A DNA stretch of 64,000 nucleotides from Escherichia coli (GTDB lineage Bacteria; Pseudomonadota; Gammaproteobacteria; Enterobacterales; Enterobacteriaceae): the NCBI RefSeq assembly GCF_024298765.1, contig NZ_CP101210.1. One strand, given 5' to 3'. A program made the translations under genes and the position numbers. The notes under the pieces were generated by a model. The model ran no database searches. It saw nothing but the letters and a program-made list of their open reading frames with translations, and had not been told where the DNA came from. This document shows, in pieces, positions 1-64,000 of the stretch (positions are counted from its first letter, which is position 1; the number at the start of each line of letters is the position of its first letter).

Positions 1-1
1 A

Positions 2-205
2 TTGATTGATGCCGCACGTAACGAAGCCGACGAAAAACTGTCTGCCGAGCTGTCTCGTCTGGAAGCGCTGCGTGCAGTTAACCCGAACATTCGTGACGAC
101 GAACTGACCGCCATTGAGAGCAACCGTCAGCAGGTAATGGAAAGCCTGGATCAGGCAGGCTGGCGTCTGGATGCCCTGCGTTTGATCGTTGTGACGCATC
201 AGTAA
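2..205 (+). CDS. rapA: RNA polymerase-associated ATPase RapA (HepA), C-terminal fragment; 5' end lies outside the window
   Basis: ORF runs in from the window edge to TAA at 203-205; sits immediately upstream of rluA as in E. coli synteny. Confidence 0.65.
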
Positions 206-216
206 CGGAGCCGAAG

Positions 217-876
217 ATGGGGATGGAAAACTACAATCCGCCGCAGGAACCCTGGCTGGTTGTCCTGTATCAGGATGACCATATTATGGTGGTCAACAAG
301 CCGAGCGGTTTGTTGTCTGTGCCGGGTCGTCTGGAAGAGCACAAAGACAGCGTGATGACGCGCATTCAGCGTGATTATCCGCAGGCAGAATCGGTGCATC
401 GTCTGGATATGGCTACCAGCGGCGTGATTGTAGTGGCGCTGACCAAAGCCGCGGAGCGGGAGTTAAAACGCCAGTTCCGCGAGCGCGAGCCTAAAAAACA
501 GTATGTGGCCCGCGTCTGGGGGCATCCATCCCCTGCGGAAGGTCTGGTGGATCTGCCGCTGATTTGCGACTGGCCAAACCGCCCGAAACAGAAAGTCTGT
601 TACGAAACAGGTAAACCTGCGCAGACGGAGTATGAAGTGGTGGAATATGCGGCGGATAACACGGCAAGAGTGGTGTTAAAACCGATTACCGGGCGTTCGC
701 ATCAGCTGCGTGTGCATATGCTGGCGCTGGGTCATCCGATTCTCGGCGATCGTTTTTATGCATCACCAGAAGCGAGAGCAATGGCACCACGTTTGTTGCT
801 ACATGCAGAGATGCTGACGATTACCCATCCGGCGTATGGCAATAGTATGACGTTTAAAGCACCAGCGGATTTTTAA
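217..876 (+). CDS. rluA: 23S rRNA/tRNA pseudouridine synthase A
   Basis: 219-aa ORF starting MGMENYNPPQEPW, recognised as RluA; correct length. Confidence 0.93.
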   Translation: MGMENYNPPQEPWLVVLYQDDHIMVVNKPSGLLSVPGRLEEHKDSVMTRIQRDYPQAESVHRLDMATSGVIVVALTKAAERELKRQFREREPKKQYVARVWGHPSPAEGLVDLPLICDWPNRPKQKVCYETGKPAQTEYEVVEYAADNTARVVLKPITGRSHQLRVHMLALGHPILGDRFYASPEARAMAPRLLLHAEMLTITHPAYGNSMTFKAPADF

Positions 877-897
877 TAGTCACGCTGGCGAAGTTCG

Positions 898-984
898 GTA
901 GGCCGGAGAAGGCGTTCACGCCGCATCCGGCAATTTTGCGCCGATTGCCTGATGCGACGCGGGCCGCGTCTTATCAGGCCTACA
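898..984. repeat. Pair of REP (repetitive extragenic palindromic) elements between convergent rluA and djlA
   Basis: Motifs GCCGGATGCGGCGTGAACGCC and CCTGATGCGACGC...GTCTTATCAGGCCTAC typical of E. coli REP. Confidence 0.6.
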
Positions 985-993
985 CGTTGAAAC

Positions 994-1809
994 TTATTTA
1001 AACCCTTTCTGCTGCTTTATCAGCTCATAGGCCTGCTGAATTTCCTGCGCTTTCTGCTTCGCCATCTCCATCATCTCTGGCGGCAAACCTTTCGCCACCA
1101 ACTTATCGGGATGGTGTTCACTCATCAGCTTACGGTAGGCACGTTTGATGGTGGTCGCATCATCCGTCGGCTTCACGCCCAGCACATTACAGGCATCTTC
1201 CAGCGTCGGGCCACGCTGCGCTTGCTGCCAGTTACCACCGCCAGATTGCTGCTGATAACCGCCACCAAACTGTGCACCGCCCTGCATCATGCGCAAAAAC
1301 TGGTCAAACTGAGCGCGGGAGATCCCTAATTCTTCAGCAATGACATACAGCACCGCCCGTTCATTCGGGTGCAGTGAACCATCAGCAAACGCCGCCTGAA
1401 TCTGGATCTCCAGAAACATACGAATTAAGTCAAAACGACCAAAGCAGACACTGCGAAACTGGCGCATCTTTTCGCGCAGCGGGTAATTGTCTGATTTTCC
1501 CACCCGGAACGCATTTTGCGCCGCAGTACGGGAAGCGCCATGAAGGTTCATTCGGTCCATCAACTGGCTGGCGATATGAATATCAGCTTCCGTGACGCGA
1601 CCTTTGGATTTGGTTAAATGCCCCATCACTTCAAAAGTGGTGGCAAAAAACAGCGCCTGACGCTCACGCTGGTTGGCGAACCACGCCATTTTACGGCTAC
1701 GGGCTTTATCAAACATATGGCCAATTAACAGGCCCAATACTACGCCCCAAAAGCCGACGCCCATTATTAAGGCCACGGCCACGCCAATGATTTTTCCCCA
1801 ATACTGCAT
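994..1809 (-). CDS. djlA: DnaJ-like membrane co-chaperone DjlA
   Basis: ORF 994-1902; start placed at internal ATG ([14 protein letters not shown]) to give 271 aa; C-terminal J-domain (HPDK). Confidence 0.9.
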
Positions 1810-2063
1810 ATATTCCCCAAATCGACACACGGATATCAGGGCTATCTCCCACAATATAAAGGCGCTTTTACCCATTTCTGGCTGCGGTCTATTGTGAGAC
1901 ATCGCCTATAATTTGCATTATCATACCTGTCATTCAATGCCGTGCCTAACACCACAGACGCTATTCGGACAGGATTAACACTAGCGTAGAGATGACGAGT
2001 ACGTTAGTCTCTGACCGTTTGTCACGCGCAACGTTACCGATGATGGAACAATAAAATCAACGT

Positions 2064-4418
2064 ATGAAAAAACGTATCCCCACTCTCCTGGCCACCATGA
2101 TTGCCACCGCCCTTTATAGTCAACAGGGACTGGCAGCCGACCTCGCCTCACAGTGCATGTTGGGCGTGCCAAGCTATGACCGTCCTCTGGTACAGGGCGA
2201 TACCAATGACTTACCCGTGACTATCAATGCTGACCACGCGAAAGGGGACTACCCGGATGACGCCGTGTTTACTGGCAGCGTGGATATCATGCAGGGTAAC
2301 AGCCGTCTGCAGGCCGACGAAGTGCAGCTCCATCAAAAAGAGGCACCAGGACAACCGGAGCCGGTGCGTACCGTTGATGCGCTCGGTAATGTCCATTACG
2401 ACGATAACCAGGTGATCCTCAAAGGGCCGAAAGGCTGGGCGAATCTGAACACCAAAGATACCAACGTCTGGGAGGGTGATTACCAGATGGTGGGTCGCCA
2501 GGGCCGCGGTAAAGCGGACCTGATGAAACAACGTGGCGAAAACCGCTATACCATTCTGGATAACGGTAGCTTTACCTCCTGTCTGCCGGGTTCTGATACC
2601 TGGAGCGTGGTAGGTAGCGAAATTATTCATGACCGCGAAGAACAAGTTGCGGAGATCTGGAACGCCCGCTTTAAGGTGGGTCCGGTACCGATCTTTTATA
2701 GCCCCTATTTGCAGTTGCCGGTGGGTGACAAACGTCGCTCTGGTTTCTTGATCCCGAACGCCAAGTACACCACCACCAACTACTTTGAGTTCTACCTGCC
2801 ATATTACTGGAACATCGCGCCAAATATGGATGCCACCATCACGCCGCATTATATGCATCGTCGTGGCAATATCATGTGGGAGAACGAATTCCGCTACCTC
2901 TCCCAGGCGGGCGCTGGCTTGATGGAACTGGACTATCTGCCTTCAGATAAAGTCTATGAAGATGAACACCCGAACGATGACAGTTCACGTCGTTGGTTGT
3001 TCTACTGGAAACACTCCGGGGTCATGGATCAGGTGTGGCGTTTCAACGTCGACTACACCAAAGTCAGCGATCCTAGCTACTTCAATGATTTCGATAACAA
3101 ATACGGTTCCAGTACCGACGGCTACGCAACGCAAAAATTCAGCATTGGCTATGCGGTGCAGAACTTCAATGCCACCGTTTCAACCAAGCAGTTCCAGGTC
3201 TTCAGCGAGCAGAACACCAGTAGCTACTCGGCAGAGCCGCAGTTAGACGTTAACTACTACCAGAATGATGTTGGTCCGTTTGATACGCGTATTTACGGCC
3301 AGGCAGTGCACTTTGTTAACACCAGAGATGACATGCCAGAGGCGACTCGTGTTCACCTGGAACCGACCATCAATCTGCCGCTCTCTAATAACTGGGGCAG
3401 CATCAATACTGAAGCGAAGTTGCTGGCAACCCATTATCAGCAAACCAATCTTGACTGGTATAACTCCAGAAACACGACCAGGCTGGCAGAGTCCGCTAAC
3501 CGTGTAATGCCGCAGTTCAAGGTAGACGGTAGAATGGTCTTCGAGCGTGATATGGAAATGCTGGCGCCGGGCTATACCCAGACACTGGAACCACGCGCGC
3601 AGTATCTGTATGTGCCATATCGCGATCAGAGCAAAATCTATAACTACGACTCTTCGCTGCTGCAATCTGACTACTCCGGCCTGTTCCGGGACCGGACTTA
3701 CGGCGGTCTTGACCGTATTGCCTCCGCTAACCAGGTGACGACCGGTGTCACATCTCGCATATATGATGATGCTGCCGTTGAACGTTTTAATATTTCCGTT
3801 GGTCAAATCTACTATTTCACGGAGTCTCGCACTGGCGATGACAACATAACATGGGAGAATGACGACAAAACGGGCTCACTGGTATGGGCAGGCGATACTT
3901 ACTGGCGCATCTCTGATCGTTGGGGATTGCGTGGCGGGATTCAGTACGATACACGTCTGGATAACGTAGCGACCAGTAACTCCAGCATTGAATACCGTCG
4001 GGATGAAGACCGTCTGGTACAGCTGAATTACCGTTACGCCAGCCCGGAATATATTCAGGCAACGCTGCCTAAGTACTATTCCACTGCTGAGCAATATAAG
4101 AATGGTATTTCGCAGGTAGGAGCCGTCGCCAGCTGGCCAATTGCCGATCGTTGGTCCATTGTTGGGGCCTACTACTACGACACCAATGCGAACAAGCAAG
4201 CCGACTCTATGTTAGGTGTGCAATACAGCTCCTGCTGCTATGCGATTCGCGTCGGTTACGAGCGGAAGCTGAACGGTTGGGATAACGATAAACAACATGC
4301 GGTATATGACAACGCAATCGGCTTTAACATCGAACTTCGCGGCCTGAGCTCCAACTACGGTCTGGGTACGCAAGAGATGCTGCGTTCGAACATTCTGCCG
4401 TATCAAAACACTTTGTGA
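2064..4418 (+). CDS. lptD: LPS assembly outer membrane protein LptD
   Basis: 784-aa ORF, signal peptide, recognised LptD sequence; upstream of surA. Confidence 0.95.
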
Positions 4419-4470
4419 TTTGTTGATTTACCACGTAATCCGCAGTGCGGTTAATTGAAATGGAAAAAGT

Positions 4471-7564
<3,094 letters not shown>

Positions 7565-7566
7565 CG

Positions 7567-7944
7567 ATGATCAATTCGCCCCGAGTGTGTATTCAGGTTC
7601 AAAGCGTCTACATTGAGGCACAATCTTCACCTGATAATGAACGTTACGTTTTTGCTTATACCGTAACCATACGCAATCTGGGGCGAGCGCCAGTGCAGTT
7701 GTTGGGGCGTTACTGGCTGATCACCAATGGCAATGGCCGTGAAACCGAAGTCCAGGGCGAAGGAGTGGTTGGCGTCCAGCCACTTATCGCACCTGGCGAA
7801 GAGTACCAGTACACCAGCGGTGCAATCATTGAAACCCCGCTGGGCACCATGCAGGGTCACTACGAAATGATCGATGAAAATGGCGTCCCTTTCAGCATCG
7901 ACATTCCCGTATTCCGACTCGCCGTTCCCACACTCATTCATTAA
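7567..7944 (+). CDS. apaG: ApaG (DUF525) protein
   Basis: ATG at 7567 gives 125 aa starting [10 protein letters not shown]; the longer ORF from 7513 overlaps rsmA and is rejected. Confidence 0.9.
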
Positions 7945-7950
7945 AAGAAT

Positions 7951-8799
7951 ATGGCGACATACCTTATTGGCGACGTTCATGGTTGTTACGATGAACTGAT
8001 CGCATTGCTGCATAAAGTAGAATTTACCCCTGGGAAAGATACCCTCTGGCTGACGGGCGATCTGGTCGCGCGCGGCCCGGGTTCGCTGGATGTTCTGCGC
8101 TATGTGAAATCCTTAGGCGACAGCGTACGTCTGGTGCTGGGCAATCACGATCTGCATCTGCTGGCGGTATTTGCCGGGATCAGCCGCAATAAACCGAAAG
8201 ATCGCCTGACACCGCTGCTGGAAGCGCCGGATGCCGACGAGCTGCTTAACTGGCTGCGTCGCCAGCCTCTGCTGCAAATCGACGAAGAGAAAAAGCTGGT
8301 GATGGCCCACGCCGGGATCACGCCACAGTGGGATCTACAGACCGCCAAAGAGTGCGCGCGCGATGTAGAAGCGGTGCTGTCGAGCGACTCCTACCCCTTC
8401 TTCCTTGATGCCATGTACGGCGATATGCCAAATAACTGGTCACCGGAATTGCGGGGGCTGGGAAGACTGCGGTTTATCACCAACGCCTTTACCCGTATGC
8501 GTTTTTGCTTCCCGAACGGTCAACTGGATATGTACAGCAAAGAATCGCCGGAAGAGGCCCCTGCCCCACTGAAACCGTGGTTTGCGATTCCTGGCCCTGT
8601 CGCTGAAGAGTACAGCATCGCCTTTGGTCACTGGGCATCGCTGGAAGGCAAAGGTACGCCGGAAGGTATTTACGCGCTGGATACTGGCTGCTGCTGGGGT
8701 GGTACATTAACCTGCCTGCGCTGGGAAGATAAACAGTATTTTGTCCAGCCGTCGAACCGGCATAAAGATATGGGTGAGGGAGAGGCGGCTGCGTCTTAA
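7951..8799 (+). CDS. apaH: Diadenosine tetraphosphatase (symmetrical)
   Basis: 282-aa ORF, metallophosphatase motifs (GDVHG, GNHD). Confidence 0.95.
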
Positions 8800-9097
8800 A
8801 TCCCGTCGAGCATAAAATCTAATGCTCCTTTAATCAACGTTCGGTGCGCGCTGGCATCGCAAAATTTCGTTCCCAGCGCGTTAACTGGAACAGTTGCAGT
8901 CTCATGCGTCATGAGCCGTCTACCAGTAAAAGGATTGTGTTAAGCCGTTCTGGAGGGCGAATACGGATAAATCGTTCAATAGGTGTTAATGGAATAACAA
9001 TACGGCGATTAATCTCACCAATAATGTCGCTGGTAACATCGATAACAAAGGGAAACGCGGCGTTCCTGCCGCGACTGCGGTATACCGTAAATTGCAT
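8796..9097 (-). pseudogene. ccdB: ccdB-like gyrase-poison toxin gene, frameshifted: N-terminal 62 codons 9097-8912 then TGA; C-terminal part continues in another frame 8912-8796
   Basis: N-terminal ORF MQFTVYRSRGRNAAFPFVIDVTSDIIGEINRRIVIPL aligns with F-plasmid CcdB; conserved C-terminus [38 protein letters not shown] is read in a different frame immediately downstream. Confidence 0.7.
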
Positions 9098-9099
9098 CG

Positions 9100-9333
9100 C
9101 TAGAAGCTCCGGTACTCATCAGAGAAACATCCGGTTTCATCAGCCAATTGATTTAACGCAGCGATAGCTTCTGCGTTCTCTTCACGCCAACGTATTGCTG
9201 CATGTTTTTTAAGTTCAGCATTGAGCGCAACCGTAAGGGTGGCGCTCATATTTAAGCCTGCATCACGAGCGCGATTGACTAACTCACGGTCGACGGTGAC
9301 GGTCACACTTTGTGTGGTACGTTTTGCAGTCAT
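9100..9333 (-). CDS. ccdA: CcdA-like antitoxin
   Basis: 77-aa ORF with VTVTVD...W.EEN motif pattern similar to F-plasmid CcdA; stop is 2 nt before the ccdB-like ATG. Confidence 0.8.
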   Translation of the reverse strand: MTAKRTTQSVTVTVDRELVNRARDAGLNMSATLTVALNAELKKHAAIRWREENAEAIAALNQLADETGCFSDEYRSF

Positions 9334-9418
9334 GATATCGTGCTCCTGTACAATTTATACGTCTAGTAAACACGGATATCTGCACGTATCAGTGATGCCG
9401 GAATTCTAATATACAAAA

Positions 9419-11944
<2,526 letters not shown>

Positions 11945-11952
<8 letters not shown>

Positions 11953-12475
11953 GATGTGCCTCCTGCCATTCCAGCAGACGTTGCTTATAGTGCCGCGCCT
12001 GCCCTTCGAGGGTTTCGTCGTCACAAATAAAGGTGCAGTGCATGGCAAACGGTGGCAGCCAGTTCAGCCCGCAGTAGATTGCCGTCGCCTGTAGCGGCTG
12101 TGACAGCACATCAAAGCCCGGATGCGCACCAATCTCAAAATGGCTTTCCCCACCGCCGGTCGTCACCGCCCACAGTAAATGTTTGCCATGCAGCGCCGTG
12201 CCGCCGTGACCGTAAGCCCAGCCGTGCGAGAAGACTTTATCGATCCAAAGTTTAAGAAGCGGAGGAATGCTGTACCACTGCATCGGGTGCTGCCAGACGA
12301 TCAGATCGGCGCGAGACAGCGCCTCCTGCTCGGCGGCAATATCGATATTGAAGTCAGGATAGAGTTGATAAAGAGAGCGAATTTCGACGCCTTCCAGCGT
12401 CCTTGCCTGTTCAAGCATCCGTTTATTCGCATGGGAATGATGCGGATACGGATGCGCATAAATTATAAGAATCAT
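11945..12475 (-). CDS. kefF: KefC ancillary protein / quinone oxidoreductase KefF
   Basis: 176-aa ORF, flavodoxin-like; overlaps kefC start. Confidence 0.95.
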
Positions 12476-12582
12476 AGGTAGCCCGCGTGATTACGCCTTT
12501 GTTTTCCCACAAAGTGTAGTCATATATTCACGCGGCTTATAGTCAATAATATTGATTCAGAAAAGAGAGAAATCTGAACAAA

Positions 12583-13914
12583 TTACCCCATTCTCTGCCC
12601 GCGGATCGTCATATTGCTGGTCTGCGCCAGTGACATCCCTCGAGTCTCCGGGGCAAACGCTACGGAAATCAACAAGCCAAACAGCGAGATACCCGCCCCC
12701 ATTAGCATCGTGTTACTGATACCGTAATTATTGATAAAGATCGGCAGTGCCCAGGTCGAAACAATAGTGCCAATACGGCTTAAGGACATAATCACGCCCA
12801 CGGCAGAGGCGCGGATATCCGTCGGGAAGAGTTCATTAGGATAGAGCCACTGCAAATTACCCGGCCCGCCAGAGAAAAAGGCATACACCGCAAATGCCAT
12901 CACTACCAGCCAGATCCCCATATCCGGGATCAGCCCCAAAACCGCCAGCGCCAGCGTCATCATGGCAAAGCTGCCAATCAACAATGGACGCCGTCCGGCA
13001 GTGTTTAGCCACAGCATCGGTGGAATACAGCCGAGCATAAAGAACAGGCTAATCACCACGTTCCCCAGTGCCGCGTTTTTGCCAACACCCAATCCCAACA
13101 AACCAACGATTTGCGGGCCAAAGGTGTAGATGGCGAACATCGGGATCACCTGGCAGGTCCAGATGGCGGCAACAAACAGAACAAAAGGAAAATGGCGGCG
13201 ATTAAACAGATCGCGAAAACGGGTTTGCTGCGGCTGCTCTTCATCGAAAGCCACCGGTTCGCCAAACAGTTTGATCATCATCTCTTCGCACTCTTTTACT
13301 CGCCCTTTGCGTAACAACCAGCGGGGAGATTCAGGCAGTTCGAATCGACCAATCAAAATCAACAAACAGGGGATCGCTGCGCTACCCAGCATCCAGCGCC
13401 AACCACCTTCCACATCATAAAGCCAGTAACCGACCAGATCGGCGCAGGTCGCGCCGACATACCACATCGCGGCAATAAAGCTGATGGAAAACGCCCGCTG
13501 ACGGGTACTGGAGAACTCAGTGATCATCGAAGTGGCGATGGGATAATCTGCACCGATGACAATGCCGATGAGTACCCGCATCACTAACAGTTCGACGGGG
13601 GATGAGACAAACATCGTCGCCACCGATATCACGCCGATGGCGATGATATCGATGAGGAACATTTTGCGCCGTCCGACTTTATCGGAGATATAGCCAAACA
13701 GCGATGTGCCAACGAACAGCCCGGCGAGCGTTCCCGCGCCCAGCAAGCCAATCCAGTCAGCGTCCAGTTTCAGCGCCGGAGTCAGTTGCTCCAGCGCCAC
13801 GCCAATCATTACCAGTACATAACCATCCAGAAACGGACCACCGCTTCCCCACAGCAAAATGCGGCGGTGAATAGAAGAGAATTTAAGATCGTCAAAGTTT
13901 CTGGACGGTTGCAT
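12583..13914 (-). CDS. yaaU: MFS-family transporter
   Basis: 443-aa ORF with multiple hydrophobic segments; position between kefF and fixX. Confidence 0.88.
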   Translation of the reverse strand: MQPSRNFDDLKFSSIHRRILLWGSGGPFLDGYVLVMIGVALEQLTPALKLDADWIGLLGAGTLAGLFVGTSLFGYISDKVGRRKMFLIDIIAIGVISVATMFVSSPVELLVMRVLIGIVIGADYPIATSMITEFSSTRQRAFSISFIAAMWYVGATCADLVGYWLYDVEGGWRWMLGSAAIPCLLILIGRFELPESPRWLLRKGRVKECEEMMIKLFGEPVAFDEEQPQQTRFRDLFNRRHFPFVLFVAAIWTCQVIPMFAIYTFGPQIVGLLGLGVGKNAALGNVVISLFFMLGCIPPMLWLNTAGRRPLLIGSFAMMTLALAVLGLIPDMGIWLVVMAFAVYAFFSGGPGNLQWLYPNELFPTDIRASAVGVIMSLSRIGTIVSTWALPIFINNYGISNTMLMGAGISLFGLLISVAFAPETRGMSLAQTSNMTIRGQRMG

Positions 13915-13972
13915 GGGTTATTCCTGTTTTTTTGCAATGAGAGTCAGTACGGCGTTACGTATCAAACCAACA

Positions 13973-14260
13973 TCAGCCGTAACGGAACTCCACACCAAAG
14001 GTGCCGCGCGGGTATTCCCACTGTTCCAGCGCCGACCCCAGCCCCAGAATGCGACAGGTGCCGCACTCCAGACATCCGGCGTAATCGAAGCGCACACTGC
14101 CGTCATCCTGCTTCTTGTACAGACCTGCGGGGCACGCTTTCACCAGCAGCTCCAGGGCCTGTTTATCTGCATCGGCCTTCACAACGATGTGCGGATGCTC
14201 TTCATCGACATTGAATTTATTGACGCCCAGTTTGACGTCCACATTGACGGGAGAAGTCAT
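13973..14260 (-). CDS. fixX: Ferredoxin-like protein FixX
   Basis: 95-aa ORF with Cys motifs; overlaps fixC stop. Confidence 0.9.
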   Translation of the reverse strand: MTSPVNVDVKLGVNKFNVDEEHPHIVVKADADKQALELLVKACPAGLYKKQDDGSVRFDYAGCLECGTCRILGLGSALEQWEYPRGTFGVEFRYG

Positions 14261-15543
14261 AAAACGGTCACTCCTTTCATGCCATCCTTGATCAGATTGA
14301 TTAAGCCCACTTTCTTGCCGTGGCGGAGGATTTTCTTGCGCATCAGTTCCGGCGCACTGCCGTCAATGGTGAACAGGTCACGCGCCACGCCCACCGCCAG
14401 TTCCGGGTAGCCGCTAAACATGCGTGGGTTATCAAGGAACGCCGGTAGTTTCTGGTACATGCGCATATCGCGCAGCGGGCCACTCTCAAGATGCTGACGA
14501 TATTCCGCGAGTTTTTGCTTACTGAAATCGTCGCTTTTCATCGCTGAAAGCACAGTTTTTGCTGCTGCTTCCCCGGCGGCAATCGCCAGATCCATACCGC
14601 GAATGGTAAAACCGAGGTTCATACACATTCCGGCAGCATCACCGGCAATCAATACGCCGTCACCAACCAACTCCGGCAGCATGTTGATACCTGCTTCCGG
14701 CACTACGTGAGCGGAATATTCCACCAGCTTGCCGCCCGCGATCAGCGGTGCAACGGCCGGATGTTGTTTGAAATCTTCCAGCATTTGCGGCACCGATTTT
14801 TTTGCGTCATGCAGATGATGCAAACCACAAACCAGCCCCAGCGACAGGGTATTTTCATTGGTATAAAGGAAGCCACCGCCCATCAGGCCATCGGTGGGTG
14901 ATCCCGCAAACAGGCAAGCCGCGCCCTGATTACCCTGCAACTGAAAACGGTCTTCGATAACCGACTTCGGTAACTCGATCAGTTCCTTTACGCCAACCGC
15001 CACATCCGTCGGTTTAACGCGTTTTGCCATCCCCAGCTTTTCGGCAAGGATGGAATTCACCCCATCAGCAAGGATCACCGTTTTCGCTTCAATCACATCG
15101 CCATCGGCTTCTACACCGACGACTTTGCCATCGCGCTGTACGAGGTTATCGACGCGGATCCCGGTAATTAACTGCGCGCCCGCTTCTTCAGCCTGCTCCA
15201 TCAGCCAGGCATCAAATTTACTGCGCAAAACGGAGTAAGAACGCTGGGATGGCGAGGTTTCGTCGCCATTGCAGTAGTCCATAGTCATCGCTGACTTTTC
15301 CGTCATAAACGCGAGTTTTTCATGGGTGATCAGGCGTTCTACGGGGGCGGAGTCAGCGAAACCAGGAATAATGTGTTCCAGACTGTGGGCATAGAGACGC
15401 CCGCCGGTGACGTTCTTGGCACCTGCGGAATTGCCTCGCTCGATAACTAACACTTGCGCACCTTCGCGGGCGAGCACTAGTGCGGCAACCGAACCGGCAA
15501 GCCCTGCACCGACGATGATGGCGTCAAAGATATCTTCGGACAT
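14257..15543 (-). CDS. fixC: Flavoprotein oxidoreductase FixC
   Basis: 428-aa ORF with N-terminal FAD-binding GAGLAG motif. Confidence 0.93.
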   Translation of the reverse strand: MSEDIFDAIIVGAGLAGSVAALVLAREGAQVLVIERGNSAGAKNVTGGRLYAHSLEHIIPGFADSAPVERLITHEKLAFMTEKSAMTMDYCNGDETSPSQRSYSVLRSKFDAWLMEQAEEAGAQLITGIRVDNLVQRDGKVVGVEADGDVIEAKTVILADGVNSILAEKLGMAKRVKPTDVAVGVKELIELPKSVIEDRFQLQGNQGAACLFAGSPTDGLMGGGFLYTNENTLSLGLVCGLHHLHDAKKSVPQMLEDFKQHPAVAPLIAGGKLVEYSAHVVPEAGINMLPELVGDGVLIAGDAAGMCMNLGFTIRGMDLAIAAGEAAAKTVLSAMKSDDFSKQKLAEYRQHLESGPLRDMRMYQKLPAFLDNPRMFSGYPELAVGVARDLFTIDGSAPELMRKKILRHGKKVGLINLIKDGMKGVTVL

Positions 15544-15593
15544 AAGAGCTCCCTGTCAGCGGCAGGGCCAAAATGCAGCCCTGCCAGAGTGGA

Positions 15594-16535
15594 TCAACGC
15601 GCTAAAGCTGCGGTCAGTGCCGGAAGGATCTTCACGGCGTCGCCAACAATGCCGTAATCCGCGTACTGGAAGATCGGCGCATTTTTATCTTTGTTGATGG
15701 CGAAAATGGTTTGCGACGCATTAGCGCCAACCATGTGCTGGATCTGCCCGGAGATCCCCACCGCCAGGTACAGTTCAGGTTTCAGCATCAGGTTGGAGAT
15801 ACCGACATAGCGTTCGTGCTCCATCCATTTTTCGTTTTCCGCCACCGGACGAGAACAGGCCAACTCCGCACCTATCGCCTTGCAAAGCTGTTCTGCCAGC
15901 GCAATGTTCTCTTTGCTGCCAATACCGCGACCAACGCTGACCACCAGGCGGGCTTTGTCGAGATCGACGCTGTTGCTCTGACGCGCCTGGGTTGCCGTGC
16001 GGGTAATCGCCACAGCCGGAGCCTGCCACTCCACGGTGTGCGTTTCGCCAGTGCGTGACGCGTCTGGCTGAGCCACATCGAACGTGCCGCTGCTGATGGT
16101 CAGAACCGCATACGGCGTGGCAATGCGTTCTTCGCCAATCGCCAGACCGCCGTAAACCATGTGTTTCACTGTCGCTTTACCGTCCTGCACGCTAACAGCG
16201 CTGGCATCGTTAGACACCGCCGCGTTAAGGCGGTAACCCAGTTTCGCCGCCAGTAATTTGCCGCGACGGGTGTTTGGCAACAGCACCAGACCGTCTGCGC
16301 CGTGCTGGCGAATAGTGTCAGCCATGACACCGGCGTAATCTTCGATCATCCGCTCGTCCGGTTTGCCGCTTAATTTCCAGACATGATTAGCACCGAGCTG
16401 GATTGCCTGTGCGCCGTCGGCATCATTGAGGACGAACGTGTTGATTTGATTAGCTAAAGCCTGCGCACCGTTCATCAGTTCCGGCAGACGAGAAGGGGTA
16501 TCGCTGAATACCCAGACTTGAGAAAACGTGTTCAT
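15594..16535 (-). CDS. fixB: Electron transfer flavoprotein alpha-subunit homologue FixB
   Basis: 313-aa ORF; synteny in fixABCX. Confidence 0.93.
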
Positions 16536-16549
16536 AGCATCCCCTGTAA

Positions 16550-17320
16550 TTAAATGACTTTGCGAAGATTTTCAGCAAATGCGGCGATCTGTTCTTCGCC
16601 GTCGCCTTCAATCACGATGCGCTGACGCTCGCGCTGTTTCGGCGCGGCAACCTGTTGTTCTGACCAGGCTGCCTCTGCGTTAAAACCGATATCCGCCGCC
16701 GACCATACCTGGACTGGCTTTTTCGCCGCGCCGAGAATGGCTTTCATCGAAGGAATTTGTGGGGAGTTGATATCAGTGGAAACAGCAACAACCGCAGGCA
16801 GCGGAATGCTTAAGGTTTCTGTTTCATCTTCCAGTTCGCGCTCAACGGTGAGGGTATCTGCAGTCAGGGAGATAATTTTGCTGACGCCGTTAACTGCCGG
16901 AATATTAAGGATTTCGCCTACCAGCAAACCAACCTGCTGGGCATAAAGGTCGGAAGAACCATCGCCACAGAGGATCAAATCAAAGCCTGCTTTCTGAGCG
17001 GCTGCAGCCAGTACGCTCGCCGTTTGTTGCGGCAGTGCCTGCTCGAACTGGTCATCAATCACCACAATCAGTTCATCCGGACCGCGCGATAGCACATCTT
17101 TACGCCCTTTGGCGTTGGTCAGGGCTTTACCGCCCACACTTAAGGCCGTCACCTGCGCCTCTGCTGCCTGTTGCTTTAGCTGGCAAGCCGCTTCAATAGC
17201 GTTGAGATCGTATTGGCTTATTTTGGCATCGGCTTTGCTGAAGTCTAACGAACCATCAGCATTATTGACCGCAATATCCTGTTCATCAGGCACGCACTTA
17301 TAGCAAGTAATAATCTTCAT
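16550..17320 (-). CDS. fixA: Electron transfer flavoprotein beta-subunit homologue FixA
   Basis: 256 aa from ATG at 17320 ([15 protein letters not shown]). Confidence 0.93.
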
Positions 17321-17450
17321 TGCATCTCCAGAAATCATGAAGGAAACGTCGTTCATATCGGTGGTGTTAATTACAGATATCACGCCCTTTAATTTGGAAA
17401 TAAAACTTTAATCACCAATATTGAAAATGTCACACGCAGATAAATCCAAC

Positions 17451-17485
17451 TTTCAATATTGTTAAGCTCCTCACCAATATTGAAA
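17451..17485. promoter_or_regulatory. Putative CaiF activator site: 11-bp inverted repeats TTTCAATATTG / CAATATTGAAA separated by 13 bp
   Basis: Perfect inverted-repeat half-sites with 13-bp spacer in the divergent fix/cai control region; matches the published architecture of CaiF sites as I recall it. Confidence 0.6.
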
Positions 17486-17507
17486 ACATGGCGTAGAAAA
17501 AAGAAAT

Positions 17508-17542
17508 TTTCAATATTGTTTTATGGATCACCAATATTGAAA
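17508..17542. promoter_or_regulatory. Second putative CaiF site, same half-sites with 13-bp spacer
   Basis: Second copy of TTTCAATATTG-N13-CAATATTGAAA. Confidence 0.6.
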
Positions 17543-17636
17543 GTCAGATGCTATTTTTTACTCACAACAGAACATAACAAACTGATTAATAATCAAAATT
17601 AACGAAAAAATGCCCTCTATTCACCCGAAACAAAAA

Positions 17637-17652
17637 TGTGATAACAATCACA
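17637..17652. promoter_or_regulatory. CRP binding site (TGTGA-N6-TCACA) in cai/fix intergenic region
   Basis: Perfect match to the CRP consensus core TGTGATAACAATCACA. Confidence 0.7.
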
Positions 17653-17788
17653 GAATGCAGCTTATTGAATACCCATTATGAGTTAGCCATTAACGCGTCC
17701 ACGAGGTTAATAATAATTATATTAAATGTTAACAAAAATAAAACAAACGGGAACGCAAAATAAATGTTCGTTTTCACAGTGGAATTAA

Positions 17789-19306
<1,518 letters not shown>

Positions 19307-19336
19307 TTAACCCCCAAAATATCAAGAGGTTGAAAG

Positions 19337-20479
19337 ATGGATTTTAATTTAAATGATGAGCAGGAACTGTTTGTCGCCGGTATCCGCGAACTGATGGCCA
19401 GCGAAAACTGGGAGGCCTATTTTGCCGAGTGCGACCGTGACAGCGTCTACCCGGAACGTTTTGTCAAAGCACTGGCGGATATGGGTATCGACAGTCTGCT
19501 GATTCCTGAAGAGCACGGTGGTCTTGACGCGGGTTTTGTTACTCTCGCCGCCGTGTGGATGGAGCTGGGACGTCTGGGGGCACCAACCTATGTGCTGTAC
19601 CAGTTGCCGGGCGGGTTCAATACCTTCCTGCGCGAAGGCACACAAGAGCAGATCGACAAGATTATGGCTTTCCGCGGCACCGGTAAGCAGATGTGGAACT
19701 CAGCGATTACCGAACCGGGCGCGGGCTCCGACGTGGGTAGCCTGAAAACGACTTATACCCGTAGAAATGGTAAGATTTATCTTAATGGTAGTAAGTGTTT
19801 TATTACCAGCAGCGCCTACACCCCGTACATCGTGGTGATGGCGCGCGACGGGGCTTCTCCGGACAAACCTGTCTACACCGAATGGTTTGTTGATATGAGC
19901 AAACCGGGCATCAAAGTGACCAAACTTGAGAAGCTCGGTCTGCGTATGGATAGCTGCTGTGAAATCACTTTTGACGACGTGGAACTGGACGAGAAAGACA
20001 TGTTCGGTCGGGAAGGTAACGGATTTAACCGCGTCAAAGAAGAGTTCGACCATGAACGTTTCCTGGTAGCCCTGACCAACTACGGTACGGCGATGTGCGC
20101 CTTTGAAGATGCGGCGCGCTACGCCAACCAGCGCGTGCAGTTTGGCGAGGCTATTGGTCGTTTCCAGTTGATTCAGGAAAAATTCGCCCACATGGCGATC
20201 AAATTAAACTCCATGAAAAACATGCTGTATGAAGCAGCGTGGAAAGCAGACAACGGCACCATCACCTCTGGCGATGCAGCGATGTGCAAATACTTCTGCG
20301 CCAATGCGGCATTTGAAGTTGTGGATAGCGCAATGCAGGTGCTGGGCGGTGTCGGGATTGCGGGCAACCACCGCATCAGCCGCTTCTGGCGTGACCTGCG
20401 TGTAGACCGCGTCTCCGGAGGATCTGACGAAATGCAGATCCTGACGCTGGGTCGCGCGGTGCTGAAGCAATACCGCTAA
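19337..20479 (+). CDS. caiA: Crotonobetainyl-CoA reductase
   Basis: 380-aa acyl-CoA dehydrogenase-like ORF. Confidence 0.95.
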
Positions 20480-20489
20480 GTCCGTGCGC

Positions 20490-20562
<73 letters not shown>

Positions 20563-20578
20563 GTCATGCGCTACATAA

Positions 20579-21814
<1,236 letters not shown>

Positions 21815-21871
21815 ACGCGTGGCGTCAGTCAGCTTGCCTGACTAGCGCCCGCTCAATAACAAACGAACAAA

Positions 21872-23440
21872 ATGGATAGAGGTGCAATGGATATCATTGG
21901 CGGACAACATCTACGTCAAATGTGGGACGATCTGGCGGACGTTTACGGTCATAAAACGGCGCTGATTTGTGAATCCAGCAGCGGAGTCGTTAACCGGTAT
22001 AGTTATCTTGAGTTAAATCAGGAGATTAACCGCACGGCAAACCTGTTTTATACGCTGGGGATTCGCAAAGGCGACAAGGTTGCTCTACATCTCGACAACT
22101 GCCCGGAATTTATCTTTTGCTGGTTCGGGTTGGCAAAAATTGGTGCGATTATGGTGCCGATTAACGCCCGCCTGTTGCGCGAAGAAAGCACGTGGATCCT
22201 GCAAAATAGCCAGGCGTGCCTGCTGGTGACCAGTGCGCAATTTTATCCTATGTATCAACAGATTCAGCAGGAAGATGCCTCTCAGTTGCGGCACATTTGC
22301 CTGACAGATATGGCACTTCCCGCTGATGATGGCGTGAGTTCGTTTACTCAACTGAAAAATCAACAACCTGCCACCTTGTGCTATGCACCGCCGCTATCGA
22401 CTGACGATACGGCGGAAATTCTCTTCACCTCCGGCACCACCTCCCGACCGAAAGGGGTGGTGATTACCCATTACAACCTGCGCTTCGCTGGATATTACTC
22501 CGCCTGGCAATGTGCACTGCGTGACGATGACGTCTACCTGACGGTAATGCCTGCGTTTCATATTGACTGCCAGTGTACTGCGGCGATGGCGGCGTTTTCT
22601 GCCGGGGCCACCTTTGTGCTTGTCGAGAAATACAGCGCCCGCGCCTTCTGGGGACAGGTGCAGAACTACCGCGCCACCATTACCGAATGTATTCCGATGA
22701 TGATTCGTACGTTGATGGTGCAGCCGCTTTCAGCGAACGATCGGCAACACTGCCTGCGGGAAGTGATGTTTTATCTCAACCTGTCGGAGCAGGAAAAAGA
22801 CGCGTTTTGTGAACGCTTCAGCGTTCGCTTGCTGACGTCTTATGGGATGACGGAAACCATTGTGGGCATTATCGGCGATCGCCCTGGCGATAAACGGCGC
22901 TGGCCGTCGATTGGTCGGGCGGGCTTTTGCTACGAAGCGGAGATCCGCGACGATCACAATCGTCCCCTCCCGGCTGGTGAGCTCGGTGAAATCTGTATTA
23001 AAGGCGTACCAGGGAAAACCATCTTCAAAGAGTATTTTCTCAACCCGAAAGCCACTGCGAAAGTGCTGGAAGCCGATGGCTGGCTACATACCGGCGATAC
23101 CGGATACCGCGACGAAGAGGGCTTTTTTTATTTCGTCGATCGCCGCTGCAATATGATCAAACGCGGTGGCGAGAATGTCTCCTGCGTGGAGCTCGAAAAT
23201 ATCATCGCCACCCATCCAAAAATTCAGGATATCGTGGTTGTGGGTATTAAAGATTCGATTCGCGATGAAGCCATCAAAGCATTTGTGGTACTGAATGAAG
23301 GTGAAACATTGAGCGAAGAGGAATTCTTCTGCTTCTGTGAACAGAATATGGCGAAATTTAAAGTGCCCTCTTATCTGGAGATCAGAAAAGATCTGCCACG
23401 TAATTGCTCGGGGAAAATAATTAGAAAGAATCTGAAATAA
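21872..23440 (+). CDS. caiC: Carnitine/crotonobetaine-CoA ligase
   Basis: 522-aa ORF, AMP-binding motif ([11 protein letters not shown]); an alternative start at 21887 (MDIIGG) would give 517 aa. Confidence 0.92.
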
Positions 23441-23548
23441 ATGAAACGGCAGGGAACTACCCTGTCAGCTAATAATCACGCTCTAAAACAATATGCATTT
23501 TTTGCAGGGATGTTGTCGTCCCTGAAAAAGCAAAAATGGAGAAAAGGA

Positions 23549-24334
23549 ATGAGTGAATCATTACATCTGACCCGCAATGGATCAATTCTGGAAATTACCC
23601 TTGATCGTCCAAAAGCGAATGCTATTGATGCAAAAACCAGCTTTGAAATGGGCGAAGTATTTCTAAATTTCCGTGACGATCCGCAATTACGTGTCGCCAT
23701 TATTACCGGTGCCGGAGAGAAATTCTTTTCCGCGGGCTGGGATTTAAAAGCGGCAGCAGAAGGCGAAGCACCGGATGCTGACTTTGGCCCGGGAGGTTTT
23801 GCGGGATTAACCGAAATTTTCAATCTCGACAAACCGGTCATCGCCGCTGTGAACGGCTATGCCTTTGGCGGCGGCTTTGAACTGGCGCTGGCGGCAGATT
23901 TTATTGTTTGTGCCGATAACGCCAGCTTCGCCCTACCGGAAGCCAAACTGGGCATCGTTCCTGACAGCGGCGGCGTGCTGCGTCTGCCGAAGATCCTGCC
24001 GCCTGCCATCGTCAATGAAATGGTGATGACCGGCAGACGAATGGGCGCAGAAGAGGCGCTGCGTTGGGGGGTAGTCAACCGCGTGGTTAGCCAGGCGGAA
24101 CTGATGGATAACGCCCGCGAACTGGCGCAGCAGCTGGTTAACAGCGCTCCGCTGGCGATTGCGGCGCTGAAAGAGATCTACCGCACCACCAGTGAAATGC
24201 CGGTAGAAGAAGCGTATCGCTATATTCGCAGCGGCGTGTTGAAACACTATCCATCGGTTCTGCATTCGGAGGATGCCATTGAAGGGCCGCTGGCGTTTGC
24301 CGAGAAGCGCGATCCAGTGTGGAAAGGACGTTAA
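23549..24334 (+). CDS. caiD: Carnitinyl-CoA dehydratase (crotonase family)
   Basis: Start placed at ATG 23549 ([11 protein letters not shown]) for a 261-aa product; the ORF track extends to 23441 immediately after the caiC stop. Confidence 0.88.
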
Positions 24335-24339
24335 CAACC

Positions 24340-24930
24340 GTGAGCTATTACGCCTTTGAGGGGTTAATTCCGGTGGTTCACCCGACGGCGTTTGTCCATC
24401 CCAGCGCAGTCTTGATTGGCGATGTGATTGTGGGAGCCGGTGTCTACATCGGCCCACTCGCCTCACTGCGTGGTGACTACGGGCGGTTGATCGTGCAAGC
24501 GGGAGCCAATATTCAGGATGGCTGCATTATGCATGGCTACTGCGACACTGACACCATCGTTGGGGAAAACGGTCATATCGGGCACGGAGCGATCCTGCAT
24601 GGTTGTGTGATTGGTCGCGATGCACTGGTCGGGATGAACAGCGTGATTATGGATGGCGCGGTCATTGGCGAAGAGAGCATTGTTGCCGCTATGAGCTTTG
24701 TCAAAGCGGGCTTTCGCGGCGAGAAACGCCAGTTGTTGATGGGTACGCCAGCCCGCGCTGTACGCAGCGTGAGTGACGACGAGTTACACTGGAAACGGTT
24801 GAATACCAAAGAGTATCAGGATCTTGTCGGGCGCTGTCATGCATCATTACATGAAACGCAGCCACTGAGGCAAATGGAGGAAAATCGCCCCCGTTTGCAG
24901 GGGACGACGGATGTGACGCCGAAACGGTGA
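24340..24930 (+). CDS. caiE: Carnitine operon protein CaiE (hexapeptide-repeat transferase family)
   Basis: GTG at 24340 gives 196 aa (M)[14 protein letters not shown]; start choice is from recalled annotation. Confidence 0.85.
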
Positions 24931-24934
24931 TCTT

Positions 24935-25029
24935 TCCGGATGCGGCGTAAACGCCTTATCCGACCTGGCTGGAAAGCAACCGTAGGCCGGATAAGATGCG
25001 CCATGAACTGCATCCGGCAACCAGGCTGC
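24935..25029. repeat. REP elements between convergent caiE and caiF
   Basis: GGATGCGGCGTAAACGCCTTATCCG and GTAGGCCGGATAAGATGCGCC motifs. Confidence 0.6.
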
Positions 25030-25049
25030 GTGGTATCAACGAAATGACA

Positions 25050-25445
25050 TTAACGACGCATACTCTTTGACAACATCATCTGCCACTTCTGCTCGCGGTT
25101 AAGTTCCGTGAGCGGAACGGCAGGAATACGCGGCGTCTTTCTTACGCCGACTAATTTATCCCGGCTGTTATTGCGCAGACGCGCGTAAATTTGCTCATCG
25201 ATATCAACCACTTTTACCAGTCGCTGGCACTGGCATCCCCGCCCTTCCAGCTTATTAGGGATCATCTTAACTTCGCAGCTTATTTCTGTGACTTCCGACA
25301 GAATATAAGTCAGGGTATTAACCGCCTTGCTGTGTTCAATATCGAAATGAATAGAGATCTCTCTTGCTATCACCCACCGGTTTTCAGCCATCATCCATTC
25401 GGCGATTAACAAATAGAGTGGTTTTTCAACACATCCTTCACACAT
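25050..25445 (-). CDS. caiF: Transcriptional activator of cai/fix operons
   Basis: 131 aa from ATG at 25445 (MCEGCVEKPLYLLIAEW). Confidence 0.9.
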   Translation of the reverse strand: MCEGCVEKPLYLLIAEWMMAENRWVIAREISIHFDIEHSKAVNTLTYILSEVTEISCEVKMIPNKLEGRGCQCQRLVKVVDIDEQIYARLRNNSRDKLVGVRKTPRIPAVPLTELNREQKWQMMLSKSMRR

Positions 25446-25705
25446 ACGAACTCCAGTTTCACAAATTAAAAGACTGGCTATGACTCGTTTTGCAGCAATT
25501 AAACAAGGCCATATTAAAATTGTGGATATATCGATAGTATGCAACTTCACCGTCGATAAGTGTGAGCTAAATCCTGCTTATGTCATCAAAAATATCGATT
25601 CCCCAAAAGATTTACTTAATGGGCAAAAAAAACGGTCCTCATCAGAGAACCGTATTAGTTATTCGATCAAATTAGCGGATGAAAAATATCCGCCATGACA
25701 CGCTA

Positions 25706-28927
<3,222 letters not shown>

Positions 28928-28944
28928 GGCTCTTTTACTCCTGA

Positions 28945-30093
28945 TTACTTAGCGGTTTTACGGTACTGCTCAATTAACTCGATAAAGTGGTCAAACAACG
29001 GCGCGGCGTCGTGTGGACCAGGGCTGGCTTCCGGGTGTCCCTGGAAGCTGAACGCCGGTTTATCGGTACGATGAATGCCCTGTAACGTACCGTCGAACAG
29101 GGATTTATGTGTGACACGCAGGTTTGCAGGTAATGTTGCTTCATCCACCGCAAAACCGTGGTTCTGGGCGGTAATCATCACCACATTTTTCTCAACATCT
29201 TTAACCGGATGGTTGCCGCCGTGGTGACCAAATTTCATTTTTACAGTCTTCGCACCGCTCGCCAGCGCCAGCAGCTGATGACCGAGGCAGATGCCGAATA
29301 CCGGAATATCGGTTTCGAGGAATTTCTGGATGGCGGTAATGGCGTAATCGCACGGGGCCGGGTCGCCAGGACCGTTGGAGAGGAAGATGCCGTCCGGATT
29401 CATTTTCAGCACATCTTCCGCAGAAGTTTGTGCCGGAACGATGGTCAGGCGACAACCTCTATCCACCAGCATCCGCAGGATGTTGCGCTTGGCACCAAAA
29501 TCATAAGCCACGACGTGGAACGGCAGCTCGTCTTCTTTTTTCGCTTCTGGCAGGCCGCCGGTCAGCGTCCAGCTCCCTTGTGTCCAGCTATAGGGTTCTG
29601 CGGTAGTCACTTCTTTTGCCAGATCCATGCCATTCAGGCCAGGGAACGCGCGGGCTTTTTCTAACGCCAGCGCCGCATCCGGGTTGTCACCCGCAATAAT
29701 GCAGCCATTCTGTGCGCCTTTCTCGCGCAGTAAACGCGTCAGCTTACGGGTATCGATATCGGCAATCGCCACGATGTTATGGCGCTTCAGGTAAGAAGAG
29801 AGGTCTTCGGTATTACGGAAGTTGCTGGCAATCAGCGGCAGGTCGCGAATCACCAGACCTTGGGCATGTACCTGAGAAGATTCTTCATCGGCGTCATTAG
29901 TGCCGACATTGCCAATATGGGGATAAGTAAGAGTAACGATTTGACGAGAATAGGAAGGATCAGTGAGGATTTCTTGATAACCGGTCATTGAAGTATTGAA
30001 AACGACTTCCCCAACCGCCGAACCTGTTGCCCCTATGGCCCGACCGTGAAACTGGGTTCCGTCTTCCAGAACCAATAGCGCTGACTTAATCAA
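28945..30093 (-). CDS. carA: Carbamoyl-phosphate synthase small (glutaminase) subunit
   Basis: 382 aa from a TTG start at 30093 ([12 protein letters not shown]) preceded by GGAGG; the ORF track extends further upstream. Confidence 0.9.
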
Positions 30094-30105
30094 AACACCC
30101 TCCAG

Positions 30106-30143
30106 AGAATATTCACTCACTTTATTTGCATATTAATTCACAA
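30106..30143 (-). promoter_or_regulatory. carAB P2 operator: tandem ARG boxes (ArgR binding)
   Basis: Minus-strand sequence TGAATTAATATGCAAATAAAGTGAGTGAATATTC matches the ARG-box pattern just upstream of carA. Confidence 0.65.
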
Positions 30144-30472
30144 TGATGACGTAAATCAATGCAAATCTGCTTACCGACGAATTTCTGGCAAACGGCGGCA
30201 TTCTGGAGATATGGGAGCTAAAAGTCAACTTAATGGCGGGATTTTTTATATTATTTTGTGGCTCATGCATGTTTTACAGGCATTAAGCGGCAAAAAGATC
30301 ATATAACATGTTCTGGAAAACGCTTGCGCAGCAAGAAGATTGCATGAAATCAAAATGAGCAGAAAAAAGTGGACCAAATGGTCAAAATTTACATTAAAAC
30401 AACAAAAACAGAATACAAAACATGTAATTTTCAGCACTTGCATTAAATTTAAAAGAATAACACCAAAAATAA

Positions 30473-30500
30473 AAGGGCTAAAAATTAAAGCCCTTTATAA
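30473..30500 (-). terminator. Rho-independent terminator downstream of dapB
   Basis: Hairpin AAGGGCTTTAATTTTTAGCCCTT followed by a T-run on the minus strand. Confidence 0.55.
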
Positions 30501-30548
30501 TCAAAAAATTAAATGTGTTATTTTTGCATCATCACAAACATTTTGTGG

Positions 30549-31385
<837 letters not shown>

Positions 31386-31536
31386 TTAATTTGCATAGAC
31401 CGTTTTCAGAGTAACCAGCGCATCGCTACGCCGCCAGCCAAAAACGCTGATAATTAGAAATTAATGATAAACAGGGAGGGATATCAGTGAAAGGCATGAG
31501 TCGATGAATGACTGCATGCCGATAACATGTGACAGG

Positions 31537-32451
31537 TTACGGCACCAGAGCCAGCACCTCAGCTACCCACTGCTGGAAGCCTTTTACATTCAGATCCAAT
31601 GCCACCTGTACATTGGCTGGTTTGCCCAGGCAACCGTCGATATCAACCACCGTCGTGCCAGAGGTAAATTCGCCCTGCGTTTCCACTGCCACAAAACACG
31701 GCTTGAGGGTGAATAAGTCCGGGCGCACCAGCCAGGCGATGGCGCAGAGATCGTGCATTCGCAGTCCACTTTGCATACTGCCGCTACGGTAGTGACTAAA
31801 CAGGGCGTGGAGCATTTTTCCGGTGCGATTCAACTCCGGCAAAGTAGCGAGATAGTCAGGGGTTAATATTGCCTGATTGGTGACATCCAGACCGCACATG
31901 ACAATTTCGATTCCGCTACGGAAGACACAGGCAGCCGCTTCTGGATCGGCGGCGATATTAAACTCGGCATTTGGTGTACAGTTGCCGCGACCAGCAGAAC
32001 CGCCCATGATCACCAGACGACGAATATACTGTTTACATTCCGGGCATTGTGAAAGTAACAGCGCAATATTGGTTAACGGGCCAATGGCTACCAGCGTAAC
32101 AGGCTCTGGTGCACGCAGCAGGGCATCACGAATCGCCAGAAACGCTGGTATCTCGAGTGGCTTTCGGTTGTGCTCAACAAAGTCGTAGCCAGCCATTCCC
32201 GATTCACCGTGCACAGATGCCGCATCACGCGGTGCGCGTACCAGCGGTACGGCTGCGCCCTGGGCAAGCGGAATCTCCGCATTCCAGAAATGCAGCAGTT
32301 GCAGGGCGTTGCGGGTCGTTTTCTCAACCGAGACATTACCCGCGACGGTGGTCATCAGTTGCAGGTCGAGTTCGGGGGCAAAAATCGCGGCGGCAATGGC
32401 GACGGCATCGTCAATGCCGGGGTCAGTATCGAGGAAGATAGGTAAACGCAT
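31537..32451 (-). CDS. rihC: Non-specific ribonucleoside hydrolase
   Basis: 304 aa from ATG at 32451 ([15 protein letters not shown]). Confidence 0.92.
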
Positions 32452-32462
32452 GTTTTCTCCAT

Positions 32463-32532
32463 AAAAAATGCCGGTAACAAGACCGGCATTTTTTATGGAG
32501 AAAACATGCCGGTAACAAGACCGGCATTTTCG
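32463..32532 (-). terminator. Two tandem copies of a hairpin (GCCGGTCTTGTTACCGGC plus T-run) between ispH and rihC; likely terminators
   Basis: 38-bp periodic repeat; each copy is a GC-rich stem followed by T-run on the minus strand. Confidence 0.5.
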
Positions 32533-32554
32533 CATAACTTAGGCTGCTAATGAC

Positions 32555-33505
32555 TTAATCGACTTCACGAATATCGACACGCAACTCTTTCGGCACTTCG
32601 AAAACAATGTTTTCTTCACGACCTTCCAGCGGAATGGCTTCGCCACCGCCAAGCTGCTGTAAACGTGCGACTACGTTCTGTACCAGAATATCCGGAGCCG
32701 ATGCGCCCGCAGTCACGCCGACGCATTTAACCTCTTTCACCCACTCTTCCTGGATATCTTTCGCATCGTCAATCAAAAACGCGCGTTTGCCCATGCGCTG
32801 GGCCAGTTCCGCCAGACGGTTGGAGTTGGAGGAGTTTTTCGAACCGACCACCAGCACCACTTCCGCCTGTTCTGCCAGAGCGCGTACCGCTTCCTGACGG
32901 TTAGTAGTGGCGTAGCAGATGTCATCTTTGCGCGGACCGACAATTTTCGGGAAGCGTTTACGCAGCGCGTCGATCACATCAGACGTGTCATCCACCGACA
33001 GCGTGGTTTGGGTCATAAAGGAGAGCTTCTCTTCGTTTTTGACCGTCAGTTTCCACACATCGTCTGGCGATTCGACCAGATACATTCCCCCTTCCGGGTT
33101 GCTGTACTGACCCATTGTCCCTTCCACTTCCGGGTGACCGGCGTGGCCGATGAGAATAGATTCTTCGCCACGGCGACTGGCGCGGGCGACTTCCATATGC
33201 ACTTTGGTCACCAGCGGACAGGTGGCGTCGAATACCGTCAAATCACGGCTTTTCGCTTCGTTACGTACCGCCTGAGAAACACCGTGTGCGGAGAAAATCA
33301 GGATCGCGCCGTCCGGTACTTCGCTAATCTGCTCAATAAAGATAGCCCCACGCTCGCGCAGGCTATCGACCACATAGCGGTTATGCACCACTTCATGACG
33401 GACATATATCGGTGCGCCGTAAATGGCCAGCGCGTTTTCAACAATGCTGATAGCGCGGTCTACCCCGGCACAAAAACCACGCGGGTTGGCCAACAGGATC
33501 TGCAT
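32555..33505 (-). CDS. ispH: 4-hydroxy-3-methylbut-2-enyl diphosphate reductase
   Basis: 316 aa from ATG at 33505 ([19 protein letters not shown]). Confidence 0.95.
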
Positions 33506-33506
33506 G

Positions 33507-33956
33507 TTACGCCTCCAGTGCCGGATCGATTTCCAGCACTTCAATATCAAAATGAACGGTCTGCCCGGCCAGCGGATGGTTGAAATCAACGGTAATAGAG
33601 TCGCCGTTAATTTCGCGGATCACGCCAGGCATCTCACTGCCATCCATTGCGGTAAAAAGCATGATTGCGCCAATTTCTGGCTCGCCTGCATCCATAAATT
33701 CACGGCGGGAGAAGTACTGAATCAGGTCCGGTGACGGCACGCCAAACGCCGCATCTGGCTCCAGCGAGAAGGTGGTTTTATCGCCCACTTTCAGCCCCAG
33801 CAGGTGTTGCTCCAGCCCTTCAGAAAGAGAAGCATCACCCAGGCGGAACAGCGCCGGTTTACCGTTGTTGCGGGTAGACTCGGCGGTGGTGCCATCGTCG
33901 AGTTTTAGCGTGAAATGCACCAGGACGGCGCTATTGCTCTGTACAGATTCAGACAT
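33507..33956 (-). CDS. fkpB: FKBP-type peptidyl-prolyl cis-trans isomerase
   Basis: 149-aa ORF. Confidence 0.93.
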
Positions 33957-34043
33957 GCAGGTTTGCTCTTATATTTTGAGGATTTTTGCCGGATGCGGCC
34001 TACGATTTCGCAGCAATCAGTAGGCTGCATCCGGCAGGGTTTA

Positions 34044-34538
34044 TTATTGTTTTTTCGCTTTAGAAGGTAAAAAACCTTCCAGCACAATCAGTGCCGCACC
34101 GACACAAATGGCAGTATCGGCAAGGTTGAAGGTGGCGAAGTGCCAGTCGCCGACGTAGAAGTCGATCATATCGACAACGAAGCCGTGCCACAGGCGGTCG
34201 AACAGGTTGCCCAGTGCGCCGCCAATAATCAGCGCGTAAGCGATATTGTTTAGCTTCTGCGTGGCCTTCGAGCGATACATCATCACTGCCAGGATCACGC
34301 TAATACCAATCGCAATACCGGCAAAGAACCAACGCTGCCAGCCGCCGCTATCGGCAAGGAAACTAAACGCCGCGCCATAGTTACGCGCATAATGCAGATT
34401 AAGCGACGGGAACAGCGGGACCGTATCCCCCAGAGCAAAGTTCTGGAGGATCAGGTATTTGCTGCCCAGATCGATAATCAGCACGACTACCACCAGCCAC
34501 AGCCAGCGTAGCCCTGTTGAACAGATCGATTGACTCAT
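34044..34538 (-). CDS. lspA: Lipoprotein signal peptidase (signal peptidase II)
   Basis: 164-aa membrane ORF; start overlaps ileS stop. Confidence 0.95.
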
Positions 34539-37354
34539 CAGGCAAACTTACGTTTTTCACCGTCACCGGCGACGTTGCTGACACAGCGGCCGCAGATTTC
34601 TGCGTGTTCCGCCACCTTGCCGACATCCTGGGTGTAGTGCCAGCAGCGTGGGCACTTCTCACCTTCGGCTTTACTCAACGCGACTTTCAGCCCTTTGAGT
34701 ACTTCGCTCTGCTGAGCATCAGCAGGTGCATCGTTATAGTCTGCAACGGTAGCGCCGGAGGTCAACAGGACAAATCGTAATTCATCGCCCAGCGCGGTCA
34801 GTTTCGCCGCCAGTTCCGGTTCTGCATACAAGGTTACTGCCGCTTCCAGCGAGCCACCCACTTTCTTATCGGCACGCGCTTGCTCAATGACTTTGTTCAC
34901 TTCGCCACGCACTTTCAACAGCTCGTCCCAGAACGCATCGTTCATCGCTTCACTGTCTGCCAGACCAAACAGGCCTTCGTACCACTCACCGGTAAAGACG
35001 TATTTTTCACGTTCGCCCGGCAGATAGCCCCACACTTCATCAGCGGTGAAGGAGAGGATTGGTGCCATCCAGCGCACCAGCGCTTCAGCGATGTGATACA
35101 GCGCAGTCTGGCAGCTACGACGCGCCACGCTGTCCGCTTTGGCGGTATACTGACGGTCTTTGATGATGTCGAGGTAGAAGGAACCCATCTCAACGGAGCA
35201 GAAGCGCATCAGACGCTGTACCACTTCGTGGAAATCGTATGCTTCGTACGCCTTGAGGATGTCTTCCTGTGCCGCTTTCGCACAACCTACGGCCCAGCGA
35301 TCCAGTACCACCATCTCTTCCGGTTTCACCATATCTTTTGCCGGATCAAAACCGTTCAGGTTTGCCAGCAGGAAGCGCGCGGTGTTACGGATACGACGAT
35401 AGCTGTCGGCAGCACGTTTCAGGATCTCGTCAGAAACGGCCATTTCGCCAGTGTAGTCGGTTGATGCCACCCACAGACGCAGAATATCCGCACCCAGTTT
35501 GTTCATCACATCCTGCGGCGAAACGGTGTTACCGATGGATTTAGACATCTTGCGACCCTGACCATCCACGGTAAAGCCGTGAGTCAGTACCTGACGATAT
35601 GGCGCTTTGCCCTTCATCGCGGTAGAGATCATCAGGGAAGACATGAACCAGCCACGGTGTTGGTCAGAACCTTCCAGATACATGTCCGCTGCGTGACCGG
35701 CAAATTCCGGACGCACATCAACAACGGAAGAGTGGGTAGATCCGGAGTCAAACCATACATCCAGCGTATCCGGTACTTTCACATACTGGTCAGCTTCGTC
35801 GCCGAGGATCTCTTTCGCATCGAGATCCCACCACGCCTGAATGCCGTCAACTTCAACGCGTTTTGCCACTTCTTCCATCAGTTCGAGAGTACGCGGATGC
35901 AGTTCTTCTGTGTCTTTGTGCACGAACAGTGACATCGGCACGCCCCAGGTACGCTGACGAGAGATACACCAGTCAGGACGGTTAGCAACCATCGACTCGA
36001 TACGCGCCTGGCCCCAGTCAGGGATCCACTGCACACCTTTGATCTCTTTCAGTGACTGCGCACGCAGACCTTTCTGATCCATGCTGACGAACCACTGCGG
36101 CGTCGCGCGGAAGATGATCGGCGTTTTGTGACGCCAGCAGCACGGATAGCTGTGCTGCATTTTCTCAACGTGCAGCAGCGCGCCTTTTTCCTGCAGCAGC
36201 GCAACGACGATGTCGTTCGCTTTGAAGACGTTCACGCCATCCAGCGTCGGGTAAGTGCCCGGCAGATAAGTGCCGTCCGGGCCAACCGGGTTAGCGGTTT
36301 CCAGACCATATTTTTGACCGATCACATAGTCGTCCGGACCGTGGCCTGGCGCGGTATGAACGGCACCGGTACCGGCATCCAGCGTAACGTGGTCGCCGAG
36401 AATTGCCGGAACATCGAAGTCCATAAACGGATGGGTAAAGCGCAACAGTTCCAGCTCGGCACCTTTCACCGTGCCAAGAATGGTGTAATCGCTAACGCCG
36501 ATACGCTGCATTACGCTTTCAACCAGATCTTTCGCGAGGATCACGGCCTGACCGTCGATTTGCACCAGCGCATAATCAAAATCAGGTGCAATGGAGATTG
36601 CGCGGTTAGCAGGCAGCGTCCACGGCGTGGTGGTCCAGATAACCAGCGAAATTGGGCCGTTAACATTGCTTACGCCAAATTTCGTTTTCAGCGCATCCTG
36701 ATCGACCGCCTGGAAAGCGACGTCGATGGACGGAGAAGTTTTGTCGTAATACTCAACTTCCGCTTCTGCCAGTGCAGAACGGCAGTCAACGCACCAGTGC
36801 ACCGGCTTCGCGCCTTTGTGCAGGTGACCGTTGCCGATGATTTTGCCCAGCGCGCGGATGATGTTGGCTTCAGTTTTGAAGTCCATGGTCAGGTACGGGT
36901 GCGACCAGTCGCCCAGCACGCCCAGACGGATAAAGTCTTTGCGCTGACCGTCAACCTGGGTCGCAGCGTATTCGCGGCACTTGGCGCGGAACTCAGCGGC
37001 GGTGAATTTCTCCCCCGGCTTACCGTATTCTTGCTCTACTTTCAGTTCGATTGGCAGACCATGACAGTCCCAGCCAGGCACATACGGCGAGTCATATCCA
37101 GAAAGCCCTTTGGACTTAATGATAATGTCTTTCAGAATCTTGTTAACCGAGTGACCAATATGAATGCTGCCATTCGCATAAGGAGGGCCATCATGCAGAA
37201 TGAAGGTTTTTTTGCCTTTTTTAGCTGCACGAATGATGCCGTACAGATCATCATCAGTCCAACGCGCCAGCATTCCCGGTTCGCGCTTGGCGAGATCGCC
37301 ACGCATCGGGAACCCTGTTTCCGGCAAATTCAGGGTTGATTTATAGTCACTCAT
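34538..37354 (-). CDS. ileS: Isoleucyl-tRNA synthetase
   Basis: 938-aa ORF with HIGH (HIGH at N-term) and KMSKS motifs. Confidence 0.97.
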
Positions 37355-37396
37355 CAGATTCTCGGTTCCGTATTTCGGTTTGATTACATAACAGGC

Positions 37397-38338
37397 TTAA
37401 GCCGGTTTTGTTAGCCCAAAAAATTCGCGGGCGGTTAATTCATCACGCGCAATCTGCGCTTTCAGTTCGTCCAGCGATGCAAATCGCTGCTCATTGCGTA
37501 TTTTTTTACGCAGCACTACTTGTATATGGCGACCATAAAGGTCCATTGCAACATCTAACAAATGCACTTCCAGTTGCTGGCGAATACCGGCAACCGTTGG
37601 GCGTGTTCCGATGTTTGCAACGCCGGGTAACGGCTTTTCGCCAAGGCCCAACACTTCTACCGCATAAACCCCTTTCACCGGGGAAACCTGACGGCGTAGC
37701 GGTACATTCGCCGTCGGGAAACCTATAGTGCGCCCTAATTCATCACCGTGGACTACACGCCCGGAGATAGCAAACGGGTGCCCCAGTAAACTTTCTGCCA
37801 GAGCCAGATTGTCATCCGCAAGCGCCTGACGCACGGCGGTGCTGCTGATACGCACGCCACCTTCGCAAAAAGTTTGCGTGCTGGTGATATCGAAGCCGTA
37901 TTCCATGCCCGCTTTCTGTAATAACAAGAAATCGCCTTCACGACCAGCGCCAAAGCGGAAATCGTCACCTACGGCAAGAAATTTTACCCGCAAGTGCTTC
38001 ACCAGAAGATCACTGATGAAGTTTTGCGCGGTTAACGCCGCAAAACGCCTGTCAAAACGCACGCACAGCACGTAATCAACACCACACTCTGCAAGATAAC
38101 GCAGTTTTTCCCGCAGCCGGGTGAGCCGTGCCGGGGCTTTATCAGTAGCAAACAGTTCCAGTGGTTGAGGTTCAAAAAGCATCACCATCACCGGTAAGTT
38201 GCGCTTGCGCCCTTCTTCCTGCAAGCCCTGTAACAGCGCGCGATGACCGCGATGCACGCCGTCGAAATTACCAATAGTCAGCACACACCCTTCTTGCGGG
38301 GCCTGGCTGAGATTATGTATGCCGCGTATCAGCTTCAT
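37397..38338 (-). CDS. ribF: Bifunctional riboflavin kinase / FMN adenylyltransferase
   Basis: 313-aa ORF. Confidence 0.95.
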   Translation of the reverse strand: MKLIRGIHNLSQAPQEGCVLTIGNFDGVHRGHRALLQGLQEEGRKRNLPVMVMLFEPQPLELFATDKAPARLTRLREKLRYLAECGVDYVLCVRFDRRFAALTAQNFISDLLVKHLRVKFLAVGDDFRFGAGREGDFLLLQKAGMEYGFDITSTQTFCEGGVRISSTAVRQALADDNLALAESLLGHPFAISGRVVHGDELGRTIGFPTANVPLRRQVSPVKGVYAVEVLGLGEKPLPGVANIGTRPTVAGIRQQLEVHLLDVAMDLYGRHIQVVLRKKIRNEQRFASLDELKAQIARDELTAREFFGLTKPA

Positions 38339-38345
38339 GTCTGGC

Positions 38346-38564
38346 TCAAAACAGTGAAAATCGTCCGAGTATACCTTGTACAGCGGTCAAGGTTAACCGG
38401 CGATTGAGTGCCGAAATCAGAAAGAAGTGGCTTTTCATTGCTATGGCGCAAATCATGGGAAGAAACTGACCGCCTGCTGCAATTTTTCTCGCGGAAAAGC
38501 TGTATTCACACCCCGCAAGCTGGTAGAATCCTGCGCCATCACTACGTAACGAGTGCCGGCACAT
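38346..38564 (-). CDS. yaaY: Small hypothetical protein (72 aa); weak call
   Basis: ORF at the position of annotated yaaY in the ribF-rpsT divergent region; no functional evidence. Confidence 0.3.
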   Translation of the reverse strand: MCRHSLRSDGAGFYQLAGCEYSFSARKIAAGGQFLPMICAIAMKSHFFLISALNRRLTLTAVQGILGRFSLF

Positions 38565-38645
38565 TAACGGCGCTTATTTGCACAAATCCATTGACAAAAG
38601 AAGGCTAAAAGGGCATATTCCTCGGCCTTTGAATTGTCCATATAG

Positions 38646-38930
<285 letters not shown>

Positions 38931-38953
38931 TTGCCTGTTGTTGTCAGCTTTGT

Positions 38954-38981
38954 AAAAAAACCCGCTCTGGCGGGTTTTTTT
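38954..38981. terminator. Bidirectional rho-independent terminator between convergent rpsT and nhaR
   Basis: AAAAAAACCCGCTCTGGCGGGTTTTTTT: stem flanked by A-run and T-run. Confidence 0.8.
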
Positions 38982-39025
38982 ATATCCATCTGCAGGCCAA
39001 AATTCGGCCTGCAAAGTACAAATGT

Positions 39026-39931
39026 TTATTTTGAAGCTGGAGTAAACAGCGCAGAATAGTCTGTATTGCAGATACGCTGTACTGCAGGGTGCTGAATCAT
39101 CCTTTCGGCAAAAATCGCGTGGTACTCTTCCATCACGTTCTCAACACGGCCTATCTCCACAACCGAGTCATCGTTATAGAAATCATTAGCGTAAAGCGAA
39201 GGTGCAACGAAAATAGCGTTATGCGTCGCCCCAAAGGCTTTCATCAACGCAGCATCATCAAACTCACCCAAAATTTCGACGTTCAAGCCCTGGGAGTTAA
39301 ACCAGTTTAATAGCTTACGCCCCAACATTGAGCGACGCCCCGGAATAAGTAAACGACGCTCTTCAAGACAGGCAGGAAACGGCTTTTCTGGTAGTGGGTT
39401 AGTGCACCAGAAACTGACACCACATTCGCCAATTTTCATGGAAAACAGCCCTTCCTGCTGAGTGGAATCGATCGGACAGTCAGAGATGATCATATCCAGT
39501 TTATGCTGACTCAACTGCTCTAAAAGCATCTCGTGCGTCGATTCGAAACAGCGTAGATGGATCTGCTCGTCTTCCACAACTGCGGCATCCAGAACACTGC
39601 TGACCAGACGTTTGGAAAGTGCATCTGCCACACCAACATCAAACAATAAGTTGGATTCTTTGCGATAGTTCACGATATCCAGCATTTCCTGGCTTAAGGT
39701 GAACATTTTATCGGCATAGCGATAGACCAGCTCTCCCAGCTCGCTGGGCTCGAGGCCACGTCCCTTGCGCTTAAATAATTTGCCTTGCAGGCGCTCTTCC
39801 AGCGCCCGAATCTGTCCGGTAATGGTTTGTGGTGTTAAATAAAGCGCCTCCGCTGCGCCAACCACGGAACCTTCTTTATAGACATGCCAGAAGTAATACA
39901 AGTGGTTGTAATTGATATGAGACATGCTCAT
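39026..39931 (-). CDS. nhaR: LysR-family transcriptional activator of nhaA
   Basis: 301 aa from ATG at 39931 ([15 protein letters not shown]). Confidence 0.93.
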
Positions 39932-39990
39932 TTCTCTCCCTGATAACAATGAAAAGGGAGCCGTTTATGGCTCCCCGGTAAACCGTCCTG

Positions 39991-41157
39991 TCAAACTGAT
40001 GGACGCAAACGAACGCGTAACCAGCTGTATCCAATTACCGCCGAAGAGATAGAACCGACCAGGATACCGAGTTTCGCCCAGTTAATCAGTTCTGGATCTA
40101 CGCTACCAAAGGCCAGGCTGGCAATAAAGATAGACATAGTAAAACCGATACCGCACAGGATCCCCACCGCCATAATTTGCTGATAAGTCGTTCCCTCAGG
40201 CAGATGCGCCAGTTTCAAACGCAGCGCCAACCAGCAGAACAGACTAATCCCCAGCGGTTTGCCAATCAGCAAGCCAGCGATGATCCCCAATGGCAGAATG
40301 GAGGTCAAGCCATCCAGCGTGACGCCTTGCAGTGAAACGCCAGCATTAGCAAATGCAAACAGCGGTAAAATCAGATACGCCACCCACGGGTGCAACACAT
40401 GCTCCAGTCGCTTCGCTGGAGAACGCCCATGCTTCTCTTTCAAAGGAATAAAGAAGCCGACAATTACCCCCGCCAGGGTTGCGTGAACCCCCGATTTCAA
40501 CACCGCAGTCCACAACACCACGCCAACCAGAATATAGACGCCCGTGCGGCGTACACCACACAGATTCAATACCGCGAGTACCGCAATTGCTACAGCCGCG
40601 ACGCCAAGAGAGGCCATCGATAAGTCATTAGTGTAGAACAATGCGATGATAATGATGGCCCCAAGATCGTCGATAATAGCCAGAGCCATCAAAAAGATCT
40701 TCAGGGCTAACGGAACACGACTTCCCAACAGCGCCAGCACACCAAGTGCAAAAGCAATGTCAGTAGCCGCCGGGATCGCCCACCCTTCGCGGGTAATCGG
40801 ATCGGCATGGTTAAAGGCCAGATAGAGTAATGCCGGCACAATCATCCCACCAATAGCGGCGATAACTGGAAATGCAGCCTGGCGTAAGCTGGCTAGCGAT
40901 CCTTGCATCAGTTCACGTTTAACTTCCAGACCGACTAACAGGAAAAATACCGCCATCAGCGCGTCATTTATCCATAACAGCATGTTTTTGTTGATTTCGA
41001 GTGAACCAACCCGGAGCTGAACCGGCGTCTCCAGAAAGTCGTGATACCATCCACTGGTTGCGCCGCTGTTGGCCATAATCATCGCCAGGATAGCGGCAAT
41101 GATAAGAATAATGCCTCCCGAGGCATCACTGCTAAAGAATCGATGCAGATGTTTCAC
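39991..41157 (-). CDS. nhaA: Na+/H+ antiporter NhaA
   Basis: 388-aa polytopic membrane ORF. Confidence 0.95.
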
Positions 41158-41639
41158 TTTTTATTTCTCTTTCAGGTGAATAGATCGTTTTTACTATCTT
41201 ACCCCGCACGAATCATCGTTAAAATCAGATTATAGTGTAGGAATAATTCGCTTTTTACGAGGCATTGAAAGATTTGCGTCATCAGTGATGATATGAGTTT
41301 TTGACGGCTGTAAGCGCTGACGTGTGACCCTAAGCCCTGATAATCATAGCTTAAGGTAAGGATTTCTGAGGGATTAATTGGGAAAAGTAATAATTAATTT
41401 GTTGTCAGTCGGCGATGTTTGTTAGGCCAATACTTCAAAAATAATCCAGTTTGTCGTCAATAATTGCGATGAAGAGATAAATTAAAGTTAAATAATTAAA
41501 TCATTAAAAAATTACGCCATAAAAATGCGAGGCGTCTTCAGGATTAGAATCGATAAAACAGAATGGGTTAAAGAGAGCGATATAATAGCGGCGGGTGCTT
41601 GAGGCTGTCTGTCTCAGGCATTAGCTGAACGGCAGATAG

Positions 41640-41694
41640 AGAAAAGCCCCGAGTGATATTTTACTATCAACCCGAGGCCCCCTATATGCAGAAC
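41640..41694 (-). ncRNA. sokC: sokC antisense RNA (position inferred from K-12 annotation relative to mokC)
   Basis: Placed by synteny opposite the mokC 5' end; boundaries not verifiable from sequence alone. Confidence 0.35.
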
Positions 41695-41895
41695 ACATGT
41701 AGAGTGCCTCTTACTGACCGTAAGGTCAAGGAGAAGAGAGCAATGAAGCAGCATAAGGCGATGATTGTCGCCCTGATCGTCATCTGTATCACCGCCGTAG
41801 TAGCGGCGCTGGTAACGAGAAAAGACCTCTGTGAGGTTCACATCCGAACTGGCCAGACGGAGGTTGCTGTTTTCACGGCTTACGAATCCGAGTAA
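41686..41895 (+). CDS. mokC: MokC, overlapping reading frame that couples hokC translation
   Basis: ATG at 41686 (MQNTCRVPLTDRKVKEKRA) reading through into the hokC frame. Confidence 0.7.
   Translation: MQNTCRVPLTDRKVKEKRAMKQHKAMIVALIVICITAVVAALVTRKDLCEVHIRTGQTEVAVFTAYESE
41743..41895 (+). CDS. hokC: Hok-family type I toxin HokC (Gef)
   Basis: 50-aa ORF MKQHKAMIVALIVICITAVVAALVTRKDLCEVHIRTGQTEVAVFTAYESE. Confidence 0.88.
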   Translation: MKQHKAMIVALIVICITAVVAALVTRKDLCEVHIRTGQTEVAVFTAYESE

Positions 41896-41967
41896 GAGCA
41901 ACGGCGGGGAGTGATTCCCGCCACTTTTCAGGTGCTCGCATATCTTCAACGCACCCTGGTTTTACCC

Positions 41968-41995
41968 AGGCCTGCCCACGGGCAGGCTTTTGGGG
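41968..41995 (+). terminator. Terminator hairpin downstream of hokC
   Basis: GCCTGCCCACGGGCAGGC followed by TTTTGGGG. Confidence 0.55.
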
Positions 41996-41998
41996 AGG

Positions 41999-43129
41999 TT
42001 AGCGGGTCAGGTCGTCAAAAAACTTCTTCACACCATCAAAGAAGCTCTTTGAGCGCGGGCTGTTGTGCTCGCCGGTTGGGCCACCGAAGCTTTCTTGCAG
42101 CTCTTGCAGCAGCTGTTTCTGCTTCTCGTTCAGGCCTACCGGTGTTTCGACGACAACGCGGCACAGCAAATCACCCTGTGCGCCACCGCGGACAGACTTG
42201 ACGCCTTTACCGCGCATACGGAACAGCTTACCGGTCTGGGTTTCGCCAGGCACTTTCAGTTTGACGCGACCATCAAGGGTCGGTACTTCGATTTCGCCAC
42301 CCAGCGCCGCCATAGCGAAGTTGATCGGGACTTCGCAATACAGGTTGTTACCTTCACGCTCGAAAATCGGGTGCTGTTTAACCTGAACCTGAACGTACAG
42401 ATCGCCTGCCGGTGCGCCATGCTCGCCCGCTTCACCTTCGCCCGCAAGACGGATGCGGTCTCCAGTGTCCACCCCTGCCGGGATTTTAACGGACAGCGTT
42501 TTGCTGCGCTCAACACGACCATGACCATGACATTTGTTGCACGGATCTTTGATCAGCGTACCGCGGCCCTGACAGTGTGGACAGGTCTGCTGCACGGCAA
42601 AGAAACCCTGGCGCATCTGCACCTGACCAGAACCATGACAGGTCGGACAGGTCTGCGGCTGTGTACCTGGTTTTGCACCGCTACCGTGGCAAACGTCACA
42701 CTCTTCCAGAGTCGGAATGCGGATCTCTTTGGTCACGCCACGTACAGCTTCTTCGAGGGTGAGCTCCATGTTATAGCGTAAATCAGCACCGCGCGCCGCA
42801 CGTTGACGACCACGTCCGCCGCCAAAAATATCGCCGAAAACGTCACCAAAAATATCGCTGAAGTCTGCGCCGCCGCCAAAACCGCCGCCGCCCATGCCGC
42901 CTTGATCAAACGCAGCATGACCATACTGATCGTATGCCGCACGTTTTTGCGAGTCGGTCAGAACTTCATAAGCTTCCTTGATCTCTTTAAATTTCGCCTC
43001 GGCCTCTTTGTCACCCTGGTTACGGTCCGGGTGGTATTTCATGGCCAGGCGTTTGTAGGCCTTTTTGATTTCACGCTCTTCCGCTGTTTTGGAAACGCCT
43101 AAAATCTCGTAATAATCTTGCTTAGCCAT
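41999..43129 (-). CDS. dnaJ: Chaperone DnaJ (Hsp40)
   Basis: 376 aa from ATG at 43129 ([12 protein letters not shown]), G/F-rich region and four CxxCxGxG zinc motifs. Confidence 0.97.
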
Positions 43130-43217
43130 CTTTTTTAAATTGCCCCTAGATGAATGCACGGGCGGAGAGGAAATACCCCTTCGCCCGTGTCAGTATAATT
43201 ACCCGTTTATAGGGCGA

Positions 43218-45134
43218 TTATTTTTTGTCTTTGACTTCTTCAAATTCAGCGTCGACAACATCGTCATCTTTCGCGTTGTTTGCAGAAGCATCAGCACCGG
43301 CAGTCTGCTGCTGGGCATGTTGCTGCTGGGCGATTTCCATCAGTTTCTGGGAAACCTGTGCCAGTTCCTGCATTTTCGCTTCGATAGCGGCTTTGTCTTC
43401 ACCTTTCAGAGCAGTTTCCAGTGCAGTCAGTGCAGACTCGATAGCAGTTTTGTCGTCAGCCGGCAGTTTGTCGCCCGCTTCTTCAACCTGCTTACGGGTG
43501 CTGTGCAGCAGATGGTCGCCCTGGTTGCGAGTCTGTACCAGCTCTTCAAACTTACGGTCAGCTTCGGCGTTAGCTTCTGCGTCGCGTACCATTTTCTGGA
43601 TTTCATCTTCGTTCAGACCAGAAGAAGCCTTGATGGTGATCTTCTGCTCTTTACCGCTGTTTTTATCTTTCGCGGAAACGTGCAGGATACCGTCAGCATC
43701 GATATCGAAGGTAACTTCGATCTGCGGCATGCCGCGCGGTGCCGGGTTGATACCATCCAGGTTGAACTGACCCAGAGATTTGTTATCAGCTGCACGTTTA
43801 CGTTCACCCTGCAGCACGTGGATGGTTACCGCAGACTGGTTGTCTTCAGCGGTAGAGAACACCTGGCTGTGCTTGGTCGGGATAGTGGTGTTTTTCGCGA
43901 TCAGCGTCGTCATCACACCGCCCATGGTTTCGATACCCAGAGACAGCGGGGTAACGTCCAGCAGCAGTACGTCTTTTACGTCACCAGTCAGAACACCACC
44001 CTGAACAGCAGCACCGATTGCTACAGCTTCGTCCGGGTTAACGTCTTTACGCGGCTCTTTACCAAAGAACTCAGCAACTTTCTTCTGAACCATTGGCATA
44101 CGAGTCTGACCACCAACGAGGATAACGTCGTCGATATCAGATACGGACAGGCCAGCGTCCTGCAGTGCAACTTTCAGCGGCTCAATGGAACGGTTTACCA
44201 GATCTTCAACCAGGCTTTCCAGTTTCGCACGAGTCACTTTGATGTTCATGTGTTTCGGACCGGTCGCGTCTGCAGTGATGTACGGCAGGTTAACGTCGGT
44301 CTGCTGAGCGGAAGACAGCTCGATTTTCGCTTTTTCTGCCGCTTCTTTCAGGCGCTGCATTGCCAGCGGATCGTTGCGCAGGTCAATGCCCTGATCTTTC
44401 TTGAATTCTTCAACCAGGTAGTTGATCAGACGGCTGTCGAAGTCTTCACCACCCAGGTGGGTATCACCGTTGGTTGCCAGAACTTCGAAGGTTTTTTCGC
44501 CGTCAACTTCGTCGATTTCGATAATAGAAATATCGAAAGTACCACCACCCAGGTCATAAACCGCGATAGTACGGTTGCCAGTACCTTTGTCCAGACCGTA
44601 AGCCAGCGCAGCTGCGGTCGGTTCGTTGATGATACGTTTTACTTCCAGACCAGCGATACGGCCTGCGTCTTTGGTTGCCTGACGCTGAGCATCGTTAAAG
44701 TATGCCGGTACGGTGATAACAGCTTCAGTTACCGGTTCACCCAGGTAATCTTCAGCGGTTTTCTTCATTTTTTTCAGCACTTCAGCAGAGATCTGCGGCG
44801 GTGCCATTTTCTGGCCTTTAACTTCGACCCATGCGTCGCCGTTATCAGCAGCAATAATTTTGAACGGCATGATGGAAACATCACGCTGTACTTCTTCGTC
44901 CTGGAAGCGGCGGCCAATCAGGCGTTTAATCGCAAACAGGGTGTTTTGCGGGTTCGTCACTGCCTGACGTTTAGCCGGCTGACCAACCAGAGTTTCACCA
45001 TCCTGGGTATAGGCAATGATAGAAGGCGTGGTGCGATCGCCTTCGGCGTTCTCCAGTACACGAGGAGTGGTGCCATCCATAATCGCTACACAAGAGTTGG
45101 TAGTACCCAGGTCGATACCAATTATTTTACCCAT
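43218..45134 (-). CDS. dnaK: Chaperone DnaK (Hsp70)
   Basis: 638-aa [20 protein letters not shown]. Confidence 0.98.
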
Positions 45135-45254
45135 CTAAACGTCTCCACTATATATTCGGTCATCATGTGGTTGTGAGTCTGTAATAGGGGCGAAACGTCT
45201 GGTTTCAACTGCCCAATTTCATTTTTTTGCAGACTCACTCACTGCGGTTGACTA

Positions 45255-45290
45255 CTAAATGGGGTCGTAACCCACGTCATCAAGGGGGAG
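45255..45290 (-). promoter_or_regulatory. Sigma-32 heat-shock promoter (dnaK P1)
   Basis: Minus strand CCCCCTTGATGA-N-CCCCATTTA matches the sigma-32 -35/-10 consensus. Confidence 0.7.
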
Positions 45291-45509
45291 ATGCAAAAAT
45301 TTTTTGTGCTTTTGCGCAGAAATTTCGCGATATGCCAGAACAAGACATGAAACTGACAGCAATTTTATTCATATAGAGAATGAATAGCAGACAAGACATT
45401 CATAGAAAAATTGTAATAAAAAGAAAATATTACGTACCTGAATCTTCTCTTTATCAGCAGTAAACTAGTGGGTATTCATCCCCTACCTCTCCCCACTAAG
45501 AGAATCCTT

Positions 45510-45914
45510 ATGAAATCCGTTTTTACGCTTTCCGCCAGCCTGGCGATTAGCCTGCTGCTGTGCTGCACGGCGCAGGCAAACGACCATAAAATCCTCGGCG
45601 TCATTGCAATGCCACGTAACGAAACCAACGATCTGGCGCTGAAACTTCCTGTTTGCCGAATTGTTAAACGCATACAACTCTCAGCCGACCATGGCGATTT
45701 ACAGTTAAGCGGTGCATCGGTTTATTTCAAAGCCGCCCGTAGCGCCAGTCAGACCCTGAATATTCCTTCAGAAATAAAAGAAGGGCAAACCACTGACTGG
45801 ATCAACATTAACAGCGATAACGACAATAAACGCTGCGTCTCAAAAATCACCTTTTCTGGTCATACGGTGAACTCATCGGATATGGCCACGCTGAAAATTA
45901 TCGGCGACGACTAA
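45510..45914 (+). CDS. yaaI: Secreted hypothetical protein (DUF2541 family)
   Basis: 134 aa from ATG at 45510 with signal peptide ([23 protein letters not shown]). Confidence 0.85.
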
Positions 45915-45939
45915 CGCCAGAATATAGAAGCCACAAAAA

Positions 45940-46653
45940 ATGAATGTTAATTACCTGAATGATTCAGATCTGGATTTTCTCCAGCATTGTAGTGAGGAAC
46001 AATTGGCAAATTTCGCCCGATTGCTCACCCATAATGAAAAAGGCAAAACTCGCCTCTCCAGCGTACTGATGCGCAACGAACTGTTTAAATCGATGGAGGG
46101 ACATCCCGAGCAACATCGCCGCAACTGGCAGCTGATTGCCGGAGAATTACAGCATTTTGGTGGCGATAGTATCGCCAACAAACTGCGTGGACACGGTAAA
46201 TTGTATCGGGCCATTTTGCTCGATGTTTCAAAGCGATTGAAGCTGAAAGCCGACAAAGAGATGTCTACGTTTGAGATTGAGCAACAGTTACTGGAACAAT
46301 TTCTGCGTAACACCTGGAAGAAAATGGACGAGGAACATAAGCAGGAGTTTCTGCACGCGGTCGATGCCAGGGTGAATGAGCTGGAAGAGCTGCTGCCGCT
46401 GCTGATGAAAGACAAATTATTGGCAAAAGGCGTGTCGCATTTGCTTTCCAGCCAATTGACCCGCATTTTACGCACCCACGCAGCAATGAGCGTACTTGGG
46501 CATGGTTTGCTGCGCGGCGCGGGTCTGGGAGGCCCTGTAGGCGCGGCACTAAATGGGGTTAAAGCGGTCAGCGGCATTGCCTATCGCGTGACAATTCCAG
46601 CCGTACTGCAAATCGCCTGCCTGCGCCGGATGGTTAGTGCCACTCAGGTCTGA
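45940..46653 (+). CDS. yaaW: Hypothetical protein YaaW
   Basis: 237-aa ORF. Confidence 0.85.
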   Translation: MNVNYLNDSDLDFLQHCSEEQLANFARLLTHNEKGKTRLSSVLMRNELFKSMEGHPEQHRRNWQLIAGELQHFGGDSIANKLRGHGKLYRAILLDVSKRLKLKADKEMSTFEIEQQLLEQFLRNTWKKMDEEHKQEFLHAVDARVNELEELLPLLMKDKLLAKGVSHLLSSQLTRILRTHAAMSVLGHGLLRGAGLGGPVGAALNGVKAVSGIAYRVTIPAVLQIACLRRMVSATQV

Positions 46654-46801
46654 TACCGGAAACCGGGGAAAATTTTCATTTTCCCCTCAAAAGATCGTAG
46701 ACACTGCCCCACTGGCTGATTATTATGCCGCGCCCTGAAAACACTACAGTTATTCAGGGAAATTATTTCACCATTCATTCGATGATGATTTTTGAGGAAT
46801 T

Positions 46802-47368
46802 ATGGGCAACACTAAGTTGGCTAATCCGGCACCGCTGGGCCTGATGGGCTTCGGCATGACCACCATTCTGCTTAACCTGCACAACGTGGGTTATTTTGCT
46901 CTGGACGGTATTATTCTTGCCATGGGCATTTTCTACGGCGGCATCGCGCAAATTTTTGCTGGTCTGCTGGAGTACAAAAAAGGCAACACTTTCGGTTTAA
47001 CCGCATTCACCTCTTACGGTTCTTTCTGGCTGACGCTGGTTGCGATTCTGCTGATGCCGAAACTGGGTCTGACCGATGCGCCAAATGCACAGTTCCTTGG
47101 TGTCTACCTAGGTCTGTGGGGCGTATTTACGCTGTTTATGTTCTTCGGCACGCTGAAAGGCGCACGCGTTCTGCAATTCGTTTTCTTTAGCCTGACCGTG
47201 CTGTTTGCCCTGCTGGCGATCGGTAACATTGCCGGTAACGCCGCAATCATCCACTTTGCCGGCTGGATTGGTCTGATCTGCGGTGCCAGCGCAATCTATC
47301 TGGCGATGGGTGAAGTACTGAACGAGCAGTTTGGTCGCACCGTTCTGCCGATTGGTGAATCCCACTAA
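46802..47368 (+). CDS. satP: Succinate-acetate/proton symporter (GPR1/FUN34/YaaH family)
   Basis: 188-aa 6-TM ORF MGNTKLANPAPLGLMGFGMTT. Confidence 0.93.
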   Translation: MGNTKLANPAPLGLMGFGMTTILLNLHNVGYFALDGIILAMGIFYGGIAQIFAGLLEYKKGNTFGLTAFTSYGSFWLTLVAILLMPKLGLTDAPNAQFLGVYLGLWGVFTLFMFFGTLKGARVLQFVFFSLTVLFALLAIGNIAGNAAIIHFAGWIGLICGASAIYLAMGEVLNEQFGRTVLPIGESH

Positions 47369-47378
47369 TTGTTTTGAG

Positions 47379-47405
47379 ATCCCCCCGCTCGGGGGGATTT
47401 TTTTA
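47379..47405 (+). terminator. Rho-independent terminator after satP; its T-tract contains the mog stop codon
   Basis: ATCCCCCCGCTCGGGGGGAT followed by TTTTTTT. Confidence 0.8.
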
Positions 47406-47990
47406 TTCGCTAACGTCGCGTCTTGCACTCTTCGGTCTGAATGCTGCAACCACTTCCGGTGCCGTTTCAATGTATGGCCCTTCCAGCAACTGAATGCAGT
47501 ACGGTACGCTGGCAAAAATACCATGCACCACAACGTTACCCGCAGCGTCCTTCACGCCTTCCAGCGTCTCTTTAATCGACTTCGGCTGACCGGGTAAGTT
47601 AAGGATCAGCGCCTGTTTGCGAATCACGCCCACCTGACGCGAAAGGATCGCAGTTGGTACAAAATGCAGGCTGATCTGGCGCATCTGTTCACCAAAGCCA
47701 GGCATCTCGCGGTCCGCTACTGCCAGCGTCGCATCGGGCGTTACGTCACGACGCGCCGGGCCAGTTCCGCCCGTGGTGAGCACCAGATGGCAACTCATTT
47801 CATCCACCAGCTCACACAACGTTTGCTCGATGATCGCCTGCTCATCGGGGATTAAGCGGGTTTCCAGTTCAAACGGCGTGGTTAGCGCCGATGTCAGCCA
47901 TTCTTCCAGCGCAGGGATGCCTTTATCCTGATAAACGCCGCTGGATGCGCGATCAGAGATGGAAACTAAGCCAATACGTAAAGTATTCAT
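47403..47990 (-). CDS. mog: Molybdopterin adenylyltransferase
   Basis: 195 aa from ATG at 47990 (MNTLRIGLVSISDRAS). Confidence 0.93.
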   Translation of the reverse strand: MNTLRIGLVSISDRASSGVYQDKGIPALEEWLTSALTTPFELETRLIPDEQAIIEQTLCELVDEMSCHLVLTTGGTGPARRDVTPDATLAVADREMPGFGEQMRQISLHFVPTAILSRQVGVIRKQALILNLPGQPKSIKETLEGVKDAAGNVVVHGIFASVPYCIQLLEGPYIETAPEVVAAFRPKSARRDVSE

Positions 47991-48104
47991 CAAGATTTTT
48001 CCGTTTAAACAGTCTCGTTAAACAGAATGATACACTGCGAAGGGAGTGACAGACAGGCTTCAGAAGAGGTAGCGTGACCGACTTCCCGGTCACGCTAAGA
48101 ATGA

Positions 48105-49058
48105 TTACAGCAGATCGCCGATCATTTTTTCCAGTTTTTCCTGGTCAACAGCAAACTTACGGATACCTTCCGCCAGTTTATCTACTGCCATTGGATCCTG
48201 GTTATGCTGCCACAGGAACTCGGACTCAGTGATACGCGCCGGACGCGCTTTCACTTCGCCGGTGTAAGACAGTTTACGTTCGATAGCCCCTTCGCTCTCA
48301 GCCAGCTCTTTCAGCAGTGCCGGTGCGATGGTCAGACGGTCGCAGCCTGCCAGTTCCAGAATTTCGCCGATGTTACGGAAGCTTGCGCCCATAACCACGG
48401 TTTCATAACCGTGCTCTTTGTAGTACTGGTAGATTTCAGATACAGAAACCACGCCTGGATCTTCTGCCGGAGCGTACTCTTTCTTATCGGTATTCGCTTT
48501 GTACCAGTCAAGAATACGGCCAACAAACGGCGAGATCAGGAACACGCCCGCTTCCGCACAAGCACGAGCCTGAGCGAAGGAGAACAGCAGGGTCAGGTTA
48601 CAGTTGATGCCTTCTTTTTCCAGCTGTTCTGCAGCACGGATACCCTGCCAGGTAGAAGCCAGTTTGATCAGAATACGATCGTTGCTAATCCCTGCATCGT
48701 TGTAGAGTTTGATCAGGCGTTTTGCTTTCGCAATTGACGCTTCGGTGTCATAGGAAAGACGCGCATCAACTTCAGTTGAGATACGGCCCGGAACCAGTTT
48801 CAGGATTTCCAGACCAATATTTACTGCCAGTTTGTCGGTCGCGTCCACGATCTGCTGCGCGCGATCGTTGCTCTGCTGTTTCGCCCAGGCGACAGCATCA
48901 TCAATCAACTTACGGTATTCCGGAATCTGCGCTGCGTTAAGAATGAGAGAAGGGTTGGTTGTGGCATCCTGCGGTTGATACAGCTTCATTGCCGCGATGT
49001 CCCCAGTGTCGGCCACTACGGTGGTGTACTGACGAAGGGAGGTCAATTTGTCCGTCAT
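48105..49058 (-). CDS. talB: Transaldolase B
   Basis: 317 aa from ATG at 49058 ([21 protein letters not shown]). Confidence 0.95.
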
Positions 49059-49336
49059 GATAGTATTTCTCTTTAAACAGCTTGTTAGGGGGATGTAACC
49101 GGTCTGCCCTGATGATATCACGACGCAACGTCAGCGCAACCGCCGACAAGACGGTTATCGCCAGGCGAGACTGTTTCGGATTTCTGACACTGCGTTGATA
49201 TCGCCCGCCATTTTTATACAAAACCTCATGTATGCTACGCAGAAGTTATCAAGTACCTCGTAGCGTATATACTTCTTAAACAATTGGTAACGTTTACACA
49301 GGAAAGTCATCGCGACCGGCAATAAGAGGGATATGC

Positions 49337-50767
49337 ATGCCAGATTTTTTCTCCTTTATTAACAGCGTCCTTTGGGGATCGGTAATGATTTACCTGCTCT
49401 TCGGCGCAGGTTGTTGGTTCACTTTTCGTACCGGATTTGTGCAGTTTCGCTACATCCGCCAGTTTGGCAAAAGTCTTAAAAATAGCATTCATCCACAGCC
49501 AGGCGGTTTAACCTCATTTCAGTCATTGTGTACCAGTCTTGCGGCGCGCGTGGGTAGCGGCAACCTGGCTGGCGTTGCGCTGGCTATTACCGCCGGTGGA
49601 CCAGGTGCCGTCTTCTGGATGTGGGTTGCCGCGTTTATCGGCATGGCGACCTCGTTTGCCGAATGTTCCCTTGCACAACTTTATAAAGAACGTGACGTTA
49701 ATGGGCAGTTTCGTGGCGGACCGGCATGGTATATGGCGCGCGGGCTGGGGATGCGCTGGATGGGCGTTCTGTTCGCCCTCTTTTTGCTCATCGCCTACGG
49801 CATAATTTTCAGCGGAGTTCAGGCGAACGCCGTTGCCCGAGCCCTGAGTTTTTCTTTTGATTTTCCCCCGCTGGTGACAGGCATTATTCTTGCTGTCTTT
49901 GCTCTGCTGGCAATCACTCGCGGTCTTTATGGCGTCGCCCGGCTCATGCAGGGGTTTGTCCCGTTGATGGCGATAATCTGGGTACTGACCAGCCTGGTAA
50001 TTTGCGTAATGAATATCGGGCAACTTCCCCACGTCATTTGGTCTATTTTTGAGAGTGCTTTTGGCTGGCAGGAAGCGGCAGGCGGCGCGGCGGGATATAC
50101 CTTAAGCCAGGCGATTACTAACGGTTTTCAGCGCAGTATGTTTTCCAATGAGGCGGGAATGGGGTCGACGCCAAACGCGGCAGCGGCAGCTGCGTCCTGG
50201 CCTCCGCATCCCGCAGCGCAAGGGATTGTCCAGATGATTGGCATTTTTATCGACACCCTGGTCATCTGTACGGCAAGCGCCATGCTGATATTACTGGCGG
50301 GTAACGGCACAACCTACATGCCGCTGGAAGGTATTCAGCTTATCCAGAAGGCGATGCGGGTGCTAATGGGCTCCTGGGGTGCGGAGTTTGTTACCCTCGT
50401 GGTTATTCTGTTTGCCTTCAGCTCCATCGTTGCCAACTACATTTATGCCGAAAACAATCTCTTCTTCTTACGCCTGAACAACCCTAAAGCGATCTGGTGT
50501 CTGCGAATCTGCACCTTCGCAACGGTCATCGGCGGCACCTTGCTAAGTCTTCCGCTGATGTGGCAACTGGCAGATATCATAATGGCCTGCATGGCTATTA
50601 CCAATTTGACCGCCATTTTACTGCTCTCGCCTGTGGTTCATACCATTGCCAGTGATTATCTACGCCAGCGTAAACTCGGCGTGCGCCCGGTGTTTGATCC
50701 GTTGCGTTATCCGGATATCAGTCGCCAGCTTTCTCCGGACGCGTGGGATGATGTTTCGCAGGAGTAA
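49337..50767 (+). CDS. yaaJ: Sodium:alanine/amino-acid symporter family transporter
   Basis: 476-aa polytopic membrane ORF. Confidence 0.9.
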   Translation: MPDFFSFINSVLWGSVMIYLLFGAGCWFTFRTGFVQFRYIRQFGKSLKNSIHPQPGGLTSFQSLCTSLAARVGSGNLAGVALAITAGGPGAVFWMWVAAFIGMATSFAECSLAQLYKERDVNGQFRGGPAWYMARGLGMRWMGVLFALFLLIAYGIIFSGVQANAVARALSFSFDFPPLVTGIILAVFALLAITRGLYGVARLMQGFVPLMAIIWVLTSLVICVMNIGQLPHVIWSIFESAFGWQEAAGGAAGYTLSQAITNGFQRSMFSNEAGMGSTPNAAAAAASWPPHPAAQGIVQMIGIFIDTLVICTASAMLILLAGNGTTYMPLEGIQLIQKAMRVLMGSWGAEFVTLVVILFAFSSIVANYIYAENNLFFLRLNNPKAIWCLRICTFATVIGGTLLSLPLMWQLADIIMACMAITNLTAILLLSPVVHTIASDYLRQRKLGVRPVFDPLRYPDISRQLSPDAWDDVSQE

Positions 50768-50836
50768 TCACAACTATCGATCAACTCATTCTCTTTTTTT
50801 GCTAAAGTCGGCATAAATTTCCTGCAAGGACTGGAT

Positions 50837-51613
50837 ATGCTGATTCTTATTTCACCTGCGAAAACGCTCGATTACCAAAGCCCGTTGCCCACCACGCGCT
50901 ATACGCTGCCGGAGCTGTTAGACAATTCCCAGCAGTTGATCCATGAAGCGCGGAAACTGACGCCTCCGCAGATTAGCACGCTGATGCGCATCAGCGACAA
51001 ACTGGCGGGTATCAACGCCGCTCGCTTTCATGACTGGCAGCCAGATTTCACGCCAGAGAATGCCCGACAAGCGATTCTGGCATTTAAAGGTGATGTCTAT
51101 ACTGGCTTGCAGGCCGAAACCTTCAGCGAAGACGATTTCGATTTTGCCCAACAGCATTTGCGAATGCTTTCCGGCTTGTATGGCGTACTGCGCCCGCTCG
51201 ATTTAATGCAGCCTTATCGTCTGGAAATGGGGATCCGTCTTGAGAATGCCCGAGGGAAAGATCTGTATCAATTCTGGGGAGATATCATCACCAACAAGCT
51301 GAACGAGGCGCTCGCAGCACAAGGCGATAATGTGGTGATTAATCTGGCGTCAGATGAGTATTTTAAATCGGTGAAGCCGAAGAAATTGAATGCCGAGATT
51401 ATCAAGCCGGTGTTCCTCGATGAGAAGAACGGCAAATTTAAGATCATCAGCTTCTACGCTAAGAAAGCACGCGGTCTGATGAGTCGTTTCATTATTGAAA
51501 ATCGGCTGACCAAACCAGAGCAACTGACTGGTTTTAATAGCGAAGGTTACTTCTTTGATGAAGCTTCCTCCAGCAACGGCGAACTGGTGTTTAAACGCTA
51601 CGAGCAGCGTTAA
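50837..51613 (+). CDS. yaaA: Peroxide stress protein YaaA (UPF0246)
   Basis: 258-aa [20 protein letters not shown]. Confidence 0.92.
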
Positions 51614-51619
51614 GTTTGT

Positions 51620-51760
51620 AGCCAATGCCGGATGCGGCGTGAACGCCTTATCCGGCCTACAAAAGCATGCAGATTCAATATATTGCAGAATTAACGTAGG
51701 CCTGATAAGACGCGCCAGCGTCGCATCAGGCGCTGAATGCCGGATTGTTACCCGGCATTT
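51620..51760. repeat. REP element cluster between convergent yaaA and yaaX
   Basis: GCCGGATGCGGCGTGAACGCCTTATCCGGCCTAC and GTAGGCCTGATAAGACGCGCCAGCGTCGCATCAGGC. Confidence 0.65.
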
Positions 51761-51765
51761 GTCAT

Positions 51766-52062
51766 TTAGCGGTGATGTTTGCCTGGACCATGACCGCCGT
51801 GATGATCATGAGGAGCTTTCTTATGGTGGCGCGGCGGTGGCGGCGGTCCGTGTGGGTGCCAGCGATTGCCTCGCCATTCATAATGTTGTTTCCACCAGCC
51901 GTGGTCGCGCCAGTGACCGCCATCCCAGTAATAGCCACGATTATCACGATCGCCTATCTGTAATTTTACTGACGGGACTAGCGTAATTTCCGCAGCCTGC
52001 GCTGCCATGGGAGCGACCAGAACCAGGGAAAGTGCGAGTACGATAGATTGCATCTTTTTCAC
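51766..52062 (-). CDS. yaaX: Small secreted His/Trp/Pro-rich protein (DUF2502)
   Basis: 98-aa ORF with signal peptide and C-terminal His-rich low-complexity tail. Confidence 0.85.
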
Positions 52063-52219
52063 AGGTTACTCCTTTTATCATTGCCCGTTATGGGTCGATA
52101 TCCGGAGATTACGCGATGAGAACGGCAGTTGTTATTCTCCGCAATCCTAATCTCTAAGTTACCGCATTTATTGAGAATTTCTCCTTTTTCCCTGTCGTTT
52201 TTCTCCATATTTTCTTCAT

Positions 52220-52260
52220 AAAAAAGCCGGGCTGCATAAAAGCAAACCCGGCCTGATTGA
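52220..52260 (-). terminator. thr operon terminator downstream of thrC
   Basis: Minus strand CAGGCCGGGTTTGCTTTTATGCAGCCCGGC followed by TTTTTT. Confidence 0.7.
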
Positions 52261-52275
52261 GATAATGAATAGACG

Positions 52276-53562
52276 TTACTGATGATTCATCATCAATTTA
52301 CGCAACGCAGCAAAATCGGCGGGCAGGTTATGCGAAAGCAAGGGTAAATCAGCACGTTCTGCCAGCTCTTTTGGCAGATCCAACGTTTCACCGAGAATCG
52401 CTTCCACGCTCTCTTTAAATTTCGCCGGATGCGCGGTGCCGAGGAACAAGCCATATTCGCCTGGATTCAACTGGTCACGCAGCGCACGATAAGCTACGGC
52501 AGCGTGCGGCTCCGAGGTATAGCCCAGTTCTTTTAACTCACGCATTGTCTGTTGCGTGGTTTCATCATCCACGGCTGCATACCCCAGCTCTTTCAGTTGC
52601 CAGATTTTGCGGCGGAACAACTCTTCCACACGCGGCCAGTTGTTTGGCTGGCTAACATCCATCGCATTGGATAACGTCGCCTGAGTCGCTTTGGGTGACC
52701 ACTGACCGTCGTGCAGGAAACGTGGCACGGTATCGTTCACGTTGGTCGCAGCAATAAAACGTTTCACCGGCAGACCGAGTGACTTCGCCAGCAGACCCGC
52801 CGTCAAATCGCCGAAGTTTCCGCTTGGCACCGAGACAACCAGCTGGTTGCGCGCTTCCTGCGGCAGCTGCGCAACAGCTTCAAAGTAGTAGCAAATCTGC
52901 GCCAGCAAACGGCTGATGTTAATCGAGTTAGCTGAGTTTAGCCCCAGCGCCACTTTCAGTTCTTCATCATCAAACGCCTGCTTCACCAGCGCCTGACAGG
53001 CATCGAAATCGCCGTCGATGGCAACAGTTTCAATATTGCCGCCCAATGTACAGAACAGTTTTTCTTGCAGTGGACTGATTTTGCCTCGTGGATAGAGGAT
53101 AACCACTTTCACATTCGGCAAACCGTAGAAAGCATGAGCCACTGCCGCTCCGGTATCACCGGAGGTCGCGGTCAGAATGGTCACTGGCTTATCGCCCGCA
53201 ATATGGGTCAGCATTTGTGCCATAAAGCGACCGCCGAAATCTTTAAATGCCAGCGTTGGCCCGTGAAACAACTCCAGACAACCGACATCGCTTTCAACAT
53301 TGGCGACCGGAGCCGGGAAGGCAAACGCCGCGCGTACGCGCTCTTCCAGGATTTCCTGCGGGATTTCATCACCAATAAACGCCGAGAGGATCTTCGCACT
53401 GCGGGTGACAAAATCCAGCTTCAGCATCTCATCAATTTCAGTCAGGCTGAATTCCGGCAGGTCGTGCGGGAAAAACAGCCCCTGATTTTTGCCCAACCCC
53501 TGGGTTACGGCTTGCGCAAAGCTGACCTGCTCATTGTGATCTTTCAGATTGTAGAGTTTCAT
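52276..53562 (-). CDS. thrC: Threonine synthase
   Basis: 428-aa ORF. Confidence 0.97.
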   Translation of the reverse strand: MKLYNLKDHNEQVSFAQAVTQGLGKNQGLFFPHDLPEFSLTEIDEMLKLDFVTRSAKILSAFIGDEIPQEILEERVRAAFAFPAPVANVESDVGCLELFHGPTLAFKDFGGRFMAQMLTHIAGDKPVTILTATSGDTGAAVAHAFYGLPNVKVVILYPRGKISPLQEKLFCTLGGNIETVAIDGDFDACQALVKQAFDDEELKVALGLNSANSINISRLLAQICYYFEAVAQLPQEARNQLVVSVPSGNFGDLTAGLLAKSLGLPVKRFIAATNVNDTVPRFLHDGQWSPKATQATLSNAMDVSQPNNWPRVEELFRRKIWQLKELGYAAVDDETTQQTMRELKELGYTSEPHAAVAYRALRDQLNPGEYGLFLGTAHPAKFKESVEAILGETLDLPKELAERADLPLLSHNLPADFAALRKLMMNHQ

Positions 53563-54495
53563 TTAGTTTTCCAGTACTCGTGCGCCCGCCGTATCCAGCC
53601 GGCAAATATGAACAAAACCTTCCTGATTTTGCAGGTAGTTCTTACCCAACCAGTCGGCAACGCGCTGGGCGGTATCCGGCTTGTCACACAGAGCGAACAA
53701 AGTCGGGCCGGAGCCGGAGATACCGCTCGCTACCGCGCCGATTTCCGCGACCGCCTGCCGCGCCTGCCGGAAGCCTGGCAGTAACCGTTCACGGTAGGGT
53801 TCAGCGATAACATCTTTCATCAGCTTCGCGGCAAGCTCAGGCTGACGGGAATAGCAGGCGTGAATAAAGCCTGCCAGATGTCGCCCGTGCGCAATGCAAT
53901 CCTGGCGGCGATACTGCGCTGGTAAAATAGCCCGGGCTTCTGCCGTCGAGACTTTAATCCCCGGATACGCCAGCACCCACAGCCACTCATCAAACCCTGG
54001 CACTTGCTGGCTGATGATGTCGTTTTCTTCGATCATCAACTGCATACCACCGAGAAAACACGGTGCCACGTTGTCGTAATGAATGCTGCCGGAGATACGG
54101 CCTTCCAGCTCGCCCATCAAAGCCAGCAAACGAGTGTCATTAAGCGGCTTGCCGCAGTGTTCATTCATCGCCATCAGCGCCGCGACCACCGAACAGGCAC
54201 TGGAGCCTAAGCCCGAACCGATCGGCATATTCTTTTCCAGGGTCATCGCCACTGGAATTTGCTTACCCAGTTCCTGGCAAAAACGCTCCCAGCACTGATA
54301 AACGATATTTTCCCGAGGTTCTGACGGCAGCTTATCGGCAAAGCGTCCGAGGTTATTGAGACTGAATGTCTCTGCCGCCTCAACCGTGACTACATCTCCG
54401 AGCAATGCACCATCAACGGGTGTCACCGCCGCCCCGAGCACATCAAACCCGACGCTCATATTGGCACTGGAAGCCGGGGCATAAACTTTAACCAT
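53563..54495 (-). CDS. thrB: Homoserine kinase
   Basis: 310-aa [21 protein letters not shown]. Confidence 0.97.
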
Positions 54496-54496
54496 G

Positions 54497-56959
54497 TCAG
54501 ACTCCTAACTTCCATGAGAGGGTACGTAGCAGATCGGCAAAGACACCAGCAGCTGTAACGTCATTGCCCGCACCATATCCGCGCAGCACCAACGGCAGCG
54601 GCTGATAATAGTGGCTATAGAAGGCCAGAGCGTTTTCGCCATTTTTCACTTTGAACAGCGGATCATTACCATCCACTTCGGCAATCTTCACGCGGCAGAC
54701 GCCATCTTCATCAATATTGCCAACATAGCGCAAAACTTTTCCTTCATCACGGGCCTTCGCCACGCGCGCGGCAAAGAGATCGTCGAGCTGTGACAGATTC
54801 GCCATAAAAGCGGCAACATCACCCTCGGCGTTAAACTCAGTGGGCAGCACAGGTTCAATTTCAATATCCGCCAGCTCCAGTTCACGTCCCGTTTCACGAG
54901 CGAGAATCAATAGTTTACGCGCCACATCCATACCAGAAAGATCATCTCGCGGGTCCGGTTCGGTATAACCCATTTCCCGCGCCAGCGTGGTCGCCTCGGA
55001 GAAACTCATGCCTTCGTCTAACTTGCCGAAGATATAAGAAAGCGAACCTGAAAGAATGCCGGAGAACTTCATCAATTCATCACCTGCATTGAGCAGATTT
55101 TGCAGGTTCTCAATAACCGGTAATCCAGCCCCAACGTTAGTGTCATAGAGGAATTTACGCCGCGATTTTTCCGCCGCATGACGCAACAAATGGTAGTAAT
55201 CCATCGACGAGGTGTTGGCCTTTTTGTTCGGCGTAACAACGTGGAAACCTTCGCGCAGGAAGTCGGCATATTGATCCGCCACTGCCTGGCTGGAGGTGCA
55301 GTCAACAATGACCGGGTTCAGCAGATGATATTCTTTCACGAGGCGAATTAAGCGCCCGAGATTAAACGGCTCTTTGGCTTGCGCCAGTTCTTCCTGCCAG
55401 TTTTCCAGATTAAGGCCATGTACATTGGTGAGCAGAGCCTTCGAGTTGGCAACACCGCAGACACGTAAGTCGATATGTTTATTCTTCAGCCAGCTTTGCT
55501 GACGCTTCAGTTGCTCCAGCAGCGCACCGCCAACGCCACCGACGCCAATCACAAACACTTCGATAACCTGATCGGTATTGAACAGCATCTGATGAGTAAC
55601 GCGCACGCCAGTGGTCGCATCATCGTTATTTACCACGACAGAGATTGAGCGTTCAGAAGATCCCTGAGCAATGGCGACAATGTTGATATTGGCGCGGGCC
55701 AGCGCGGCAAAGAATTTCGCCGAGATCCCACGCAAGGTGCGCATACCATCACCTACCACCGAGATAATGGCCAGCCGTTCCGTCACCGCCAGCGGCTCCA
55801 GTAAGCCTTCTTTCAGTTCCAGGTAGAACTCTTCCTGCATTGCCCGTTCAGCTCGCACACAGTCGCTTTGTGGAACGCAGAAACTGATGCTGTATTCGGA
55901 AGATGATTGCGTAATCAGCACCACGGAAATACGGGCGCGTGACATCGCTGCAAAGACGCGCGCCGCCATGCCGACCATTCCTTTCATCCCCGGGCCGGAA
56001 ACACTGAACATTGCCATATTATTCAGATTGGAAATGCCCTTGACCGGTAATTCGTCTTCATCACGGCTGGCACCAATGAGCGTACCTGGTGCTTGAGGAT
56101 TTCCGGTATTTTTAATCAGGCAAGGGATCTGGAACTGGGCGATGGGGGTAATGGTGCGGGGGTGAAGAACTTTAGCGCCGAAGTAGGAAAGCTCCATCGC
56201 TTCCTGGTAGGACATCGACTTCAACAACCTCGCATCGGGCACCTGACGCGGGTCGCAGGTATAGACCCCGTCAACGTCCGTCCAAATCTCGCAACAATCG
56301 GCGCGTAAACAGGCAGCCAGCACCGCAGCAGAGTAGTCGGAACCGTTGCGTCCAAGCACCACCAGTTCGCCTTTTTCATTACCGGCGGTGAAACCTGCCA
56401 TCAGCACCATGTGATCAGCCGGAATACGACTTGCCGCAATACGGCGGGTGGACTCAGCAATATCGACGGTAGATTCGAGGTAATGCCCCACTGCCAGCAG
56501 TTTTTCGACCGGATCGATAACGGTAACGTTGTGACCGCGCGCTTCTAATACGCCGGCCATAATGGCGATCGACATTTTCTCGCCACGGCAAATCAGCGCA
56601 GCGTTGATGCTATCCGGGCACTGCCCCAACAAACTAATGCCATGCAGGACATGTTTTATTTGGGCAAATTCCTGATCGACGAAAGTTTTCAATTGCGCCA
56701 GCGGGAACCCCGGCTGGGCGGCGGCGAGTCCCGTCAAAAGTTCGGCAAAAATACGTTCGGCATCGCTGATATTGGGTAAAGCATCCTGGCCGCTAATGGT
56801 TTTTTCAATCATCGCCACCAGGTGGTTGGTGATTTTGGCGGGGGCAGAGAGGACGGTGGCCACCTGCCCCTGCCTGGCATTGCTTGCCAGAATATCGGCA
56901 ACCCGCAGAAAACGTTCTGCATTTGCCACTGATGTACCGCCGAACTTCAACACTCGCAT
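54497..56959 (-). CDS. thrA: Bifunctional aspartokinase I / homoserine dehydrogenase I
   Basis: 820 aa from ATG at 56959 ([17 protein letters not shown]); ORF track extension to 57001 rejected. Confidence 0.97.
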
Positions 56960-56983
56960 GGTTGTTACCTCGTTACCTTTGGT

Positions 56984-57021
56984 CGAAAAAAAAGCCCGCA
57001 CTGTCAGGTGCGGGCTTTTTT
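56984..57021 (-). terminator. thr attenuator (leader terminator hairpin)
   Basis: Minus strand AAAAAAGCCCGCACCTGACAGTGCGGGCTTTTTTTT between thrL and thrA. Confidence 0.85.
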
Positions 57022-57039
57022 CTGTGTTTCCTGTACGCG

Positions 57040-57108
<69 letters not shown>

Positions 57109-57149
57109 TGTTGTGTACTCTGTAATTTTTATCTGTCTGTGCGCTATGC

Positions 57150-57190
57150 CTATATTGGTTAAAGTATTTAGTGACCTAAGTCAATAAAAT
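57150..57190 (-). promoter_or_regulatory. thr operon promoter (approximate)
   Basis: Minus strand TTGACT -35-like hexamer with 17-bp spacer to TAACCA upstream of thrL; boundaries approximate. Confidence 0.45.
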
Positions 57191-57318
57191 TTTAATTTAC
57201 TCACGGCAGGTAACCAGTTCAGAAGCTGCTATCAGACACTCTTTTTTTAATCCACACAGAGACATATTGCCCGTTGCAGTCAGAATGAAAAGCTGAAAAA
57301 TACTTACTAAGGCGTTTT

Positions 57319-58005
57319 TTATTTGGTGATATTTTTTTCAATATCATGCAGCAAACGGTGCAACATTGCCGTGTCTCGTTGCTCTAAAAGCCCCAGGCGT
57401 TGTTGTAACCAGTCGACCAGTTTTATGTCATCTGCCACTGCCAGAGTCGTCAGCAATACCATGGCTCGTTTGCGTAAAGCTTGCAGTTGATGTTGGTCTG
57501 CCGTTGTGTCACTTTTCGCCGGTTGTTGTATTAATGTTGCTAATTGATAGCAATAGACCATCACCGCCTGCCCCAGATTGAGCGAAGGATAATCCGCCAC
57601 CATCGGCACACCAGTAAGAACGTCAGCCAACGCTAACTCTTCGTTAGTCAGCCCGGAATCTTCGCGACCAAACACCAGAGCGGCATGGCTCATCCATGAA
57701 GATTTTTCCTCTAACAGCGGCACCAGTTCTACTGGCGTAGCGTAGTAATGATATTTCGCCCGACTGCGCGCAGTGGTGGCAACAGTGAAATCGACATCGT
57801 GTAACGATTCAGCTAGTGTCTTGAAAACTTTAATATTATCAATAATATCACCAGATCCATGTGCGACCCAACGGGCGGCTGGCTCCAGGTGTGCCTGACT
57901 ATCAACAATCCGCAGTTCGCTAAAACCCATCGTTTTCATTGCCCGCGCCGCTGCCCCAATATTTTCTGCTCTGGCGGGTGCGACCAGAATAATCGTTATA
58001 CGCAT
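57319..58005 (-). CDS. lasT: Putative tRNA/rRNA methyltransferase (SpoU family)
   Basis: 228 aa from ATG at 58005 (MRITIILVAPARAENIGAAARAMKTMGF). Confidence 0.88.
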   Translation of the reverse strand: MRITIILVAPARAENIGAAARAMKTMGFSELRIVDSQAHLEPAARWVAHGSGDIIDNIKVFKTLAESLHDVDFTVATTARSRAKYHYYATPVELVPLLEEKSSWMSHAALVFGREDSGLTNEELALADVLTGVPMVADYPSLNLGQAVMVYCYQLATLIQQPAKSDTTADQHQLQALRKRAMVLLTTLAVADDIKLVDWLQQRLGLLEQRDTAMLHRLLHDIEKNITK

Positions 58006-58404
58006 ATTGCCACTCTTCTTGATCAAATAACCGCGAACCGGGTGATCACTGTCAACTTATTACGCGGTGCAAATTTACAAACTCTTAACGTAAGTCGCAG
58101 AAAAAGCCCTTTACTTAGCTTAAAAAAGGCTAAACTATTTCCTGACTGTACTAACGGTTGAATTGTTAAAAAATGCTATATATCCTTCTGTTTACTTAGG
58201 ATAATTTTATAAAAAATAAATCTCGACAATTGGATTCACCACGTTTATTAGTTGTATGATGCAACTAGTTGGATTATTAAAATAATGTGACGAAAGCTAG
58301 CATTTAGATACGATGATTTCATCAAACTGTTAACGTGCTACAATTGAACTTGATATATGTCAACGAAGCGTAGTTTTATTGGGTGTCCGGCCCCTCTTAG
58401 CCTG

Positions 58405-58545
58405 TTATGTTGCTGTTAAAATGGTTAGGATGACAGCCGTTTTTGACACTGTCGGGTCCTGAGGGAAAGTACCCACGACCAAGCTAATGATGTTGTTGAC
58501 GTTGATGGAAAGTGCATCAAGAACGCAATTACGTACTTTAGTCAT
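58405..58545 (-). CDS. yjjY: Small hypothetical ORF (46 aa); weak call
   Basis: ATG at 58545 (MTKVR...) at the position of annotated yjjY upstream of arcA; no independent support. Confidence 0.3.
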   Translation of the reverse strand: MTKVRNCVLDALSINVNNIISLVVGTFPQDPTVSKTAVILTILTAT

Positions 58546-58640
58546 GTTACGCCGATCATGTTAATTTGCAGCATGCATCAGGCAGGTCAGGGACTTTTGT
58601 ACTTCCTGTTTCGATTTAGTTGGCAATTTAGGTAGCAAAC

Positions 58641-59357
58641 ATGCAGACCCCGCACATTCTTATCGTTGAAGACGAGTTGGTAACACGCAACACGTTGAAA
58701 AGTATTTTCGAAGCGGAAGGCTATGATGTTTTCGAAGCGACAGATGGCGCGGAAATGCATCAGATCCTCTCTGAATATGACATCAACCTGGTGATCATGG
58801 ATATCAATCTGCCGGGTAAGAACGGTCTTCTGTTAGCGCGTGAACTGCGCGAGCAGGCGAATGTTGCGTTGATGTTCCTGACTGGCCGTGACAACGAAGT
58901 CGATAAAATTCTCGGCCTCGAAATCGGTGCAGATGACTACATCACCAAACCGTTCAACCCGCGTGAACTGACGATTCGTGCACGCAACCTGCTGTCCCGT
59001 ACCATGAATCTAGGTACTGTCAGCGAAGAACGTCGTAGCGTTGAAAGCTACAAGTTCAATGGTTGGGAACTGGACATCAACAGCCGTTCGTTGATCGGCC
59101 CTGATGGCGAGCAGTACAAGCTGCCGCGCAGCGAGTTCCGCGCCATGCTTCACTTCTGTGAAAACCCAGGCAAAATTCAGTCCCGTGCTGAACTGCTGAA
59201 GAAAATGACCGGCCGTGAGCTGAAACCGCACGACCGTACTGTAGACGTGACGATCCGCCGTATTCGTAAACATTTCGAATCTACGCCGGATACGCCGGAA
59301 ATCATCGCCACCATTCACGGTGAAGGTTATCGCTTCTGCGGTGATCTGGAAGATTAA
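58641..59357 (+). CDS. arcA: Aerobic respiration control response regulator ArcA
   Basis: 238-aa OmpR-family [36 protein letters not shown]. Confidence 0.97.
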
Positions 59358-59374
59358 TCGGCTTTACCACCGTC

Positions 59375-59405
59375 AAAAAAACGGCGCTTTTTAGCGCCGT
59401 TTTTA
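59375..59405. terminator. Bidirectional terminator between convergent arcA and creD
   Basis: AAAAAAACGGCGCTTTTTAGCGCCGTTTTT. Confidence 0.8.
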
Positions 59406-59415
59406 TTTTTCAACC

Positions 59416-60768
59416 TTATTTCCAGATACGTAATTCATCGTCCATTGTAACGTCTTTACTGGCTTTCATTTTCGGCAGTGAAAACGCATACCAGTCGATA
59501 TTACGGGTCACAAACATCATGCCAGCCAGCGCCACCACCAGCACACTGGTTCCCAACAACAGCGCGCTATCGGCAGAGTTGAGCAGTCCCCACATCACAC
59601 CATCCAGCAACAACAGCGCGAGGGTAAACAACATGCTGTTGCACCAACCTTTCAATACCGCCTGCAAATAAATACCGTTCATTATCGCCCCAATCAGACT
59701 GGCGATTATCCATGCCACGGTAAAACCGGTATGTTCAGAAAGCGCCAGCAAGAGCAAATAAAACATCACCAATGAAAGCCCCACCAGCAAATATTGCATT
59801 GGGTGTAAACGTTGCGCGGTGAGCGTTTCAAAAACAAAGAACGCCATAAAAGTCAGTGCAATCAGCAGAATGGCGTACTTAGTCGCCCGGTCAGTTAATT
59901 GGTATTGATCGGCTGGCGTCGTTACTGCGACGCTAAACGCCGGGAAGTTTTCCCAGCCGGTATCATTGCCTGAAGCAAAACGCTCACCGAGATTATTAGC
60001 AAACCAGCTGCTTTGCCATTGCGCCTGAAAACCTGACTCACTAACTTCCCGTTTGGCTGGTAGAAAATCACCTAAAAAACTGGGATGCGGCCAGTTGCTG
60101 GTTAAGGTCATTTCGCTATTACGCCCGCCAGGCACCACAGAAAGATCGCCGGTACCGCTTAAATTCAGTGCCATATTCAGCTTCAGGTTCTGCTTCCGCC
60201 AGTCCCCTTCGGGTAAAGGGATATGCACGCCCTGCCCGCCTTGCTCTAACCCGGTGCCGGGTTCAATGGTCAGCGCCGTTCCGTTAACTTCAGGCGCTTT
60301 CACCACACCAATACCACGCGCATCCCCGACGCTAATCACAATAAATGGCTTGCCTAAGGTGATATTTGGCGCGTTGAGTTCGCTAAGACGCGAAACATCG
60401 AAATCGGCTTTTAGCGTTAAATCACTGTGCCAGACCTGACCGGTATAAATCCCTATCTTGCGTTCTTCCACGTTCTGATTGCCATCAACCATCAATGACT
60501 CAGGTAACCAAAAATGGATAAAACTTCGTTTCCGCTCCACGGTTTTATCCTCTTCCTGCACCGTATAAAGCTCGGTCACAGGAATAGCGATGAGCGGCCC
60601 AACGAGTTTTTGCGGCCCGCTGGTACTTTGGCGAATCGCATCTTCCACATCGCTACGGTAATCAGCACGTTCGACAATCACCTGCCGAATCAGCATTATC
60701 GGAATCAACAACAGCAATACTGCACCAAACAGGCTAGTCATTTTCCAGAACAGGGGGGATTTCAACAT
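59416..60768 (-). CDS. creD: Inner membrane protein CreD
   Basis: 450-aa membrane ORF. Confidence 0.93.
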   Translation of the reverse strand: MLKSPLFWKMTSLFGAVLLLLIPIMLIRQVIVERADYRSDVEDAIRQSTSGPQKLVGPLIAIPVTELYTVQEEDKTVERKRSFIHFWLPESLMVDGNQNVEERKIGIYTGQVWHSDLTLKADFDVSRLSELNAPNITLGKPFIVISVGDARGIGVVKAPEVNGTALTIEPGTGLEQGGQGVHIPLPEGDWRKQNLKLNMALNLSGTGDLSVVPGGRNSEMTLTSNWPHPSFLGDFLPAKREVSESGFQAQWQSSWFANNLGERFASGNDTGWENFPAFSVAVTTPADQYQLTDRATKYAILLIALTFMAFFVFETLTAQRLHPMQYLLVGLSLVMFYLLLLALSEHTGFTVAWIIASLIGAIMNGIYLQAVLKGWCNSMLFTLALLLLDGVMWGLLNSADSALLLGTSVLVVALAGMMFVTRNIDWYAFSLPKMKASKDVTMDDELRIWK

Positions 60769-60825
60769 AGTCTTCTCCTTTGCAATGGCAGCAGGATACG
60801 AAGACTATGTGGGAAGAATTTGAAG

Positions 60826-62250
60826 CTATGTGAAGTGACGGTGAAGTCGAAGCGAGGCCAGCACGCCACCTTCCTGCACGTTGCGCAGCGTGACTTCGCC
60901 GTTAAACAAACGGGCGACCTCACTGACAAACGCCAACCCCAGACCGCTGCTTTTTTGCCCATTTGCACGCGGCAAAGAGTAAAAGCGTTCAAAAATACGT
61001 GACAGCGCGTAGTCAGGAATACCACTACCGGTATCCAGCACCTTAAGGGTGACGTATTCCTGATCCACTTCGGCGCTTAGCGTTATGCGACCGCTCTCGG
61101 GAGTAAAATCGATGGCGTTATCCAGTAAATTTCCCAGCGCCTGCTCCAGTAACGCCGGTTCAGCAGCAACGTTAACCTCGGTGGGCGTAACATGCAGAGT
61201 GATTTTTTTTTCTGCCAACTGCACGGTGCGCGCTTCGCTGACGCGGCGGAATAATGCCGCCACATCAACAGCAGTCAGAACGACTTCCTGACGATTCTCC
61301 AGTCTTGCCTGGCGTAGTAACGTTTCTACCAATGCCTGCATACGCGCATTTTGCGTCAGAATGTTGTCAGTAAAACGAGCCACCACTTCCGGCGGCGGAC
61401 CTTCGCGTAAAATTTCCGCCGCGCCACGAATCGCCGCCAGTGGGCTTTTTAGCTCATGAGTTAACGCATAAATATATTGCTCAATATAGTTTTTCCCCTC
61501 CAGCTTCACGCGCATACTTTCCAGCGCCTGCGCAAGCTTACGCAGCTCGCTACTGCCGAGTTCAGGAAGAGGAACGGGCTTATTGTCAGTGACGGAATCA
61601 GCATAGCGAGTGAGCCGGGCAATGGAGCGGTTGATCCACCAAACCATGCCTGCGCCAATCACCAGTGCAATCCCCAACAAAATGGCGCTGGCCCATAAAA
61701 TTCGCCGCTCGCTGCGCTTAATGACCGGAGCCATCGCCGCGTTCGGTTTGCCTACGCTCAAAACGCCAATAAGCCGCGAGCCGTCCATAATCGGCGCGGC
61801 AACATACATCACAGAACTTTCGGGATCGGCAGGATTTTGCAACGTGCTGCGCGCACCATACTGACCACGCAACGTTAGCCAGACGTCATTCCAGCGCGAA
61901 TAATCCTGTCCAACGGCTTTATTTGCCGAATCGAACAATACTTTGCCCTGCGCATCGGTCATATAGACATGATATTCATTGCGCACTTTGTTAATGCCAC
62001 CGATATTGGCGCGAAACGGGCGATGTTGTAGCTGATTAAACGCCTGCGCCAGTTGCCCATGCGTTGGGTCCCCAGAGAGCAAATCGGGACGCGCCAGCTC
62101 CGCCAGCAACGTTGCGGTGTCGATCAACGTCCCCTCCGTTGCTCTTCGCACGCCCGGTTTAACTTCTTTGACAAAAATGGCCAGTACGAACCAGGCTGCC
62201 ACCACCACCAGTAAAAAATAGCCCAGCAACAACCGCATGCCGATACGCAT
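60826..62250 (-). CDS. creC: Sensor histidine kinase CreC
   Basis: 474-aa ORF with H-box (LTHELKSPLAAIRGAAE) and ATPase motifs. Confidence 0.95.
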   Translation of the reverse strand: MRIGMRLLLGYFLLVVVAAWFVLAIFVKEVKPGVRRATEGTLIDTATLLAELARPDLLSGDPTHGQLAQAFNQLQHRPFRANIGGINKVRNEYHVYMTDAQGKVLFDSANKAVGQDYSRWNDVWLTLRGQYGARSTLQNPADPESSVMYVAAPIMDGSRLIGVLSVGKPNAAMAPVIKRSERRILWASAILLGIALVIGAGMVWWINRSIARLTRYADSVTDNKPVPLPELGSSELRKLAQALESMRVKLEGKNYIEQYIYALTHELKSPLAAIRGAAEILREGPPPEVVARFTDNILTQNARMQALVETLLRQARLENRQEVVLTAVDVAALFRRVSEARTVQLAEKKITLHVTPTEVNVAAEPALLEQALGNLLDNAIDFTPESGRITLSAEVDQEYVTLKVLDTGSGIPDYALSRIFERFYSLPRANGQKSSGLGLAFVSEVARLFNGEVTLRNVQEGGVLASLRLHRHFT

Positions 62251-62939
62251 TACAGGCCCCTCAGGCTATATCCCATGCCGCGATGAGTATTAATCGGTGA
62301 AAGATCGGGGTTGATGGCGCGCAGCTTGGCACGCAGCGTTTTAATGTGGGTATCGACGGTGCGATCGTAGGTGTCCTGCGCATCTTCCCATACGCTATCC
62401 ATCAGTTGCTGGCGGGACCAGACGCGGCCCGGTGACTTGAGTAACGTCTTCAACAATAAAAACTCATACCGCGTCAGCGCTAATGGCGTGTCAAACCAGC
62501 TGATCTGCGCCGCGGGTTCATTCAATTCAAAATGTCCAATACGGATGACGGGAGACGGCGTCGAGAACTTCTTCACCCGACGCAGTAAGGTGCGCACCCT
62601 GGCGCACACTTCGCGGGGTGAAAACGGTTTAGCCACATAGTCGTCAGCGCCAATTTCCAGCCCAAGCAGGCGATCGACCTCTTCACTTCGGGCCGTCAGG
62701 AACAGTACAGGTAACGCCGGATGGAGCGCCAGTAACTGGCGGCACAATTCAAAGCCACTGATATCAGGCAAACCAACGTCGAGAATCATGACATCGGGAA
62801 CCTGCTGACGAGCTTTATCCAGCACCGGCAAGCCTCGCTCAAAGACCTCGACGGCAAAACCTTCCTGCTGCAACATGTAGACCAGCGTGTCGGCTATCCC
62901 TTGCTCATCTTCCACTAACCAGACCGTTTCCCGTTGCAT
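62250..62939 (-). CDS. creB: Response regulator CreB
   Basis: 229-aa OmpR-family ORF; overlaps creC start. Confidence 0.95.
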   Translation of the reverse strand: MQRETVWLVEDEQGIADTLVYMLQQEGFAVEVFERGLPVLDKARQQVPDVMILDVGLPDISGFELCRQLLALHPALPVLFLTARSEEVDRLLGLEIGADDYVAKPFSPREVCARVRTLLRRVKKFSTPSPVIRIGHFELNEPAAQISWFDTPLALTRYEFLLLKTLLKSPGRVWSRQQLMDSVWEDAQDTYDRTVDTHIKTLRAKLRAINPDLSPINTHRGMGYSLRGL

Positions 62940-62951
62940 AAATCGCCTCTG

Positions 62952-63425
62952 TTATTGCCGCCACGGCATGACAGGAACCGCGCTAATCGCGTTTTTCGGC
63001 GAACCTTCTACAACTTTGTCGGAGTAAGCCAGATAAGCGAGCGCGTTGCGTTTGGCGTCATAAAAGCGCACGACCTGTAACGACTTAAAGACCAGGGACG
63101 TGCGTTTTTTGAATACTACCTCGCCCTGAGCTTTGCCGTTTTTAATACGATCCGACAGTTCAATCGGCCCGACTTGCTGACAAGAAATGGCCGCATCGGA
63201 GGTATCTTCCGCCAGACCCAATCCCCCTTTAATACCACCGGTTTTCGCCCGGCTCACATAACAGGTGACATTTTTCACATCGGGATCATCAAAGGCTTCC
63301 ACAACAATTTTGTGATCCGGGCCGATCATTTTAAATACGGTGTCGACCGAACCAATCTCTTCTGCATGAGCCAATGGCCCCAGCATTATCAGGCTTAAAG
63401 ACAGGATCAAATGCTTGTATTTCAT
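62952..63425 (-). CDS. creA: Periplasmic protein CreA
   Basis: 157-aa ORF with signal peptide. Confidence 0.9.
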
Positions 63426-63635
63426 ATTGTTACCATTTTTATCTATTACACGAGCAATTAGTTCGTCACGGTAAATAACATATTGATTAAGAACAAAATC
63501 TCAATACTTTTATTTCCGTCAAGTCCTAAAACATACTCTACTAAGAAAAAAACACTGAATGCTAAAACAGCAAAAAATGCTATTATCCAATTACCTGATG
63601 TCAGGTGCTCGTTGTTGAAAGGATGAGGATATTTT

Positions 63636-64000
63636 ATGGATCAGGCCGGCATTATTCGCGACCTTTTAATCTGGCTGGAAGGTCATCTGGATCAGCCCCT
63701 GTCGCTCGACAATGTAGCGGCGAAAGCAGGTTATTCCAAGTGGCACTTACAGAGAATGTTTAAAGATGTCACTGGCCATGCTATTGGCGCGTATATTCGT
63801 GCTCGTCGTTTGTCGAAATCGGCGGTCGCACTACGCCTGACTGCGCGTCCGATTCTGGACATCGCGCTGCAATACCGCTTCGACTCTCAACAGACATTTA
63901 CCCGCGCATTCAAGAAGCAGTTTGCCCAGACTCCTGCACTTTACCGCCGTTCTCCTGAATGGAGCGCCTTTGGTATTCGCCCGCCGCTACGTCTGGGTGA
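63636..64000 (+). CDS. rob: AraC-family regulator Rob (right origin-binding protein), N-terminal part; 3' end outside the window
   Basis: ATG at 63636, MDQAGIIRDLLIWLEGHLDQPLSLDNVAAKAGYSKWHLQRMFKDVTGH; HTH domain. Confidence 0.9.
   Translation, partial: MDQAGIIRDLLIWLEGHLDQPLSLDNVAAKAGYSKWHLQRMFKDVTGHAIGAYIRARRLSKSAVALRLTARPILDIALQYRFDSQQTFTRAFKKQFAQTPALYRRSPEWSAFGIRPPLRLG

Follow-up and report, generated by a model that had tools for sequence, protein, structure and literature searches.

The yaaX gene and its flanking elements

Positions are counted along the window, that is, the whole stretch of 64,000 nt of Escherichia coli DNA that was analyzed. The open reading frame at 51766-52062 on the minus strand is E. 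coli yaaX (b0005), located between the thr operon terminator and yaaA. According to the ORF list and the translation, it has 98 codons with a GTG start (52060-52062) and a TAA stop (51766-51768). An earlier note on this DNA had given the same position and length, and the translation was identical to the string quoted there. The Shine-Dalgarno sequence AAGGAG (52069-52074, minus strand) lies 6 nt 5' of the GTG, and AAGGAGT at this site did not vary in an alignment of six genera. A nucleotide search showed that the 701-nt region with yaaX was 100% identical to many E. coli chromosomes, and the region was found in 5412 of the 5426 complete E. coli genomes. In the matching chromosomes the RefSeq label was 'yaaX: DUF2502 domain-containing protein' with thrC and yaaA as flanking genes, and the order thrC-yaaX-yaaA-yaaJ was kept in Salmonella, Enterobacter, Citrobacter, Kosakonia, and Buttiauxella. 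In all, yaaX is already known: it is annotated, it belongs to a named DUF family, and its place in a regulon has been published.

The yaaX frame is under strong purifying selection in the core of the protein, where pN was 0.07-0.12 and pS was 0.74-0.92, which means that synonymous sites were saturated. A 2026 review (PMC13410324) describes a proline-related ribosome pause in yaaX that was detected by Ribo-seq and nascent-chain profiling. The five proline codons P73-P77 were located in the sequence at 51832-51846 (minus strand), so a pause at this run means that ribosomes translate the gene at least to codon 73. Two opposite-strand ORFs overlap yaaX (72 aa at 51745-51963 and 143 aa at 51555-51986), but the Shine-Dalgarno sequence, the synteny, the selection in the yaaX frame, and the ribosome pause explain them away.

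The intrinsic terminator of the thr operon was identified by sequence and RNA folding at 52220-52253 (minus strand), with a GC-rich hairpin at 52226-52253 and a T-run (T6) at 52220-52225. It follows thrC directly and ends 158 nt before the yaaX start codon is reached, and its RNA fold had a dG of -20.6 kcal/mol (z = -3.1). The earlier note had rightly placed yaaX next to this terminator. A simple terminator scan missed it, probably owing to an internal mismatch in the stem, and since this terminator is well known, negative results of that scan are not to be trusted. The same scan, with this unreliability for negatives, reported no minus-strand promoter at the locus. On the other side of the gene, 7 nt past the yaaX stop codon, RNA folding revealed the hairpin AATGCCGGGTAACAATCCGGCATT at 51736-51759 (strand unassigned), and the region 51700-51775 folded with -35.4 kcal/mol (z = -5.1). 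The hairpin of the window, which has an equivalent in E. coli IHE3034, likely stops transcription between yaaX and yaaA, two genes that converge here. With the thr terminator upstream and a second hairpin after the stop codon, yaaX is a self-contained unit convergent with yaaA, and it is a genuine, translated, monocistronic gene.

Upstream of the gene, the alignment of six genera revealed a conserved 54-nt block, GAAATTCTCAATAAATGCGGTAACTTAGAGATTAGGATTGCGGAGAATAACAAC, at 52128-52181 (minus strand). Within it TTAGGATTGC and TAAATGCGG were invariant, and GAATAACAAC also belongs to this near-invariant block, which on sequence grounds is presumably a candidate promoter and regulator-binding region. 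A search of the block for the canonical RcsB box was negative.

Several smaller elements were also seen around the gene. The yaaX leader has a small CCC-N5-GGG hairpin (52083-52096, minus strand) about 10 nt before the Shine-Dalgarno sequence, with a conserved stem and a variable loop in the six genera, and an Rfam search of the leader gave no matches. The 152-nt spacer between yaaX and yaaA carries REP/BIME-type palindromic elements (51592-51757), which account for the approximately 39 places per genome matched by megablast. Rfam gave sub-threshold naRNA4 matches at 51592-51657 and 51699-51757 and an ES036 match just above the gathering score at 51661-51703, and the spacer of IHE3034 is 39 nt long and has no REP/BIME-type elements. 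On the plus strand, a direct repeat with 11-bp spacing (TCTCCATAT and then TCTTCATAA, 52202-52221) abuts the T-run of the thr terminator. This repeat may resemble BaeR boxes (TCTNCANAA). A literature search for the BaeR-box motif returned only primers, and in the excerpt found on BaeR overexpression only 8 genes were induced and yaaX was not named among them.

Signal peptide, core, and tail of YaaX

YaaX is rich in His (13 of 98 residues, against 2.6% in the background; binomial P = 1.7e-6), Trp (6 of 98, against 1.2%; P = 1.2e-3), and Pro (10 of 98, against 4.0%; P = 6e-3), where the background was the long ORFs of the same window. So the richness in these three residues that the earlier note had reported was reproduced for the whole protein, but the residues proved to be distributed differently over its parts.

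Codons 1-23 (51994-52062, minus strand) encode a predicted signal peptide with cleavage after AQA, which was assigned by rule, from inspection by eye, hydropathy, and the A-x-A motif. The N-terminus consists of MKK, a 16-residue hydrophobic stretch with Kyte-Doolittle values up to 2.95, and AQA|AE. It thus has the charged n-region, the h-region, and the small residues at -3 and -1 of a Sec/signal peptidase I substrate and no lipobox Cys, in agreement with the signal peptide proposed before. In 18 orthologues A23 and P18 were invariant, and the mature N-terminus (A/S/E)EITL was conserved. The lipobox L-(A/S)-(G/A)-C was absent and none of the 98 residues is a cysteine, so YaaX is not a lipoprotein.

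The conserved DUF2502 core was delimited by alignments, AlphaFold2, and pN/pS to codons 24-70 (51853-51993, minus strand). The alignments comprised 18 orthologues, 47 diverse family members, and 16 close Escherichia-like sequences. A homology search matched residues 25-73 to Pfam PF10697 (DUF2502) with 52 bits, above the cut-off of 27 (E = 8.4e-14), and all 47 diverse relatives matched PF10697 and no other Pfam family. YaaX carries the family motif IGDRDxxGxYWDGxxWRDxxWW behind its signal peptide. In the alignment of the 47 DUF2502 sequences, G37, G43, and W46 were invariant, and P18, A23, P30, D40, Y45, D47, G48, W51, and W57 were at least 90% conserved. All six Trp residues of YaaX are in the core, in two YxWxGxxW hairpins, and the two units YYWDGGHW and YEWRGNRW are related, with 6 of 16 positions in common.

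AlphaFold2 predicted the core with high confidence and the tail with low confidence. In the full-length model pLDDT was 88-96 for residues 31-70 and about 55-57 for the tail, and the core modeled alone had a mean pLDDT of 87.9 and a pTM of 0.65. The predicted core has a beta-hairpin at its N-terminal side, then the GDRD motif and a pair of aromatic hairpins linked by a seven-residue helix. No structural or sequence similarity to the core was found among PDB chains. A WW domain (two Trp residues about 22 residues apart and a proline-rich partner) was considered and rejected: there was no Pfam match, the prediction has a helix midway along the core, and the proline run is no conserved feature.

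Codons 71-98 (51769-51852, minus strand) form a variable low-complexity tail with 9 His, 7 Pro, and 5 Gly, which was recognized by its entropy, pLDDT, and pN. Its entropy was 2.46 bits, compared with 3.86 bits for the core. The 50-residue low-complexity tail of the earlier note (residues 49-98) is therefore low-complexity only from residue 71 on; residues 49-70 belong to the conserved core, and Trp had been wrongly counted as part of the tail. Tail pN was 0.38-0.53 against four of five other genera and 0.19 against Citrobacter, with pS saturated. Sequence and length of the tail vary between genera, while richness in His and Asp is retained: the tails of the 18 orthologues contain 28% His, 21% Asp, 14% Arg, and 11% Gly, and every one of them has 5-10 His in 23-41 residues. 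The tails have net charges between -7 and +4, mostly neutral or acidic, so with a steady His content the conserved property is the His content and not the charge, and it is a lineage-specific trait that the K-12-type tail of E. coli is net positive. Proline richness likewise held for this protein but not for the family, being specific to Escherichia: the proline run is missing outside Escherichia-like sequences and reads PPPSP in a second E. coli allele. We consider it likely that the core, and not the tail, carries the conserved function of YaaX.

The two tail alleles of E. coli are a new observation. Megablast found the K-12-type tail in 3996 genomes and the IHE3034-type tail (PYGPPPSPRHNKHNDHRGDHRPEPDKHHR) in 1388. 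The two match lists were compared by their totals and not intersected, and these sum to 5384 of the 5426 genomes, so the alleles are probably mutually exclusive. The second type is IHE3034/ATCC 11775-like, and the RefSeq name yaaX is given only to the K-12-like type. In one strain pair, the window and IHE3034 (B2), the divergence starts sharply at codon 71: codons 1-70 had no difference in 210 nt, but codons 71-98 (51769-51852 of the window against 1711-1794 of the IHE3034 locus, L001) differed at 30 of 87 nt with codon indels, and the pS and pN of the tail were 0.39 and 0.17. Together with codons 1-70, the preceding region (approximately 52063-53000, the 3' half of thrC and the intergenic region) had 1 difference in about 1,070 nt, and on the other side yaaA and yaaJ differed at 21 of 777 and 13 of 615 nt (2-3%). 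Such a pattern points to a boundary of recombination or to a repeat region that evolves fast locally, and the sequence comparison would fit a recombination tract or sweep that ends at yaaX codon 70. The IHE3034-type tail is nearer to the tail of E. marmotae, so the K-12 type looks derived.

Regulation and relatives of yaaX

The envelope-associated role proposed for YaaX in the earlier note is backed by published expression data. Overexpression of RcsB raised yaaX 1.9-fold, and the RcsB regulon list includes it as a putative periplasmic protein (PMC2731931). Colicin M raised it by a log2 of 4.12, together with wca genes, osmB, ivy, and spy (PMC3599342). An inhibitor of LolCDE raised it 8-12-fold, with the table label 'RpoS stress induced' (PMC5105897), and an Rcs reporter plasmid was built with the promoter of the Serratia homologue (PMC8470065). 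Since membership in the Rcs regulon was published in 2009, the regulation of yaaX is not a blank. Its biochemical function was rightly called uncharacterized: the only name is DUF2502, and the E. coli literature, in the excerpts found, gives expression or sequence data only and reports no phenotype or biochemical activity. Taken together, YaaX is very probably a real, exported, Rcs-induced DUF2502 protein.

The RcsB box, as defined from structure, is the pseudo-palindrome TN(G/A)GAN4TC(T/C)NA (PMC7913699). A search of the intergenic region between thrC and yaaX in six genera gave no site that matched 7 or more of the 8 specified positions, where shuffled sequence had 0.59 such sites on average, and this region had only two direct RcsB half-sites, TTAGA and TAGGA. 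Without a canonical box, Rcs control of yaaX may be indirect, heteromeric, or non-canonical. RcsB boxes have been mapped for several Rcs-induced genes, such as osmB, but none was found upstream of yaaX. The Rcs-induced proteins Ivy, OsmB, Bdm, YmgD/YmgG, and YaiY were co-induced with yaaX in the same published experiments and are mostly small envelope proteins as well, but they have no homology to YaaX.

DUF2502 is a narrow family: a profile search of 1.84 billion proteins gave 117 representatives at 50% identity. The named members that were examined were mostly from Enterobacterales (Enterobacteriaceae, Brenneria, Rouxiella, and Chimaeribacter), and members outside this order came from one gammaproteobacterial metagenome-assembled genome (MAG) and from Azonexus. 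E. coli has one paralogue of yaaX, ypeC (b2390). YpeC has the same signal peptide and core (75.6% nucleotide identity over the core), is likewise small and monocistronic, and is annotated as periplasmic. Its gene was raised 42-60-fold by the LolCDE inhibitor in the same experiment as yaaX (PMC5105897). Its tail differs from that of YaaX, being rich in Arg, Gly, Trp, and Asp with fewer His, and ypeC is a direct MarA/SoxS target. In E. coli, ypeC (1435-1761 of locus L002) and mntH, which encodes an Nramp transporter, converge; this adjacency is kept in Rouxiella and has been described for Salmonella.

The neighborhoods of distant homologues (Brenneria, Rouxiella, the gammaproteobacterial MAG, and Azonexus) had no common partner gene. 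In Rouxiella (locus L009), a DUF2502 gene with two repeats at 4001-4513 stands in the order ipdC-like, gpr-like, DUF2502, Nramp. The MAG locus (L010, 1-4375) is a single case in which about 3 kb separate the DUF2502 gene from an ECF sigma/anti-sigma pair and from genes whose Pfam domains are BufA1 and MbnB/TglH/ChrH. Three small ORFs with no Pfam match precede DUF2502. BufA1/MbnB pairs are bufferin-type, copper-related peptide systems. Several distant members (P0154, P0165, P0175, P0188, and P0199) have the conserved ending CPPGQAKKG(N/R)C and not a His-rich tail, and this ending is possibly a disulfide loop. In many others the YYWDGxxWRDxxWW unit (RGYYWDGxxWRDxxWW) is clearly duplicated.

Possible roles of the core and the tail

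The fifth gene on the E. coli K-12 map, yaaX still belongs to the 'y-genes' that have no function assigned. Knowing what the two DUF2502 proteins YaaX and YpeC do would close a gap in the picture of the Rcs envelope-stress response and, for YpeC, of the Mar/Sox response too. The practical gain is modest because the analysis did not reveal the function of yaaX, but the question has been narrowed in four respects: the conserved unit is the Trp-rich core and not the His/Pro tail, the conserved property of the tail is richness in His and Asp and not proline or positive charge, the upstream region has no canonical RcsB box, and the species has two tail alleles that can be compared directly in experiments.

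The explanation that we favor, by a little over an even chance when it is taken as a whole, is that YaaX is a Sec-exported periplasmic protein with a functional core and a His/Asp tail for divalent cations or pH titration. YaaX would be exported by Sec, cleaved after AQA, and soluble in the periplasm. According to the literature, its transcription rises with the RcsB response to envelope stress, after peptidoglycan damage or when lipoprotein sorting is blocked. The conserved core would then act as a functional module that binds some envelope partner or ligand, and the tail might bind divalent cations (Zn, Ni, Cu) with low specificity or be an appendage that is titrated by pH, as His-rich segments (tails or loops) do in SlyD, ZnuA, and ZraP. 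That the tails keep their richness in His and Asp without keeping their sequence is plausibly compatible with metal binding, so far as composition can indicate it. No recognized metal-binding motif or family in Pfam or NCBIfam was matched by YaaX. In a study of silver-adapted cusS mutants, yaaX was among 23 genes, together with zraP and cusCFBA, that were changed in all of these mutants in LB (PMC10920338), and this co-regulation with zraP and the cus genes is a weak link to metals. The earlier note had suggested metal binding from the composition; we propose only tentatively that such binding by the tail matters physiologically.

The fast evolution of the tail and the difference between the two alleles would be expected just as well of a tail without a specific function. 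It might be a neutral, disordered solubility or spacer 'bristle' in which His arose by drift in codon repeats (CAT/CAC/GAT/CGT/GGC), with all function in the core, and we regard this as possible but rather doubtful. Such a tail would account for the difficulty of alignment across genera, the many indels and the pN of 0.38-0.53 (0.19 against Citrobacter), for E. coli alleles that differ at 30 of 87 nt behind 210 identical nt, for distant DUF2502 members whose tails are Gln-rich, Gly-rich, or end in CPPGQAKKGxC, and for the Arg/Gly/Trp/Asp-rich tail of YpeC. However, neutral drift hardly agrees with the persistence of 5-10 His in all 18 orthologues despite synonymous saturation in most genus pairs, with the recurrence of a C-terminal ending like G-P-(G/D)-x-x-H-H, or with a dN/dS of about 0.35, and not 1, within E. 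coli. A charged tail offers another account, in which the K-12-type tail would be a cationic, pH-switchable anchor on LPS or phospholipid head groups, peptidoglycan, or Rcs-induced colanic acid and the Trp/Tyr-rich core a small carbohydrate-binding module. The estimated net charge of mature YaaX is about +6 at pH 7 and +15 at pH 5.5, mostly from the tail, yaaX is co-induced with colanic-acid genes, and glycan binders typically show exposed aromatic residues in hairpins. But a positive charge is not conserved in the tails, whose values lie between -7 and +4, and the core was not found to resemble any known carbohydrate-binding module in structure or sequence, which makes this account improbable.

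We give hardly any credence to yaaX being a chance ORF, being kept for another reason, or acting as a regulator through stalling at PPPPP. The pause documented at the five-proline run and the opposite-strand ORFs could be read in this direction. But selection in the yaaX frame is strong while synonymous sites are saturated, the Shine-Dalgarno sequence and the signal peptide are conserved, and Pfam recognizes the family in 47 of 47 diverse members, so a non-functional ORF is refuted for practical purposes. A regulatory proline stall is unlikely because the run is absent in other genera and is PPPSP in a quarter of E. coli genomes, and because the downstream gene yaaA is convergent, which leaves no co-directional gene to regulate. 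The probability that remains beyond the metal, neutral, and polyanion or glycan readings belongs to something not yet imagined. More speculatively, and with little likelihood in our view, DUF2502 could be a previously undescribed periplasmic mini-fold, made of the two Trp-rich YxWxGxxW hairpins, that protects the envelope in Rcs stress by binding a specific envelope component or metal. Selection on an exposed segment prone to interactions, and not neutral drift, would in that case lie behind the sharp two-allele polymorphism of the tail, and host metal restriction, colicins, or phage would be candidate pressures.

Two groups of known proteins are useful for comparison with the favored combination of core and His/Asp tail. 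Spy, CpxP, and ZraP are, like YaaX, small, Sec-exported, and induced by envelope stress, and the induced gene sets that contain yaaX also include ZraP and Spy. In ZraP, zinc is bound by motifs that contain His. But Spy, CpxP, and ZraP are LTxxQ proteins with an all-helical fold, whereas the prediction for YaaX is mostly beta-hairpins, and YaaX has no sequence or fold relation to them. Pfam gave no match of YaaX to the Spy/CpxP/ZraP family, and NCBIfam gave only sub-threshold matches, all to the signal peptide (Spy, 11.9 bits against a cut-off of 174, E = 0.2, residues 1-28). SlyD, HypB, ZnuA, and ZinT contain disordered stretches of 20-50 residues that are dominated by His with Asp, Glu, and Gly. 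These proteins have a domain of known metal-related function and their metal binding has been measured, whereas YaaX is known by composition alone; but their His-dominated stretches are similar to the YaaX tail in that the composition is conserved and the sequence is poorly conserved.

Follow-up and report, generated by a model that had tools for sequence, protein, structure and literature searches.

The 64,000-nucleotide stretch of E. coli DNA that we analyzed (hereafter, the window) contains a 635-bp gap at positions 58006–58640 between lasT, on the minus strand, and arcA, on the plus strand. lasT (57319–58005, with its ATG start at 58005; annotated as yjtD in K-12) encodes a SpoU-family tRNA/rRNA methyltransferase (NCBIfam NF007752, 428 bits; Pfam SpoU_methylase) and forms the left border, while arcA (58641–59357; NCBIfam NF008378, 503 bits), which encodes a response regulator, forms the right border. 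The gap is the largest of 53 in the window, for which crude gene calls give a median of 56 bp. Its GC content is 38.1%, compared to 51.9% for the window, with a minimum of 29–33% at 58100–58400 and values of 42–45% in the proximal 250 bp. The initial annotation, made from the sequence alone, described a long, AT-rich leader of arcA with exactly these borders. Length and composition held, but the term leader suits only the proximal 200–300 nt, which is the documented arcA leader; the interval as a whole is a divergent intergenic region. Its distal half (58006 to about 58325) must hold the lasT promoter or promoters, and we infer that a distal arcA promoter also lies within 58006–58325.

The only annotated open reading frame (ORF) in the gap is yjjY, 46 codons at 58405–58545 on the minus strand, which lies within the arcA leader in antisense orientation, reading away from arcA and in the same direction as lasT. 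The claim that it is the sole ORF is correct for annotated ORFs but not overall, as five other frames of 25–31 codons lie wholly within the gap and three more enter from its edges (25 codons on the minus strand, 100 codons antisense to lasT, and 57 codons antisense to the start of arcA). Scanning 56900–59500 with the Rfam 15 covariance models at E <= 1 gave no match inside 58006–58640. The only real Rfam match near the region was a Thr leader at 56985–57104, and weak matches at 59339–59486, extending from the arcA-creD gap into the 3′ end of creD, fell far below threshold and were set aside. A scan for consensus promoters and terminators returned a single promoter-like site on the minus strand (58564–58535) and no terminators, no more than shuffled sequence is expected to yield.

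We compared the region across 67 unique sequences, 47 close and 20 more distant, drawn from YjjY-encoding contigs, a DNA-pattern scan of metagenomes, and six loci obtained by an ArcA search of genome contigs. The metagenome contigs come without taxonomic assignment, and the sequences lack phylogenetic independence; the counts given here are uncorrected for relatedness. The AT-rich distal half (58006–58325) is fast evolving, with a mean column conservation of 59% in 45 Enterobacteriaceae sequences and short islands only, and it evolves about neutrally. A perfect 10-bp palindrome in this half, CAACTAGTTG (58262–58271), is present in several genera in our alignments, and a CTAG between yjjY and lasT has been noted in the literature as conserved in Salmonella. 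The proximal ~315 bp (58326–58640) is probably the functional core of the region; it is 97–99% identical across Enterobacteriaceae genera. For arcA in the same 40 genomes, third codon positions are 65.3% identical and first and second positions 98.2%. By block, mean pairwise identity is 98.4% for 58326–58379, 96.9% for 58402–58545, 86.5% for 58546–58590, and 98.9% for 58591–58640. The short spacer at 58380–58401 has 64.7% identity, equal to that of arcA third positions. Within E. coli, 25 of the 26 differences from the window found in three strain comparisons are distal.

The conserved upstream block (58326–58379, plus strand) contains a TACAAT hexamer (58339–58344) and an FNR box, TTGATATATGTCAA (58350–58363), that matches TTGAT-N4-ATCAA at nine of ten positions. 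The 64-kb window has a single occurrence of this FNR-like pattern, compared to 0.43 expected by chance. In ten genome-derived sequences that were not selected by pattern, the box is invariant except for its last base, which nine of the ten sequences keep; Vibrio has a perfect box. Downstream of the spacer, which is variable in sequence and nearly constant in length, an ArcA-type direct repeat, TGTTATGTTGCTGTTA (58403–58418, plus strand), consists of two TGTTA elements (TGTTA-N6-TGTTA) spaced 11 bp center to center and overlaps the -35 region of the arcA promoter. The window has no second copy of the repeat, against a chance expectation of 0.03. In 66 of the 67 sequences, FNR box and repeat lie at a distance of 53 bp; Photorhabdus shares this spacing, and in Vibrio it is shorter by 10 bp, or one helical turn. 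The -10 hexamer of the FNR-activated promoter, TAGGAT (58426–58431, plus strand), is TAGGAT or TAGTAT in 65/67 sequences. Repeat and -10 hexamer are jointly kept in 65 of the 67, neither having been part of the search pattern, and the same repeat with TAGAAT is present in Vibrio and Haemophilus.

Compan and Touati reportedly described the upstream regulatory region of E. coli arcA in 1994. The Reg-Seq supplement (PMC7567609), citing Compan & Touati, places the FNR-activated start site at K-12 position 4640508, which corresponds to 58439 in the window; we checked the coordinate mapping against published arcA mutation coordinates. In the same one-line citation, the supplement calls this start site one of many for arcA. 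The FNR box is centered at 58356.5, or -82.5 relative to this start. Upstream of the arcA start, Reg-Seq mapped one site for FNR as activator and one for CpxR as repressor, assigning FNR dependence from footprints together with growth conditions and mass spectrometry (PMC7567609). Its anaerobic footprint peaks at -90 to -86 and -80 to -76 (58349–58353 and 58359–58363), which are the two FNR half-sites; further signal at -37 to -34 falls at the start of the ArcA-type repeat, and a peak at -14 to -11 and -9 to -7, relative to 58439, falls on TAGGAT (PMC7567609). Autoregulation of arcA has been reported or predicted in the literature, and from its sequence the repeat at 58403–58418 may be bound by ArcA. 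Insertions also fall in this region. An IS186 insertion at K-12 4640557 (about 58390, in the spacer) arose in an evolution experiment; in the mouse gut, IS insertions upstream of arcA are adaptive, and they increase its expression under anaerobic conditions. The multiple promoters and complex regulation anticipated by the initial annotation are thus borne out by the several start sites that the supplement indicates and by the FNR and CpxR sites (PMC7567609). Its suggestion of binding sites also has concrete candidates in the deeply conserved FNR box and ArcA-type repeat.

The yjjY frame resembles a protein gene in some respects. It matches NCBIfam NF052365 (YjjY family) at 96.5 bits against a cutoff of 70, although a Pfam search with its product returned no match, and predicted homologues with 83–96% identity are found in Klebsiella, Enterobacter, Raoultella, Salmonella, and Siccibacter. 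Among the 47 close sequences, 35 have an intact frame, including those from E. coli, Salmonella, Klebsiella, and Citrobacter; 46 begin with ATG or GTG, and the insertion of 6 nt in Salmonella preserves the frame. The remaining 12 comprise 11 frames shifted by +1 or +2 indels, some of which occur in two or more contigs, and one that lacks a start (AAG). At least four independent +1/+2 indels swap the C-terminal half of the product in several genera and leave the surrounding nucleotides unchanged. Sequences of intermediate similarity carry in-frame stops at conserved length, and none of the 20 distant sequences has an intact frame, while the promoter module is still kept.

The pattern of variation argues against selection on a protein. 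Variable sites at first, second, and third codon positions number 11, 11, and 7 in yjjY compared to 35, 7, and 209 in arcA, such that 7/46 third positions vary in yjjY versus 209/238 in arcA. This pattern departs from that of arcA (binomial p = 4e-12) and not from a uniform one (p = 0.33), and we found no third-position excess that would indicate purifying selection on YjjY. Conservation extends past both ends of the ORF and is equally high outside it. A 46-codon ORF arises in 81% of dinucleotide shuffles of the region, or 50% if only ATG starts are allowed, and the sequence preceding the start varies and contains no Shine-Dalgarno match. In the papers surveyed among those naming yjjY, we found no report that the protein has been detected; both an FRT scar and transposon insertions within yjjY are described as acting through arcA regulation. 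We judge yjjY, from its sequence variation, to be conserved regulatory sequence that stays open by chance rather than a conserved protein gene, the frame remaining open because the underlying sequence barely changes. Since 35 of 47 frames are intact, starts are kept in 46, and the Salmonella insertion preserves the frame, there may be a lineage-restricted or N-terminal YjjY peptide. The initial annotation had considered coding support for yjjY weak and proposed setting conservation of the frame against non-coding conservation. That comparison favors its view, as constraint operates at the nucleotide level. Both outcomes that it named as refuting fail: yjjY shows no protein-level selection, and the literature gives arcA more than one start site.

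Published data indicate that the leader is also transcribed in antisense. Capture of RNase III double-stranded RNA (dsRNA) with p19 yielded cluster S-383 (K-12 version 2 4,638,370–4,638,791, about 58179–58600 in the window), which was classed as a full overlap of yjjY and, according to the same paper, was also recovered by an independent dsRNA pulldown. Both strands are therefore transcribed over ~420 bp that include the whole yjjY frame. By genomic SELEX, RpoD holoenzyme binds the arcA-yjjY spacer, and the accompanying table proposes a minus-strand promoter in the yjjY direction (TTGCCA 58626–58621, a 19-bp spacer, and TACAAA 58601–58596). Its -10 is weak and is TACAGA or TACAGC in more distant taxa. 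Our scan placed no terminator-like site between yjjY and the co-directional lasT.

Transcription from the published FNR-activated start site gives arcA a 202-nt 5′ leader (58439–58640, plus strand), in which we noted four potential hairpins. H1 (58451–58479) has a G-rich arm GUCGGGU and a C-rich arm ACCCACGAC; intermediate-similarity sequences and Photorhabdus have a G-rich/C-rich hairpin at the corresponding position, and all the frame-breaking +1/+2 indels of yjjY sit in its loop (58462–58470). H2 (58502–58520) is an inverted repeat, TTGATG-N7-CATCAA, whose arms are kept while its spacer varies in length and content; in distant sequences it reads TTGATA...TATCAA. H3 (58551–58583) shows compensatory changes. 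One of its pairs occurs as AU 11 times, GC 8, GU 7, and CG once; 94–95% of cells are paired, compared to 33–47% when partners are slid, and there are 10–15 double-change cells versus 1.9–4.4 in shuffles, for a structure that was derived from the same sequences. The G-U pairs of H3 fit the plus strand only. H4 (58588–58608), CAGGGA-N9-UUCCUG followed by U-rich UUUCGAUUUAGUU, is nearly invariant in close relatives, and five of its six pairs never vary. The last 50 bp (58591–58640) form a nearly invariant block with the arcA Shine-Dalgarno AGG (58630–58632), in which UAGGUAGC is kept even in Photorhabdus.

Global measures of structure were negative. The folding energy of the leader did not differ from that of shuffled sequences on either strand (z = -0.04 for the leader and 0.00 for the antisense), and RNAalifold over all 67 sequences found almost no shared structure; outside H3, the leader is too invariant for covariation analysis. 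The ~100 nt at 58440–58545 are nearly invariant among close relatives, and no site that we identified accounts for their conservation; we infer that this segment has a role in the arcA leader. The small RNA ArcZ is one candidate partner, as it increases expression from a translational fusion to arcA in Erwinia amylovora, where a site is predicted ~50 nt ahead of the start. Using an ArcZ sequence confirmed as RF00081 next to arcB, we found that its best duplex with the leader was no better than those with shuffled leaders, 63% of which were as good, and that a 7-bp CAGGGA/UCCCUG match was not kept beyond close relatives; ArcZ pairing is unsupported rather than disproved. A modeling preprint lists arcA among predicted CsrA targets. 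The leader also contains a 25-codon upstream ORF, MMLLTLMESASRTQLRTLVMLRRSC (58487–58564, plus strand), which is open in most close relatives, has a variable C terminus, and loses its start in distant ones; a Salmonella ribosome-profiling preprint describes a translated small ORF upstream of arcA, opposite yjjY. Two other plus-strand upstream ORFs (58379–58462 and 58558–58635) were rejected as genes, being interrupted in many relatives, and none of the three shows a coding signature. The regulatory RNA raised by the initial annotation gains ground from the published transcripts of both strands and from the covariation in H3, but not from Rfam, where no family matched.

In our assessment, the 635 bp are quite likely a shared lasT/arcA divergent control region with a proximal regulatory core, in which yjjY is not maintained as a protein. 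An FNR dimer at 58350–58363, centered 82.5 bp upstream of 58439 in a class I-type position, would activate a weak sigma-70 promoter with its -10 TAGGAT at 58426–58431. The ArcA-type repeat would occupy the -35 region of this promoter, an arrangement that would allow autoregulation. Transcription from 58439 would produce the 202-nt leader, and other start sites upstream, and possibly downstream, would give longer and shorter ones. The leader is under strong nucleotide-level selection, would carry at least one selected hairpin (58551–58583) just upstream of the ribosome-binding region, and according to published data is also transcribed in antisense. More tentatively, the ~240 nt at 58402–58640 might be conserved as an uncharacterized post-transcriptional element of the sense leader that adds an RNA-level input alongside FNR. 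In that case, a platform of ~100 nt (58440–58545), H3, and H4 with its U-rich tail would be bound by a regulator such as an sRNA with Hfq, CsrA, or the antisense transcript.

Other readings distribute the conservation differently. If RNA-level function of the sense leader, as a structured element or a platform for proteins or sRNAs (CsrA or Hfq-dependent sRNAs such as ArcZ), controlled arcA translation or stability and were the main source of the extreme conservation, DNA-level promoter elements would matter less. Continuous identity of 97–99% extends for ~240 nt beyond the start site, a greater length than that of typical transcription-factor sites, and the compensatory changes and plus-strand G-U pairs of H3, the sequence-divergent hairpins at the same position in distant taxa, and the H2 arms kept around a varying spacer all fit such a function, as do the Erwinia ArcZ effect and the CsrA prediction. 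We nevertheless find this reading doubtful, though possible: neither strand folds better than shuffles, no Rfam model matches at E <= 1, RNAalifold finds almost nothing shared among 67 sequences, the ArcZ duplex is no better than chance with a CAGGGA site confined to close relatives, and most of the block is invariant, so that covariation is assessable mainly in H3, whose structure comes from the same sequences. It is less likely still that the locus works as an excludon-like switch, in which a minus-strand transcript from near 58590–58600 runs through yjjY toward lasT and forms duplexes with long arcA leaders that RNase III cleaves, thereby setting the output of arcA (and lasT). The S-383 cluster and its independent recovery, RpoD binding with the proposed minus-strand promoter, and the lack of a terminator-like site between yjjY and lasT are consistent with a switch of this kind, but the proposed -10 is weak and altered in distant taxa, the G-U pairs of H3 and H4 point to the sense strand, and published orientation-biased insertions reading toward arcA fit promoter read-in as well as loss of antisense.

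Least probable of all is that yjjY is a genuine gene for a small (membrane-associated) protein whose coding constraint contributes to the conservation of 58405–58545. The equivalog-level match to NF052365, homologues in several genera, the intact frames and starts, the in-frame Salmonella insertion, and RpoD binding with a proposed promoter reading in the yjjY direction speak for such a gene. Set against these are the scarcity of third-position changes and the lack of any favored position class, the frame-breaking indels and in-frame stops, conservation that is equal outside an ORF of chance length, a start lacking a Shine-Dalgarno, FRT-scar and insertion phenotypes attributed to arcA regulation, and the silence of the surveyed yjjY literature on protein detection.

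Under the reading that we prefer, a divergent control region with a proximal core, these results bear on how data from the locus are read. ArcA regulates respiratory metabolism globally, and adaptive insertions of IS elements and transposons have repeatedly hit the region upstream of arcA, both in laboratory evolution and in the mouse gut. If yjjY is regulatory sequence, results of "yjjY" knockouts, TraDIS, and mutation-target studies would be arcA cis-regulatory phenotypes. The constraint map, consisting of the FNR box, fixed-length spacer, ArcA repeat and -10, and leader hairpins, provides a design for dissecting arcA control. From the verdict on yjjY, it would further seem that a doubtful annotation is being spread by a curated protein-family model: the window frame matches the YjjY family model, yet we found no purifying selection on the protein, and the conservation of the family probably arises because the nucleotides themselves are constrained.

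At class I FNR- and CRP-dependent sigma-70 promoters, the activator is centered near -61.5, -71.5, -82.5, or -92.5. The arcA promoter resembles these in having its FNR box at -82.5, followed by a spacer of fixed length and free sequence, and in Vibrio the box sits one helical turn nearer. Class II promoters, with the activator at -41.5, make up most of the well-studied FNR promoters. Unlike these, the arcA promoter has its -35 region covered by the ArcA-type repeat, an arrangement that makes co-dependence on ArcA plausible. Long 5′ leaders of global regulators, such as those of rpoS, csgD, and flhDC, serve as post-transcriptional hubs. The arcA leader, a candidate hub, is similarly long (at least 200 nt) and highly conserved, with hairpins near the ribosome-binding site and ArcZ control reported in Erwinia, but the pairing test with ArcZ was negative for the E. 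coli leader. As in excludons and other RNase III-processed pairs, both strands of arcA-yjjY are transcribed over ~420 bp and captured as dsRNA, although reciprocal regulation is hypothetical here. The closest comparison is the E. coli arcA upstream region itself, the same locus, where the published Reg-Seq footprints coincide with the conserved motifs that we describe (PMC7567609) and nothing differs in kind. Published papers supply the start site, its dependence on FNR, the evidence that both strands are transcribed, and the fitness effects of insertions; the conservation pattern, motif architecture, lack of a coding signature, and covariation in one hairpin are our own observations. Our additions are the evolutionary picture of a neutral distal half and an ultra-conserved proximal half, the depth to which the ArcA repeat and -10 are conserved, and the assessment of yjjY as probably non-coding. 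The region is a multi-promoter regulatory region of an already known kind, and these additions refine it with the general picture unchanged.

The arcA upstream region lies in the order thrA, thrL, lasT/yjtD (all on the minus strand), gap (58006-58640), arcA (plus strand) and creD (minus strand). The initial annotation had singled it out as unusually long and AT-rich, and both features hold: the gap is exactly 635 bp, the largest among 54 crude gene calls in the window (median gap, 56 bp), and its GC content is 38%, compared to 52% for the window. Its 635 bases are 100% identical to E. coli strain 104 and 99.4% identical to K-12, and they are present in 5,423 of 5,426 complete genomes. The cautious interpretation attached to this correct observation is also supported; the gap is a known multi-promoter regulatory region, FNR-controlled and with a long conserved leader, and is probably also under ArcA control. 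Beyond lasT, the thr operon leader (56985-57104, minus strand) gives a full-length match to Rfam RF00506 (121 bits). Its hairpin at 56986-57023 gives a weak score on the plus strand as well and thus resembles a terminator acting in both directions between lasT and thrL. Beyond arcA, sub-threshold Rfam hits at 59339-59486 (STnc240, sraA, PrrB/RsmZ and others; 18-27 bits) fall in the hairpin-rich arcA-creD gap, running into the creD 3′ end, and most likely reflect a bidirectional terminator.

Since a genome scan based on ArcA returned mainly distant response regulators, we turned to two other sources of orthologous loci: contigs with genes for YjjY-like proteins (Klebsiella, Enterobacter, Siccibacter and Salmonella) and metagenomes, which were scanned for a 25-base pattern common to E. 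coli and Photorhabdus, TTAACGTGCTACAAT-N5-TTGAT-N4-GTCAA. These sources yielded 67 unique sequences, each spanning the pattern to the arcA start: 47 close sequences, with ≥88% identity to E. coli and from several Enterobacteriaceae genera as judged by LasT best hits, and 20 distant ones (six at 67-71% identity, 13 at 55-59%, and Photorhabdus at 53%). All loci with lasT share the lasT-arcA arrangement and have a gap of ~600-640 bp. In Photorhabdus, which is missing lasT, the thr leader directly adjoins the region upstream of arcA; at the Photorhabdus caribbeanensis locus (L003, 1700-2500), the FNR box, the ArcA-type repeat and the ~300-nt distance to arcA are kept, and the stretch equivalent to yjjY is unrecognisable.

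Mean column conservation in the distal half (58006 to ~58325) is 59%, with short islands only; the proximal ~315 bp hardly vary. Mean pairwise identity was 98.4% for 58330-58379, 64.7% for 58380-58401, 96.9% for 58402-58545, 86.5% for 58546-58590 and 98.9% for 58591-58640. The arcA genes of the same 40 genomes served for calibration, with 98.2% at first and second codon positions and 65.3% at third positions. Because it resembles the latter, the 22-bp, GC-rich spacer at 58380-58401 is neutral in sequence, evolving at the speed of synonymous sites. Its length is nearly fixed, with 53 bp between the FNR box and the repeat in 66 of the 67 sequences. Within E. coli, three strain comparisons placed 25 of 26 differences from the window in the distal half. 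This otherwise fast-evolving half contains a perfect 10-bp palindrome, CAACTAGTTG (58262-58271), kept in E. coli, Citrobacter, Klebsiella, Enterobacter and Salmonella. A conserved island, TTACGC-N6-AATTTAC (58056-58082), lies ~50-75 bp upstream of the lasT start; we guess from its conservation that it may be the minus-strand lasT promoter.

The suggestion of multiple promoters and complex regulation agrees with published work. A passage of the Reg-Seq supplement (PMC7567609), citing Compan & Touati (1994), describes the mutagenised arcA start site, K-12 4640508, as one of many and expected to be FNR-activated. With the arcA start codon at K-12 4,640,306 (checked against the published M39I coordinate), this site corresponds to 58439 and the leader to 202 nt. 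An FNR box, TTGATATATGTCAA (58350-58363), matches the FNR consensus at 9 of 10 positions and is centred at -82.5 from 58439, a class I-type position. Downstream lie a direct repeat, TGTTATGTTGCTGTTA (58403-58418), and, 7 nt after it, the -10 hexamer TAGGAT (58426-58431). The repeat has the 11-bp direct-repeat form of ArcA-P sites, and we infer that ArcA binds it. Each pattern occurs once in 64 kb, where chance would give 0.43 occurrences of the FNR box and 0.03 of the repeat. The low-oxygen Reg-Seq footprint peaks at -90 to -86 and -80 to -76 (58349-58353 and 58359-58363, the two FNR half-sites), at -37 to -34 (58402-58405), and at -14 to -11 and -9 to -7 (58425-58432, the TAGGAT hexamer). Thus, the conserved motifs fall on bases where mutation has an effect. 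The FNR box-to-repeat spacing is the same in Photorhabdus as in E. coli and 10 bp shorter in Vibrio. The repeat, with TAGAAT, also precedes arcA in Vibrio and two species of Haemophilus, with a leader there of only ~70 nt.

The annotated 46-codon yjjY frame (58405-58545, minus strand) points away from arcA, towards lasT. Described initially as the only ORF, it is the longest of several frames contained entirely within the gap. Since frames of at least 46 codons arise in 81% of dinucleotide shuffles, its existence carries no weight. Open frames are also common around the gap: a 100-codon frame (57859-58161, plus strand) running antisense to the 5′ end of lasT and one of 57 codons (58587-58760, minus strand) antisense to the arcA start are both probably meaningless. 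Predicted YjjY proteins are 93-96% identical in Klebsiella and Enterobacter, and the neighbouring LasT is only 76-86% identical across genera. This high identity is nucleotide rather than protein conservation, and it extends beyond the frame on both sides. Variable columns at codon positions 1, 2 and 3 number 11, 11 and 7, compared to 35, 7 and 209 for arcA in the same genomes; the yjjY pattern is not distinguishable from uniform (p = 0.33) and differs strongly from that of arcA (p = 4e-12). Among the 47 close sequences, 35 frames are intact, 11 are shifted by indels of +1 or +2 nt and one has AAG for its start. All of these indels fall within one hairpin loop (58462-58470), some are present in at least two contigs, and at least four frame-breaking events are independent. 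A +6 indel in Salmonella keeps the frame; in the Salmonella enterica locus (L091), a tandem TAATGA duplication at ~58485 lengthens it to 48 codons and also moves the start of a plus-strand upstream ORF. None of the 20 distant sequences has an intact frame, while the FNR box, repeat, -10 and ribosome-binding region are still there. The weak coding support first ascribed to yjjY is therefore borne out, and the proposed comparison with non-coding conservation reveals no protein-level selection. Three plus-strand upstream ORFs likewise lack a coding signature. One of 25 codons (58487-58564), starting ATGATG, is open over its full 78 nt in 44 of the 47 close relatives, though with a variable C-terminus. 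At about this place, opposite yjjY and upstream of arcA, translation of an sORF in Salmonella has been reported in a ribosome-profiling preprint.

Regulatory RNA or binding sites had also been envisaged. The binding sites are represented by the conserved FNR box and ArcA-type repeat, and a covarying hairpin is found in the leader; the gap contains no Rfam match, and neither strand of the leader folds more stably than shuffles. We distinguished four local hairpins. H1 (58451-58479) has a loop prone to indels. In H2 (58502-58520), the arms are retained as TTGATG/CATCAA or, in distant taxa, TTGATA/TATCAA; because the spacer between them changes length, they are more consistent with an RNA hairpin than with a site bound by a dimer. 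H4 (58588-58608) shows almost no variation. H3 (58551-58583) sits in the one moderately variable block, and its variation is largely compensatory: one pair occurs as AU (11), GC (8), GU (7) and CG (1), and the adjoining position switches partner. Paired cells make up 94-95%, compared to 33-47% with slid partners, and double-change cells number 10-15, compared to 1.9-4.4 in shuffles (observed values reached by 8 and 1 of 500), in a test that derives the structure from the same, related sequences. On the minus strand, the many G-U pairs would become A-C mismatches, which makes arcA sense RNA the likelier folded strand. These covariations give moderate support to H3 as a selected arcA leader hairpin. 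The leader at 58440-58545 barely varies among close relatives, a constraint not accounted for by any identified element.

Published data also place transcription and selection here. RpoD holoenzyme binds the arcA-yjjY spacer, and RNase III dsRNA capture yielded a cluster at ~58179-58600 covering all of yjjY. Both strands are thus transcribed, and part of the arcA-sense RNA must originate >460 nt ahead of the start codon. In evolution experiments, transposon insertions are enriched in yjjY, mostly oriented towards arcA. A yjjY FRT scar raises fitness and a kanamycin-marked deletion lowers it, effects that the original authors assign to arcA regulation. IS insertions in the region increase anaerobic arcA expression, with a selection coefficient of ~0.09 in the mouse gut. 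One evolved IS186 insertion (~58390) falls inside the 58380-58401 spacer and would break the coupling between FNR box and core promoter. The natural isolate E. coli IAL7255 (L216, 1468-2541) carries an IS with an integrase-core transposase directly upstream of the conserved proximal block (junction ~58306-58325), the same kind of event that laboratory and gut evolution select for. Expression of an arcA translational fusion in Erwinia is raised by ArcZ; a computed test for ArcZ pairing with the E. coli arcA leader was negative.

Our analysis adds a quantified constraint map of the arcA upstream region, evidence for an ancient ArcA-repeat/-10 core, moderate evidence for one selected leader hairpin (H3) and a clear negative for protein-level selection on yjjY. 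Rather than introducing a new kind of element, these additions refine existing knowledge.
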